NCBI RefSeq assembly: GCF_037042905.1
Contig: NC_087245.1
Coordinates: 1,488,001-1,552,000, forward strand
Origin: Lytechinus pictus
Lineage: Eukaryota
Direction of reading: 5' to 3'
DNA: 64,000 nt
In this document: in pieces, positions 1-64,000 of the stretch
Layout of the letters: each line of letters starts with the position of its first letter
Position numbering within the stretch: position 1 is the first letter of the stretch
Translations under genes and position numbers: made by a program
The notes under the pieces: model-generated
What the model was told of the DNA's origin: nothing
The model's database searches: none
What the model saw: only the letters and a program-made list of their open reading frames with translations

Positions 1-377
1 AGAGCAGACAACAAAGCAATATCGATGGAACCCGACTTGTCCGCGCGTGCTGATTGCCCTTATGCATTTTTGTACACAGTGCCTATTGACTTGGGGAAAA
101 AGCGAAGATTTGACAAAATAACACGACTTTTTCCTCGTAAATTTCTTAACTATTCTGTTGATTTGAGAAGCGAGACCTTTAGTTCTAGAAAGAAAAATGT
201 CTGATCTTTCATCTTTACATTCACTAAAAATCCTGAAAATACTTCAGTTTGGCGCAATTAGCAATAGATTAGAAAAAACACCCGAAAACACCGCCACAGA
301 TCCAAATACCAGCAATGTACAAAAACGGCTCCGCTGCAGGGAGAGGTATCCGGTTTCGCGGGCCCGCACGCAAAGGG
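1..377. mobile_element. right end of a piggyBac-like non-autonomous element, truncated by window edge
   Basis: Ends ...GCACGCAAAGGG followed by TTAA (378-381); left end not in window. Confidence 0.4.
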
Positions 378-779
378 TTAATCTAGCTCTGTTTCACTTA
401 TGTGGCGAGCATCATGCAAGACATATATCCATCCATTTGAGGGATGGGGGGGGGGTGAGTGAATTAGATAAAATAGAAGGAATCTGTCCAAGAGATTTGT
501 CCAGGATAGTATGTTTCAGAGTCTTCTTTAGCTAAGTGTTAGTGTGAGTGTGTATGAGTTACGTCTCTGTGTGTGGGTTTCGGTGCAGATGTGCATATAA
601 TAATCAAATGTGAGGGCGTACATGAGTATTTGTTCATGTTAACGAACATGCACACAATTAATGTGTTTATATTGAAAACAAAAACAAGGAATGATTTGAG
701 TTGCATAGGTTCATTAACTTTCTAGGACCAATTTTCTTTAATGCCTTTTTGGTTGCACAAGCTTTATTAGATATATATA

Positions 780-1602
780 CAGTGCGTCCCCCCCAACAAA
801 AAAAAACGAGGTTTAGCGATGATTTGTCATATCTTAATCACAAATATAATAGACAAATGACCTATCATTGTAAAGCTTCGAATCTCCTCTTTCAGATATT
901 ATAGCATACAATATTTCTTATCCACGCATGAGTGAGTAAAAACAATTTGAAGAAAGGATAGCAAAAAGTCATTTGACGGGAGGTATCAAAATATCAAAAA
1001 GAAAATCACATGCCTAAAAAGTTCAATATCTGCTTTTTAATTTGATAGCTAAATAGCAGAAAATGGTAAAAAAAAATAAAGCTATGCTTCTATGCTTCTT
1101 CATAAAAATGATCGTTTTCCATAATTTCATGAAACATACATGTTTTCACCGGTTTCTCACCTAAGCTATCGCATGGTTAACAAAAGACTTTATGCATGGC
1201 TGATCGTCAACAAAATGGTGTGTCGAGTAAGTCTGAAAGCAATCCTGTAATACCTCGTCATTTTATGAAACTATTGGAATTCAAGCCTTATTTCAAATAA
1301 ACTGACATTCTTTTTTCTTGACCGTTTTCTGTAATTGAAGCAAATTAAAGAGCAGATATTGAACTTTTTAAAAATTTGATTTTCTTATTGAAACTCAGAT
1401 ACCTCTCGCCAAGTGACTTTTTGGTTTTTCTTTCTTCAAATTGTTTTTGCTCACTAATGCATGAATGATGAATACTCTTAGTTATTTCAAATGAAAGAGG
1501 AGACTAAGCTTTACAATGGTAGGTCATTTGTCTATTGTATTTGTGATTAAGTTATGATAAATCATCCATAAATCTAGGATTTGTTTTTTATGGGACGCAC
1601 TG
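780..1602. mobile_element. Tc1/mariner-like MITE
   Basis: TIR CAGTGCGTCCC...GGGACGCACTG flanked by TA; internally palindromic; second partial copy at ~62523-63216. Confidence 0.8.
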
Positions 1603-1670
1603 TATATATATTTTTTTTGAGATGCCAGTTTTACAAGTTTTCTGGCTGACTTGTTTTTTTATTCGTAAAG

Positions 1671-4600
1671 ATTATTTCTGGAGGAAGAATCACAGCTAGT
1701 GGTAAATACAGCTGGACCAACAACATTGAAAGCACAGCTGATAGAGATCTACCCATTATTCAGTCTGAGATCATCTCTCGAATCGCAGCCTCTAGCTCAG
1801 CCTCTTCACGATCTAGACGTCAACTCAGACGTCGTTCCTCTGTTATTTGGCGACGATATGAAGGTACATTATGATTCTGGACAACTTATTTGATATTATA
1901 AACAAAGGTGAAAATGTTCCCTTCTATCAATGATATGAAGTTAATTGGCCATGATAGGCCATTTGCTCTCTGCCAGCCATGTAAATGTGACTCCCCTCCC
2001 CCAAAAAAAATAATTAAAAAAAGTAAATGGAAAAATGAATAAATGAATAAATAAACAGATAAATAAATAAATTAATGAATGAATGAATTAATTAATTAGA
2101 GCTGAATTGCACTCATCAGTCGTTTTTTTCTCCCCTGGTTCCAATTGCATTTCTTTATTATGTTATATAAAATTGGTTTTACCTTTCTTTTTGTGTCTGT
2201 CTGCAGATGTTGCCCCTGAGTTACCAAACTATCACAGGAATGGCACCAAAGCCAGTGCCGTCTTTTTCTTCAATGCAATCTCTGAAATGTCTCCAAATAG
2301 TAAAATCCTTGTCTATTATATCCGGAATGATAATGAAGTGGTCAGTGCAAGCACTAACTTAAAAATGGCAGCTGCTTTTAAGAATCAGGTACGTTGTAGA
2401 TTTTTCTTCTTAAATTAAACACCAAGAGCAGCTTGTACAGGTATATACAGGTATATACATGTATTTAGACAATGAGAGATGTTTGGTGAATTAAAAAGAG
2501 GAATGAGCAAAATTCCTGTTAAGCCCCTAAATTTCAGTATTCTTGTGGGGTTGGGAGAAATATTCTATTTGTTGCCTTTCTGTGAAAATTATTTTAATAT
2601 CTTGTTACCTCTCAAAATGGCCTCTTGCGTTTCTTTAACAGATAATGAATAGTTTTTGTCTCACCTGCATAGCAGAGTGAGACTATAGGCGCCGCTTTTC
2701 CGACGGCGACGGCGACGGCGGCGGCGGCGTCAACACCAAATCTTAACCTGAGGTTAAGTTTTTGAAATGACAGCATAACTTAGAAAGTATATGGACCTAG
2801 TTCATGAAACTTGGCCATAAGGTTAATCAAGTATTACTAAACATCCTGCCTGAGTTTCATGTCACATGACCAAGGTCAAAGGTCATTTAGGGTCAATGAA
2901 CTTAGACCATGTTGGGGGAATCAACATCAAAATCTTAACCTAAGGTTAAGTTTTTGAAATGTCATCATAACTTAGAAAATATATGGACCTAGTTCATGAA
3001 ACTTATACATAAGGTTAATCAAGTATCACTGAACTTCCTGCATGAGTTTCACGTCACATGACCAAGGTCAAAGGTCATTTAGGGTCAATTAACTTTGGCC
3101 GAATTGGGGGTATCTGTTGAATTACCATCATAACTTTGAAAGTTTATGGATCTGATTCATGAAACTTGGACATAATAGTAATCAAGTATTACTGAACATC
3201 CTGTGCAAGTTTCAGGTCACATGATCAAGGTCAAAGGTCATTTAGGGTCAATGAACTTTGGCCAAATTGGGGTATTTGTTGAATTACAGCCATAAATTTG
3301 AAAGTGTGTTGGTCTAGTTCATAAAACTTGGACATAATAGTAATCAAGTATCACTGAACATCCTGTGCGAGTTTCAGGTCACATGATCAAGGTCAAAGGT
3401 CATGTAAGGTCAAAGAACTTTGGCCACGTTGGGGGTATTTGTTGAATTGCCATCATATCTCTATAAGTGTATTGGTCTAGTTCATAAAACGTGGAAATAA
3501 GAGTAACCAAGTATCACTGAACATCTTGTGCGAGTTATAGTAGTTTTCAAAATCAGCACTGCTGCTATATTGAATCGCGTGATGCAGGTGAGACGGCCAG
3601 AGGCATTCCACTTGTTTAAATATATCCCCCTCCCATTGATATTTTTAAATGATTTGACTTTAATATAAATTATAAGATCAAATACTTAGCTTTGTTTTAT
3701 GAGGTTTTTGAAATCAATACCAGTAATTAAACTGTATAGTATGCTTCACATGTATCTTCTTGATCTTTTTACCAGGTATCGGTTGAGTTTCTAAATGAGA
3801 GGGTGATACGACCAGGTCAAACTGCTTCTATAGCTCTCAATGCTAGAAATGGCTCACTCTGTGCTTTGGGTGTTGTTGATAAAAGTGTACATATCATAGG
3901 TGGAGACAATCAACTTTCTAAAGAAAAGGTTTGTTTATCATATCTCTATTAGTATCGATTGAAAGATGCACCACTCGGTTGAAACTAACAACTTGTACTG
4001 ACCACACAGAAACATTGTTAGTGCTAACAATGCACACAGAGACCCTGTTACAACTGGTAATTTGGCAGCGATGCCTAATATCACAACAATGCATTACTTA
4101 CACATTGAAACAAATGTTTTGACTTCACAAACCAAAAGATGTGACTGGGCTTACTGTTAGCGCTCTGTTTGGCTAACAACGTTTCTGTGTGGCCGGCACT
4201 GGAAGTTTGTTGCAATGTTGTTACTGTTAACTTATGCAATATTGACTGTTTTAAGTTTCTGTGAAATTCATAATAGAGTTCTGAGAAGAAAAAAATAATG
4301 AATTATATTTAAATTGAAACTTTGAAAAGATAAGTTACTAGGGTCTAACAAGATTACTGCTCTAAAAGATGATTGCTGCATTTTCTTCCTTTGTTAGAAT
4401 ATGATATAATTGTTGTACTGCAGGTGATGAATCCTTTGAATAGTTTGAGTTCAGTCCAAGGTACACTAAACGGTAGCTGCCCTACAGATTCTTCACATTT
4501 ATTCTCAAGCAAGCATGCTGATAGTGCAGAAGGATTTAGGGTAAGTTACATCTGTCTTATTTCAGAGGCTTGTGTTGGCACACATCCCTACTGATCTTGG

Positions 4601-7600
4601 CTTTTGACTTGTACTAGAAAAAAATAGTTATCAGTTAAGTTATAGGAGTTAATCTGATTATTTACATTTACACACATCAACAAAGATATCCGTATGTAAA
4701 ATACCCAATTTCTTTTTATGTTTGTTTTTAAATCATATCTTTAGAACTTTAAAATGTTTATATCAACGGTGAGGTTTATCAGTGGTATACCCTGAAGAAA
4801 GAACATACTTACTGACACTTATTTGTTCCTTTCAGGAGGAACTACATGTACATGTATGTAAGCCTGGAAGATCCATAGTGATGTTATATGGCCATGCAGT
4901 CATTTTGTAGATGCACGTTTTGAGATATTTTACTGCAAATGATCTTCTACCTTTTCTTCTCAATCCTGTATATTTTTGTTATGTTTAACATGGTTTTGAT
5001 TAAGTAATGAGTAGATATGCATAGTAATTGTACCTTTTTCTTTCAGAAAGCTGATGTTGGTTTCTATAGTGATCTTAAGTTAGAAACCAGACCTTGTTGG
5101 GAAAGAAGGACACCTCCCTGCAGTAAGTGTTTCTGTAGGATGATTTAACCGTTTCATGATACATGCGCCACTAATCCACAAATATTCATTATCATGAGAG
5201 GCTTATTGGTCAACAATTTTTTTAATGAGACATAGATCTCTGTCACAGGGGGTCTGCCTCTGATAGGAAAGAAAACATGTCCAACCATCCTCTGGCCACC
5301 TTTTAATGAGCCTAACTGATAGCACCTTCAGAGGTAGTCTCAGAGAGGACTCGGGCAGGCTGGCCCTGGACATTTTATTAGTAGATGTAAACGCAAACCT
5401 ACCTCAAACCCATCTCGGTCCGACTGTTGTAGTTTGTAGCACAGACCCCCCGTTGTCAATAGTGGGGTCTGCACTTGAATGAATGCTGTTGCATAAAAGT
5501 TACTTTTATTGTAATTTTGTCATCCAATGGCAACTACCATGGTAACAATGATCAACAGCCGATCAAAATCAAGGATTCCATGCAAGTTACCGTACTTTTA
5601 TGCAACAGGGCCCGGGTTTGTTTGTGAATCTAATCCATTTCAATTTCTGTCTTGGGCCGGCCCGGGCCAGCAATTTGTCAGATATAACGGGGGTCTTGAA
5701 GCTTGAGTGCGAGGATTGCAGTAAAACTGTATTTTGTAAATACGGTTTGTAATCACTTGGAAATTGAAATACTGTGAGTAATGTATGGTGTTGAGAACAC
5801 TTTTATTAACCAATCTCTCATTATAAATTGAAAGAAGTGACATAACAATAAGGGCACAAATTGTATAATGAAACACACAAATTTGGGGAAAATGATAAAC
5901 ATGTAACCTTTATATCAATAACCAATATTTTAACCCCCCTCCCTTCTCTGTTCTATGTTTGACATTTATTCATTGGGGACTATTTATTTCAATATTCTGT
6001 TTTTGTTTGTTTTTTAGGGTTTTTCTTCTTTTTTTTACATTTGGCAATGATTAAATATCAAAATATTGAATATTATGCAATATCAATGGCCTAAACCCAG
6101 GAGGAAGGTTTGAAGCACGGCTTATGTCAATTTTTATGTGTATATTACACTGAGGTAGCATGTAGATTAAGAAACTGAGAAGGTTCGATATGTGCACTAA
6201 TGGGTGAAAAAACCTTAAAGTTGAATTAAGAAGACGATTCCAAATATTGAGATATTTACATTAATAGCAACCTTACAACCCCCCAAACACTAAGAGGTGA
6301 TTCGACCCCCCATTTTCTTTTTTCAAAATAGTGAATTTGAACGATTTATCCCTACCCATTTTCCCTGAGTTCGCTCAAGCAATGCCTACCGAGACGGGTG
6401 TTCTTTGACTGTGACGTCACCGGGGGGTATTCGGTCCCGGTGTAGAAAACAAGGCAATGCCATTTTGTGTACTATGCACGTACGCCTTCATATTTACTTT
6501 TGTGTCAAAACTTCATTTTATTGCTATTGATTTTATGTGAACGATACTGAAAGGAAGTAATAATTATTTAAAGACATATAGTCAATAATATATCCCTACA
6601 TTGTTAAAACAACTGTTCTTCTTTGTAGCGATTTTAGACGATTTTAATGCCTTGTTTTCGTTCGGGACTGTGTCCGTGGCGAAACAAGTCATAATGGAAT
6701 AAACTGCAGTTAAAGTTGTATCTGCGAGCCGGAGAACTTGCAAAGAGGAAATGATTAAAAGTATATTTATGGCCGTACTATTATTCCTAATATGTAAATT
6801 CCCTCAGAATGATACCATAGACCCTAAAGGAATAATTTCAAGGCGAATAATATGAAATTTGATCGACATCTTCTCACCAGTCGATAACGTAGCAGACGTG
6901 TTATTATGACATATTTATCCACGTGTGACGCGGCTCTTGCAAAAAACACAGTTGGTTGCGGAATTGCTTTGTGCCGACCGGCCGCCCGCTCCGGCTCAGC
7001 TAGCTGTCGAGCTACCGTACTATACCGCATACCTTTCTTGCTGTCTTCAACTCACTTGCGAATTGCGTTTGTATGTGTGACGATGACCTCTAGCGTAATT
7101 AATTTAAATATAGAAAACAACTCGGAAGGCCGAGAAGAATAGTACGTTTGATTCAAGATTGTTCTGTGGAATGAGCTGAGTGGAAATGATCCAGAGGATA
7201 TAAAAATGGAGTCAAAGACAAAAGGAAAGAAGAAAAAGACGCCAGGGGATCGCTGCATGCTCATGAACTGCGGGTCGACATACCGGTACCAGACCACTAC
7301 TGTACGGTACACTCAATGCCTGGGTGTTGTGTGTATTGTATAGGCGTGCAGCGCGCGCAGAGCTGAGCTAGCCACCGGAATTACTTTCCAGCTACTCACT
7401 TGATGGAACATCGTGATAAAATAAATGAGAAATAGTGAAAATATCATTCTATAACTCACTGTTTGCAATCTTACATCATGATTTAAGAGTTCATGATAGT
7501 TATTCATACTGTTTTTTATACAGGGAAAGTAAAGATTTGTACATACGATTCCTATTTGTTTGATTTGAGTTGCTTTGAAAAAAAAAAGTAAAATCATCTT

Positions 7601-8333
7601 TCTCTCTCTGCATAGCATTTCTGTATTATATCCGGACACCTCTTATACTAAATTCCCCCCGGTGACGTCACACTCAGAGTGATTTTTCTGTACACTCGTC
7701 TCTGGGGCTCTGACAGGTGGCTAATTTCATAGAGTTTCAAAGCAAAATATTGAGAAGGCAGAGTATTTTTGTGACATGCTATCTGTTTGAACAACTGATA
7801 TATACTATATATTGTGTGTGGAACCCATATTTATGGAAACTCACCCCCTTCTTAATTCAACTTTAAGAAAAGCAAAAAAAAAAAAAAAAGGCTTGACCGA
7901 CATTGCCTTTATGCTGTGTTGAAACAATCTCATCTTGTTTTTGCATAATTTATGTTTTGTTTGATGATTTTCTGTTGATGCAGCTTATTGGCATTGCTTT
8001 AGAGATTCCCACAGTATCCTTGCGAAGTTGCCACAAAATGGGATGCCAGGACAAATTCTCTTTGCTCCTGTAGCAATGCAATTTGATGTGGATATGGTTA
8101 GAAATGTAGAAGAAGATACTCCAGGGCAAGAAGAAGCACCGATCACTGAACTGCGTAATTACTTCCCAGAAACATGGCTCTGGAAACTCAATAGAATAGG
8201 GTAGGTAATGGCAGTAATATATAATAATGCTAAATTTTTAGATCCCTCTCCAGAAAATAAATAGTGAAAAGATAAACATGAATTAATAAACATGATTAAA
8301 CAATCAATCAATAATTAAAAAAAAATTCTACTT

Positions 8334-8393
<60 letters not shown>

Positions 8394-8440
8394 ATAATAA
8401 TAATAATAATAATGATAATAATAATAACAATAACAATAAC

Positions 8441-8473
<33 letters not shown>

Positions 8474-11400
8474 GCAACATTGACTGGCCTCGGGGCGATA
8501 CAACATATATCGCCCAAACTGGATTTACATGTATATCGCCCGAGTCGTAGACGAGGATGATATCAATTTAGTGAGGGCGATATATGTCCTTTTGCCCCAA
8601 GGCCAGTCAATATTACTATTATTAACAAAATCAGACATCTGGAGCAAAAATCGTTAAAATTTAGATATTTTATAGTTTAAGAATGAGAATCTAGTTTGTC
8701 ATGTTGAGCAGACTGGGCCTCTGGACTTTACCATAGTGACGTAATTGACATGACGCGTCCCTGCATGGCCTAGGGACGCAGGATCCAGCGTTGTCTCAAC
8801 TTGATTACCATTATGACGTACAGCACTGCGCGGTTCAAGGACGCGTACAAAAACGCGTAGAATACCCGGATGTTAGCTCTGCTTTATTGCCCGCTACATT
8901 CCCAAGCATGTTCTCATTGACTTTCCTGAGCAGGCAATAAATTGGGCCCGTGGATAAACAATTGGAAATTTATTGACCGGCCATTTGATCCCAGTCTTAA
9001 GCAGGCAACAATGTATCAAAGTTGCCCTGCTCAGATGTCTGATATGATTAATAATAATAATAATAACAATAATGATAGTAATAATGAAAATGATAATGAT
9101 AATGACACATCGGGAGTATGTAGACCAGAAGGCCACCCATCAATGGCTTAAGTCGGCGGGACTAAGAAGTGAAACTGAAGGGCTCATCTATGCTATTCAG
9201 GACCAGGTGGTGAGGACCCGTGCCTACGAAAAGTTTATCCTCAATGAAGACACACTCGACACTTGCAGGATGTGTGGAATAGAGACCGAAACAATCATGC
9301 ATTTGGTATCAGGATGTTCGATTCATGCTGGAACTGAGTACATCACAATACATGACAATATTGCCAAAACTTATCCAATTGGCAACTACTGAAGGATTGT
9401 GGTAAAATGACTTGTGATCACGCTTGGGAACATCAGCCACAAACGATCACCATGATCAATGATAGCACCATATATTGAAACTGTGGCATGCTAACGGATA
9501 GAACCATCAACTGCAGCAAGACGGACATCATCGTCTGAGGCATACTAACGGATAGAACCATCATCATAAACACCATTGAGGTCTCTGTTCCCTATGATAT
9601 CAACATTGCTGTAAAGGAAAGAGACAAACGGCTCAAGTATCAAGACCTAAGGATTGAGATTGAGAGGATGTGAAACGCGGAAAAGGCAGAGGTCACACCA
9701 GACATCATTAGTCACTCAGGAATGGTAAAGAAGAGAATGGAAGCCTGCATAACCAAGATCTCTCCTCATCTTTGGATGTTCGACATTCAGAAGGCAGCTA
9801 TCTTGAGTACAACCAGATTGATAAGAAAGACTCTCGGACATTAGTAGTGTAAAGTTCGTAGTTGCACTTGAAATTACTTGGTGCTTTTGTTAGAGCGAAG
9901 TTATTCAAAGAAAAATGTCATTAAATTTTATGGCGCTATCTTTTTTTCTAGAAAAATTGTGTGAAGCGCTGAGGGGGGGATGTCTCTGTCCTATAGGGTT
10001 TAGCCTTTTCACACTAGCCATAATTTCTTATTTAATAACTGATTTTGATGGAACTGTTTTTAAACTGGTTGTCTCTATGCTGTCGATGTTTGCCCAAGAT
10101 TTCATTCTTTCTTATCAGAATACATAACACTTTTACAGTTGTTTACAATGAGGAATATGTGTCAGTACTCTCCACTGCTTAAGCTGACCCATCTATTGGG
10201 AAGGCTGTTCATCTTTAGGAGATGAATTGATAGATTAATCTGACATTTCTGATTTAGATCTGCAGGTCAACGTGTGATAGAAGAAGAGATCCCACACACC
10301 ATTACTGAGTGGGTTGCTAATGCTTTCTGTCTGTCATCTCAGTATGGAATAGGAGTAGCAGAGACTACATCCATCCGAGCATTCCAACCTTTCTTTCTTT
10401 CCTATACTATTCCATACTCTATCATTCGAGGTGAGAAGGCACCGGTCAAAGTGACTGTCTTCAACTACCTCAGTCAATGCCTCAATGTGAGTACAAGTCA
10501 ACCATGCTTTCATATAATTGTAATTTACCTTTAGCAACAGCAACAAAAAAACATTAGTTTTAGTATAATTGCAAGATCTGTAACAAGCATTACTTAATAA
10601 CAAATATTACAAAAATAGATAAATAGCTTGAAGCATAGTCAAGATGTTGATTTACTTTGTGCAAAGCAAAATTTTACGAGTGTCAGTTTTTATATTTCTT
10701 TCATGGACTTCAATATTCATGTAATAGAATGGACTGATATTTCAGATTTTGGAAAAGTCAAAATTTGTCAATAACTAGTTTCATTACTAGTTTTGTATCA
10801 AGAATGATTTCGATTTTGACTTGTCAAGAAGATTTTGTTTATTTTTGCTCTATAGATCCGACTATCCATGACTGAGTCTTCAAATTTCACAATTGAGACC
10901 CGCCCTGAATCAGAGACTGTAGAGGTTTGTGGTAACTCTGCTGATACTTTGGAATATGAGATCATACCTACAGCTCTTGGTGACATCCCAATCAGAGGTT
11001 AGCAACACTTCTAGGCTTATATCTTCTTCTTATGGCATAAATCTTCTGCTATCTATTCTATGAAGATGATACGATTAATTGTGGTTTAGCCATTGTGCCA
11101 TTGGTGAGGGAGGTGTACCTGGTTAATTTTTGTAATTAGGTACATGTACACGTGAGGGTATCTCGGTCTAGTGGTTAAGACTTTCGTCTTTTAATCTGAC
11201 TTGGGGTTTCATTCCAAGCCGTGGCATATTTTCCTTCAGCAAGAAATTTACCCACATTGTGCTGCACTCAACCCAGCTGAGGTGAATGGGTACCTGGTAG
11301 AAAGAAATTCCTTGAATGCTTCAGCATCTACATGTATATGGCAGCACAGCTAAAGCAGGGGTAATAATAGCAGCGCTTTGTATCCCTTGGATAAAGGCGC

Positions 11401-14400
11401 TTAATAAATCCAGCTATTGGCATATCACTGGTAGAGTTTGTAGAATGTCTAACTCATTCCATCTTTCGACAAGTTTCTTGGAATGTCTTATTCAGTTTCT
11501 GTGTCCTTTGTTCATAGTTACTGCTGTCGGTGAACCAAGTTCTGATCGTGGTGATCTTCCAAACGATGCTACCATCACTGATGCTCTGGAGGATACAATA
11601 CTTGTTGAGGTACTGTATTCATCAGCAATCCTACACACAATTATAATTGAGTCAAATTCATATTATAATTCAGTAAAACATATGAAGAAATGTATTATTA
11701 CAGCATTTTACCTCCCAATGAAATGGCTTTACAGCATTTTATTGCATTATTGTTTCAATATGGACAAGTTCTTTAGCCTGTCGTAAAAACAGATTTTTGC
11801 AAAATCCTTTGACTACCAAAATATATTTGTGCTCCATACTCCAGGTGGATGTTTCACAAAAATTTAAGTGTGACTTAGAGTTGCACTTAAATTCCCAGTT
11901 GCATACGGTATAGAAGACATCACTACATTGGTCAGATCATGCACACCTACAGCATATTCATCAATCAGATTGCGCGTTACATATGATGCGTGCGTCGGCA
12001 TTTAAGTGCGACTCTAAGTCATACTTAAAGGTCAAGTCTACCCCCGTAAAATATTGATTTGAATAAATAGAGAAAAATCAAACTAGCAGAACACTGAAAA
12101 TTTCATTGAAATCGGATGTAAAATAAGAAAGTTATGGCTTTTTAAATTTTCGCTTATTTTTCACAAAACAGTGATATGCACAACTCTGTGACATGCGAAT
12201 GAGTCAGTCAATGATGTCCACCACTAATACAATAAAATACAAAAGAAATAGTGAGTGGATGACATCATCAGTCTCCTCATTTGCATACCAACCAGGATGT
12301 GCATATAACTGTTTTGTGACTTTAAGCGAAACTTTAGAATGTCATAATTTTCTTATTTTACATCTGATTTTGATGAAATTTTCAGTGTTATGCTTGTTGG
12401 ATTTTTCTCTTTTTATTCAAATCAATTTTCTATTAGGGTGGACTAGACCTTTAAGTACGACTTAGAGTCGCACTTAAATGCCAACGCACACATCATATGT
12501 AACACGCAATCTGATTGATGGATATGCTGTCTTTGTTAAACACCCCCATGGTTGTATTTAAATCATATCCTTATGATAATTTATGATTAATGCTTTATGA
12601 ATGTCAGTAATGCCCCTTTCATGAGCTTTCTGTGAATGCTTGTTCAGTTTAATTTATTTTTGTTTTTCAGCCTGAGGGTGCGGAACGAGAGGAGACCTTT
12701 AGTGAGTTGATCTGCCCTCATGGTAAGGATATTATTGTGTGTAACTTTGTGAAAAAACAAGTACTTTTATGATTAAAAGAATGAAAAATATGTGTTGTTT
12801 ACTGATAATAAATTTGTCTCTGGTACTCTACAAACTGATTCTTCTTTTTATTAATGTGGTAATTCTGTTCCCAAATAATTCTTATTTTCTTGTAGAATAC
12901 AAACTATTATGCCACACTTTAATATTTATGTACCAAATCTTGGAACATTCCTGGATATGCAGAACTCATTATTCACCTGAGAGCAAAAGATATACTTCAT
13001 GCTGTAGCTCAAATATTATTTTAATGAATATCGCTAATAATGTACCATCGTATTTCCTCACATATAGATGAAAGTAATGGAGTTTTTGAGCAGACCATAT
13101 CTCTAGATCTCCCATCGGTAGTAGTAGAAGGATCTACACGTGGAAGAGTACAGGTTATAGGTGAGTTATCTCTGATTTTTTCCCGCCTGCATAGGAGAGT
13201 GAGACTTGTAGGTAGCGTCATCAACATTGAAATCTTAACCAAGGTTAAGTTTTTGAAATGTCATAACTTCAAAAATATATGGATCTAGTTCATGAAACAT
13301 GGACAAATGGGTATTCAATTATCACGGATCATTTTCCATGAGTTTCAGGTCACAGGACCAAGATCAAAGGTCATTTAGGGTCAATGAACTTTGACAATGT
13401 TGGGGTGTGAACATTTAATTCTTAGCCAAGGATAAGCTTTTGAAATGTCATCATAACTTACATGTAGTAAGTATATGGATCTTTTTCATTAAACTTGAAC
13501 TCAAGGGTAAATTAGTAAAACTCATCAACTGGCAGCTTGAGTTGCAGGTCACATGATCAAGGTCAAAGGTCTATCTAAATACTTCTCTGTCTGACTTTCT
13601 TTCTTTGTCTCTCCATCAGGTGACATCATGGGACCAGTGATGTCAAACCTTGATAGTCTATTGAGGATGCCGTTTGGATGTGGAGAGCAGAATATGATTT
13701 TCATGGCTCCTAACATCTATGTCATGCAGTATCTCTCTCTCACCAACCAGCTAACGTCAGAAATTAAAGAAAAAGCACTCAAGTTCATGGCAAGTGGTAA
13801 GGGCTAGTCATCATTCCTTGTAGGTAGAATCTTTTATAGAGAATAGGTACATGTAGTGTCCACTTCTTACGTTGATTGCTTTCTTCAAATGTTTTTGTAC
13901 CTCAGTCACATTTTCCCTACGGCGGCCGTAGAGCAAGTCAAAAACAGCCGTTTTAGCATTTTGTACCAGTTATATACATGTATAGGTGGTTTGAATAAAA
14001 ATGAATAAAATGACTTTTCGACTCGCGGTACGGCCGCCGTAGGGGAAATGTGACTGAGGTATAATGATCACTTTTATTATATTTCATGAACTTGTTTAAA
14101 ACAAACACCAAATCAACTGGCATCTATTTTTATTCGCCTGGTTATAAACATTGACTAATATGATTGTGTTAATATATAGAACACTGAGTTATGTTGCTTG
14201 GATGTGTTGCATCATGTATGAATGATCATTTAGTTCAAATCCTAATCATCAGTTCATAGTTTGAATTCTGATTGTTGGATGATCTGGTTTCTTAATTAGG
14301 ATATCAGAGAGAACTTGGATACCAGCTAATGGATCACTCCTACAGTGCCTTTGGACAGAGTGATGGGGTAGGAAGTACATGGTTGACATCATTTGTTCTG

Positions 14401-17400
14401 AAGTGCTTCAGCCAAGCGAGAGATTTCATGGACATTGATGAGAGAGACTTGGCCAGGACAAAACAATGGCTGATAAGCAATCCTCAAGATCGTGCCAATG
14501 GCTGCCTTGTCACGAGAGGACGTGTCATCCACAGAGAGATGCAGGTGAGTAGAAGATCATGGTGACGGTAGTGGTGGTGGTATAAGTGGTGGTAGAGATT
14601 TTGGTAGCAGTGATGATTTGCCAAGAAACTTATGAAGATTTAGAGATTTAGAGAAAGAAACATTGCACATATCACATTAATGTTAATGTAACTTGACCAA
14701 TTTTCCTGTGAAACTTCTTCTTGCTTATCTATGTATGAACTTGTCATATCATATCTGGTATTAGAAAAAAAAATTATGTGAATGTAATTTAAATTTCATA
14801 TATATTTTCTCTATTGAGTATTCTGTAAATATAGTAATAATGCATCTGTGTATGCATGCATGTTTACATGGTTCTTATGTTTGTCAACTGCTTTAATGAT
14901 AATTGTTTTTCTGTTGTTATTTATTTAGGGTGCAGTAACAAGTCCAGTAACGATGACAGCATTTGTTCTCATATCATTAATGGAGGCTGGTGGTGACCCT
15001 CAGGTATAAACAGCTCTTCAAATTGGCAATAACTAATATTCACAGTCAAACCTGTTTCACTGAGTGGCAACCTGTCTACAGTAAAAACCTGTTATTTAGT
15101 GGAAATCAAAGTTGTCTCCCATTTAAAAGGAATATATGTTATAGGATCTGTCTATAAAGGACAGATGCAATATTATTATTTCTCTGGCTTAGCTCAAACT
15201 GCTATTTCCAGCACTGAGTGCATTCAAGGGAATTAATAAGCGTAAGACCCATTCACCTCACCTGGATTCAAGTATTGGGCAATGTGGACACATTTATTGC
15301 TGAGGGAATGATTTGTGCAAGGTATTGAACAAGTTGTAAATAAATGAAAAATGTCATCGATTTGGGATGATCAAATGATATGATATTGAACTTCTGTCAA
15401 CCTTTTGAGACGATATTTTTCTCACTTCTGCCCTAATCTTTTTAGGAACATTCCCTGGCATCTAGCTTTAACTGCCTTCGATCTAACATTGAGAATAATG
15501 GAGCAAGCATGGATACATACACTCTAGCTATCAGTAGTTACGCTCTAGGTCTCGGTGGAGACTACGTCACTCAAGCCATAGCCCTCAACTTACTGAATAG
15601 CAGGGCCCATGGAAATGGTAGGATCTGCTTCATAAATATGCATTTATCCAACGCCCTATTTGCAAAGACAAATTTAGTTTTTATGCGATTTTGAGATTTT
15701 ACATAATTAATTTTTGGTGTGCATACATGTATGTTTAGTTGTTGAAAGATATTAATATGTAAAAATGCTGTAAAGTATGCATTCATGATATTATTTAATG
15801 GATTGAAATTATATGAAGTGTGTCTGTGGATCTATGACGGAGTGTTAATACAGTGAGCTGCAACCTTATTTTCATTCTTGTTTTCTTTTTAGCTGCTGGG
15901 AGATACTGGAAGAGATCAGAACTGCCAAGCATGGATGAAGAAGACCATCCCCATTGTCATAGCTTCTGTAAGACTGACTCCTCTGCTGTGGAAATAACTT
16001 CTTACGTCCTTCTAGCCTACATGCACCGTAATATGCCTGCTAGTGATGTTCTGATACAAACCATGCCAATGGTTAAATGGCTCAACACACAACGCAATGG
16101 CAATGGTGGCTTTTCATCAACTCAGGTGAGTTATTGTTTGTTACATTAAATAACTAAGAATAGAATAATGAATATAGCCTGAAATACTTTTGCATTTAAA
16201 GAGCAATCAAAGAGCAGTTAAATAAACATTGGATTTAGTGTTTATAAAAATGATATGCTAAAAATATCCTCTGTCACACTCTGTGTACTGTCAAAACCTA
16301 ATAAACCAGTCGTGAGGTTCAGTAGTTCAAAAGATTTCCATTGTATTGAATGATTTGTTAAATAGCTACAGAACCATTGAAGATCTTACAGTAGTCGACA
16401 GAGTGGAACTATTTTGAAATGTCATGAAGACAAGCTGCTAATTAATTACTTCGTATATTTCTTTCAAGGCTTTATAAATATCATCTTAATTGTTGTTACT
16501 TTAAGTTTCCTTCTCTTTCTCCTTTTCTTCAGTCTTCTTTTCTTGCTCTTCCTCATCTTCCTGCTCCTCGATTTCTTCCTTATTCTCCCCTCCTCCTCTT
16601 TTTGCTCCTCCTTCTTCCGCTCCCCCTCCTCTTTCTCTATCTAAATATTTTTGTTGTTAATCATTTTATCATGAAAACAGGATACCGTACTTGGACTCCA
16701 AGCATTGTCTGAATTTGCAGAACTTGCCTATGACCCTGAGGTACCGCTGGATATAACCATAGATGTCTCTGCTACGAGGGCTTCTCCTAATAGCCCTCAG
16801 GAGCTTAGTTTTACTGTTGATCATCACAACAGTCTGGTTTTACAGAGGGAAGAGCTTGAGGAGATACCAACAGAACTGACATTGACAGCTACAGGCAGGG
16901 GATGTGTTCTATTCCAGGTATGATGTATGAATGTTATTGTGTTATTTAACAGATGTATGGTACAGTGATTTACATTGGGGGAATGTTTCATAATACTGTT
17001 ATGCCTGGCTTTATGCATCCATGCATTACTTGTGATCTGTTCATGTGCTAAGTGAGAGTCTGACTTTCTTAAAGCCCTAATCAAATTGGGACAAATGGTA
17101 TCCTTGCATTTGGATGCTTGTTTACAACAATAATTTACGCTTGGACAAGATAAATTGATCATGGTGTTAGAACACAAAACTGTCTTGGCATGAAAGTATG
17201 AGCTATTATTAAGGTACTTACACTCAACCGATTTGTTTTAATGTGTTTAGAACCAGCCAACCTTACATCTGTCATGTTTATTCTAGTCATCAGATTTCAC
17301 TGTGTTGTACTTCATATTTGATAAGAACATGTAAAGATAAAGATCGTAGCAGAATGACATAAAACTGCTAGAGGATTGCATGACATAGCAACAAACAGTG

Positions 17401-20400
17401 CATGAGTGTATTGATTGTAAGCATGGTGGTTCATTGATTATAAAAAGCAGTTTAATGTTGTGTCAAGGCACCCAATGTGATACCCAGGTGTAAGAATCCT
17501 TTTATTATATTAAAAAGGAAACTAAAAGCCATTCATGACACATCCCTTTCACTTTGGAATACATTGTTCTTAAGTGAACACACACAAACACATCAATGGA
17601 TATTTGAATTCATCTCAGATATGAGCTAAACCATAGACTAGTTTATTGTTTTCTATATTAGCAGCTATATATTTCCAATTTAGGTATGGTCATGTACGTT
17701 TTGTGTGCAAATAAAATATACTTGGTCAAAAAATTGAGAAATGTAACACCTTTCTATAGAACTCTTATTAGTGTGCACATGAGTCATATCACCGAAAATA
17801 GAGTGATTATTTTGAAAAAGTTTCAGTTTTTTAGTTGTACTCCATCTCAGGTTGAATGGACCCATATCTACTACCAAAACGGGAAAGAACTGTTTTTAAT
17901 ATTGAGCTAAATTGAACATTTGATACTAATGTGTTTAAATCTTCAAATTCTTACTAAATTGCAATATTTGCCCAAATATTTGTGAAAAATAGGTGAGCTA
18001 CAATCTGAATGGCAATAATGTGACATGTTTAATTCTCTATTTATCACGTGTGAAAGCATTCATAATTCGATTTTATTTTTGCACTGTAGGCCTATGTTAA
18101 GTATTATCGGTTAAAGGAATGAACTTATAAATTTGTTATTTCTCAGGCTGAAATGATGTACAATGTACCAGTTTCAAGTCCCAATCGTCGCCTCTTTGAC
18201 ATTACCACAATGGTTAGAGATTGGGAGACCAATACTGTCACTGAATCAGGAGCGTGTGGAGATAAGATCATAGACATCTGTATCAGGTAAGCTAGAGATC
18301 AACTCTTCTTCTTAAAGATGAATAAACAACCTTTTAGCTTTTTAAGCAAGGAAATTGATCTGATCATCCATGTGCCGGAGATATATTGTGAGGAATTACT
18401 TAAGTGTGTGTACATCACCTAGATCGTAAGTGAATATATTTTTTCAAGAAATTAAAAGCTTATTAAGGTATAAAGGTAAAACAGTGATGTATATGATGCT
18501 CCATAGAAAACAATACCCTAATCAATAAGAAGATTTCTGAGCAAGGTGCAAATCTAGCTGGATTTAGACAAACTTCCTCGGACTGGCCAACCATTGTGTA
18601 CAAACGTATGGCCTGTGACGTGATTTTGTATCAAATCAGGCCAGATCCACCACTGCTTGGTAAGTCAAGCTGGTTCTCATTAAAATATCAATAATTTCAT
18701 TATTTTTTTAAAGGTATGTTGGGAGTGATAACGAGACTGGAATGGCCACAATGGAGGTCAAGATGGTTTCTGGTTACGTCCCTCATGAACAATCTCTGAA
18801 TGAATTACAGCGTGAATTTGGTCATTTTATCGGCCTCAAGCGCTTTGACAAATACAAGCCAGGAGAACCTCTCTCACTTTACTTTGATAAGGTTAGTATG
18901 GTTAAAACTGCTTTATAAAGCTATCAATTTGCACCATGTCATAAACTGTTTGTGAGTTACACATGATGGGTGACCTGATCTTGTGCTAAATCTCCCTGAC
19001 ATGTTCCTGTCATACATAAAGTCGCACATTACTTATGAACACCTTAACCTGTGTAGAAGAGACAACTTCCTACAAAGTTAGAAACTGGTGTTATTCTCTC
19101 GATCCATAATATGATAAACATCTTACCATTGGAAATTACTATTGTATATTTTACATTGTTCATCACTTTCATGAGAGTAATTGTAATGACAAATTAAGCA
19201 ATGGCTCAAAGGATAAATTTACCATCCAGGAACCGTGATTTAAATAAACTTTTGTTTATGTTGTATTTAGTTCTTATTGGATTGTGAGATAGCCTGTAAA
19301 AAGTGGCTCGAACAGGTATCGTAAATCAAACTCAGATTTTGAGATATTTTATGGCTCGTTCTGAACATTTTTAAAGAAATCTTTTATAGAGGAATTGAAA
19401 GGTCACTTTTGAGTTTTCCAAGAACAAAATGCAGAATGAGCTATCGCGGGAGGCGCGATAGCTCAGTCGGTAGAGCGGTGGATTCGTATTTCGGTGACCC
19501 GGGTTCGATTCCCACTTGGTGCGCTAGTGCCCTTTGGTATAGGCATTAATCCTCAGTACCAGGTCCTTCGGAAAGGACATTAAGCCGTCGGTCCTCTGGT
19601 TGCTTGCTTACAAGCATTAATGCTTTCTTAGCAATCAGATAAAAAATCACCACCAATTTCACCACCAAAAGTCACATGTAATCACATATAGTAACAGAGA
19701 AACCTGTATTGTTTACTTTAATTTTTTGGGGGGACTTATTTCATCAACTTTCCAATGGAATTACCCCTGACCTGTATTATCGATAATAATGAATAATAAT
19801 TAATTCTTCTAATAATTTTCTCGTCATTGTCTCCTCCTTTTGACATCTTTTCTCCTGTTTTATTTTTCTCCTACATGGTCACTACATTGTCTCTTTTCAG
19901 TTTGATAATGTTCTACGCTGCATACCCATTAAACTGAAGCAAGAGATGTTTGTCAAGGATACTAAGGATGCAGTTATCAAAGTCTATGACTATTACAAAC
20001 CAGGTAAGGTCAAAGGTCAAGTAATATATTTAGAAATGAGGTCAAAATCAAAAGATGACCGACATGATGTCTTTTAATTATCTCTGTGGAAAAAGCCTGT
20101 AATTAGACCAAAACTTGTCCATGTGTGCAATTTAACTTTATCTTTTTTTATGGCAGCTTTCATAAATAAATTTGTTATATGACTGTTCTTCACAAGATCT
20201 ATCCTGCAAGATACATGTAACAGGGCTCAAATTAATCCAAGGCTACCAAGGTCATGTATTTGGATCTCGCAGTGTCCACTGGTTGGCTTTATTTTGAACT
20301 TTGCTTGATTTCTACGGTTTGTACTGCAGTATAGAAAAGTAACCGGGGAACATTTCAGGACTTGTCGGATGTCCCATTTGATATGACAGTTACCATAGGA

Positions 20401-20884
20401 ACAGTGTTTCTCAGCCAATCAAAATCAAGGGAAGTTGTCAGATCTGACAACTTGTCAGACAAAAATGTCGAAACTCTCCCCATGTATGAAAAATGTAAGG
20501 CCTGAGACAATCAACATTGGATATTGTCAACCTAATAATGTGACTATTCAATAATCTTATTATCTGGCCAATCAAGAATCTGTCATTTTGAGTTATGAAG
20601 AGATAAAATATGTCATTGAATACACAATTCTAATACATGGAATTGACATCTAGGATAAAAAAAATAATGAAATATGACCCTTCCCTTAAAAAATATTTAT
20701 AATGAAATTTAAAATTGACTTACTGTAGATCCTTTGTATTAATTTTGAAGTTACATGTATTTGTATATAAGAAGTCTTTGGTACCTAGATTTTCATATTA
20801 ACTAGATATTTTTCTTTTATTTTTCTTGCAGCTGTGGTTGGCCTCAAGAGCTACAATACATGTGAAGCTGAAGACCAAAATTGA
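1671..20884 (+). CDS. alpha-2-macroglobulin-like thioester-containing protein (A2M/TEP family), 5' part outside window
   Basis: 21 GT-AG exons: 1671-1863, 2207-2388, 3776-3928, 4424-4540, 5047-5122, 7984-8200, 10258-10486, 10856-10997, 11518-11609, 12671-12722, 13068-13160, 13620-13796, 14300-14544, 14929-15003, 15446-15617, 15893-16125, 16681-16917, 18147-18286, 18714-18891, 19901-20003, 20832-20884. Phases chain into one open frame (3159 nt). Family motifs: VDKSV, RNYFPETWLW, PHTITEW, AFQPFF, MPFGCGEQNM (thioester, 13676-13690), STWLTSFV, VIHREMQG, GGFSSTQDT, VYDYY; stop TGA 20882-20884. Confidence 0.93.
2658..3615 (+). mobile_element. Helentron-associated (HINE/DINE-like) non-autonomous element with central ~180-bp tandem repeats
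   Basis: Sub-terminal inverted repeats GTCTCACCTGCAT (2658-2670) and ATGCAGGTGAGAC (3582-3594); short 5' hairpin partner GTGAGAC; (GGC/GAC)n tract; ~4.5 tandem units containing GGTCAAAGGTCATTTAGGGTCAATGAACT; T-rich flanks. Confidence 0.65.
6219..7862. mobile_element. Kolobok-like internally deleted DNA transposon
   Basis: TTAA on both sides; 15-bp TIR AGTTGAATTAAGAAG (AG...CT termini); internal inverted GTGACGTCACCGGGGG motifs at ~6411 and ~7655. Confidence 0.7.
8335..8470. repeat. (ACT)n followed by (AAT)n microsatellite
   Basis: Directly visible. Confidence 0.95.
9106..9844 (+). mobile_element. decayed 3' fragment of an RLE-type non-LTR retrotransposon (R4/Dong-like)
   Basis: Translation WLKSAGLRSETEGLIYAIQDQ...CRMCGIETETIMHLVSGC (CCHC knuckle)...HDNIAK, then frameshifted TDRTI, DII, IEVSVP, KYQDL endonuclease motifs; stops and frameshifts; abuts an (AAT)n tract. 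Confidence 0.8.
11153..11420 (+). mobile_element. tRNA-derived SINE
   Basis: A-box GGTCTAGTGG and degenerate B-box; core TTTACCCACATTGTGCTGCACTCAACCCAG...GAATGGGTACCTGG shared with copies at ~21515-21710 (+), ~53118-53330 (+), ~54260-54470 (-) and ~15215-15310 (-). Confidence 0.75.
12029..12450. mobile_element. TTAA-target MITE (family AGGTCAAGTCCACCCC) nested in a palindromic MITE (~11843-12547)
   Basis: TTAA duplication and TIR; other family copies at 22520-23091, 40151-40752, 47903-48493. Confidence 0.8.
13176..13570 (+). mobile_element. degenerate copy of the Helentron-like element seen at 2658-3615
   Basis: CCCGCCTGCATAGGAGAGTGAGAC head and the same GGTCAAAGGTCATTTAGGGTCAATGAAC repeats. 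Confidence 0.7.
13898..14062. mobile_element. short hairpin MITE
   Basis: ~33-bp inverted ends TACCTCAGTCACATTTTCCCTACGGCGGCCGTA / TACGGCCGCCGTAGGGGAAATGTGACTGAGGTA. Confidence 0.75.
19449..19670 (+). mobile_element. tRNA-derived SINE, second family
   Basis: A-box TAGCTCAGTCGG, B-box GGTTCGATTCC, no paired anticodon arm, followed by a SINE body and (CAC)-type tail. Confidence 0.75.
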
Positions 20885-21514
20885 AGACTGCACTAGTCTA
20901 ATAATTGCAATAGCTAGCGCATTAATCTATGCAAAAGACAATGGTTTGGCTTGCCATATATAAAACCACAAATAATTGTATATGTAAATATCCCACAACT
21001 ATGGACCAAATTTAGATACTTTTATTGCGATTCCATACATCATGCACATGTTTATTTTCAGTGCACATTATGTTTTTATTTGGTGCTAATTATTTCTTAA
21101 GCTTTGCATTTTGGGCACCAACATTCATCTTCATGAAAATCTCAATAGAATCAAAATGAAAATTCTTCAAAATCCATTTTGAGTAGTCTAGAACTCAATG
21201 TTACTATATATGTGGAAGAATTCTAAAAGTACTCATAAACAAGGTTTGTACTGACATTTTTATTTTATTGTATAAATTGTGTGTATATGAACATGTCATT
21301 TTGGTAGGGAACTGAAGTCTCAATGATAATATGTTCAAATGTGTTAACCCATGTTATTGAAAAAAGAAGAAGATAATTTGGATTAGGAGAGATGCAAGAA
21401 TAGGTATTTCTCTATCAACTGTAAAATGTTTGTGCTTTTATGATTGAAAACAATTTATTTTTACATTTGTGTATTCTAATTTTTCTACTGTACATGTTCT
21501 CTCCAAACCCCCAA

Positions 21515-21712
21515 GAAATGTACCCACATTGTGCTGCACTCAACCCAGGTGAGGTAAATGGGTACCTGGTAGAAATGTATTCCTTGAAATGCAGAGCGCG
21601 TAACAGCTACTCTAATAAAGCCAGGGTCATTATGCTGGATTACTGTAGAGTGCTTTGATACTCCTGATAAAGTAAGTGTTACGCGCAATATAAGCAAGTA
21701 TAATTATCATTA
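21515..21712 (+). mobile_element. 5'-truncated SINE downstream of the A2M-like stop codon
   Basis: Shares core with 11153-11420; (ATT)-like tail. Confidence 0.7.
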
Positions 21713-22519
21713 TTGTGTATGTATGTTTAGGTTTTGGATGGGGTTTTTCTCTGATGTAAAAAAAGAAAGTATATTGTAATTAGTTGATATTTTAAAGTCT
21801 TTCCATAGTAGGTTTTTCGGATTCATGTTAATCTGATTCTGTTGCCTGAGGACAAAGCTCTTGTTCAACTTCTCGTAGGCCATCTCATCTATACATTGAT
21901 TTCACTAGAATTTATAGTAACAGATTTACTGTTAGCTGTAAAAACAAATAATTGTATATAATTATGAAGTATGGTAATGACTGATGTGATTTGAAAACAA
22001 AATAGAAGATTAATATGTTCACTGTGTGTACTCTGTACCAATGGTGCTTTATTTGTAAACGTATAGTGACTATTTTACCTACATTTTTTTGTTTTTATTG
22101 TAAGATGACTATTTTTCTATATTGAACAAAACCAATTTTCTTGACTAATTGATCTTGCCAAAATTAATAAATGGTATAATATTTTTATACTTACAATGTA
22201 TTTTTATAGCCAATAATTTTTTTTATATTTAGTATATACCCAATATTTGTTATGAATTTAATAATTTGTTAAAACATAAATGATGTAAGTGCCTGGCATA
22301 CCCCAGTGTCTTGCACACTTGTCATATCCAAATAAGTCATTAAAAAGATATCATTCTTATTTCTCAGTTTTCTCTTTTCTAATTTTATTATATTAACTAT
22401 TTACTGATTTGAAATGATCTACACATTACAAACACATGGGCTAAATCCATTTGGTCTAACTGCCATTTGGTCTACATTATACTTGGTCTATCAGAACCTT
22501 TCTGATTCTCATTTCCACA

Positions 22520-23091
22520 TCAGTAAAATATTGATTTGAGTCAATAGAAAAAAAAATCAGACAAGCATAATGCTGAAATTTTCATCGAAATTGGATGTAA
22601 AATAAGAAAGTTATGAAACTTTAAAAGTTTTGCTTATTTTTCACAAAATAGCGATATGCACAATTTAGTCACATGCAAATGAGAGAATCAGTGATGTCCC
22701 TCACTCATTATTTCTTTTGTTTTTTATTGTTTGAATTATACAATATTTCAATTTTTACAGATTTGACAGTAAGGACCAACTTGACTGAACCATATAATGT
22801 TTAACAGTGGTAATTCCACATGTTCAGGGCAAAATAAAACTTTGTTTCACAAGACAATGAGGAGAAAATTTGAATATTTCATATAATGAAATTCAAAAAA
22901 AGTGAGTGATGTCATCAGTTCCGTCATTTGCATACTGACTGGGATGTGCATATAACTATTTTGTGAAATTAAGCAAAACTTAAAAATGTCATAACTTTCT
23001 TATTTTACATCCGATATTGATGAAATTTTCATTGTTGTGCTTGTTTTTCTGTTTTTATTCAAATCAACTTTTTGTTTGGGTAGACTTGTCC
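22520..23091. mobile_element. TTAA-target MITE copy, left end eroded
   Basis: Similar to 40151-40752 and 47903-48493. Confidence 0.7.
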
Positions 23092-23514
23092 ATTATAATT
23101 CTCAGTTTGTCTACTTATTACTTTGTCACATAAAATTTGGTTTGTAATCAGTTCATCTAACCCTATAGTGGTCCTAGACCAAGTTTTAGATTAAATGGGT
23201 ATAGACTAAATGGAAATAAGACAAAGAACAAATGGTAACTTAGTAGATGAACTGCATGGTGGAAGACAAACTAGGATGAGACCAAGTTCAAGAAGCAGTT
23301 AAACACATGAAGAACCTCATAAATCTAAATCACATGAGCTTCATGTTTTATGTGGTAATTTATCTTTTTAGTTTCTCATTGATTTCAGTCTCAAAGAAGC
23401 AAGTTTTCTGTATTAACACTGTTCGTTGAGCAATGAATGTGATAGTCCAGCAACTCTCTTCTTGCTCCAAAAAACAACACTGTACTAGAAATCACTCGGT
23501 GATGATCGATGGTG

Positions 23515-23880
23515 ATCTTATCCCTCTTTTTTTTCTTTTATCTTTCTCCTTTATTCATGGCCTTCTCTCCTTTCCCCGCTCACTCTTTCTCTTCCCCCTC
23601 CTCCGCTTACTTCACTCCCCTCCTCTCCTCTGCTTACTCCTTCACTCCCCCACTTACTACGCATTTTCTCTTCTTCCTCCTTCACTCCTCTTCTCCCCTC
23701 CTCCACCGCTTACTCCTTTTCTCCCCTCCTCCACCGCTTACTCCTTTTCTCTTCTTCCTCCTTCACTCCTCTCCCTGCCTCCTTTTTTCTTCCTCCTCCT
23801 TCACTCTCCTCTTCCCCGCTTCTATCCTTTTCATCTCCTATACTCCATTCTTCACTCATCCATTCTTACCCTCATTCTAT
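23515..23880. repeat. pyrimidine-rich (CTC/CTT) low-complexity tandem repeat
   Basis: Directly visible; recurring CTCCTCCACCGCTTACTCCTT units. Confidence 0.85.
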
Positions 23881-25171
23881 TTACACCCAACTAATTCATG
23901 ATAGAGTATACATGCATCTCTAAATTTATGTTCAGTAAAATGGTGTATTTATTTACTATTTTACTTCCATATTTCAGTTCACACTACCGAGTTACACACC
24001 AGAAGAAGCAGCAACAGAAATATTTAAGGGTTAGGTTTGGTATTATTACTTGGTATTATTAAAATCCATTGCAAATATGTGAATACAAAGTTCATCAATG
24101 ATGTGCATGCATCATGCCCTCCAAGTACAAAGATCTAGATACTATTACTCAACAAGCAATGTTCATTAGGGTACACACACTTTATGATAATAGGAGAGGA
24201 ACAAATGAAAGCCTAATTTTTTTTATAATCAACCTATTCAGGCTCCCACATTGCTATAAGTGGACATATACTGACTGGCCGTAATTTATTGTACAACGCC
24301 TACTTAGCTTGTTGTACGCGAGCAAATGGGAGGCTGAATGTCACATTCGTACCGTTGCACACACAACTTACCATCCGATATAGGGTGCTTTTCAAGACCA
24401 CGTGGTCGCGCATGGTATCCACTCGTCAATGGAAGTGCCCCCCCCCCCCCGGGCCTACTTGTATAAGATTTTGGATCACAAAGAGTATGTGAAATGCCAG
24501 ACTTCTTTATTTTTATGCTAATATAAGCTCTCATATAGGTTTTTATGACAAAGAGTTCATGAAGGACACTAGATTTTATTTCTAACCAATTCTGTCATTG
24601 TTAGGACTAGCCTGATTAGCATAAATATGCTATACCCAGTTGTTGTGTGTCCGGACGACCCGGGGGGGGGGGGCACTTACATTGACGAGTGGATACCATG
24701 CGCGACCAAAAAAACACGTAAAAAGGATGTCTTTTTCAAGATAGGGCACGTTACGTACGTAACGTGATTAGGGTGTCTAAAACACAAAAATAATGAAAAA
24801 GGGTATCTATTTCGATTTTAGAAAGTCATTTGGAAAAAATTACAAGCGAAGTTTCATCAAATTTTAGTACAAAATTTTAGAAAATATTATAGAGAATAAA
24901 ATAGAAGATGATTACAACTATTGAATTCATATTTTTAGTGTAATCTTAAGACAAAAAAGAAGGCTTCAAAAATATAAAGTGTCCGGACACCCGACCCCCC
25001 ATCCTACCGTTGCACGGCTTTGGATTTAGGTGACATCACAATACGATTTAATTACTAGTAATTGCGCTCAGTAAAAATGAAGGTGCAATACGTGTATAAG
25101 CCTGCTGGCTAAATGCGCAATGCTGCCCAAGGTCATGTGCGCTTTTGCTTTTCGCTTTCAAGTACTGCAGG

Positions 25172-27161
25172 CATGGGCGGAAATCCCAGGGGGGACGCGT
25201 CCCCCTACCATTTTAGAAAGGAGGGACATAATATCAAATGTCCCCCCTACTATTTGTGGTCTTCTATTATAGAAAAAATTAATAATTCAAAATCGAAATT
25301 ATATACACATGTATCCTCGAATTTCGAAATATATATAAACAGATAGTTTTTGTTAATAACTTGGATAGGAAAAGAAAAGGCATACCGGCCCGACAATTCT
25401 CGAACTTGCATCTAGCCCTATATATGCCAGCCAAAGAGTAATGACATTGATGACATCGATGGCCATTGTCAATTTCATAAGTAATAAAAATGAAAATCGC
25501 CCCTGGATACTTATTTTAGTGCATAGATCATGTAGATGGTAGACGAGAATGTTCCATACCCCGTAAAAACATACCTTTGTTAAACCAATTCATTATCCCT
25601 TTATTCCAAATTTCAATTACTTGGAATATATTTTCATATTTCGCGTATGCAGTAAAAAGAATAGTTTTCATGAGTAATGATTAATCCTTCGCCGTGAATT
25701 TTTACTATGTTTAATCCCCCAAAATTTGTTTTAGATACTCTATTAACGAGACTTTTATATTCAATTTTTACACAAAATTCCTGCCGTGGGAGGGGTCATC
25801 ATAGGTAGATCAAGGGGGTGAAGCGGCGGCCCACCCCCTATTGGCGGCGCAAAATAGGAAGGTGAGGAGAAAATGAAAAAAGATAATGACGAGGAAGAAA
25901 ATTCAATGATGGAAGGGGAGGGAAATAATTGAAAAAAAAAGAAAACTTTCAGGTCATAGTATAAAATTACAAAAATACGCTCTCGCTTTGCATTAATACA
26001 CAGCCATCTCTTTATTTCAACACGTGCTTAATTTTTTTTTTACTTTTTAGATCGAAATATATAAAATCAAATTATTTATTCAGGAAAATATCCATCTTTT
26101 CATAATTTGTAGGTTTAAATCTAAAAATTTAAAAAAAAGCTCGCGCAAAGATTGCTTATTGGGATAAACTGCTTGTTCTTTATTTCAAAAGTGCTTGAAA
26201 GATCCAGTTTTCAGATCTGAATAAAAAAATAATAATTTCGCGCTTCACACTTGCATCAGTAATATGGTTGAGTCAGATACACCCTGTTTATTGCAATAAG
26301 GTGACAGAAGATGACTTTTTTGGTTGGAAAATAAAACAAAATATAGGATACGCTTCGCGCTCACATTAATTAAAATTTAGATAGCTACCATGTCCTTGAT
26401 TTTTAAAATATACTAATAATACAAATTTTTAGGCCGGAAATGACATGACACACACTTCGCGCTCGAATCTAATATTGTCTAGTAAAATTTCTATCCTGTT
26501 CATGATTTGAAAAACTGTTACGATTGTCCAGTTTTTAGGTTGGAAAATACAAACTTTCAGCTCGCGCTTCGCGCCCGCACTAATTGTTTAGATTCCTATC
26601 TTGTTCATAATTAGAAAAAATACTAAGAATGTCCAGTATTTAGGTTGGAAAATCAAAAACTTCAGCTCGCGCTTCGCGCTCGCATTAATTGATTAGTTCC
26701 TATCATGTTCATATTCTTTTTAAGATGCTATGAATGTCCAGTTTTTAGGTTGGAAAATTAAAAAAACTTTCAGCTCGCGCTCGCATTCATTCTTTAGATT
26801 CATATTTCGTTAATTATTAAGTGCTATAAGAATGTCCAGTTTTTAGGTTGGAAATCAAAAACTTTCAGCTCGCGCTTTCCGCTCGCATTAATTGTTTAGA
26901 TTCCTATCCTGTTCATATTCTTTTTAAAGTGTTACGAATGTCTAGTTTTTAGGTTGGAAATCAAAAACTTTCAGCCCGCGCTCGCATTAATGGTTTAGGT
27001 AGGTTCGAATCTAGTTCACGATCACAAAAAATGTTCAGAATGTTCAATTTCCAGGTCACAATTTATGAAATATCAACATATTAGGGCTCGCGCTTCGCGC
27101 TCGCATTATTTATTGAGGCCTTTCATCTTTAGTTAGGATTTAGGAATACCTCCCCTCTTCG

Positions 27162-27219
<58 letters not shown>

Positions 27220-27304
27220 GTGTTTGAGTTAGTAATTCTGTAGAACATAAAACGGAAAACTCAATTGTGTCCCCCCTACCTTCAAGGAGAGATTTCCGCC
27301 CATG
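25172..27304 (+). mobile_element. ~2.1-kb non-autonomous TIR element with internal ~85-90-bp tandem array (left arm of palindrome)
   Basis: TIR CATGGGCGGAAATC...GATTTCCGCCCATG; array of GCTCGCGCTTCGCGCTCGCATT-containing units; (TA)n(TG)n near right end. Confidence 0.8.
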
Positions 27305-27960
27305 CACACAGGTTTATATTGTCTACCCTAATATTTCTCCTTCCTTTTGTTTTCCTTTTATTTTCATTTTCTTCTTTCTCTTTCTTTCTTTCTGTCTTTC
27401 TTTCTTTCTTTTCCTTCCTTCCTTCGTTTCATTTTTTCTTTCTTTTTCTTCTTTCCCTTTCTCAAGTTCCCCTCTCGATCGCCCCTTTTCTTCATTTTTT
27501 TCCGACGGAAGCGCTGATTTACCGGTAGATTAACCGACGGTTTCCAGATTAGTGGGGGTGTCGCCCCCCCCCCCCCCTCATAGCGACGGCCTTAACAGGC
27601 GGCCCTATAGCTGCTTGACGTCCCACCCCAATAAACTGTTAAAAAATGGTATGATCCCCGGATACATGGGCGGAAATCTCTCCTTGAAGGTAGGGGGGGG
27701 GGACACAATAATTTAGTTTTCCGTTTTTATGTTCTACAGAACATCGATCCTGCTTCAGCTGGATCAAAGCTATTGCTTTGATACAGTACACGTATGGGAG
27801 AAAGTATACAAATGTGTATACATGTACAACAGCTTTGGCAATTAACTCTTTTATTTAAATATTGTAAAGAAATGGATGAAGAGAACAATGGTAGGCGTAG
27901 CTTAAATCAAGGTTCCCCAGAGCTATCTACCCTTTGGAAAAATTTGTGATGCCGAAAAAA

Positions 27961-28032
27961 TGTCTCTGCCGGGAATCGAACCCGGGCCCCCAGCTTTGAA
28001 CGCCGGTGCCTTAACCACTAGACCACAGAGAC
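27961..28032 (-). tRNA. tRNA-like gene or pseudogene with anticodon TCA, repeat-borne, tRNA-Glu-like body
   Basis: GTCTCTG TG GTCT AGTGGTTA AGGC A CCGGC GTTCAAA GCTGG GGGC CCGGG TTCGATT CCCGG CAGAGAC A then TTTTTT: all four stems pair; A and B boxes intact; atypical G32. Confidence 0.55.
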
Positions 28033-28372
28033 GGGTTAGTGGCTAGGGCGACCCCGATCCGATTGACCGTCAGATAGACAGATTTTCGATACTATACCAA
28101 TTATAATTTCCTTTGTCGTGTGAAGGTGGGTCAGTTCGAACAATGACAAGCCGCCATGCTTCAGCTGGATCAAAGCTATTGCTTTGATACAGTACACGTA
28201 TGGGAGAAAGTATATATACAAATGTGTAAAGTTATACATGTACAACAGCTTTGGCAACTCTTTTATTTAAATATTGTAAAGAAATGGATGAAGAGAACAA
28301 TGGTAGGCGTAGCTTAAATCAAGGTTCCCCAGAGCTATCTACCCTTTGGAAAAATTGGTGATGCCGAAAAAA

Positions 28373-28444
28373 TGTCTCTGCCGGGAATCGAACCCGGGCC
28401 CCCAGCTATGAACGCCGGTGCCTTAACCACTAGACCACAGAGAC
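28373..28444 (-). tRNA. second copy of the tRNA-like sequence (anticodon TCA, T at position 37)
   Basis: Identical to 27961-28032 except anticodon loop GTTCATA. Confidence 0.5.
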
Positions 28445-28878
28445 GGGTTAGTGGCTAGGGCGACCCCGATCCGATTGACCGTCAGATAGACAGATTTTCG
28501 ATACTATACCAATTATAATTTCCTTTGTCGTGTGAAGGTGGGTTTCGAACAATGACAAGCCGCCATGCTTCAGCTGGATCAAAGCTATATTGCTTTGATA
28601 CAGTACACGTATGGGAGAAAGTATACAAATGTGTAAAGTTATACAGCTTTGGCAACTCTTTTATTTAAATATTGTAAAGAAATGGATGAAGAGAACAATG
28701 GTAGGCGGTTCGATTCCCGGCAGAGACATTTTTTCGGCATCACCAATTTTTCCAAAGGGTAGATAGCTCTGGCCGAACCTTGATTTAAGCTACGCCTACC
28801 ATTGTTCTCTTCATCCATTTCTTTACAATATTTAAATAAAAGAGTTGCCAAAGCTGTTGTACATGTATAACTTTACAC

Positions 28879-28958
<80 letters not shown>

Positions 28959-31579
28959 CGAAGAGGGGAGGTATTCCTAACTAAAAGATGAAAGGCCTCA
29001 ATAAATAATGCGAGCGCGAGCCCAAATATGTTGATATTTCATAAATTGTAACCTGGAAATTGAACATTCTGAACATTTTTTGTGATCATGAACTAGAACC
29101 TAAACCATTAATGCGAGCGCGAAGCGCGAGCTGAAAGTTTTTGATTTTCCAACCTAAAAACTAGACATTCGTAACACTTTTTCAAATCATGAACAGGATA
29201 GGAATTACCTAAAAACAGGACATTTGTAACACTTTTTCAAATCATGAACAGAATAGGAATTCAACCAAATAATAGATGCGAGCGCGGGCTGAAAGTTTTT
29301 TATTTTCCAACGAAGCGCGAGCTGAAGGTTTTTGATTTTCCAACCTAAAAACTGGACTTTCGTAACACTTTTTCAAATCATGAACAGAATATGAATTTAA
29401 CTAAATAATAGATGCGAGCGCGAGCTGAATTTTTTTATATTTTCTAACCTAAATACTGGACATTCATAGCACTTTAAAAAGAATATGAGCAGGATAGGAA
29501 TCTCAACAATTAATGCGAGCATGAAGCGCGAGCTGACAGTTTTTGATTTTCCAACCTAAAAACTGCATGAACATTCATAGCACTTTAAAAAGAATATGAA
29601 CAGGATATGAATGGAAACAATAATGCGAGCGTGAAACGCGAGCTGAACGTTTTTAATTTTCCAACCTACAAACTTGACATTCTTAGCACTTAATAGTGAA
29701 CGGAATAGGAATCTAAACAATGAATGCGAGCGCGAAGCGCGAGCTGAAACGTTTTTTTTTTTCAACCTAAAAACTGGACATTCATGGCACCTTCAAAAGA
29801 ATATGAACAGGACAGGAATCTAATCAATTAACGCGAGCGCGAGCTGAAAGTTTTTGATTTTCCAACCTAAATACTAGACATTCTTAGTCCAGGATAGGAA
29901 TCTTGACAATTAATGAGGGCGCGTAGCGCGAGCTAAAAGTTTGTATTTCCAACCTAAAAACTGGACAATCGTAACACTTTTTCAAATTATGAACAGGATA
30001 GGAATTTTACTAAACAATATTAGATTCGAGCGCGAAGTGTGGCCTAAAAATTGGTATCATTAGCATAAGGACATGTTAGCTATCTAACTAAATTTTGATT
30101 AATGTGAGCGCGAAGCGTATCCTGATTTTTTTTTCCGACCAAAAAAGGCATCTTCTTTTCACCTTTTGGCAATTAAGAAGATAGTATCTGACTCAACCAT
30201 ATTACTGATGCGAGCGCGAAGCGCGAAGTGTTTTTTTTATATTCAGATCTGAAAACTGGATCTTTCAAGCACTTTTAAAATAAAGAACAAGCAGTTTATC
30301 TCAATAAGCAATGCGAGCGCAAAGCGCGAGCTGACTTTCTTTTAAGATTTAAACCTACATATTATGAAAAAGATGGATATCTTCCTAAATAAATGATTTG
30401 ATTTTATATATTTCGATCTAAAAAGTGAAAAAAATTTAAGCACGTTTTGAAATAAAGAGATGGCTGTGTATTAATGCAAAGCGCGAGTGATTTTTCTTAT
30501 TTTTATACTATGACCTGAAAGTTTTATTTTTTCCAGTTATTCCCCTCCCCTCCCCTTCCATCATTTTATTTTCTTCCTCGTCCTATCTTTCTTCTTATTT
30601 TTCTCCTCACCTTCCTATTTTGCGCCGCCAATAGGGGGCGGGCCGCCGCTTCGCCCCTTGATCTACCTATGATGCCCCCTCCCACAGCAGGAATTTTGTG
30701 TAAAAATTGAATATAAAAGTCTCGTTAATAGCCTGGATATTTAAAAACAAACTTGTGCGATTTAAACATAGTTAAAATTCACTGCGAAGGATTAATCATA
30801 ACTCATGAAAACTATTCTTTTTACTGAGTACGCGAACAATGAAAATATTCTTATATTCCAAGTAAATTTGGAATAAAGGGAAATGAATTGGTTTAAGAAA
30901 GGTATGTTTTACGGGGTATGGAACATTCTCGTCTACCATCTATGCACTAAATTTACTTATAAGTATCCAGAGGCGATTTTCTTTTTTCGTCATTTTTATT
31001 AGTTATGAAATTGACAATGGCCATCAATGTCATCACTCTTTGGCTGGCATATAGGGCTAGATGCGAGTTCGAGAATAGTCGGGCCGGTATGCCTTTTCTT
31101 TTCCTATCCAATTTCTTAACAAAAACTATCTGTTTATCTATATTTCGAAATTCGATGATACATGTGTATAATTTCAATTTTGAATTATGTATTTTTTTTT
31201 CCATAATAAAAGACCACAAATAGTAGGGGGGACATTTGATATTATGTCACCCCTTTCCAAAATGGTAGGGGGACGCGTCCGGCCCCCTGGGATTTCCGCC
31301 GAATCGCAAGTTGCAGAATGTAGAGTTACTTCGGATCTGAAAACATATTGTTTACATTTTTATTGGGCGAGGAGAACTAAATCAGGATCCGATATATATC
31401 ATCATTTTCCTGGGGACTCTACTAAAATAAAAAAAAACTGTTTGAGAATCAAGCAACAAATAAATGGAAGGGAAAATATTTCCTTTTTCTGAATGTAACT
31501 ACTTCATGTAAATCACGGAATATTTATGATCTAGAAATGATAACAAGAGAATTCAAATGTTAGAAAATATTTTTCTCGC

Positions 31580-31666
31580 TTTCGCGGTGACAAGTTTGCG
31601 ATTGGTGCAGTGTTTGCGCGAAACATACACGTGAGACGTCTCGCGCGAAATACGAGTCGCGGGAAA
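31580..31666 (+). promoter_or_regulatory. E2F gene proximal promoter with four E2F sites, a CCAAT box and an E-box
   Basis: TTTCGCGG 31580-31587; ATTGG 31601-31605; GCGCGAAA 31616-31623 and 31643-31650; CACGTG 31628-31633; GCGGGAAA 31659-31666; ~330 bp upstream of the ATG. Confidence 0.75.
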
Positions 31667-31994
31667 TCTCTCCCGATTTGATTTTATTAGGCCAGACGTC
31701 GCTGACCAAACGGGACTGTGGCTTTTTCATTCATTGGAAAGAATTTGGATGAAGGAAGGAAATCCATTCAATCTTGACGAATCTGAGCATTTATTTTAAA
31801 TTCCAGAAGCACTTCATTATATTCAATCTTTAAGATACCCACTGTTCCATCGATTTCAATCAGTTGTTTCCAGAAAGTAGAAATTTAACCGGTTATTGTT
31901 GTCCTTAGTAGGTCTAGTTAATCTTCTGCGTCAGCCGTCCGTAGCAGTTTTTCACTGTCCTCAGCTCGGATCCCGCGTAGACTTCTCCCCGAAA

Positions 31995-34900
31995 ATGCCC
32001 CGCGGAGGAGCAGTGACTGCTGTTCGTCGGCAGCCGACAGAAGCTAGAATAAGGACAATTTTGGGCATGTCACCGCAAGGAATTCTCCCTGACTTTTCGA
32101 ACCAATCATTGTCGTCAGACATAACGAATGTATCGTCAAATATTAAGGAAGAAATTGATCAAGAAATAGTGGACGTTGTTGGGTTTACGCCGGAGTTTGA
32201 CTCGACAAAAGGAATGAGACCTCAACTTGGGAGACCACCAGTAAGCATCACTTGTTTGATAATGATAGACCCCTGTTTTTTGTTGTTTTTTTTACTCAGT
32301 TCTCAGAAGACCACTGAGCTCAGTTGCTCCTTATCATCTAACAAAGTTATTCATCTAGAACTAACGTTAAAAGTCGTTAGATTTATTTTAGTGTTTGAAT
32401 CATGATCACAAAGAAAAAATCTCTCTAATCTAACGTTAACTTTACTCCTGACTTTACTCTAACTTTTAGCCAGTCTAAGTTAGGGCCTACTAGTACTACT
32501 ACTAGTACTACTACAGTCTGAATTCTCAATAACAAATCTCTAACTTAAGCATGTTAACATTAAATTTTAATGAATTGGAATTCTAATAAGTTGGAGTCAT
32601 TACGGTCTAGCCTTGGCTTGAGCCTGAGCCTGAGGACTTTGTAATGATATTTTTTAATATTTTGACATAGTCTAACGTTATACTTCTTCATCACGAAGGT
32701 CTATGAACCTTCATGCGCCTAATGCATATAAACTTAAGGGGTAAAAATTCTTTCACTATAAATGGCAAAAATGAGAGGTTTCTTACCAGACCGATCTCAT
32801 GTACTATATGTAGATCCTTCGATCCGTTTGTCAACAAAGCAAATACAATAAGTCAATATGCCTGACCCTTGTTGAACCGCTTCGTTATGATGTACCTTCA
32901 ATTAGCGATGTTACAAAATGCCGTTTTGAAGAACAGTTTATAGATAAAAATTGTTATTTAACAAATACTAAAATTTAATAGGCCCTAGGCCCTATGTGAT
33001 TATAAATAATTAGGCCTATTATAATAAAAATAATTTAATAATTAATAGGTAATAATTTAATAAATAATAGGTGTAGGGGGCCTATAGATAACTTAAATCA
33101 AACAAATGTGATTTCTATCTTTGTTTAAAAGAGTCTTATAATGGCACAGGGTTCAAGGCTTCGTGATGAAGAAGTATAGGCCTATGTCAAAATATTAAAA
33201 AATATCACAAAGTCCTCAAAGCTAGGCTGTTCACCTGTATTGCATCTGCTGGTCCCGGCATAATAAGCACTGTCTATTGATTGCACTTTTATTAACCAGT
33301 AATTCTGACATTTTTTTTTCCAAAGGCTAAAAGGAAACTGGAGCTGGACTCTGCCGCTGGTCGATCATCAAATGTTGCTTCTAGTACAGCTTTCAAGACA
33401 CCTAGTCCTAGACCCTCAGCAAAAACAAAAAAGACAAGAGGTATTTTTTTATAGGATCATGTTGAAGAGCTATTGGGTCTTTTTAATGTTTCAATCTGTT
33501 TTAGCTTATAGTTATACGGCGCATATCATTCAGTAAATATTTGCGCAAGCATAATTTGCGGTAATTTTTATATAACTTTTTCTGTACTTAAATCAATTCA
33601 GTAAAAGCTAGATACTGTACTGGTAGTCTTAATTAAAACTGTATAAAGGTATTTAATTTTCCTAGGTTTTTTTAAAGGGGGGGATGGGACTATTTGTTTA
33701 AAGCCTGTCTGTACATGATGTAGGTCCTCCATGCACTTACAGCTATCCCAAGTTATTACTTGATTAGGCCTACATGTATATGAAAGTGTTCACCCGAAAT
33801 TTGTTAGGATGTGGAGGATAGGAAGTGAAAATTTATTTTACAGGATACAGGATAAATTGTGAGATAAAATATATTTTTAGTTGGTGCCCTATCAGATCAA
33901 AATATCTCTGTGCCTTATCTTTAACTTGTAATATGCATGTATTTCATTTCATAGAATGAACTCAAAATGAGTTTCAGCATATATGTCTGTACACTGGAGC
34001 TTTCTGATTGTAGATTGTCTAAAATATCCCTATTCAAAAGAAAGAAAAAGAAATTACCAAGAGAGGGTGATAGATATGAAACCATGCCATATATGAATTC
34101 TAATGGATGAAGAATATTATTTGGTTGCCACTAAACTTATATGATTGGAATGTTAAATGATAATTCATATTATTGACCCTTCACCAAAGCTGTAGCTGGA
34201 CTTAAAGGGATGGTCCGGGCTGAAAATACTTATATCTTAAGTAGAATTCACTGAGCAAAATGCCGAAAAATTCATCAAAATCGGATAACAAATAATAAAG
34301 TTATTGAAGTTTTAAGTTTAGCAATATTCTGTGAAAACAGTTGTCATGAATATTCATTAGGTGGGCTGATGAAATCGGTAAAATCAAGAGAGGACAATTG
34401 ATCAAAATGAGATGGAGAATTGCCAGATTACAAATTTATTTGTTCTTCCCATTCGTCTTCCTTCATCCCTCTTCCTTGATTGATGACAGCGCCCACAAGG
34501 TCACCCATGGAAAAGTCCCGATACGACACATCATTAGGTCTTCTAACAAAGCGATTTGTTGGTCTACTAAGAGGAGCACCGGATGGTGTCCTTGACCTGA
34601 ATAGAGCAGCAGAAGTTCTTGAAGTCCAGAAGAGGAGAATATACGACATCACAAATGTATTAGAAGGCATTAAACTCATTACCAAGAAATCCAAGAATAA
34701 CATCCAATGGAAGTAAGTGATTTGTTCAGGACTTTTATTTGAAAAAAAAAACGAGATGTATTGAGATGTCAGTCACTGGGAGATCCAGGGGGGGGGGGGG
34801 GGCAAAGCCAGCCTATGCCCCCCCCCCCTTTGAGAGGCACAATTTCAAATGCAAGAAGGGATTCTCTTTTTTTCAGAAGAGGAACTGAAAGTTTTCTTAG

Positions 34901-37900
34901 TACTGCAGACCTTCATTTTTGAGGAGTGCGATCGCGCCGGCGCTCCTAAAAAAAATAAGGAGAACAAAAAATTGCGCTCCTAAAAAAAAAAAAGGCTTTG
35001 CAAATGTTGCTGAAATTTCACATTTTACATCTTTATATTCACGAAATAGGCATCTGTTTTCCATAATTCCTTGAAATTATTTTGATTTAGTTGGAAACTA
35101 CCGAAAAAATGAAGAATATTCACCTCTTTCCCGACTCTGATTTGATTTTAAGCTCGGTAAATATTGTAGTCCCATATGTAGATTTTCATGGCAACACCAT
35201 GGAAGTCTACATGTGGGACTACAATATTTACCGAGTGTAAATTCAAAGCAGAGTTGGGAAAGAGGTGAATATTCTTCATTTTTCTGATAGTTTTCAACTA
35301 AATCAAAATAATTTCAAGGAATTATGGAAAGTAGATGGCCATTTTTAAAAATTTTCTTTTTGTTAAGCAGGAGCGCGATATTTTGTAAACGTATTGTCCC
35401 AGGCCTAGTTTCACCCATACACAGATATTGCATAGGCCTATACGATGTTAAGAAAAATCTACAATTTATCATACATGTATTGTATTGAATTGTTTTGAGC
35501 TCCTCAAGGAGAGCGATTCTGAGGAGCTCAATTGAGCTCCTCAAAAAAATAAGGAGAGCGATTTATTGAGCTCCACGAAATTATAAACGTGAAGGACTGG
35601 TACTGTAGGTACATGATGCAGCTCTTCATTTGCTGTTGACATCAACACAGCAACAGCCCAACATGTTAAAAGGGAAAGATGAATAGGGTCATTTAAATTT
35701 GTGGTTACAAGGTCAATGCATACAAAAGGAGATTTGTATACCTCTCACCCACCCCCTCTATTGTTCGCCTTCCCATTCATAAACCAAGGATGAGTGAAAC
35801 TTCCTGCCTTTGTGAGGGCACAGGGAAGGGAATTGATCAGTAGAATAACTAAAGATGTTGCTTTTAAGCCGACTTGCACATACATGAATACTACAGTGGC
35901 GCTTGTACTCCAAATGGGGTGCTTTTATACCACTAGTCATCAGTGTACATTTCCTTTTGTCCAATAAATACATTATTTTGTAACTTTGAAATACAAGTTT
36001 TATAATAATTCTTACTTTGTATTGTAATAGTTACGGTATTTGTATTTCAAGGGCGGAAGGAAAAAGAGGAAAATTGAAACAACAAAGCAGATTGCCTAAT
36101 TTTTGTATTGTTAAAATGATCATTTTCAGAGTTCCATGGGTAGACCGACGAGTGATAACATTTAATTAATAACAGGACCCAGACTTGTATTTTTAAAGCT
36201 AAATGAACGTAGTTGCAGTAAAACACTGATTTCGTGAAAAAGTCTGTAAAACCAAGGTTAAGTATTGATATATCCTCGTGGATCTAGATCTGCTACAGTC
36301 ACATTAACTGAACTTTGTGAAATCATAATATCTAGCTCAAAAACGATCACACTAAAGATCGCCAACACAGATAGGCACACGTGGGACAGTGTATCATTAT
36401 TGCTGGAATAAAGACCCGGCGGAAGTGACCGAATCCGCGCTTATTTTGCTTATTTCTCAGCAATTACACAATTTCTTCCAGAATCCTTTGGCACATATTT
36501 TTCATTCATACAAACAGACACTTTGGTGATCATTATATTGAATTCTGTAAAAAGTCATTTTGAGATCGTTCCTACAACTGGAATTAATCTTTAATGTATT
36601 ATCCACTGCCTTCTGTCAAAAACAACATACACTGTACTCTCTATAACCATACAACCAAAGTGTTAGTCCACACATAAAGGGTGGATGGGTGGGTCACAAA
36701 AGCTATTCAAAGTCAAGTTAATGTGTTGAAATAAAACTGGGGTCAGGAGGGTAGTTCTTTCAGAACTGATCAATGTAGTTATTGATGCATCACTCCTTAC
36801 AATTCCATGCCAATGAAGTTACAATACTGTGTGCAATATACATCATACATGAGCAGCCAGAAAGTGTTTGGTCTGTAATCTGTATTGCCACTTCAAGACG
36901 GGAAATGAATTTCATTATTAACATGTTTCTCCAAAATGCTGGATAAATGTATAGGTTGATTGCATATTAATAAATATGTTCTTCATAAAAGCGATATTTA
37001 GAGAAAAACCTTGAATAGCACATGCTTTGATAAATTCATTAAATGATATACATTTCACCAAACCTTTAACATCTATGTTTCAGTCTTTATCTAATCAGGA
37101 TATAAAGTCTACATGACAGTAATGCTATTTGCATAAATAAAGATGTGAGGAAGGGGATAAGTGATAAATTATTCACTCTCGATGCATTTGAGCAAGCAAA
37201 GTATTTATTAAATTACACAATCCTTATTTTGTCTAATCTGTTATGTTTTTTTTTCAGAGGTGCTAATAGTTCTGTAGCTGTTCATGCTGGTTATGTCAAT
37301 CCACAATTATCGGCAGAAACAGTCAATTTACATTCAGGTGAGTATTATTAGCTGGACCTAAAATAGATCTTTGAGGGAACTACAATAAAGGCAACGCCAC
37401 TTTCCTACATGTGGGCCCGAATTCACAAAGGTAGTTTTTAAAACCATCATTTGAACACATGGTTTATGCATATTTCCTGTATAAATAATACACTTATTTA
37501 CCGCGTATATTAAAAAATGTCCAATGCTGATGTGCACTTTCGTCAGTGCGCCAAATTGACTGCTTTGGTTATCCACGCTATTTTATTCATAAGTCCACTG
37601 TTTCGAATTAATGAGCCCACTCTTCAAACAGTGGACTCATGAATAAAATAGCGTACTTAACCATGGCAACAGGCATCAATTGGGTGCACTGAGACAAAAG
37701 CGCACATCAGCATTGGACATTTTTTAATATACACGGTAAATAGCATACTTTATACAGGAAATATGCATAAACCATGGGTTCAACTCATGGGCCATTATGT
37801 GTTTATTTCACCCCACAATGGGCAAAATATATTTTTTTATGAAAAAAAATAACGAAAAATATCCCAAGGCCAATTAGTGTTTGGCTTTAACCCTATCTAG

Positions 37901-40900
37901 GCCGGGGTATTTTGGGAGTTCATATGGCCGGGGGGGGGGGGGGGGGGGGGGGGGGCTCCCAGCCCCCCTTGAGATCTCGGCCGTCGACCGCGTGATCGTG
38001 CCGAAAATTGGCACACGGATTGCCTGGGACATAATCCACAAAATTGTATAGTAATTTATTTCATGCGAATCGCTATTAAGTGATTATGCTAATTTATGCA
38101 TAATTAGTATGCGAAATCATACTTTTTCCTCTAACTCCCTAAATAAAGCTCCAAATGTTCTAATATTTGGTGTAGAAACTCTTTGTGGTGTTCTTAGCAA
38201 GTGTACATGAAAAAAATTGCGATATCAAATCATTTTCTTATGTATTATATTGTTTTTTGCAATTTCTTATGTATTTCTCTGTTTTTTGACCTTTTGTTTT
38301 TCATTGTTTTTCAATAGAGTTTGTTGGGGACTCTTCTGGGATCATAAAAAGCATAAAATAAATACATTTAGACCAGCAAAACTAAAAATAATCATACATT
38401 TATGAATTTTGGTTGAAAACACAATTTGCATTGACTTTGTACACAAGACCATGTTTTTGAGCAAATTTTGGTCTGACATGCACTTACATAATGTTGCATA
38501 ATTTCGGAACCACGTACCCAGGTGACGCAAAATTTGTCTCAAAAGTTGTGCAAGACTTGAAAGTAAGAAGTCAGCGAGCAGCCCGGTCAAAAAATTTCGC
38601 GTGGCGAAAATATCGCGCGATTTGTTGAGGGGGGGGGCCTCCGAGGCCCCCCCCCCCAGCCTAGATAGGGTTAAGGCTTACAAATGGGAAATCCAAGGCA
38701 ATGGACTTGATGCCTTTAGAATAATCTAAGCCTTGGCTATTTCAAATTAGATTTCATACAATTATTTCAGTAATCTTGTTTGATAATAAATATAAACATC
38801 CATCTTATTTTACTTAAGAAAATGAAAAAAATTAAGTATGAATCAGCAAAAAGGAATTCAGTACTTTTGTTTGATGTATTACCCCCCCCCCCAAAAAAAA
38901 AAAAAACACATAAAAAATGAATTAAAAATACTATTGATAGACTTAACTTTGTCATGCCATTATGTGTAAAATGTTTTTGACCTTACTGGGTCACTCCTAT
39001 TCAGATAATTTAACAGATTGTAAGTTCACCTCATGTACGTGTCACCTCATGTACGTGTTCCCTCACTTCGATATGTCCCTAGATATGGGAAGAAGTGTGG
39101 TGTAATGGCTATATATATACCCAACCCAGACTAAGCTGGAAATCGACCGAACAAATATGATATTAAACCTTACAGAATAGCTGATATTAGATTTAGATAC
39201 TCTGTGCTTATTTGTTTACTATGTTAAACATAGTGATCTTTTCATTTTGAAAGTAATTATTAACATTTTAAAAATAATTGATATATTTTTTCCCTAACCA
39301 GAATTGAATGATTTAGAGGCTCAAGAGAAGCGATTAGATGAGTTACTAAGGAATGCATCCACGCAGCTGAAGACCCTTACAGAAGACCCTGATAATGCAA
39401 GATATCCTTTGAAATAATTGTGGAATGGTATTTTACTGTACCAAAACTAAGTCCAACCATCTTTAAGATACCAGAACTGCTTTTGACATCCATAATCCTA
39501 TTATTGTGCAGATTGTGGCAATAAAGAAACGTTGTTACATACAGTATGTATATTGCATTAACGAAGGCCAGAGTATGGTTCAAATAACTTTTACAAGGCT
39601 CTTTTTGTTGGATGGCATAGCCAACACTTGGTTTAGTCATGAGTTTCATAGGGTTTCATAGCCATGACAGTGTTAGACAATCTGAGAATTAGACCATCTG
39701 CTAGTAGACCAGTGAGTTTAGCCATGATAGTGTTAGTCTATCTACTGGTAGACCAAGCGGCAGTCAGATGGTAAAACGGTCTAACTAAAAATTTCACTTT
39801 TTGAGGTTCAATTTCCTGGTAATGTGAGAGCGCTCTTTCCGATGGTGCTTTCGAGAAAATCCTATCATGTCTTGTAGTGACAATTTCCGCAATCTCGGTA
39901 CTTTTTTATACTTTTCTTTCAGATTTGATGGTTAAACAGTCTTTCTTTGAGTTAGCCCATTGTCTGTATTGTCGTTTGGAGGTAAAGCGAGCTATCTTTA
40001 ATATAAACCTTTTAACCCTGAGATTTTTTAATCATTGCTGTCAGATGGTAAAATAGTCTATCTTTGAGTAAAACCATTTTACCATCTGACGGCCATTAGA
40101 AGATAAACCTTCTTTGATGTGTAGTGTGACTATACATGTGCTTTGGTTAAAGGTCAAGTCCACCCCAGAGAAATGTTGATTTGAATAAAAAGAGAAAAAT
40201 CCAACTAGCAAAATGCTGAAAATTTGATCAAATCAGATGTAAAATAAGAAAGTTATGACATTTTTAATTTTTGCTTATTTTTAACAAAGCAGTGAAATGC
40301 ACAACTCAGTGACATGCAAATGAGACAGTCGATGATGTCCCTCACTCACTATTTCTTTTGTTTTTTATCGTTTGAATTATACAATATTTCATTTTTTACA
40401 GATTTGACATTGAGGACAAACTTGACTGAATTATATAGTATTAAACAATGCTAATTCCACAAGCTCATGGAAGAATCAATCATTGTTTCACTTGACAATG
40501 AGGAGAAAATAAGAATATTCCATATTTCATATAATAAAATACAAAAGAAATAGTGAGTGGATGACGTCATCAGTCTTCTCATTTGCATACCCACCAGGAT
40601 GTGCATACAACTGTTTTGCGATATTAAGCGAAACTTTAAAATGTCATAACTTTTTTATTTTGCATCCGATTTTGATGGAATTTTCAGTGTAATGCTTGTT
40701 GGATTTTTCTCTTTTTATTCAAATCAACCTCTTGTTGGGGTGGACTTGTCCTTTAAACAGTCTATCTGCACAGAAATCTTGTTTATTTCTTATCTAAAAC
40801 CCCAAATAAGCACTGTCACTGCGTTATACCCATCTCCTAAAAAAGCTAAACTCTTAACTTTAAGTCATTTTTTTCAGAACAGCGATTTTCGAGATTCACT

Positions 40901-43234
40901 GTTTTACCATCTGATGACTGCAAGTGGGCTTACCATGATGGTGTTAGACAATCTGAGAATTAGACCATCTGCTAGTATACCAAGTGGATACAAACCTTGG
41001 TTTCCAACACAAGATATTTTTACTCCAAATATTGTATTTCAAATCATAAATTGAATATTTTCTTATTGAGAAATAACAGAGATAAAGTATGTGTAGTTTT
41101 TAATGGGTGCTGAAATAGATGTTGTCCTTAACTCCCTTTATTACGTATGCTTATGTAACTTATCATGACATTCGAGGAATTGAGAGCTTTGAAGATCAGA
41201 CAGTGATAGCAATCAAGGCACCACCTGAAACAAGACTAGAAGTTCCTGATCCTAAAGAAGTAAGTAGTACTTAGTTCCAGGAACCTACCAAGATGTAAAT
41301 GTTCCAGAAGTTTGTCTACATCAAAAGATTTTCCTGTTAGCCTCATCTTCAACATAGACTGAAACATACCCTCTTGAAAATAACGTAATTTTAACCATGT
41401 AGATGTCAACTCTTTGTCAACTGCAACTTTTTTGTGTTTGAAACCAAAAATAAAAATGAATTAGATGTAGATGAATGTACAATCTTTGGCCTCGTGGGAA
41501 GATCCCTGTGTTTGTATACCTTAGTCAAACCTTGTCTAACTTGAATAATTAGCGAAAGTCAAAGGTCTCATAAGTATTCTTTTCATGTTTTGTTTTGAAC
41601 TAATCATTTAATTAGTTGATTTTTTTCTTAATTGACATTATTTCTTCAATTTCAACATTTAGACAATTTTTTTATCCTCATCTATATGAGAATTCCTTTA
41701 AGTTCCAGGCACTTTATTAGAATGACAATGATGATATTACATTCTTGACCAATTTAAAGACAAGCAAAGTGCTGACCAACCTTTGCCTGATGTCCAAGTC
41801 AGTAGCAATCTTGTAAATGGATGCTAATTTTTTTATTTCATTAACCTGTACCCTTGAAACCCCTTGGTAGAGATTGGGAAAAGAAATAAGAATGTCTTGC
41901 CAAACAGCATTAGTACCTTGAAACCCCTTGGTAGAGAATGGGGATAGAAATAAGAATGTCTTGCCAAACAGCATTGGTACCTTGAAACCCCTTGGTAGAT
42001 AATGGGAATAGAAATATGAATGTCTTGCCAAACAGCATTAGTACCTTGAAACCCCTTGGTAGAGAATGGGAATAGAAATAAAAATGTCTTGTCAAACAGT
42101 AGTGCCATCACAGGTTGTGAAAGGCACATGATATATGATATCCCGCTTCCATTTTGAAGGCGGAAAGGACATTTTCACCGTTAAAGATTCTGTACATGGT
42201 ATATGTTTTTTTTTTATTCATGTGAAAATTTGGCTTGTTGAATAATATATAATATTCTTCCATGATGACTTTCTTCCACAGAGCTCTAATATTCAGATAT
42301 GGCTGAAGAGTACAAGAGGACAGATTGAGGTCTACCTGTGTCCTGATGATAATCCAGATGACAGCAGTTCATCAGAATGTGAAGCTGAATCAAAGAATTC
42401 ATCACCATGCAGCTCAAAGGGTGAGTGCTTGCTCAATCATGGCTTTTAGGCTCGTAGAAAATATTAGCTTGAACAAAAAAGTCATTTCCTATTTTCCTTT
42501 CATAAAAAGAAAATACATTGACTTTAAAGTTGTGATCTAGTAGTGGGGAAAAGTAGTATTTTAGATATTCAAGTGTTTAATTGGATAAAATGAAAAGTGA
42601 TGTCATGCATGGGTATTATAAGATCTAACTTTCAAAGTACTTACTTTCATTTTAGTAAATTGGTATAGAAATGGCTAAATTATTTAAAATAAAAACATTG
42701 AATTTTGTGCATGTGTACCTTGTGTGAAGAACCAATGGGAATCCTGTTCTATTGATTCGTGTCACCAGATTATACAAGATAAATGGTGTCTTATATCAAT
42801 GTTTTCATAGAAATAAGCCAGCATAAGACAGTTGTTTTTATCAGTCTTATGGCAATTATCCTACAGCTCCCATTACTTTGAACTTTTAAGAAATGCCGCA
42901 ATGGCTGCAGATAACCATTTAAGAAAATGTGCTTGGAAATTTTGTCATTCGTTGTCTAAGTGATTCCTTATCAAAGGACTTTTCGAGAGACTCAATCATT
43001 GACCTTTCTGTTGACCTTTGCCCCTTTTCAGGTGACCCTGCATTGAAAGCCACAGCCTTAGAAGAAGATGATCTATCAGCGTTGAGTAGGAGCCTACTAT
43101 TAGAGACTGAAGATCAGAATGGTTTGGATGATGACTTTGTTGCCCTTTCTCCTCCAGCTGTTGATGACTATCTCTTTGCTTTGAATGATAATGAAGGAAT
43201 CTCAGACCTCTTTGATGCCTATGATATATTCTAA
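31995..43234 (+). CDS. E2F3: transcription factor E2F, activator E2F1/2/3 class (E2F3-like), 406 aa
   Basis: Exons 31995-32240, 33326-33440, 34490-34712, 37258-37337, 39302-39401, 41145-41259, 42282-42420, 43032-43234 give one 1221-nt frame. Motifs: cyclin-A Rx[13 protein letters not shown]-binding [13 protein letters not shown]...[15 protein letters not shown]; coiled coil; marked box [10 protein letters not shown]...[18 protein letters not shown]-terminal pocket-protein motif [17 protein letters not shown]. Confidence 0.95.
32631..33218. mobile_element. MITE with ~65-bp imperfect inverted ends, E2F intron 1
   Basis: TGAGGACTTTG...CTTCTTCATCACGAAG versus CTTCGTGATGAAGAAG...CAAAGTCCTCA. Confidence 0.65.
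34906..35599. mobile_element. MITE with 6-bp target duplication GTACTG
   Basis: Termini CAGACCTTCA / TGAAGGACTG; GTACTG at 34900-34905 and 35600-35605; central palindrome ~35060-35340. Confidence 0.75.
36197..36590. mobile_element. TTAA-flanked MITE with degenerate TIR
   Basis: TTAA-AG...CT-TTAA ends; AGTTGCAG / CTACAACT inverted motif. Confidence 0.5.
37891..38670. mobile_element. piggyBac-like MITE
   Basis: TTAA|CCCTATCTAGGC...GCCTAGATAGGG|TTAA; sub-terminal inverted repeats with G and C runs. Confidence 0.85.
39402..41144 (+). other. U12-type (minor spliceosome) AT-AC intron of E2F
   Basis: 5' site ATATCCTTT at 39402; branch site TCCTTAAC 41125-41132; 3' AC 41143-41144; joining restores DNAR-YAYVT. 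Confidence 0.93.
39761..40920. mobile_element. CA...TG TIR element with ~7-bp duplication, containing a nested TTAA MITE (40151-40752)
   Basis: CAGTCAGATGGTAAAAC / GTTTTACCATCTGATGACTG; flanks CAAGCGG / CAAGTGG. Confidence 0.65.
41848..42102. repeat. 64-bp minisatellite, 4 copies
   Basis: Unit GTACCTTGAAACCCCTTGGTAGAGAATGGG...GTCTTGCCAAACAGCATTR. Confidence 0.92.
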
Positions 43235-46200
43235 TAGCTATATGAATTATTAGTTTGCATGTTTTAATTGTTTGAGAGTTTAAGAATTTTATTTGGGTTC
43301 CCAGCCAGCTTCGATATCAGGGAAGGTTTGGAATTCTAGTTTTGGGAAATAGTTGATTTTTAAGAAATACCACTTATTTCAGGGAAAATTGAATTGATTT
43401 GATAATGTAATATGCTGAATATATTCCAAAAATGAATGATTCTGTATCAGTGTATCATCTCTATTTTGAAGAAAACTGAAAAAATTAGAAATGTTTTAAA
43501 AGATAAATGGGGGAAAATATGGATAAGTAATTAGAATCTGTTGAAATATTCAGAGATGTGACATTGGTTATCCTACTACTGCAAATGAAGTACTTTTTTT
43601 TATAAAGTACATTCATCTTTTAAAGAAGTGGATGCTTATTCTTGTATAGAATTACAAATTCTCCTTAAAGAATATACCTTCCAGTGCTGGGAATTTGGTT
43701 TGTAAAGAATGAGTAATAAATTATTATGAAAAAAATGATAAAAAAAAGAAAAAATTATTGTTAATCTTGTAAGAATTTCAATGTCTTAATGAATGAACTA
43801 GGCCCATGCCTTACTATGTATAGGATATATTCATTATCTTGTTCACCTTGATATTAATGTCATATGCTGTTTTTTTCACCAAAATTGAATTAATAACCAA
43901 GTGAACCTGAACACTTGACAATCTTGGTTTCAAGGGATACTATCAGAAATACATTTACTATTTTGAAGTTTCTGTGAAATAACACTAAAAACAAATTCTG
44001 TATTATATTTTCATGCCATTCCATGATACATTCTTCTTTCTACAAATACGTTCTCATTTCTATCATTCCTATTTAAAGTTTGACGGGGAGGGGGTGTGTG
44101 TGATCCATTTTTTGTGCTAAATACATGCATGAGTTTTCCCTAATGATTTAACATAGTCAAACTGGACCTCCTATTACCATCATGTTATCAACAAGAATAC
44201 TAACTGGAGAAATTCTTTGAACAGATAAAATCTGGATAACTTGGTTGGTAGAGCACGAGTCGTGCAAGGGTCCTTGATTCAGTTCCTGATGAAAGCGGTT
44301 TTATTTTCTCACCCTCTTTTTCTAATACGAAAATAATAGCAAAAAGCAAGTTAATATGTGGTACCTTATGCCTAATTCTAGGTATTCCATTCACCTAAAG
44401 GCTATGACTAATGTATGAACTTAAAAGTTAGTCTATAACCGTTTCCAGTTGTCATTCTGGTAAGTCATTAACAAGCTCTCAATCATTTAACAGTTTCTCA
44501 TTAAAAGAGTGTGTGTATCTGGTGTATTGAAGTATGAGATTGAAAAATGTAGTGACAGAGCAGCATACCAGAGTGTGGTATTCTTGAATCATTTTGATTG
44601 ATGGATTAAAGGAAAATAGATCGAAATCACTGGTGCAAAACAAAACTATCCACCAAGTATGAAGTCTGTAATACTAATAACGTCCATTTGCTGCAATGTA
44701 ATATTTCTACATACGGTATGCATTTTCTTAAACAATGGAATTTTTGTTTTGAACAAGTATCAGTGCCTTGTGTGATAAGATGTTGAGTATGCATCAAGTT
44801 GCCTAACTATACACAATTCCATGAATTACTAGTACTATTCATTAAATAATTGCCAATTCATGTCTTAAATTGGTGCTTCATTTTTTTTAATGAAATGCTG
44901 TCACTGTTTTGAGTGCCTGTGCTAAAAGCATCAATAATTGTACTCAATGCAAAACAGTAATGAAGATTCTTTGCAATCTTATTTTTTCAATTTTATTACT
45001 GTGTAATGATTACATAATCTTTATTTCTTCAGCATTCAATTTTTCTATATAAATGGTAAAGTTTGTCATACTTTCAATCATCGGCTATTCAATATATGAT
45101 GCAATTATGTCTTAGATTCAAATTACGTAATGTTTCCCACCCATCATTATGTTGCCTCTATATCCTCTGTGCCTTAAATAATTACTGAATGAGGTAACAT
45201 GTACATGTAAACAAGTTCTATTATTGAATGAAGTATATTGATGTCTGCTCAAAGATTCACATTAACTTAGCTAATGTATGCTACCTACATTGTATTTTTT
45301 TACATGTTATGTTGTTTACACACTGCCGTCTACTCATTTGTCTTTATTTTAAGTCATCAGGAAAGAATCAGTACTTTTTTATATCAAGCAAACTCAGTAT
45401 TTGATTCACATGACATGGTGCAACATTGTTCACTTGTTCTATGTATCAATTGAAATTATTTGAAGACATTGGTTAACGTTACAAAGGTCTTTAAAAAATG
45501 AATCCTGAACTTTGATGTGTGGTTAATTTAATGGTTAATTTATTATTGTTCATATGGAATATAAAAAAAGCTATCCAGGAAGAATTAATGGAGATACTTT
45601 GAAGATATCTGTGACTGGAAACTCATTTAATTTTGATGCTTGGGTTCCAATTGTTACACAGGTTGTATATCATGGAATTCAAGTTGGATGCTGTCACTTT
45701 AGTTTTCACCTTTTTGAACAATTAAATAATGATTTCCAGGTGCAACTTATTTCAAGGCTTCATTTTTCTAACATATCACAGACACAGATAAGAAAGAAGA
45801 CCTTACAGCTCAAATTAATGTTAGCCAATGCCTTTAAGAGTGAATTCTATGTAATGCTGGCCCCATATTGTGTTGTCGCTGGATCGATGCAGGATGTACA
45901 GTTCATATATACATTTATTAATTAAAGATGATTACTTGATGATAATGACAAATACATGAGTAAGTCTGATGGTGACTATACTCTGGAGATGAAGATCATA
46001 TAAATGCTGCAAACTGATGTAGTATACTTTTCTGTAGCTCACAATATACGCAGGAAGAGATCTGTTTCTGCTTTTGACTTCATATGAAAAGGAGAAGTAT
46101 TCTGAAATTATCATGGGGTTCATGCAGTAAAGTAAACATGGAAAAAATGTGAGTCAGAGTAGCAATTGGGTTGAATTATTTATGAAATTAACCTAAGCAG

Positions 46201-47902
46201 CATTAAATTGTGAGTTTGATGAGAAATATTAACAAATACTTGGTAGGTTTTTCCTCCTAAAGCACAGGAGGCATGAGAGGATACAAGTCTTATTCAAACT
46301 ACAAATTCATGATGTTAAATGAAATTCTTCTTAGCAAGTTTACTCTATGTTAAAACGAACATTGCTTGTACCCATCACATTATCTCCGTAAATGTGATGG
46401 AAATGTTGATCAAGAAATGTTTGCCATTGATTATATATTGTAAAAGGAAAATAATGCAATATGAACTGATATACAGTTTTTATATCTGATTCATCATTGG
46501 TAGAGTTTATTGTTAGAAGTTCTTTCACAACATTCCAAATTATTGACAATAATTTTTTTCTGAAGTGATAGATTCATGTCGGATAAAAGGGGATTATTAA
46601 AATGTGATTCCAACATGCTTTTTGCATGAATGGGATCAACTTGTTTATATTAAGATTTTCTAGACAGTAGACACTTTTAACCCTATTTTTTTTGCCTTAA
46701 TTTATTAGCATGAGAACATTTTTTTTTTTGGGGGGGGGACAGTACATACAAAAATTTCTGACTGGGTAAAAGTGAAAATTTATCGCATTTGACTGAAGAG
46801 AAAATATGCAATTGTGTCACTAACTAAATGACTTTGTTAGGAATGTAGAGTGACAAGTGATATGTGCAGGAAAAACAATACTTGTTTCAAGAATTTTCCT
46901 CATAACACATTGGAAGGAACACAAGGTTTATATCACTTAAAGTGATGAATTAAAATTATGTGGTATATGATTTTTACCACCTGGTTATGTATTTTGATAC
47001 ATAGATGTTTTTTGAGGTACGGAGGAGTATGTGAGTTTCAGGTTTATATGAAAGTTGTTACTGTATATGTATAGAGTTTGTATTGTTAGATGTCTCTTTT
47101 GAAAAATAAAACCATAAAAAGGATTATGGACGTGAGAAAACATCTAAACTAACAATTTACGTATGTAATTTTTATTTCAAAGTTTTTAATTTATTTTGAA
47201 ATTATTTACTATCAATATCAAAAGGTGTTACCATCTTCATCAATCAGCACGAATTATCATTCTTTCAAGTAACCAACATCATTCATCATCAAATACTCGT
47301 ATTGAATATATTGTGCAACAAAACAATACAAATATACTCGGCTTTGAGAAAGTATAGAAGGGAATTATTGATCAAAGCTTGGACTGGCAATTTCTAATTT
47401 TTTTGAGGGGCAAATTGCTAGTCCAAGAGAGGAGGAATAATTCCCACTTATTCTTGATTTTCTTTCAAACACCGTGATTGGTAGAATCTGATCAGTGTCT
47501 GTGGTGTTAATTTACCTGGACTGCCCAGTTGAGACAATTCGGTTTCAATGTGTCCGAGGCTCTGAATAGTTTTCACTATTTTTTTCCTGGGCAGAATGGC
47601 GCATTATTTATATTTCATTGAGCATGCACAGTTCTGCTCAGAAAAAAACAAAGTGAAAAACTATCATTTATCACACAATCACTCATTTAGAATACTCATG
47701 AATATTTAAAGAAGGAATATAATTAGAAATAAATCAATTTAAAGGCAATGAATTGGATTTATTACCCTGGCTTTAACTGGAATAGGGCAGTTCCCAATAC
47801 AATATTCTGCATAAGATGACCTATACATCAAATGGTCACTGAAGTGAAGCATTTTTTAAAATAAATTAAAAATATTTAAAAATCTGAAAAAAAAATCATT
47901 AA

Positions 47903-48493
47903 AGATCGAGTCCACCTCAGAAAAAGTAGTTTTGAATCAACAGAAAAATCAGACAAGCATAATGCTGAAAATTTTCATCCAAATCGGATGTAAAATGAGA
48001 GTTATGACTTATGACATTTTGAAATTTTGCTTATTTTTCACAAAATAGTTATATGCACAATTTAGTCACATGCATATGAGAGAATCGATGATGTCCCTCA
48101 CTATTTCTTTTGTTTATTGTTTGAATTATACAATATTTCAATTTTTACAGATTTGACAATAAGGACCAACTTGACTGAACCATATAATGTTAAGCAATGG
48201 TAACGCCACATGTTCAGTGAGAAATGAAACTTTGTTTCACAGGACAATGAGGAGAAAATTAGAATATTTCATATTTCAAATAATAAAATACAAAAGAAAG
48301 TGAGTGAGTGATGTCATCAGTTCCCTCATTTGCATACCGACCAGGATGTGCATATAACTATTATGTGAAATTAAGCGAAACTTAAGAATGTCATAACTTT
48401 TTTTTACATCCGATTTTGATGAAATTTTCAGTGTTGTGCTCGTTGGATTTTTCTTTTTATTCAAATCAACTTGTTGTTGGGGTGGACTTGTCC
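47903..48493. mobile_element. TTAA-target MITE copy
   Basis: Same family as 12029-12450 and 40151-40752. Confidence 0.75.
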
Positions 48494-49110
48494 TTAAAAA
48501 AAATCAGAATTCCAAACTTAGTATGGAGAATATCATGCCCGTTTTCCATAACAGATTAATTCACTCCATTTTACTTTATTTTTATTTCTTAGCAATCACA
48601 TAAAAGTTCAACTAATTTCTTCTGTATTATCATATCAATTACAACCAGACTGTAGAAAGGTTTAAAGAGCAAAGTATTAAGCTTCAACTATAGAGGGAGT
48701 GGCCTCAAAGCATGGTTGGACTAATAAATTTTAAGGTCACCATACACCTACGGTTAGTCTGTGACCTGATTTTGGAATAAAACGTAGCAAAAATTTGATG
48801 CAAATATGGTGCATCTTACAGTTTAAAGTTCTACATCACTGTATGAATACTTACGATGTTCAAATCTGTGACGATGCAACTGGAATAAAAGCGAATGAAT
48901 TTCTAGTCATATGGATGTTAAGCAATTGTACAAATCTGGCCTTTACTCCACAATAATGGCTTGCAATAATCAAAACTTATTATATCAGTATTCTTACAGT
49001 TAATTTGAATTATTCATTCATATTTTCAGAAGATAAGCAAAATTTGATTTGTTCCAAAATCAGATTGTGGACCAGCTGTAAATACTGAGGCCATTGGATT
49101 GATAACTTAA

Positions 49111-49694
49111 AGGAGAATGAAACCCTTGAAACCAGCTGAATCCATATCAAAGAGAAAAATCAAAGAAACATATAGTTGAAAGTTTGAGGAAGATTGAATG
49201 AATAATAAGAAAGTTATGAGCATTTGAATATTGAGATCACTAAAGCCATGTAGATCCTCCCATTGGCAATGCGACCAAGATCTGTGATGTCACACACGTA
49301 CAACTCCCTCATTACTTTAGTACTTATTTCACTTATATTCTCATTTTTATAGAGTCTATCACAAGGTGAGGTGTTCTCTTTATGAGAGGACAAGTACAGA
49401 GGTTTCACAACATTATATCATTGATGAATCGTTTGTCATATGATTAGAATGAGCAAAAAGAGATGTTTTGGGGTATATTTTCAGTGTCCAAAAGGGGAGA
49501 GTTGTTCATCTGTGACATCATAGATCTTGGTCGCATTGCCAATGGGAGGATCTCCATAGCATTAGTGATCTCGACGTTCAAATGCTCATAACTCTTCTAT
49601 TGCTAGTCCTATTTTACTCAAACTTTTGTTGATCTTATTCTTTGATTTTTCTGCTTTCACAAAAGCTAACTTGCTACAAGAGTTTCATTCTCCT
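49111..49694. mobile_element. TTAA-target MITE with long inverted arms
   Basis: TTAA|AGGAGAATGAAAC...GTTTCATTCTCCT|TTAA; arms mirror over ~180 bp. Confidence 0.85.
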
Positions 49695-50744
49695 TTAACT
49701 GGAAGACAAAAAGAAGTACTGAGTTGGGGAAAACGCTGAACTGAACACAGGACAGTCACAAATAGGGAAAAAGGGAAACACAAGTTACCAGAGAAGACAA
49801 TAAAGAACAGAAAAGACCAGAAAACATGTTTGTTATTGGTTATTCAGATTTACCAATATGAATATTTATTGAATGTTGATAAAAATTGCATATTGTTTAC
49901 TTTTTATGTATCTGGTTCACAGCAAGGAGAACCCATTGCAGGAAGATATGCAATCAAATACAACAAAGAATCATATCCAACTCGATTTCAAACCTATTAC
50001 AAGTAGGTATTTTGGACTTGCATTTGATTTTTATTACTTGCCCTAAACCTCTTTTCGTTGTATACCCCATGTCTGATTTGATTGTTATTCCCAAGCATCC
50101 ATGATAATATGATACCTGTATAATCTCAATGGATCTCACAATGCTTTATCTAGATGCTACTAGAAGACCTAATTTCCACATTGGCAATTTGATTTCAATA
50201 TCACTACTACTATTTTGGAGTTTGTGCTCATGGTTTATACCTTGCTTTCCATTTTTACCATCAAGAAACAGAGCACTTGCCCATTAGATGTGACATTTGA
50301 CCTCCACTGTTTATTGGTCACTGACAGTCAAAGCCACTTGACACTGTTCACTGGACATCAAGGCTTGGTGTTGAATATAAGCACTTGCAACAGTTTTGGA
50401 CACCACACTTGACTGATTATTCTTTGGTGTGGATTGTCAGAGCTGCTGGCTCTTAAGCTTCTAACCTCCACAGCTTGGTATTCATAGTAAGTCAAAGGGA
50501 CTGGATACAGAGGACTTGACATCAATTGCTTGGTGTTGAATATCAGCAAACACCACTGGTTCTGGAGCACTGCAGCTAATCTGGTGTTTTTCTGGTGTTC
50601 AGTGTCAAGGCTGTCAATTCTAAAGCTTCTGGCCTCCACTGTTTTAGTGTTCATCTGTAGACAAAGCCACTGGATGAAGAGCACTAGACCTCAATCGCTT
50701 GGTGTTAGTATCAGCAAAATCCACTGGTTTATAGCACTACACCT

Positions 50745-55123
<4,379 letters not shown>

Positions 55124-55298
55124 GGTCTGTAATAAAAAAAGATGATAATTTAAATTGTTTCTTTTCATCTACAAGTTAAATATCAATATTATTTTACTAA
55201 TATTATTGAACTTTGAAGCTCAGTAGAGGCATACGGCCAATGTTGGAGACTCTCTCCCATTCTGGAGATTATATCCTGTACATCAGTATTCAATTTAA

Positions 55299-55900
55299 AG
55301 GGATGGTCCGGGCTGAAAATATTTATATATCTAAATAAAAAGAGTAAAATTCACAGAGCAAAATGCTGAAAATAAGATTAAAATTGGAAAACAAATAATG
55401 AAGTTATTGAATTTTAAAGTTTATCCATATTTTGTGAAAACAGTTATACGCACATCGTCATGAATATTCATTTGGTGGGCTGATTATGTCACATCCCCAC
55501 TTTCCTTTTTCTTATGTTATTACATGAAATCATAAATGTTTCATTTTTTCATACATGTGTAAATGATATTTCTGCATTATGAAATAAGTTGCGGCAATAA
55601 ATAACTAATGCACTTAATCAGTTGTCAATTCAATTGTTTTAGTTTTTGGTAGAAAAAATTTGAATAAACCAAATTTCATATATAATAAAATACAAACGAA
55701 CAAGTGGGGATATGACATCATCAGCCCACCTAATGAATATTCATAAAGACATGCCTATAACTGTTTCACCGGAATAATGCAAATCTTTAAAATTCAATAG
55801 TTTTGTTATTTGTTATCCGATTTTGATAAAATTGTCAGCATTTTGCTCTGTGAATATTACTCTACTTTATCGAGATATATTTCCAGCCAGGACCATCCCT
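55299..55900. mobile_element. TTAA-target MITE (AGGGATGGTCC family)
   Basis: TTAA|AGGGATGGTCC...GGACCATCCCT|TTAA; partial copy at ~34206-34370. Confidence 0.85.
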
Positions 55901-56739
55901 TTAAGAGCCAGTCTCCACTATGCAAGATTTTTTCTGTTTAACATTTGCGTCAGAGGGATTACCATGGTGGCAAAATTACTCCTCTTAACCATATATGCTC
56001 AAGAATTCTCCATCTACTTTTGTTTTCATTTATATTTTGTTATCATGTGGTTTTGACCTAGCTGCAAATTTTGGAGGGGAATTAACTTTCTAGTTCAGTG
56101 TTGTTGCCTATCTCTTTTGCAAAGCATGTCTCCAATATCAGAGATTGTCTCCAAAATTGGAGAAAGACTCAAATATCAGCCATGCGCCTCTACTGCTCAT
56201 ATTTCTTCAAAAGGTTAACCAGACACAGTTCGAATCATTTGCAAGAGGAAATCTTAAAATAAATGTTAAGGACTTTGAGTTTGATGTCTCTTTCTGTATC
56301 CAGTGTAGATCTAGGCCTAATGTTAGACATGCTAGATGCCTGGCTAGTGTCTAGACTTAGACCAAAAGCTTCGGTCTCTGTTAATGTTATGTTGGTTGTT
56401 CCGCTGAACTCGTTGGCTCCACTCACCAAATACAGAGACCGAAGTTCTAGCTCAATCTGTACAGGGACTCGATGGCCATATGTTTATGTATTAAGTTCGG
56501 ATAAAACTGGGAAATGAAGTTGCGCGACAGCCAAAGTAAGTCACTGTGTTTCCCCCTTTGAAGTTTTTTCCCCATTTTGGTGCATTTCAGGCCAAAACAG
56601 AATAATATAATAATCTTTATTTTGGTACAGTTCTTTTTATATATTTTTATGAAATAAAGACAAAAATCGATGAGCCCCGTCGGGGGGATTTTGCATTGTT
56701 AACCCCTAGGGCCTATGCGTGGCTGCACGATAGCGAGCC

Positions 56740-56876
56740 TAGCCTGGACTCTGGTCCTGGAGGCTAGTTTTCTGGGGAGTAAAAGTCATCTACTATACGG
56801 AAGTCGTAGGCTTACTCCAGCCTACGTATAGTAGATGACTTTTACTCCCCAGAAGCCTCCACTCCAGTCCAGGCTA
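56740..56876. mobile_element. 137-bp hairpin MITE with 8-bp target duplication (hAT-like)
   Basis: AGCGAGCC on both sides (56732-56739, 56877-56884); TAGCCTGGAC...GTCCAGGCTA ends; long internal stem. Confidence 0.85.
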
Positions 56877-57169
56877 AGCGAGCCGTCTGTGTACGAGGAG
56901 ACATTAAAAAAAAAATGTTAAAAAACTCCTCGAAACAGATGCCTGCCAGCTCAGCAGCTGTCTAGTCTAGACTATACTAGACACTAGTGGCAAGGCATGG
57001 ATGCTGATCGAGAGATTGAGCTGAGCCTGACTGAGATTTCACAATTAGTGAAACCTCGGCTCAATCTCTCGATCATCCTTGCCTTGCCACTTACCTTAAT
57101 CCAAAATTAAAAGTTTACCCTCCTCGCACCTATCAAGTATCATGCCTATCTGTCACTCTTGAGTCTTGG

Positions 57170-57560
57170 CGTCTTGCTGCTGACGTAACGACCCACTGCC
57201 TCAGATCAGGCTCAGATACCGGTAAATCTGATTAAAAATACTCGTTAAGAGAATCTCCAACTGGTACATGTAATGTACCGTAGTCAATAACCAACCCGCG
57301 GACAACCGCTGATAAGTACATGACATGAGGTGCATATGGCGTCTGGTTGACCGGCCGCGGCAACAGTACCTGGTACAGGCGCAGGCGCGGTTTAAGTACG
57401 GTACCGGTACCTGTACCTAGCGTTACCCGGGCCGGGGGCGCGGGCGAGGGATCCCCCGCAACCACACTCGTCTCGCGATCGATCGCGCCCGTCCTTAATT
57501 TCTTCCGTATTTTATTATCGCGAGGATACCGTACCATACCATCTGAACGGTATACCCATC
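57170..57560 (-). promoter_or_regulatory. candidate ADAT2 promoter or first-exon region (CpG-rich)
   Basis: Local CpG enrichment, TCTCGCGA at 57471-57478, CRE-like TGACGTAA at 57181; lies upstream of the candidate first donor site. Confidence 0.4.
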
Positions 57561-57833
57561 TGAACTGAGCTGAGGCGAGCAAAAGAAAACACTGCAAGAA
57601 TATCCTGCATTTTATATAAGAAGCCGGAATAGCCAGAATGAAATTGGTAAGAAAACCTATCCGACCTCCTGCCGTTATGTTATTGTTGAAGTGTGTGTTT
57701 GTGTGTCTATTAGTTACAGCCAATTAATGATCAGTCAGCTATCAATCATTCACACAAACAACAACATGAATGCTAGCATGTGGGGCTATGTTAATCCAGC
57801 AGATTCAAAGGTTCAGTGGATGATCCTGATAAT

Positions 57834-59965
57834 TCATCATCATCATCATCATGTTACGAGGTGAGGTAATCCTGTTGACCTCGATCTCTTCATCTGAAAA
57901 TTGCAGTCCATCTCCATACGATGTGTTATTACGTCATAAGTCATAAGAACAAAAACTTGCACACGTGTAGGGTAGAGACGGTTTTGATCATTTGGACTTG
58001 GAGATTGAAACGCTCAGACCACCAAAACTTATCGAGTCTTAATTTGAATACATCGATGGAGCCTGAGTCAAATAACTTCTTGGGGGAGGCTATTCCAGTC
58101 ATTCACTACCCGGTTACTAGTAAAAACGCATTTGCGTATGTCGAGTCTTGATCGTTCTTTAAATATCTTTAACGTATGACCTCGAAGATGTGAATTATAG
58201 GGACAGTGATTTTCCGTTTCAAAAAATTGCCTTTTCCGTTTCAGAAAATCTCAAATTCCGTTTCAGCATGTCAGAAAACGTAAATTCTGTTTCCCCATAG
58301 ACTTTGTACACACGGAAAAGTGACAATTCCGTTTACACATTGAATAGCAAAATCACAACACGTACACTCGCACTGGTCAAAATTTGTATCTGCTACTAGC
58401 CTGTACCAACAACACAATAGAATCTGTTCTAATCGGATCTATGCGGGTGCATAAAATATTTTTACAAACCCATTTAGCATGCATACATCCTCACCTTTCA
58501 CATCATTAGCATTATTTCACGATGAAATGATATTTCATCGATAATTTTGGGGTTTTTTGGACATCGTTATCATCAGTAAACGGCTTTTGCCAATCCGCCA
58601 TCTTGGATTTTAAGACCACGATATCGTGCTGTTACATCTTCTAAGGTAGAGGGCAGCAACACACAACCGTGTAGTTGAACGATATGTGTGCATGTGAAGC
58701 CCAACCCGGCCGGCCGGGCGCCGGGTACGGCTACGGTGCGGGGTACAATCGAGTGTGGTGATGTCGAGTGCAGTCACGACGTGTGAATTGTCATGATAGT
58801 AGCGAAGTGAGATCGTGTTTTCTGGGGTTTTGTGGCCATTTAATATTCTCATTTTGTTGTGATTTCGGAGTAATTTCTGTTGCTATTCTGTGTATTTTTA
58901 GGGAAAATACGTTTTCCGTGATTTTCCGTTTGAAATGCCACTTTCCGTTTCAAAAGGCCCTTTCCGTGAATTCCGTCCGTTTTCCGCGATCGCGGAAAAT
59001 CACTGTCCCTAGAATTAGTTGATGGCAAGAAAAAGTGACTTGAGTCCATCTTGACCATTCCTTTCAGTATTTTAAATACCATAATGGCATCGCCTCTCCT
59101 TCTTCTATAATACAGGGAGTGTAAGTCCAATACTTTTAATCTATCTGAGTAGGGGAGTTCTTTTATCTCCTGCACCATCTTAGTTGCTCTTCTCTGGACT
59201 TTCTCAATTTTATCCGCATCTTCTTTCCATTGAGTGTTCCACAAGATGTTGCCATACTCTAGGTGTGGTCTTACCAATGTCTTAAACAAAATTGGTAGGG
59301 TCCTTGTGTCCAGTTGAGTGAAAGTCCGTCTGATGATACCAAGGAGCTGATAGGCTTTGCTTACTTCCATTGATATATGCTCATGAAATTTGAGTTCCGA
59401 GTCAATCAATACTCCCAGGTCCTTTTCTCTGGTAGATGAGGCAACTTCATCTCCATTCATGTGATATTTATCTTTCTTGTTATTTCTCCCAAAGTGAAGA
59501 ACTGTACACTTATTCTGGTTGAAAGGAAGTTGCCATTTTTCAGCCCACATGGTAAGTTTGGACAGGTCTGCCTGTAAGGCCTTGGATTCTTCATCATTCC
59601 CTACTGCTCTGTACATCTTAGTATCATCCGCAAAGAGTAAGATCCTGGAGTTTATGTCACTAGGCAAATCATTAATAAAAATGACAAATAGGATTGGCCC
59701 GAGGATACTCCCTTGCGGTATACCACTCTTAACATCTGTCCAAGATGATGTCACTCCATTTATAGCCACTCTTTGCTTTCTGCCTTTCAGGAAGGCACTA
59801 ATCCAGGCAAGAAGAGGGTTCTCAATTCCATAAGCTTTCAGCTTCAATAAAAGTCTTTCATGAGGTACTGCATCAAAAGCCTTCTTAAAGTCTAGATATA
59901 AAACATCAATAGGTTGGCTATCGTCTAATATCCTAGTCCATTCTTCAATGACTTTGTTGAGTTGT
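57834..59965 (-). mobile_element. 5'-truncated CR1-type LINE (RT domain to 3' tail), interrupted by a MITE
   Basis: LDFKKAFDAVPH, SGIPQGSILGP, LFADDTK, LVRPHLEY, VQRRATK; continues past the MITE as HLRGHTLKIFK...RVVNDWNSLP; (GAT)n tail at 57834-57852. Confidence 0.9.
58198..59011. mobile_element. 814-bp MITE with 19-bp TIR and 6-bp duplication GAATTA
   Basis: TAGGGACAGTGATTTTCCG at both ends; GAATTA at 58192-58197 and 59012-59017; sub-terminal TTTTCCGT repeats. Confidence 0.9.
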
Positions 59966-61994
59966 GTAGGTAAATTGTTCACTGCTTGTATTAACTCTAG
60001 GCTTTCCAATTATTTGGAATGTGCAGGAATTTTAGGCAATGAGCAGGCAGGGTTTAGAGAAAGTCATAGTACCCTTGATCACATATTTACATTACATGGT
60101 TTGATCGATTTGTATCTACACGATGCGAAGAGAATTTACTGTGCCTTTATTGACTACAGAAAAGCCTTTGACCTTGTTGACAGATCTAGTCTCTGGTCGA
60201 AGTTGATTTCATGTGGTATCAATGGGAAGATTATTAGTGTTGTTTATAATATGTATGAAAATGCTAAATCATGCATAAAGTATGGATATAACATTTCTGA
60301 TTTCTTTACCTGTAATATCGGAGTGCGTCAGGGTGAAAATTTATCTCCTTTGCTCTTTGCAGTTTTTCTTAATGATTTTGAATATTTTGTTAGTCGGTAT
60401 TATAAAGGCTTAAATATGTGCTCTTCTCTAATAAGGGACTACCTGAGCAATGATGATGTGGAAGTTTTCTTACGACTATATGTTTTATTATATGCTGACG
60501 ATACAATAATATTGGCTGAGTCGGCTCAAGAACTTCAGTCTGCTCTGTCGGCTGTTCATCAATATTGTGAGCAGTGGAAACTTTCTGTTAATACAAGCAA
60601 GACTAAAGTTGTGATTTTCTCACGTGGAAAGGTTCGTAAATATCCAGAGTTTTTGTTTGGGGATACTGCTCTTGACGTCGTAGAGGATTATATTTATTTA
60701 GGTACCACTTTTAATTACAATGGCTCCTTCAAGAAAGCTATGAAAAAGCAAGTTAATCAGGCTAGGAGAGCAATGTTTAATCTTAAAAGTAAGGCCAATG
60801 TGTTGAGTTTGCCTTTGGACATTCAATGTGAATTGTTTGATCAGCTGGTGGTACCAATTTTGTTATATGGTAGTGAAATTTGGGGGTTTGGTGATGTAGA
60901 TTGTATTGAAATGTTTCATAAGAAGTTTATAAAAAGCCTCCTTGGACTTAGTCGAGGGTCTGCGAATTGTATGGCATATGGCGAATTGGGAAGAGTCAGT
61001 CTGCTTTATATTATTGAAAAGCGTATGATAAATTTTTGGGCAAGGATTCGTCAAAGTGTAAATGGAAAATCTAAATTGTCAAGTATGATTTATAGGCTTT
61101 TGCGTCAACTTCATGATAGGGACCTTTATAAGTCACCATGGATAGTAAAAGTGAAAAACATTTTGGATAGATGTGGGATGTCTAACCTGTGGAGTGTTGA
61201 GAATATAGTCTTGGACGTTAAGTGGGTTAAGTCAACTGTGAGTCTCAGATTGGATGATATTGCTAAACAGGAATTGAATACTGAAATTAATAGAAACCGT
61301 TTGTGCATGAATTATAGGATATTCAAACAAGATTTTGGGTTTGAGAACTATTTAGTGAAATTAGATTTTGCAGATAGGATTGAACTCTGTAAATATCGTT
61401 GTGGAAATCATAGATTGCCAATTGCTAATGGTCGTTACCTGCCTAATCAAGGTTTGCAAACTTGTACTCTATGTGACTCGCATGAGCCAGGAGACGAGAT
61501 TCATTATGTGTTTAATTGTCCTGCTTTTGAAAGTGAAAGGAAAGCTTTAATTAGAGGGTATTATTTTGTCAGACCAAACGTGATTAAAATGCACAAGTTG
61601 TTTAATATGCGAAATACAAAAGACTTGAAAAATCTGTCAAGATTTTGTAAATTCATTATGTCAAAATTTTAATATCTTAAGTGTAGTTGCTGTCTTGGTT
61701 ACTTTCTTGTATTAGGGCATGATTTCAGATTTTGTTGGATTGCACCTGCACATGCTAAGTGGGGTACCGGTCTCCAGATACTCTCTGGCATGTCGGGAGT
61801 GGGTGGGTTAATTTGTGCCCGTTTCTATTTCTATTACTGCTCTTGTATTGTACATATGTTTATTATCATCATGTTTGATTCTTGTTACCTTGGTATTTTT
61901 TTCTTATGCCTATTATTGCCATTGTTGTAAGTTGTTATATTTCTTCTATGCCCCCAGGAGGGGCCGTCAAAGAAATAAAATCATTGTCATTGTC
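59948..61994 (+). mobile_element. 5'-truncated LINE (CR1/L2-group reverse transcriptase), open 574-codon frame plus 3' UTR and tail
   Basis: TLLSCVGKLF, EQAGFR, FIDYRKAFD, GVRQGENLSPLLF, LLYADD, YLG, C-terminal CxxC...H...C; stop 61672; stem-loop, AATAAA and (CATTGT)n tail at ~61950-61994. Confidence 0.92.
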
Positions 61995-62522
61995 AGCCGG
62001 GCAAGGCAGGCGGCAAGGACGAGTCCAAGACGCCTAGCTTTGCTGTTGTTAGCGTTCGTGCAACCGCGCCGGCCGACTTCGTCTTCGATCTTCGAGCAAA
62101 TTCCCCACCTGGCTGGGCCTTGGGCCCGTTTCCCAACACTGTCAGAAAGTCTAACTTCTTCTAAAGAACTAGGCATTGTCGCCTATACTTTTAGGCATTA
62201 CATTGCAAAAGCCAAGGACAAGCAAGAAGGAATATTAGAAGAAAGGTTGATTTGAAGAAAGAATTAATTAGGAAAGAAAAGACCCCCAAGGCAAAACACT
62301 TGGATGTCTTTTTAAAGATAGTGCACATTACATACTTAATGTAATAAGGGTGTCAAAAACACTAAAATATTGAAAAAAGGGTATCTATTTTCGCTAGGAA
62401 AGCTACGTGTCGAGTGTTTAGGTCAAATTTGCGAGGGTCTAAAAATTAAGACTAAATTTTTTTGTAAAGGATGTACTTTTTGCCCCAAGTGTTTAGAGTA
62501 TGATTTGTGCAAGGTGTGGGGG

Positions 62523-63216
62523 GTGAGTGAGCATAAACAATGTGAAAAAAGGATACCAAAAACTAATTTGGCGGGGGGTATCTGTATTTCAAATAGAAAA
62601 TCACATGTCTAAAAAGTTCAATATCTGCTCTTTTATTTGATACCTCAATCACAGAAAATGGTGAAGAAGTAAAAAAATGCTGTTCCCTCAAAACAATGCT
62701 TGTATTTCCATAATTTCATTAAATAAACGTGTTTTTACCGGTTTCCCTCAGAAGATCTCGCACGGTTACCAAAAGAGATTTAATGCATGGCTGATCGTCA
62801 ACAAAAAGGAAATAAGTGAGTCTGAAGTTCAGACTCTGAACGCTAGCCTGTAAAAACTCTTCATTTTATGAAATTATTGAAATTCAAGCCTTATTTCAAA
62901 TAAGCAGAACTTTGTAATTTCTTGACCATTTTCTGTAATTTAGTTATCAAATTAAAGAGCAGATATTGAACTTTTTAAAAATGTGGTTTTCTTTTTGAAA
63001 CCCAGATACAGCCCGCCAAGTGACTTTTTGGTATCCCCTCTTCAAATTGTTTTTGCTCACTCATGCGTGAATGAGAAATAATGTAAGCAATTTCAATTGA
63101 AAGAAGAGATTCTAAGCTTTACATTGGTAGGTCATTTGTCTATTGTATTTTTGATTAAGTTATGATAAAGTTAAACCATTGATAAATCTCGGTTTTTTTT
63201 TTAGTGGGACGCACTG
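62523..63216. mobile_element. Tc1/mariner-like MITE, partial copy of 780-1602
   Basis: Ends GGGACGCACTG-TA; body similar to ~930-1602. Confidence 0.8.
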
Positions 63217-64000
63217 TATACATGTACACCTATGCATACAACATACATTGTGTATCGAGGGCATGCAAGGCTGGGTGGAATTAAAACTTTCTGACCTCTT
63301 TTAGGTTGGTGTTTAATTGTGAATGTGATACATTAGTTTATTTTTGACAAATTATCTCGGTAACATTTTTTAAAACTGTATCAAGTATTTAAAAACAATT
63401 TTTATCATTATTATCTTGTCATTTTGTTACTATCACTTGCGTAATCGAGTTATCCCAAGTGTCTAATCGGGATCTGCTGAATATTCGATCAGTGTAAATT
63501 TTGCTAATAGATTTAATAGCGATCGGCGGCAAGCCATTCGATCAATCGATGTTTACTCCCAGGCCTAGTCTATATGAAACAAAGTATATCATAAATGAAT
63601 TTAAATCGATACTCATTAATCAAATGGGAAAATATGCAAAATACATGTAAATATGTACCTAATGTGTTACCATGATCATTTTAGATTTTTCATTTGTAAG
63701 AAATGTGTCAATTTATACCCAATATTAGATTGTAAAAAATAATACAATAATATAGGTTTAAGTGAGTGTGTTTGTAAAGAGAGACCGATAGAGCTGGGAG
63801 ATGGAATATGAGACGTAGAAGAAAAAGAGGAAAGCAAGAAAAAGGCAGGGAGGGGGAGATAAAAGAAAAAAGGGAAAGAGAATAGGGAGGAGAGAGAGAG
63901 GGGGATCATACCCGGCTATGCTTGAACAGTGTCCTAATGATTTTTGTGACAAATGGCAAGGCATGATAACTTAGAATTATAAAAATTACATGCATATAAT

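Follow-up and report, generated by a model that had tools for sequence, protein, structure and literature searches.

The window, that is the whole 64,000-nucleotide stretch of Lytechinus pictus DNA analysed here, consists of repeat-rich eukaryotic DNA of about 36% G+C and contains a head-to-tail array on the minus strand at 27751..28707, whose sense is that of the tRNA-like genes it carries. The array has a period of 412 and 2.4 copies by TRF and was resolved by TRF and BLAST into unit 1 (27751-28157, 407 bp), unit 2 (28158-28566, 409 bp) and a 5'-truncated partial unit (28567-28707), all on the minus strand. It is followed on the plus strand by an inverted, 5'-truncated copy (28707..28891) that BLAST aligns to unit positions 235 to 52 at 98% identity. 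The whole amounts to 2.35 head-to-tail units of approximately 410 bp together with this inverted copy, which ends in (TA)n. The inverted copy starts in the T-arm of the tRNA, with a 1-nt microhomology at the junction, and gives way to (TA)37 precisely where the unit has a short TA run of its own; the full tRNA is absent from it and only the last ~20 nt of the tRNA lie inside. A first-pass annotation of this DNA had placed a tandem and inverted repeat at 27751..28882. The tandem period, the copies and the inverted copy were all recovered, while the end had to be moved about 9 bases farther, to 28891, inside the (TA)n tract. The two hairpins that it named are present at 27763-27782 and 27890-27931. 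The former belongs to a stretch of ~60 nt found by sequence and BLAST at the left end only (27751..27810, minus strand), which by analogy may possibly be a Penelope-type ‘tail’ or else a truncation point.

The array sits within a 6.1-kb foldback element (25176..31300), the arms of which (25176-27163 and 28957-31300; 83% over 1901 columns) are long and internally repeated. Each arm borders directly on the TA tract containing the insertion, and this tract lies at the foldback centre. Its right part is a (TA)n tract at 28882..28956 (TRF), the likely target, and the left part of the interrupted microsatellite is a (TA)n(TG)n tract at 27164..27225 (sequence, TRF). Between the left microsatellite and the array, and outside the unit, is a separate 506-bp segment (27236..27741) with ~70-bp inverted repeats (88%) at its edges; this segment and the insertion to its right together interrupt the TA tract of the foldback. 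The 506-bp segment is single copy within the window, and the inner edges of its inverted repeats correspond to a 14-mer of the outer left end of the foldback (25172-25185), pointing outwards. As the flanks of the array are themselves (TA)n, a target-site duplication is unreadable, and another element masks the left end.

Both complete units carry a 72-nt tRNA-like gene on the minus strand, copy 1 at 27961..28032 and copy 2 at 28373..28444. ARAGORN labelled each of them ‘SeC (tca)’, a label taken from the anticodon, and against the general tRNA model of Rfam (RF00005; gathering score 29) they score 60.9 and 55.1 bits respectively. The stems are of standard 7/5 form with all 21 of 21 positions paired (19 Watson-Crick and two G-U), the variable loop is 4 nt long, and A and B boxes are present. 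Copy 1, which has G1:C72 and A73 and an anticodon loop reading G32-U33-UCA-A37-A38, is identical to the majority form of the family; copy 2 differs from it only by U37, a minority or private change. Directly after base 73 comes a T6 run resembling a Pol III terminator (27955..27960; 28367-28372 in copy 2), with a T5 run 18 nt beyond it and a conserved trailer (27880..27954, minus strand) that includes the hairpin at 27890-27931 and has one common variant site in 81 nt. In all of this the first-pass annotation was accurate, namely in the position, strand and UCA anticodon of the two genes, the pairing of every stem, the A and B boxes, G32, U37 in copy 2 and the T6 run; the 4-nt variable loop also upholds its view that the gene is not a tRNA-Sec. 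The remaining tRNA call in the window is a Thr (19453-19524), unrelated to the others except for a 16-nt T-arm match. It forms the tRNA-Thr-like head, called by ARAGORN only and under the Rfam threshold, of an ordinary-looking SINE at 19453-19640 on the plus strand, whose body has no terminator and which in this respect contrasts with the 410-bp unit.

The 410-bp unit was detected in at least 20 of 24 public runs from 12 studies, with at least half of the sampled words found in 17 of them, and was detectable even in runs of only 5-10 million letters. Contigs of four of the 24 runs (X2, X10, X16 and X19) were aligned to 27880-28290. In X2, 8930 contigs align to one unit, and summed depth reaches 0.7-1.0 million over the tRNA against about 40-110 at single joints; summed depth is not copy number and may be inflated up to approximately thirtyfold by overlapping short contigs. 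The copy number is here taken as hundreds to over ten thousand. Exact patterns of the two tRNA ends, allowing any anticodon arm between them, had no match in the metagenome, viral or prokaryote collections scanned. Head-to-tail joints were seen in other copies in both X2 and X10; strand switches account for four of the best 15 of 47 joints, each in one contig and each at a different place. In X2 at least 37 contigs depart from the unit at 28223 and continue as (TA)(TG)n (among the best 15 of 422 loose-end rows). Taken with the contig number, these joints and microsatellite ends in other copies substantiate the earlier description of the unit as mobile and abundant. X10 comes from a different organism; it shows mostly the common alleles of the first organism at low depth, may represent carry-over, and was excluded as a second species.

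The loose ends also bear on the suggestion that the array is a tandem form of a Helenus-type TRIM, with the tRNA inside an LTR and mobilised by Gypsy. For Helenus, an internal tRNA-like sequence followed by a T-run, a comparable size range, tandem arrays and suppressor-type tRNA calls are described in the available text of Kojima (2024, PMC10886601), which also states that the Helenus structure is not conserved. Among the best 15 of 422 rows the loose ends of the present unit instead gather at its TA/TG run and at a site of indels, with no LTR-like border among them. Of 15 TGG sites on the two strands, inspection by eye found none that combines a CA end followed by a clean primer-binding site with a purine tract ahead of a TG start, and a relationship of this kind is extremely improbable.

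Long contigs of 173, 145 and 138 nt, from X10, X16 and X19 respectively, run through the anticodon, and each is one letter off copy 1, at 27945 and thus beyond the tRNA. The family's majority form therefore has UCA with A37, and the anticodon, whose family-wide conservation the first-pass annotation had wanted checked, is no private mutation of this locus. The variant analysis used the best 40 of 55 variant rows; six of these fall inside the tRNA, each at no more than 0.35% in X2 and none in the anticodon loop. A common variant site was defined as one that is 12-95% variant in X2, which drops four near-fixed sites private to the copy in the window and one site at 6.5%. A further eight X2 sites at 5% or above lie outside the best 40 of 55 rows and should be below ~12%, every row listed having a top share of at least 11.7%. 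By this definition the tRNA has common variants at 0 of 72 sites compared with 20 of 339 elsewhere (p=0.032), and the tRNA plus trailer at 1 of 156 compared with 19 of 255 elsewhere (p=0.0014), several of the 20 sites being in indel-rich, thinly covered places. This distribution makes it likely, as had been proposed, that selection acts on the tRNA module. The compensatory changes for which the first-pass annotation had suggested testing the family were not seen in these alignments, the tRNA being nearly invariant. The anticodon itself is without sign of selection, because a 7-nt loop would by chance be free of common variant sites with a probability of 0.58.

A loop capable of suppression has a pyrimidine at 32, U33 and a purine at 37. 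The present loop has G32, shared by the two copies and the majority form, U33 throughout, and at position 37 an A in copy 1 and a U in copy 2. The presence of UCA with A37 as the majority form in four runs would agree with a working opal suppressor of low efficiency, probably charged with Trp or Gly and used by the host or by a UGA-containing partner element, and a short transcript is predicted to fold as a tRNA (acceptor pairing 1.0, anticodon stem 0.86). G1:C72, A73, C35 and A36 match eukaryotic TrpRS elements, whereas U34 misses C34, a major TrpRS determinant, and C5:G68 stands where U5:G68 is given, according to the accessible part of PMC1538984. In-frame UGA codons do occur in some Naiads but are described in the main text of Craig et al. 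(2021; PMC8557442) as read as Sec through SECIS. The long variable arm of tRNA-Sec is absent here, the invariance of the loop is expected by chance, and hundreds to thousands of active suppressor genes would be expected to be harmful. It is therefore unlikely that the module is a working stop-codon suppressor, and the read-through role that had been entertained for it loses ground on account of G32 and the chance invariance of the loop; the low-efficiency form of the proposal is very unlikely too. A real opal suppressor at such a copy number would be very surprising. One repeat is the source of the hundreds to thousands of tRNA calls of ‘SeC/suppressor’ type that score highly in this genome, and such calls should be treated with caution.

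Some coverage of the unit may also come from RNA. In X16, which is RNA by guess, 30 of 30 bins are covered and in X19, which is RNA, 15 of 30; the contigs give neither strand, ends nor level, and DNA may be present. The portion without coverage in X19 and the run X20, which has a small share, were left out of the evidence. One diverged copy in X16 (record 9), in which T-stem pairs are broken with no compensation, leaves the unit at 28030 and bears an adaptor-like 23-nt end on the strand opposite to the tRNA. We take this end to be a template-switch adaptor, which in this single contig would set an RNA start at 27883 on the opposite strand.

The source of the tRNA module was sought among 130 loci that share its D-loop and T-arm, in which ARAGORN called 118 tRNAs, 60 of them distinct sequences in register; this sample was picked by a pattern drawn from the module and does not comprise the tRNA genes of the host itself. 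The unit matches none of the 130 loci outside the tRNA. The best match, at 26 of the 45 positions outside the search pattern, is shared by Glu-TTC and Gly-TCC, and the derivation from tRNA-Glu that had been put forward is thus not favoured over one from tRNA-Gly. The anticodon loop is nearer to Gly-TCC (5 of 7 positions), and in the anticodon stem some Glu-TTC come closer (9 of 10). An origin of the anticodon by a one-base slip from Glu was considered and found no clear support. At least 19 of the 45 free positions differ from each of the 60 sampled real tRNAs, yet every stem pairs. Such a number of differences with all stems intact does point to long selection on the shape of the tRNA, as judged from the sequences compared.

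A further feature lies directly upstream of each tRNA and, together with the Penelope-type geometry of the insertion, goes beyond the first-pass annotation. The 78 bp at 28034..28111 on the plus strand (about 28446-28523 for copy 2) align as a decayed inverted duplicate of the tRNA with its T-run and trailer but without the 19-nt anticodon arm. This stretch, which we term the anti-tRNA arm and which is newly described here, matches the tRNA in 55 of 67 aligned columns with a score of 51, a score reached by none of 2000 shuffles and by one of 123 control tRNA loci. At two control loci (L035 and L019) the upstream flank was likewise found to resemble an inverted copy of the locus's own tRNA-like sequence, with scores of 60.5 and 49.5.

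The anti-tRNA arm has a marked effect on predicted folding. The unit is predicted to fold at -127.5 kcal/mol on the tRNA strand (z=-4.4) and at -120.7 kcal/mol on the opposite strand (z=-3.5), and the predicted optimal fold of the unit is not a cloverleaf, because the anti-tRNA arm lies directly upstream. With a 5-nt leader the cloverleaf is calculated to be within 1 kcal/mol of the optimum, with an acceptor pairing of 1.0. With leaders of 20 nt or more the predicted pairing of the acceptor and D stems falls to 0.0, with that of the T stem following at 100 nt, and forcing the cloverleaf would cost 9-22 kcal/mol. The anticodon hairpin is predicted to stay paired at 0.99-1.0 with longer leaders. 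In a modelled RNA that runs from tRNA +1 once round the unit, bases 9-25 pair with 396-411 of 412, which would bring the ends next to each other. An RNA that includes the upstream arm is therefore predicted to be a rod that ties up the acceptor, D and T stems and leaves the anticodon hairpin as the one surviving part of the cloverleaf.

These predictions are relevant to whether the cloverleaf of such a retro-element takes the place of a hammerhead, with RNase P (and RNase Z) cutting multimers at the tRNA to give monomers, as the first-pass annotation had considered for concatemers. Retention of the full cloverleaf despite the 19 or more differences at free positions would agree with this, as would a unit size and tandem form like those of hammerhead retrozymes in the portions available of PMC7229834 and of the preprint 10.64898/2026.07.22.740005. 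A tRNA at the 5' end could also fold before the masking arm is made. In long RNA, however, the cloverleaf is predicted to be masked, with acceptor and D-stem pairing lost once the leader reaches 20 nt. Cleavage by RNase Z would, moreover, detach the tRNA from the monomer, and the variants described below favour the rod. Processing of multimers by this route is unlikely.

Twelve variants fall in aligned columns of the anti-tRNA arm, three further arm variants being outside these columns. On the tRNA strand 10 of the 12 preserve a pair or create one, as against 2 of the 12 on the opposite strand. Where the columns match there are six transitions, and each turns the pair into G-U on the tRNA strand (p=0.03); this wobble test is post hoc and modest, and the restriction to X2 variants of at least 5% gives 5 of 5 (p=0.057). 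Two transversions break pairs of the rod. Over the whole unit, pairing is kept by 9 of 16 variants at paired sites on the tRNA strand as against 4 of 17 on the other. This pattern fits selection on the predicted rod of the tRNA-strand RNA. The same variants weigh on a reading in which the repeat is a DNA-level satellite or rolling-circle element, where template switching during replication at (TA)n makes the arrays and inversions, with the tRNA carried along passively and made uniform by a recent burst of amplification. No RNA is needed to form tandem or inverted joints, the arm is predicted to fold as single-stranded DNA as well (-37 kcal/mol), and the repeat is known here from DNA and contigs, an RNA intermediate being putative. 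Homogenisation by amplification accounts less well for common variants that lie in the flanks, with none in the tRNA and one site in the trailer, and G-U-type variants that are asymmetric between strands fit selection on one strand. Helitron-type ends were not seen by eye in the sequence, and a purely DNA-level origin is improbable.

The geometry of the insertion suggests a different relationship. Partial tandems, an adjacent 5'-truncated inverted copy and an extension of 30-40 bp at one end are characteristic of Penelope-like insertions, and the Naiad type has (TA)n as its preferred target and no canonical hammerhead (main text of PMC8557442). At the locus in the window, partial tandems and an adjacent 5'-truncated inverted copy are found at an insertion into (TA)n, in agreement with the (TA)(TG)n loose ends seen in contigs. 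The one-sided extra stretch measures about 60 nt as compared with the 30-40 bp described, and that end adjoins another element. An Rfam scan to E=10 found no ribozyme, and motif searches of the unit found no hammerhead, HDV, twister or pistol; for the hammerhead only one-mismatch look-alikes of the core, lacking helices, were present. Rfam matches of miRNA type at 28641-28859 were discarded as they are far under threshold and reflect the inverted junction. The combination of a partial tandem, an inverted copy, a (TA)n end and no hammerhead leads us to infer a non-autonomous passenger of a Penelope-like element.

The explanation we favour, and regard as reasonably probable by analogy with these elements, is that of an abundant non-coding repeat of ~410 bp with an intact UCA cloverleaf, which would be copied via RNA into (TA)n by the reverse transcriptase/endonuclease of a Penelope-like element, probably of Naiad type, and in which the tRNA would serve the life cycle of the repeat and not translation. 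The A and B boxes would recruit Pol III, and most transcripts would end at T6 to give a short tRNA-like RNA. Read-through, by Pol III or by Pol II, could yield rarer rods of unit length or multimers that escape RNase P/Z and act as templates. The short UA run of the unit may then pair with nicked (TA)n and prime reverse transcription from both target strands, which would give rise to both tandem and inverted copies. The UCA anticodon would likely be an inherited accident, tolerated because the RNA would be poorly charged and decode poorly. Against this explanation, the T6 and T5 runs directly behind the tRNA should stop Pol III before unit-length RNA is made, and paired acceptor and anticodon stems exceed the need of a promoter alone. 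A more specific version, which we offer tentatively and consider somewhat doubtful, is a ribozyme-free retrozyme with a tRNA switch. Here the short Pol III product would be a tRNA, while the unit-length RNA would pair its tRNA with the mirror copy to form a rod whose ends are joined and whose UCA hairpin is exposed. This rod would escape RNase P/Z and be repeatedly copied by a Naiad-type reverse transcriptase into TA repeats.

As to a partner element, four 10-mers of the unit gave one unrelated match only in the portion of the Naiad supplement that could be compared, and no echinoderm appears among the hosts given in the main text (PMC8557442). The window contains two reverse-transcriptase frames on opposite strands at 58852-61669 (RVT_1, E 1.5e-23 and 7.9e-28). 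They were considered as a partner and set aside, being RVT_1 fragments 30 kb off with no tie to the unit. A short frame on the plus strand at 9048-9389, beside a (TAA)n tract, has a Cys/His motif and no Pfam match; this motif is presumably of the kind found in non-LTR retrotransposons.

If the Penelope-type explanation is correct, the passengers of Penelope-like elements include SINE-like ones founded on a tRNA gene in place of a hammerhead. This would bear on how hammerhead-free Naiads handle tandem RNAs and would provide a testable substrate of 410 nt for the transposition cycle. Should the tRNA switch also prove true, the unit would be the first passenger of Penelope type described as carrying a Pol III cassette, and thousands of latent opal tRNA genes would have arisen as a side product. 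No description of the 410-bp family or of a tRNA-bearing Penelope passenger was found in the literature covered, most subscription papers and Repbase/Dfam being outside that coverage.

Several known systems share some of these features, those nearest being the non-autonomous Naiad/Chlamys families, animal retrozymes and Helenus. tRNA-Sec and opal suppressor tRNAs have the UCA anticodon in common with the present genes, which differ from these in their 4-nt variable loop, 7/5 fold and G32 and fall into the general tRNA family of Rfam. tRNA-Sec has a long variable arm and an extended acceptor/T axis, neither of which is seen here. tRNA-derived SINEs share the tRNA-derived A and B boxes and an end in simple repeats some 150 nt past the tRNA. 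A SINE has a 5' tRNA head that is transcribed into a body and tail, whereas here the tRNA is internal with T6 and T5 behind it, and the 410-bp unit also has 185 bp more unit upstream, tandem and inverted insertion and intact stems. Helenus/TRIMp3 and Cassandra likewise have a small-RNA gene within the unit as a likely Pol III promoter, tandem arrays and inflated counts of odd or suppressor tRNAs, in so far as the text of Kojima (2024; PMC10886601) was available; the 410-bp unit differs from them in having no LTR, primer-binding site or purine tract, and in its conserved cloverleaf, inverted copies and microsatellite ends. Animal non-LTR retrozymes are, in the parts accessible of Cervera and de la Pena (2020; PMC7229834) and Li et al. 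(2026; 10.64898/2026.07.22.740005), non-coding, tandem, strongly structured, of similar unit size and proposed to be Penelope-like passengers. Their defining type I hammerhead is absent from the 410-bp unit, which has a tRNA cassette instead. The Naiad and Chlamys Penelope-like elements and their non-autonomous derivatives have in common with the unit partial tandems, an adjacent 5'-truncated inverted copy, possibly a one-sided extension, a (TA)n target, high copy number and the lack of a canonical hammerhead; among Chlamys elements, multimers in head-to-tail order are formed by the non-autonomous families (Craig et al., 2021; PMC8557442, main text). The 410-bp unit has no ORF and carries a tRNA gene with an inverted tRNA duplicate, neither of which is described in that text, where the word ‘tRNA’ occurs once, for tRNA-Sec.
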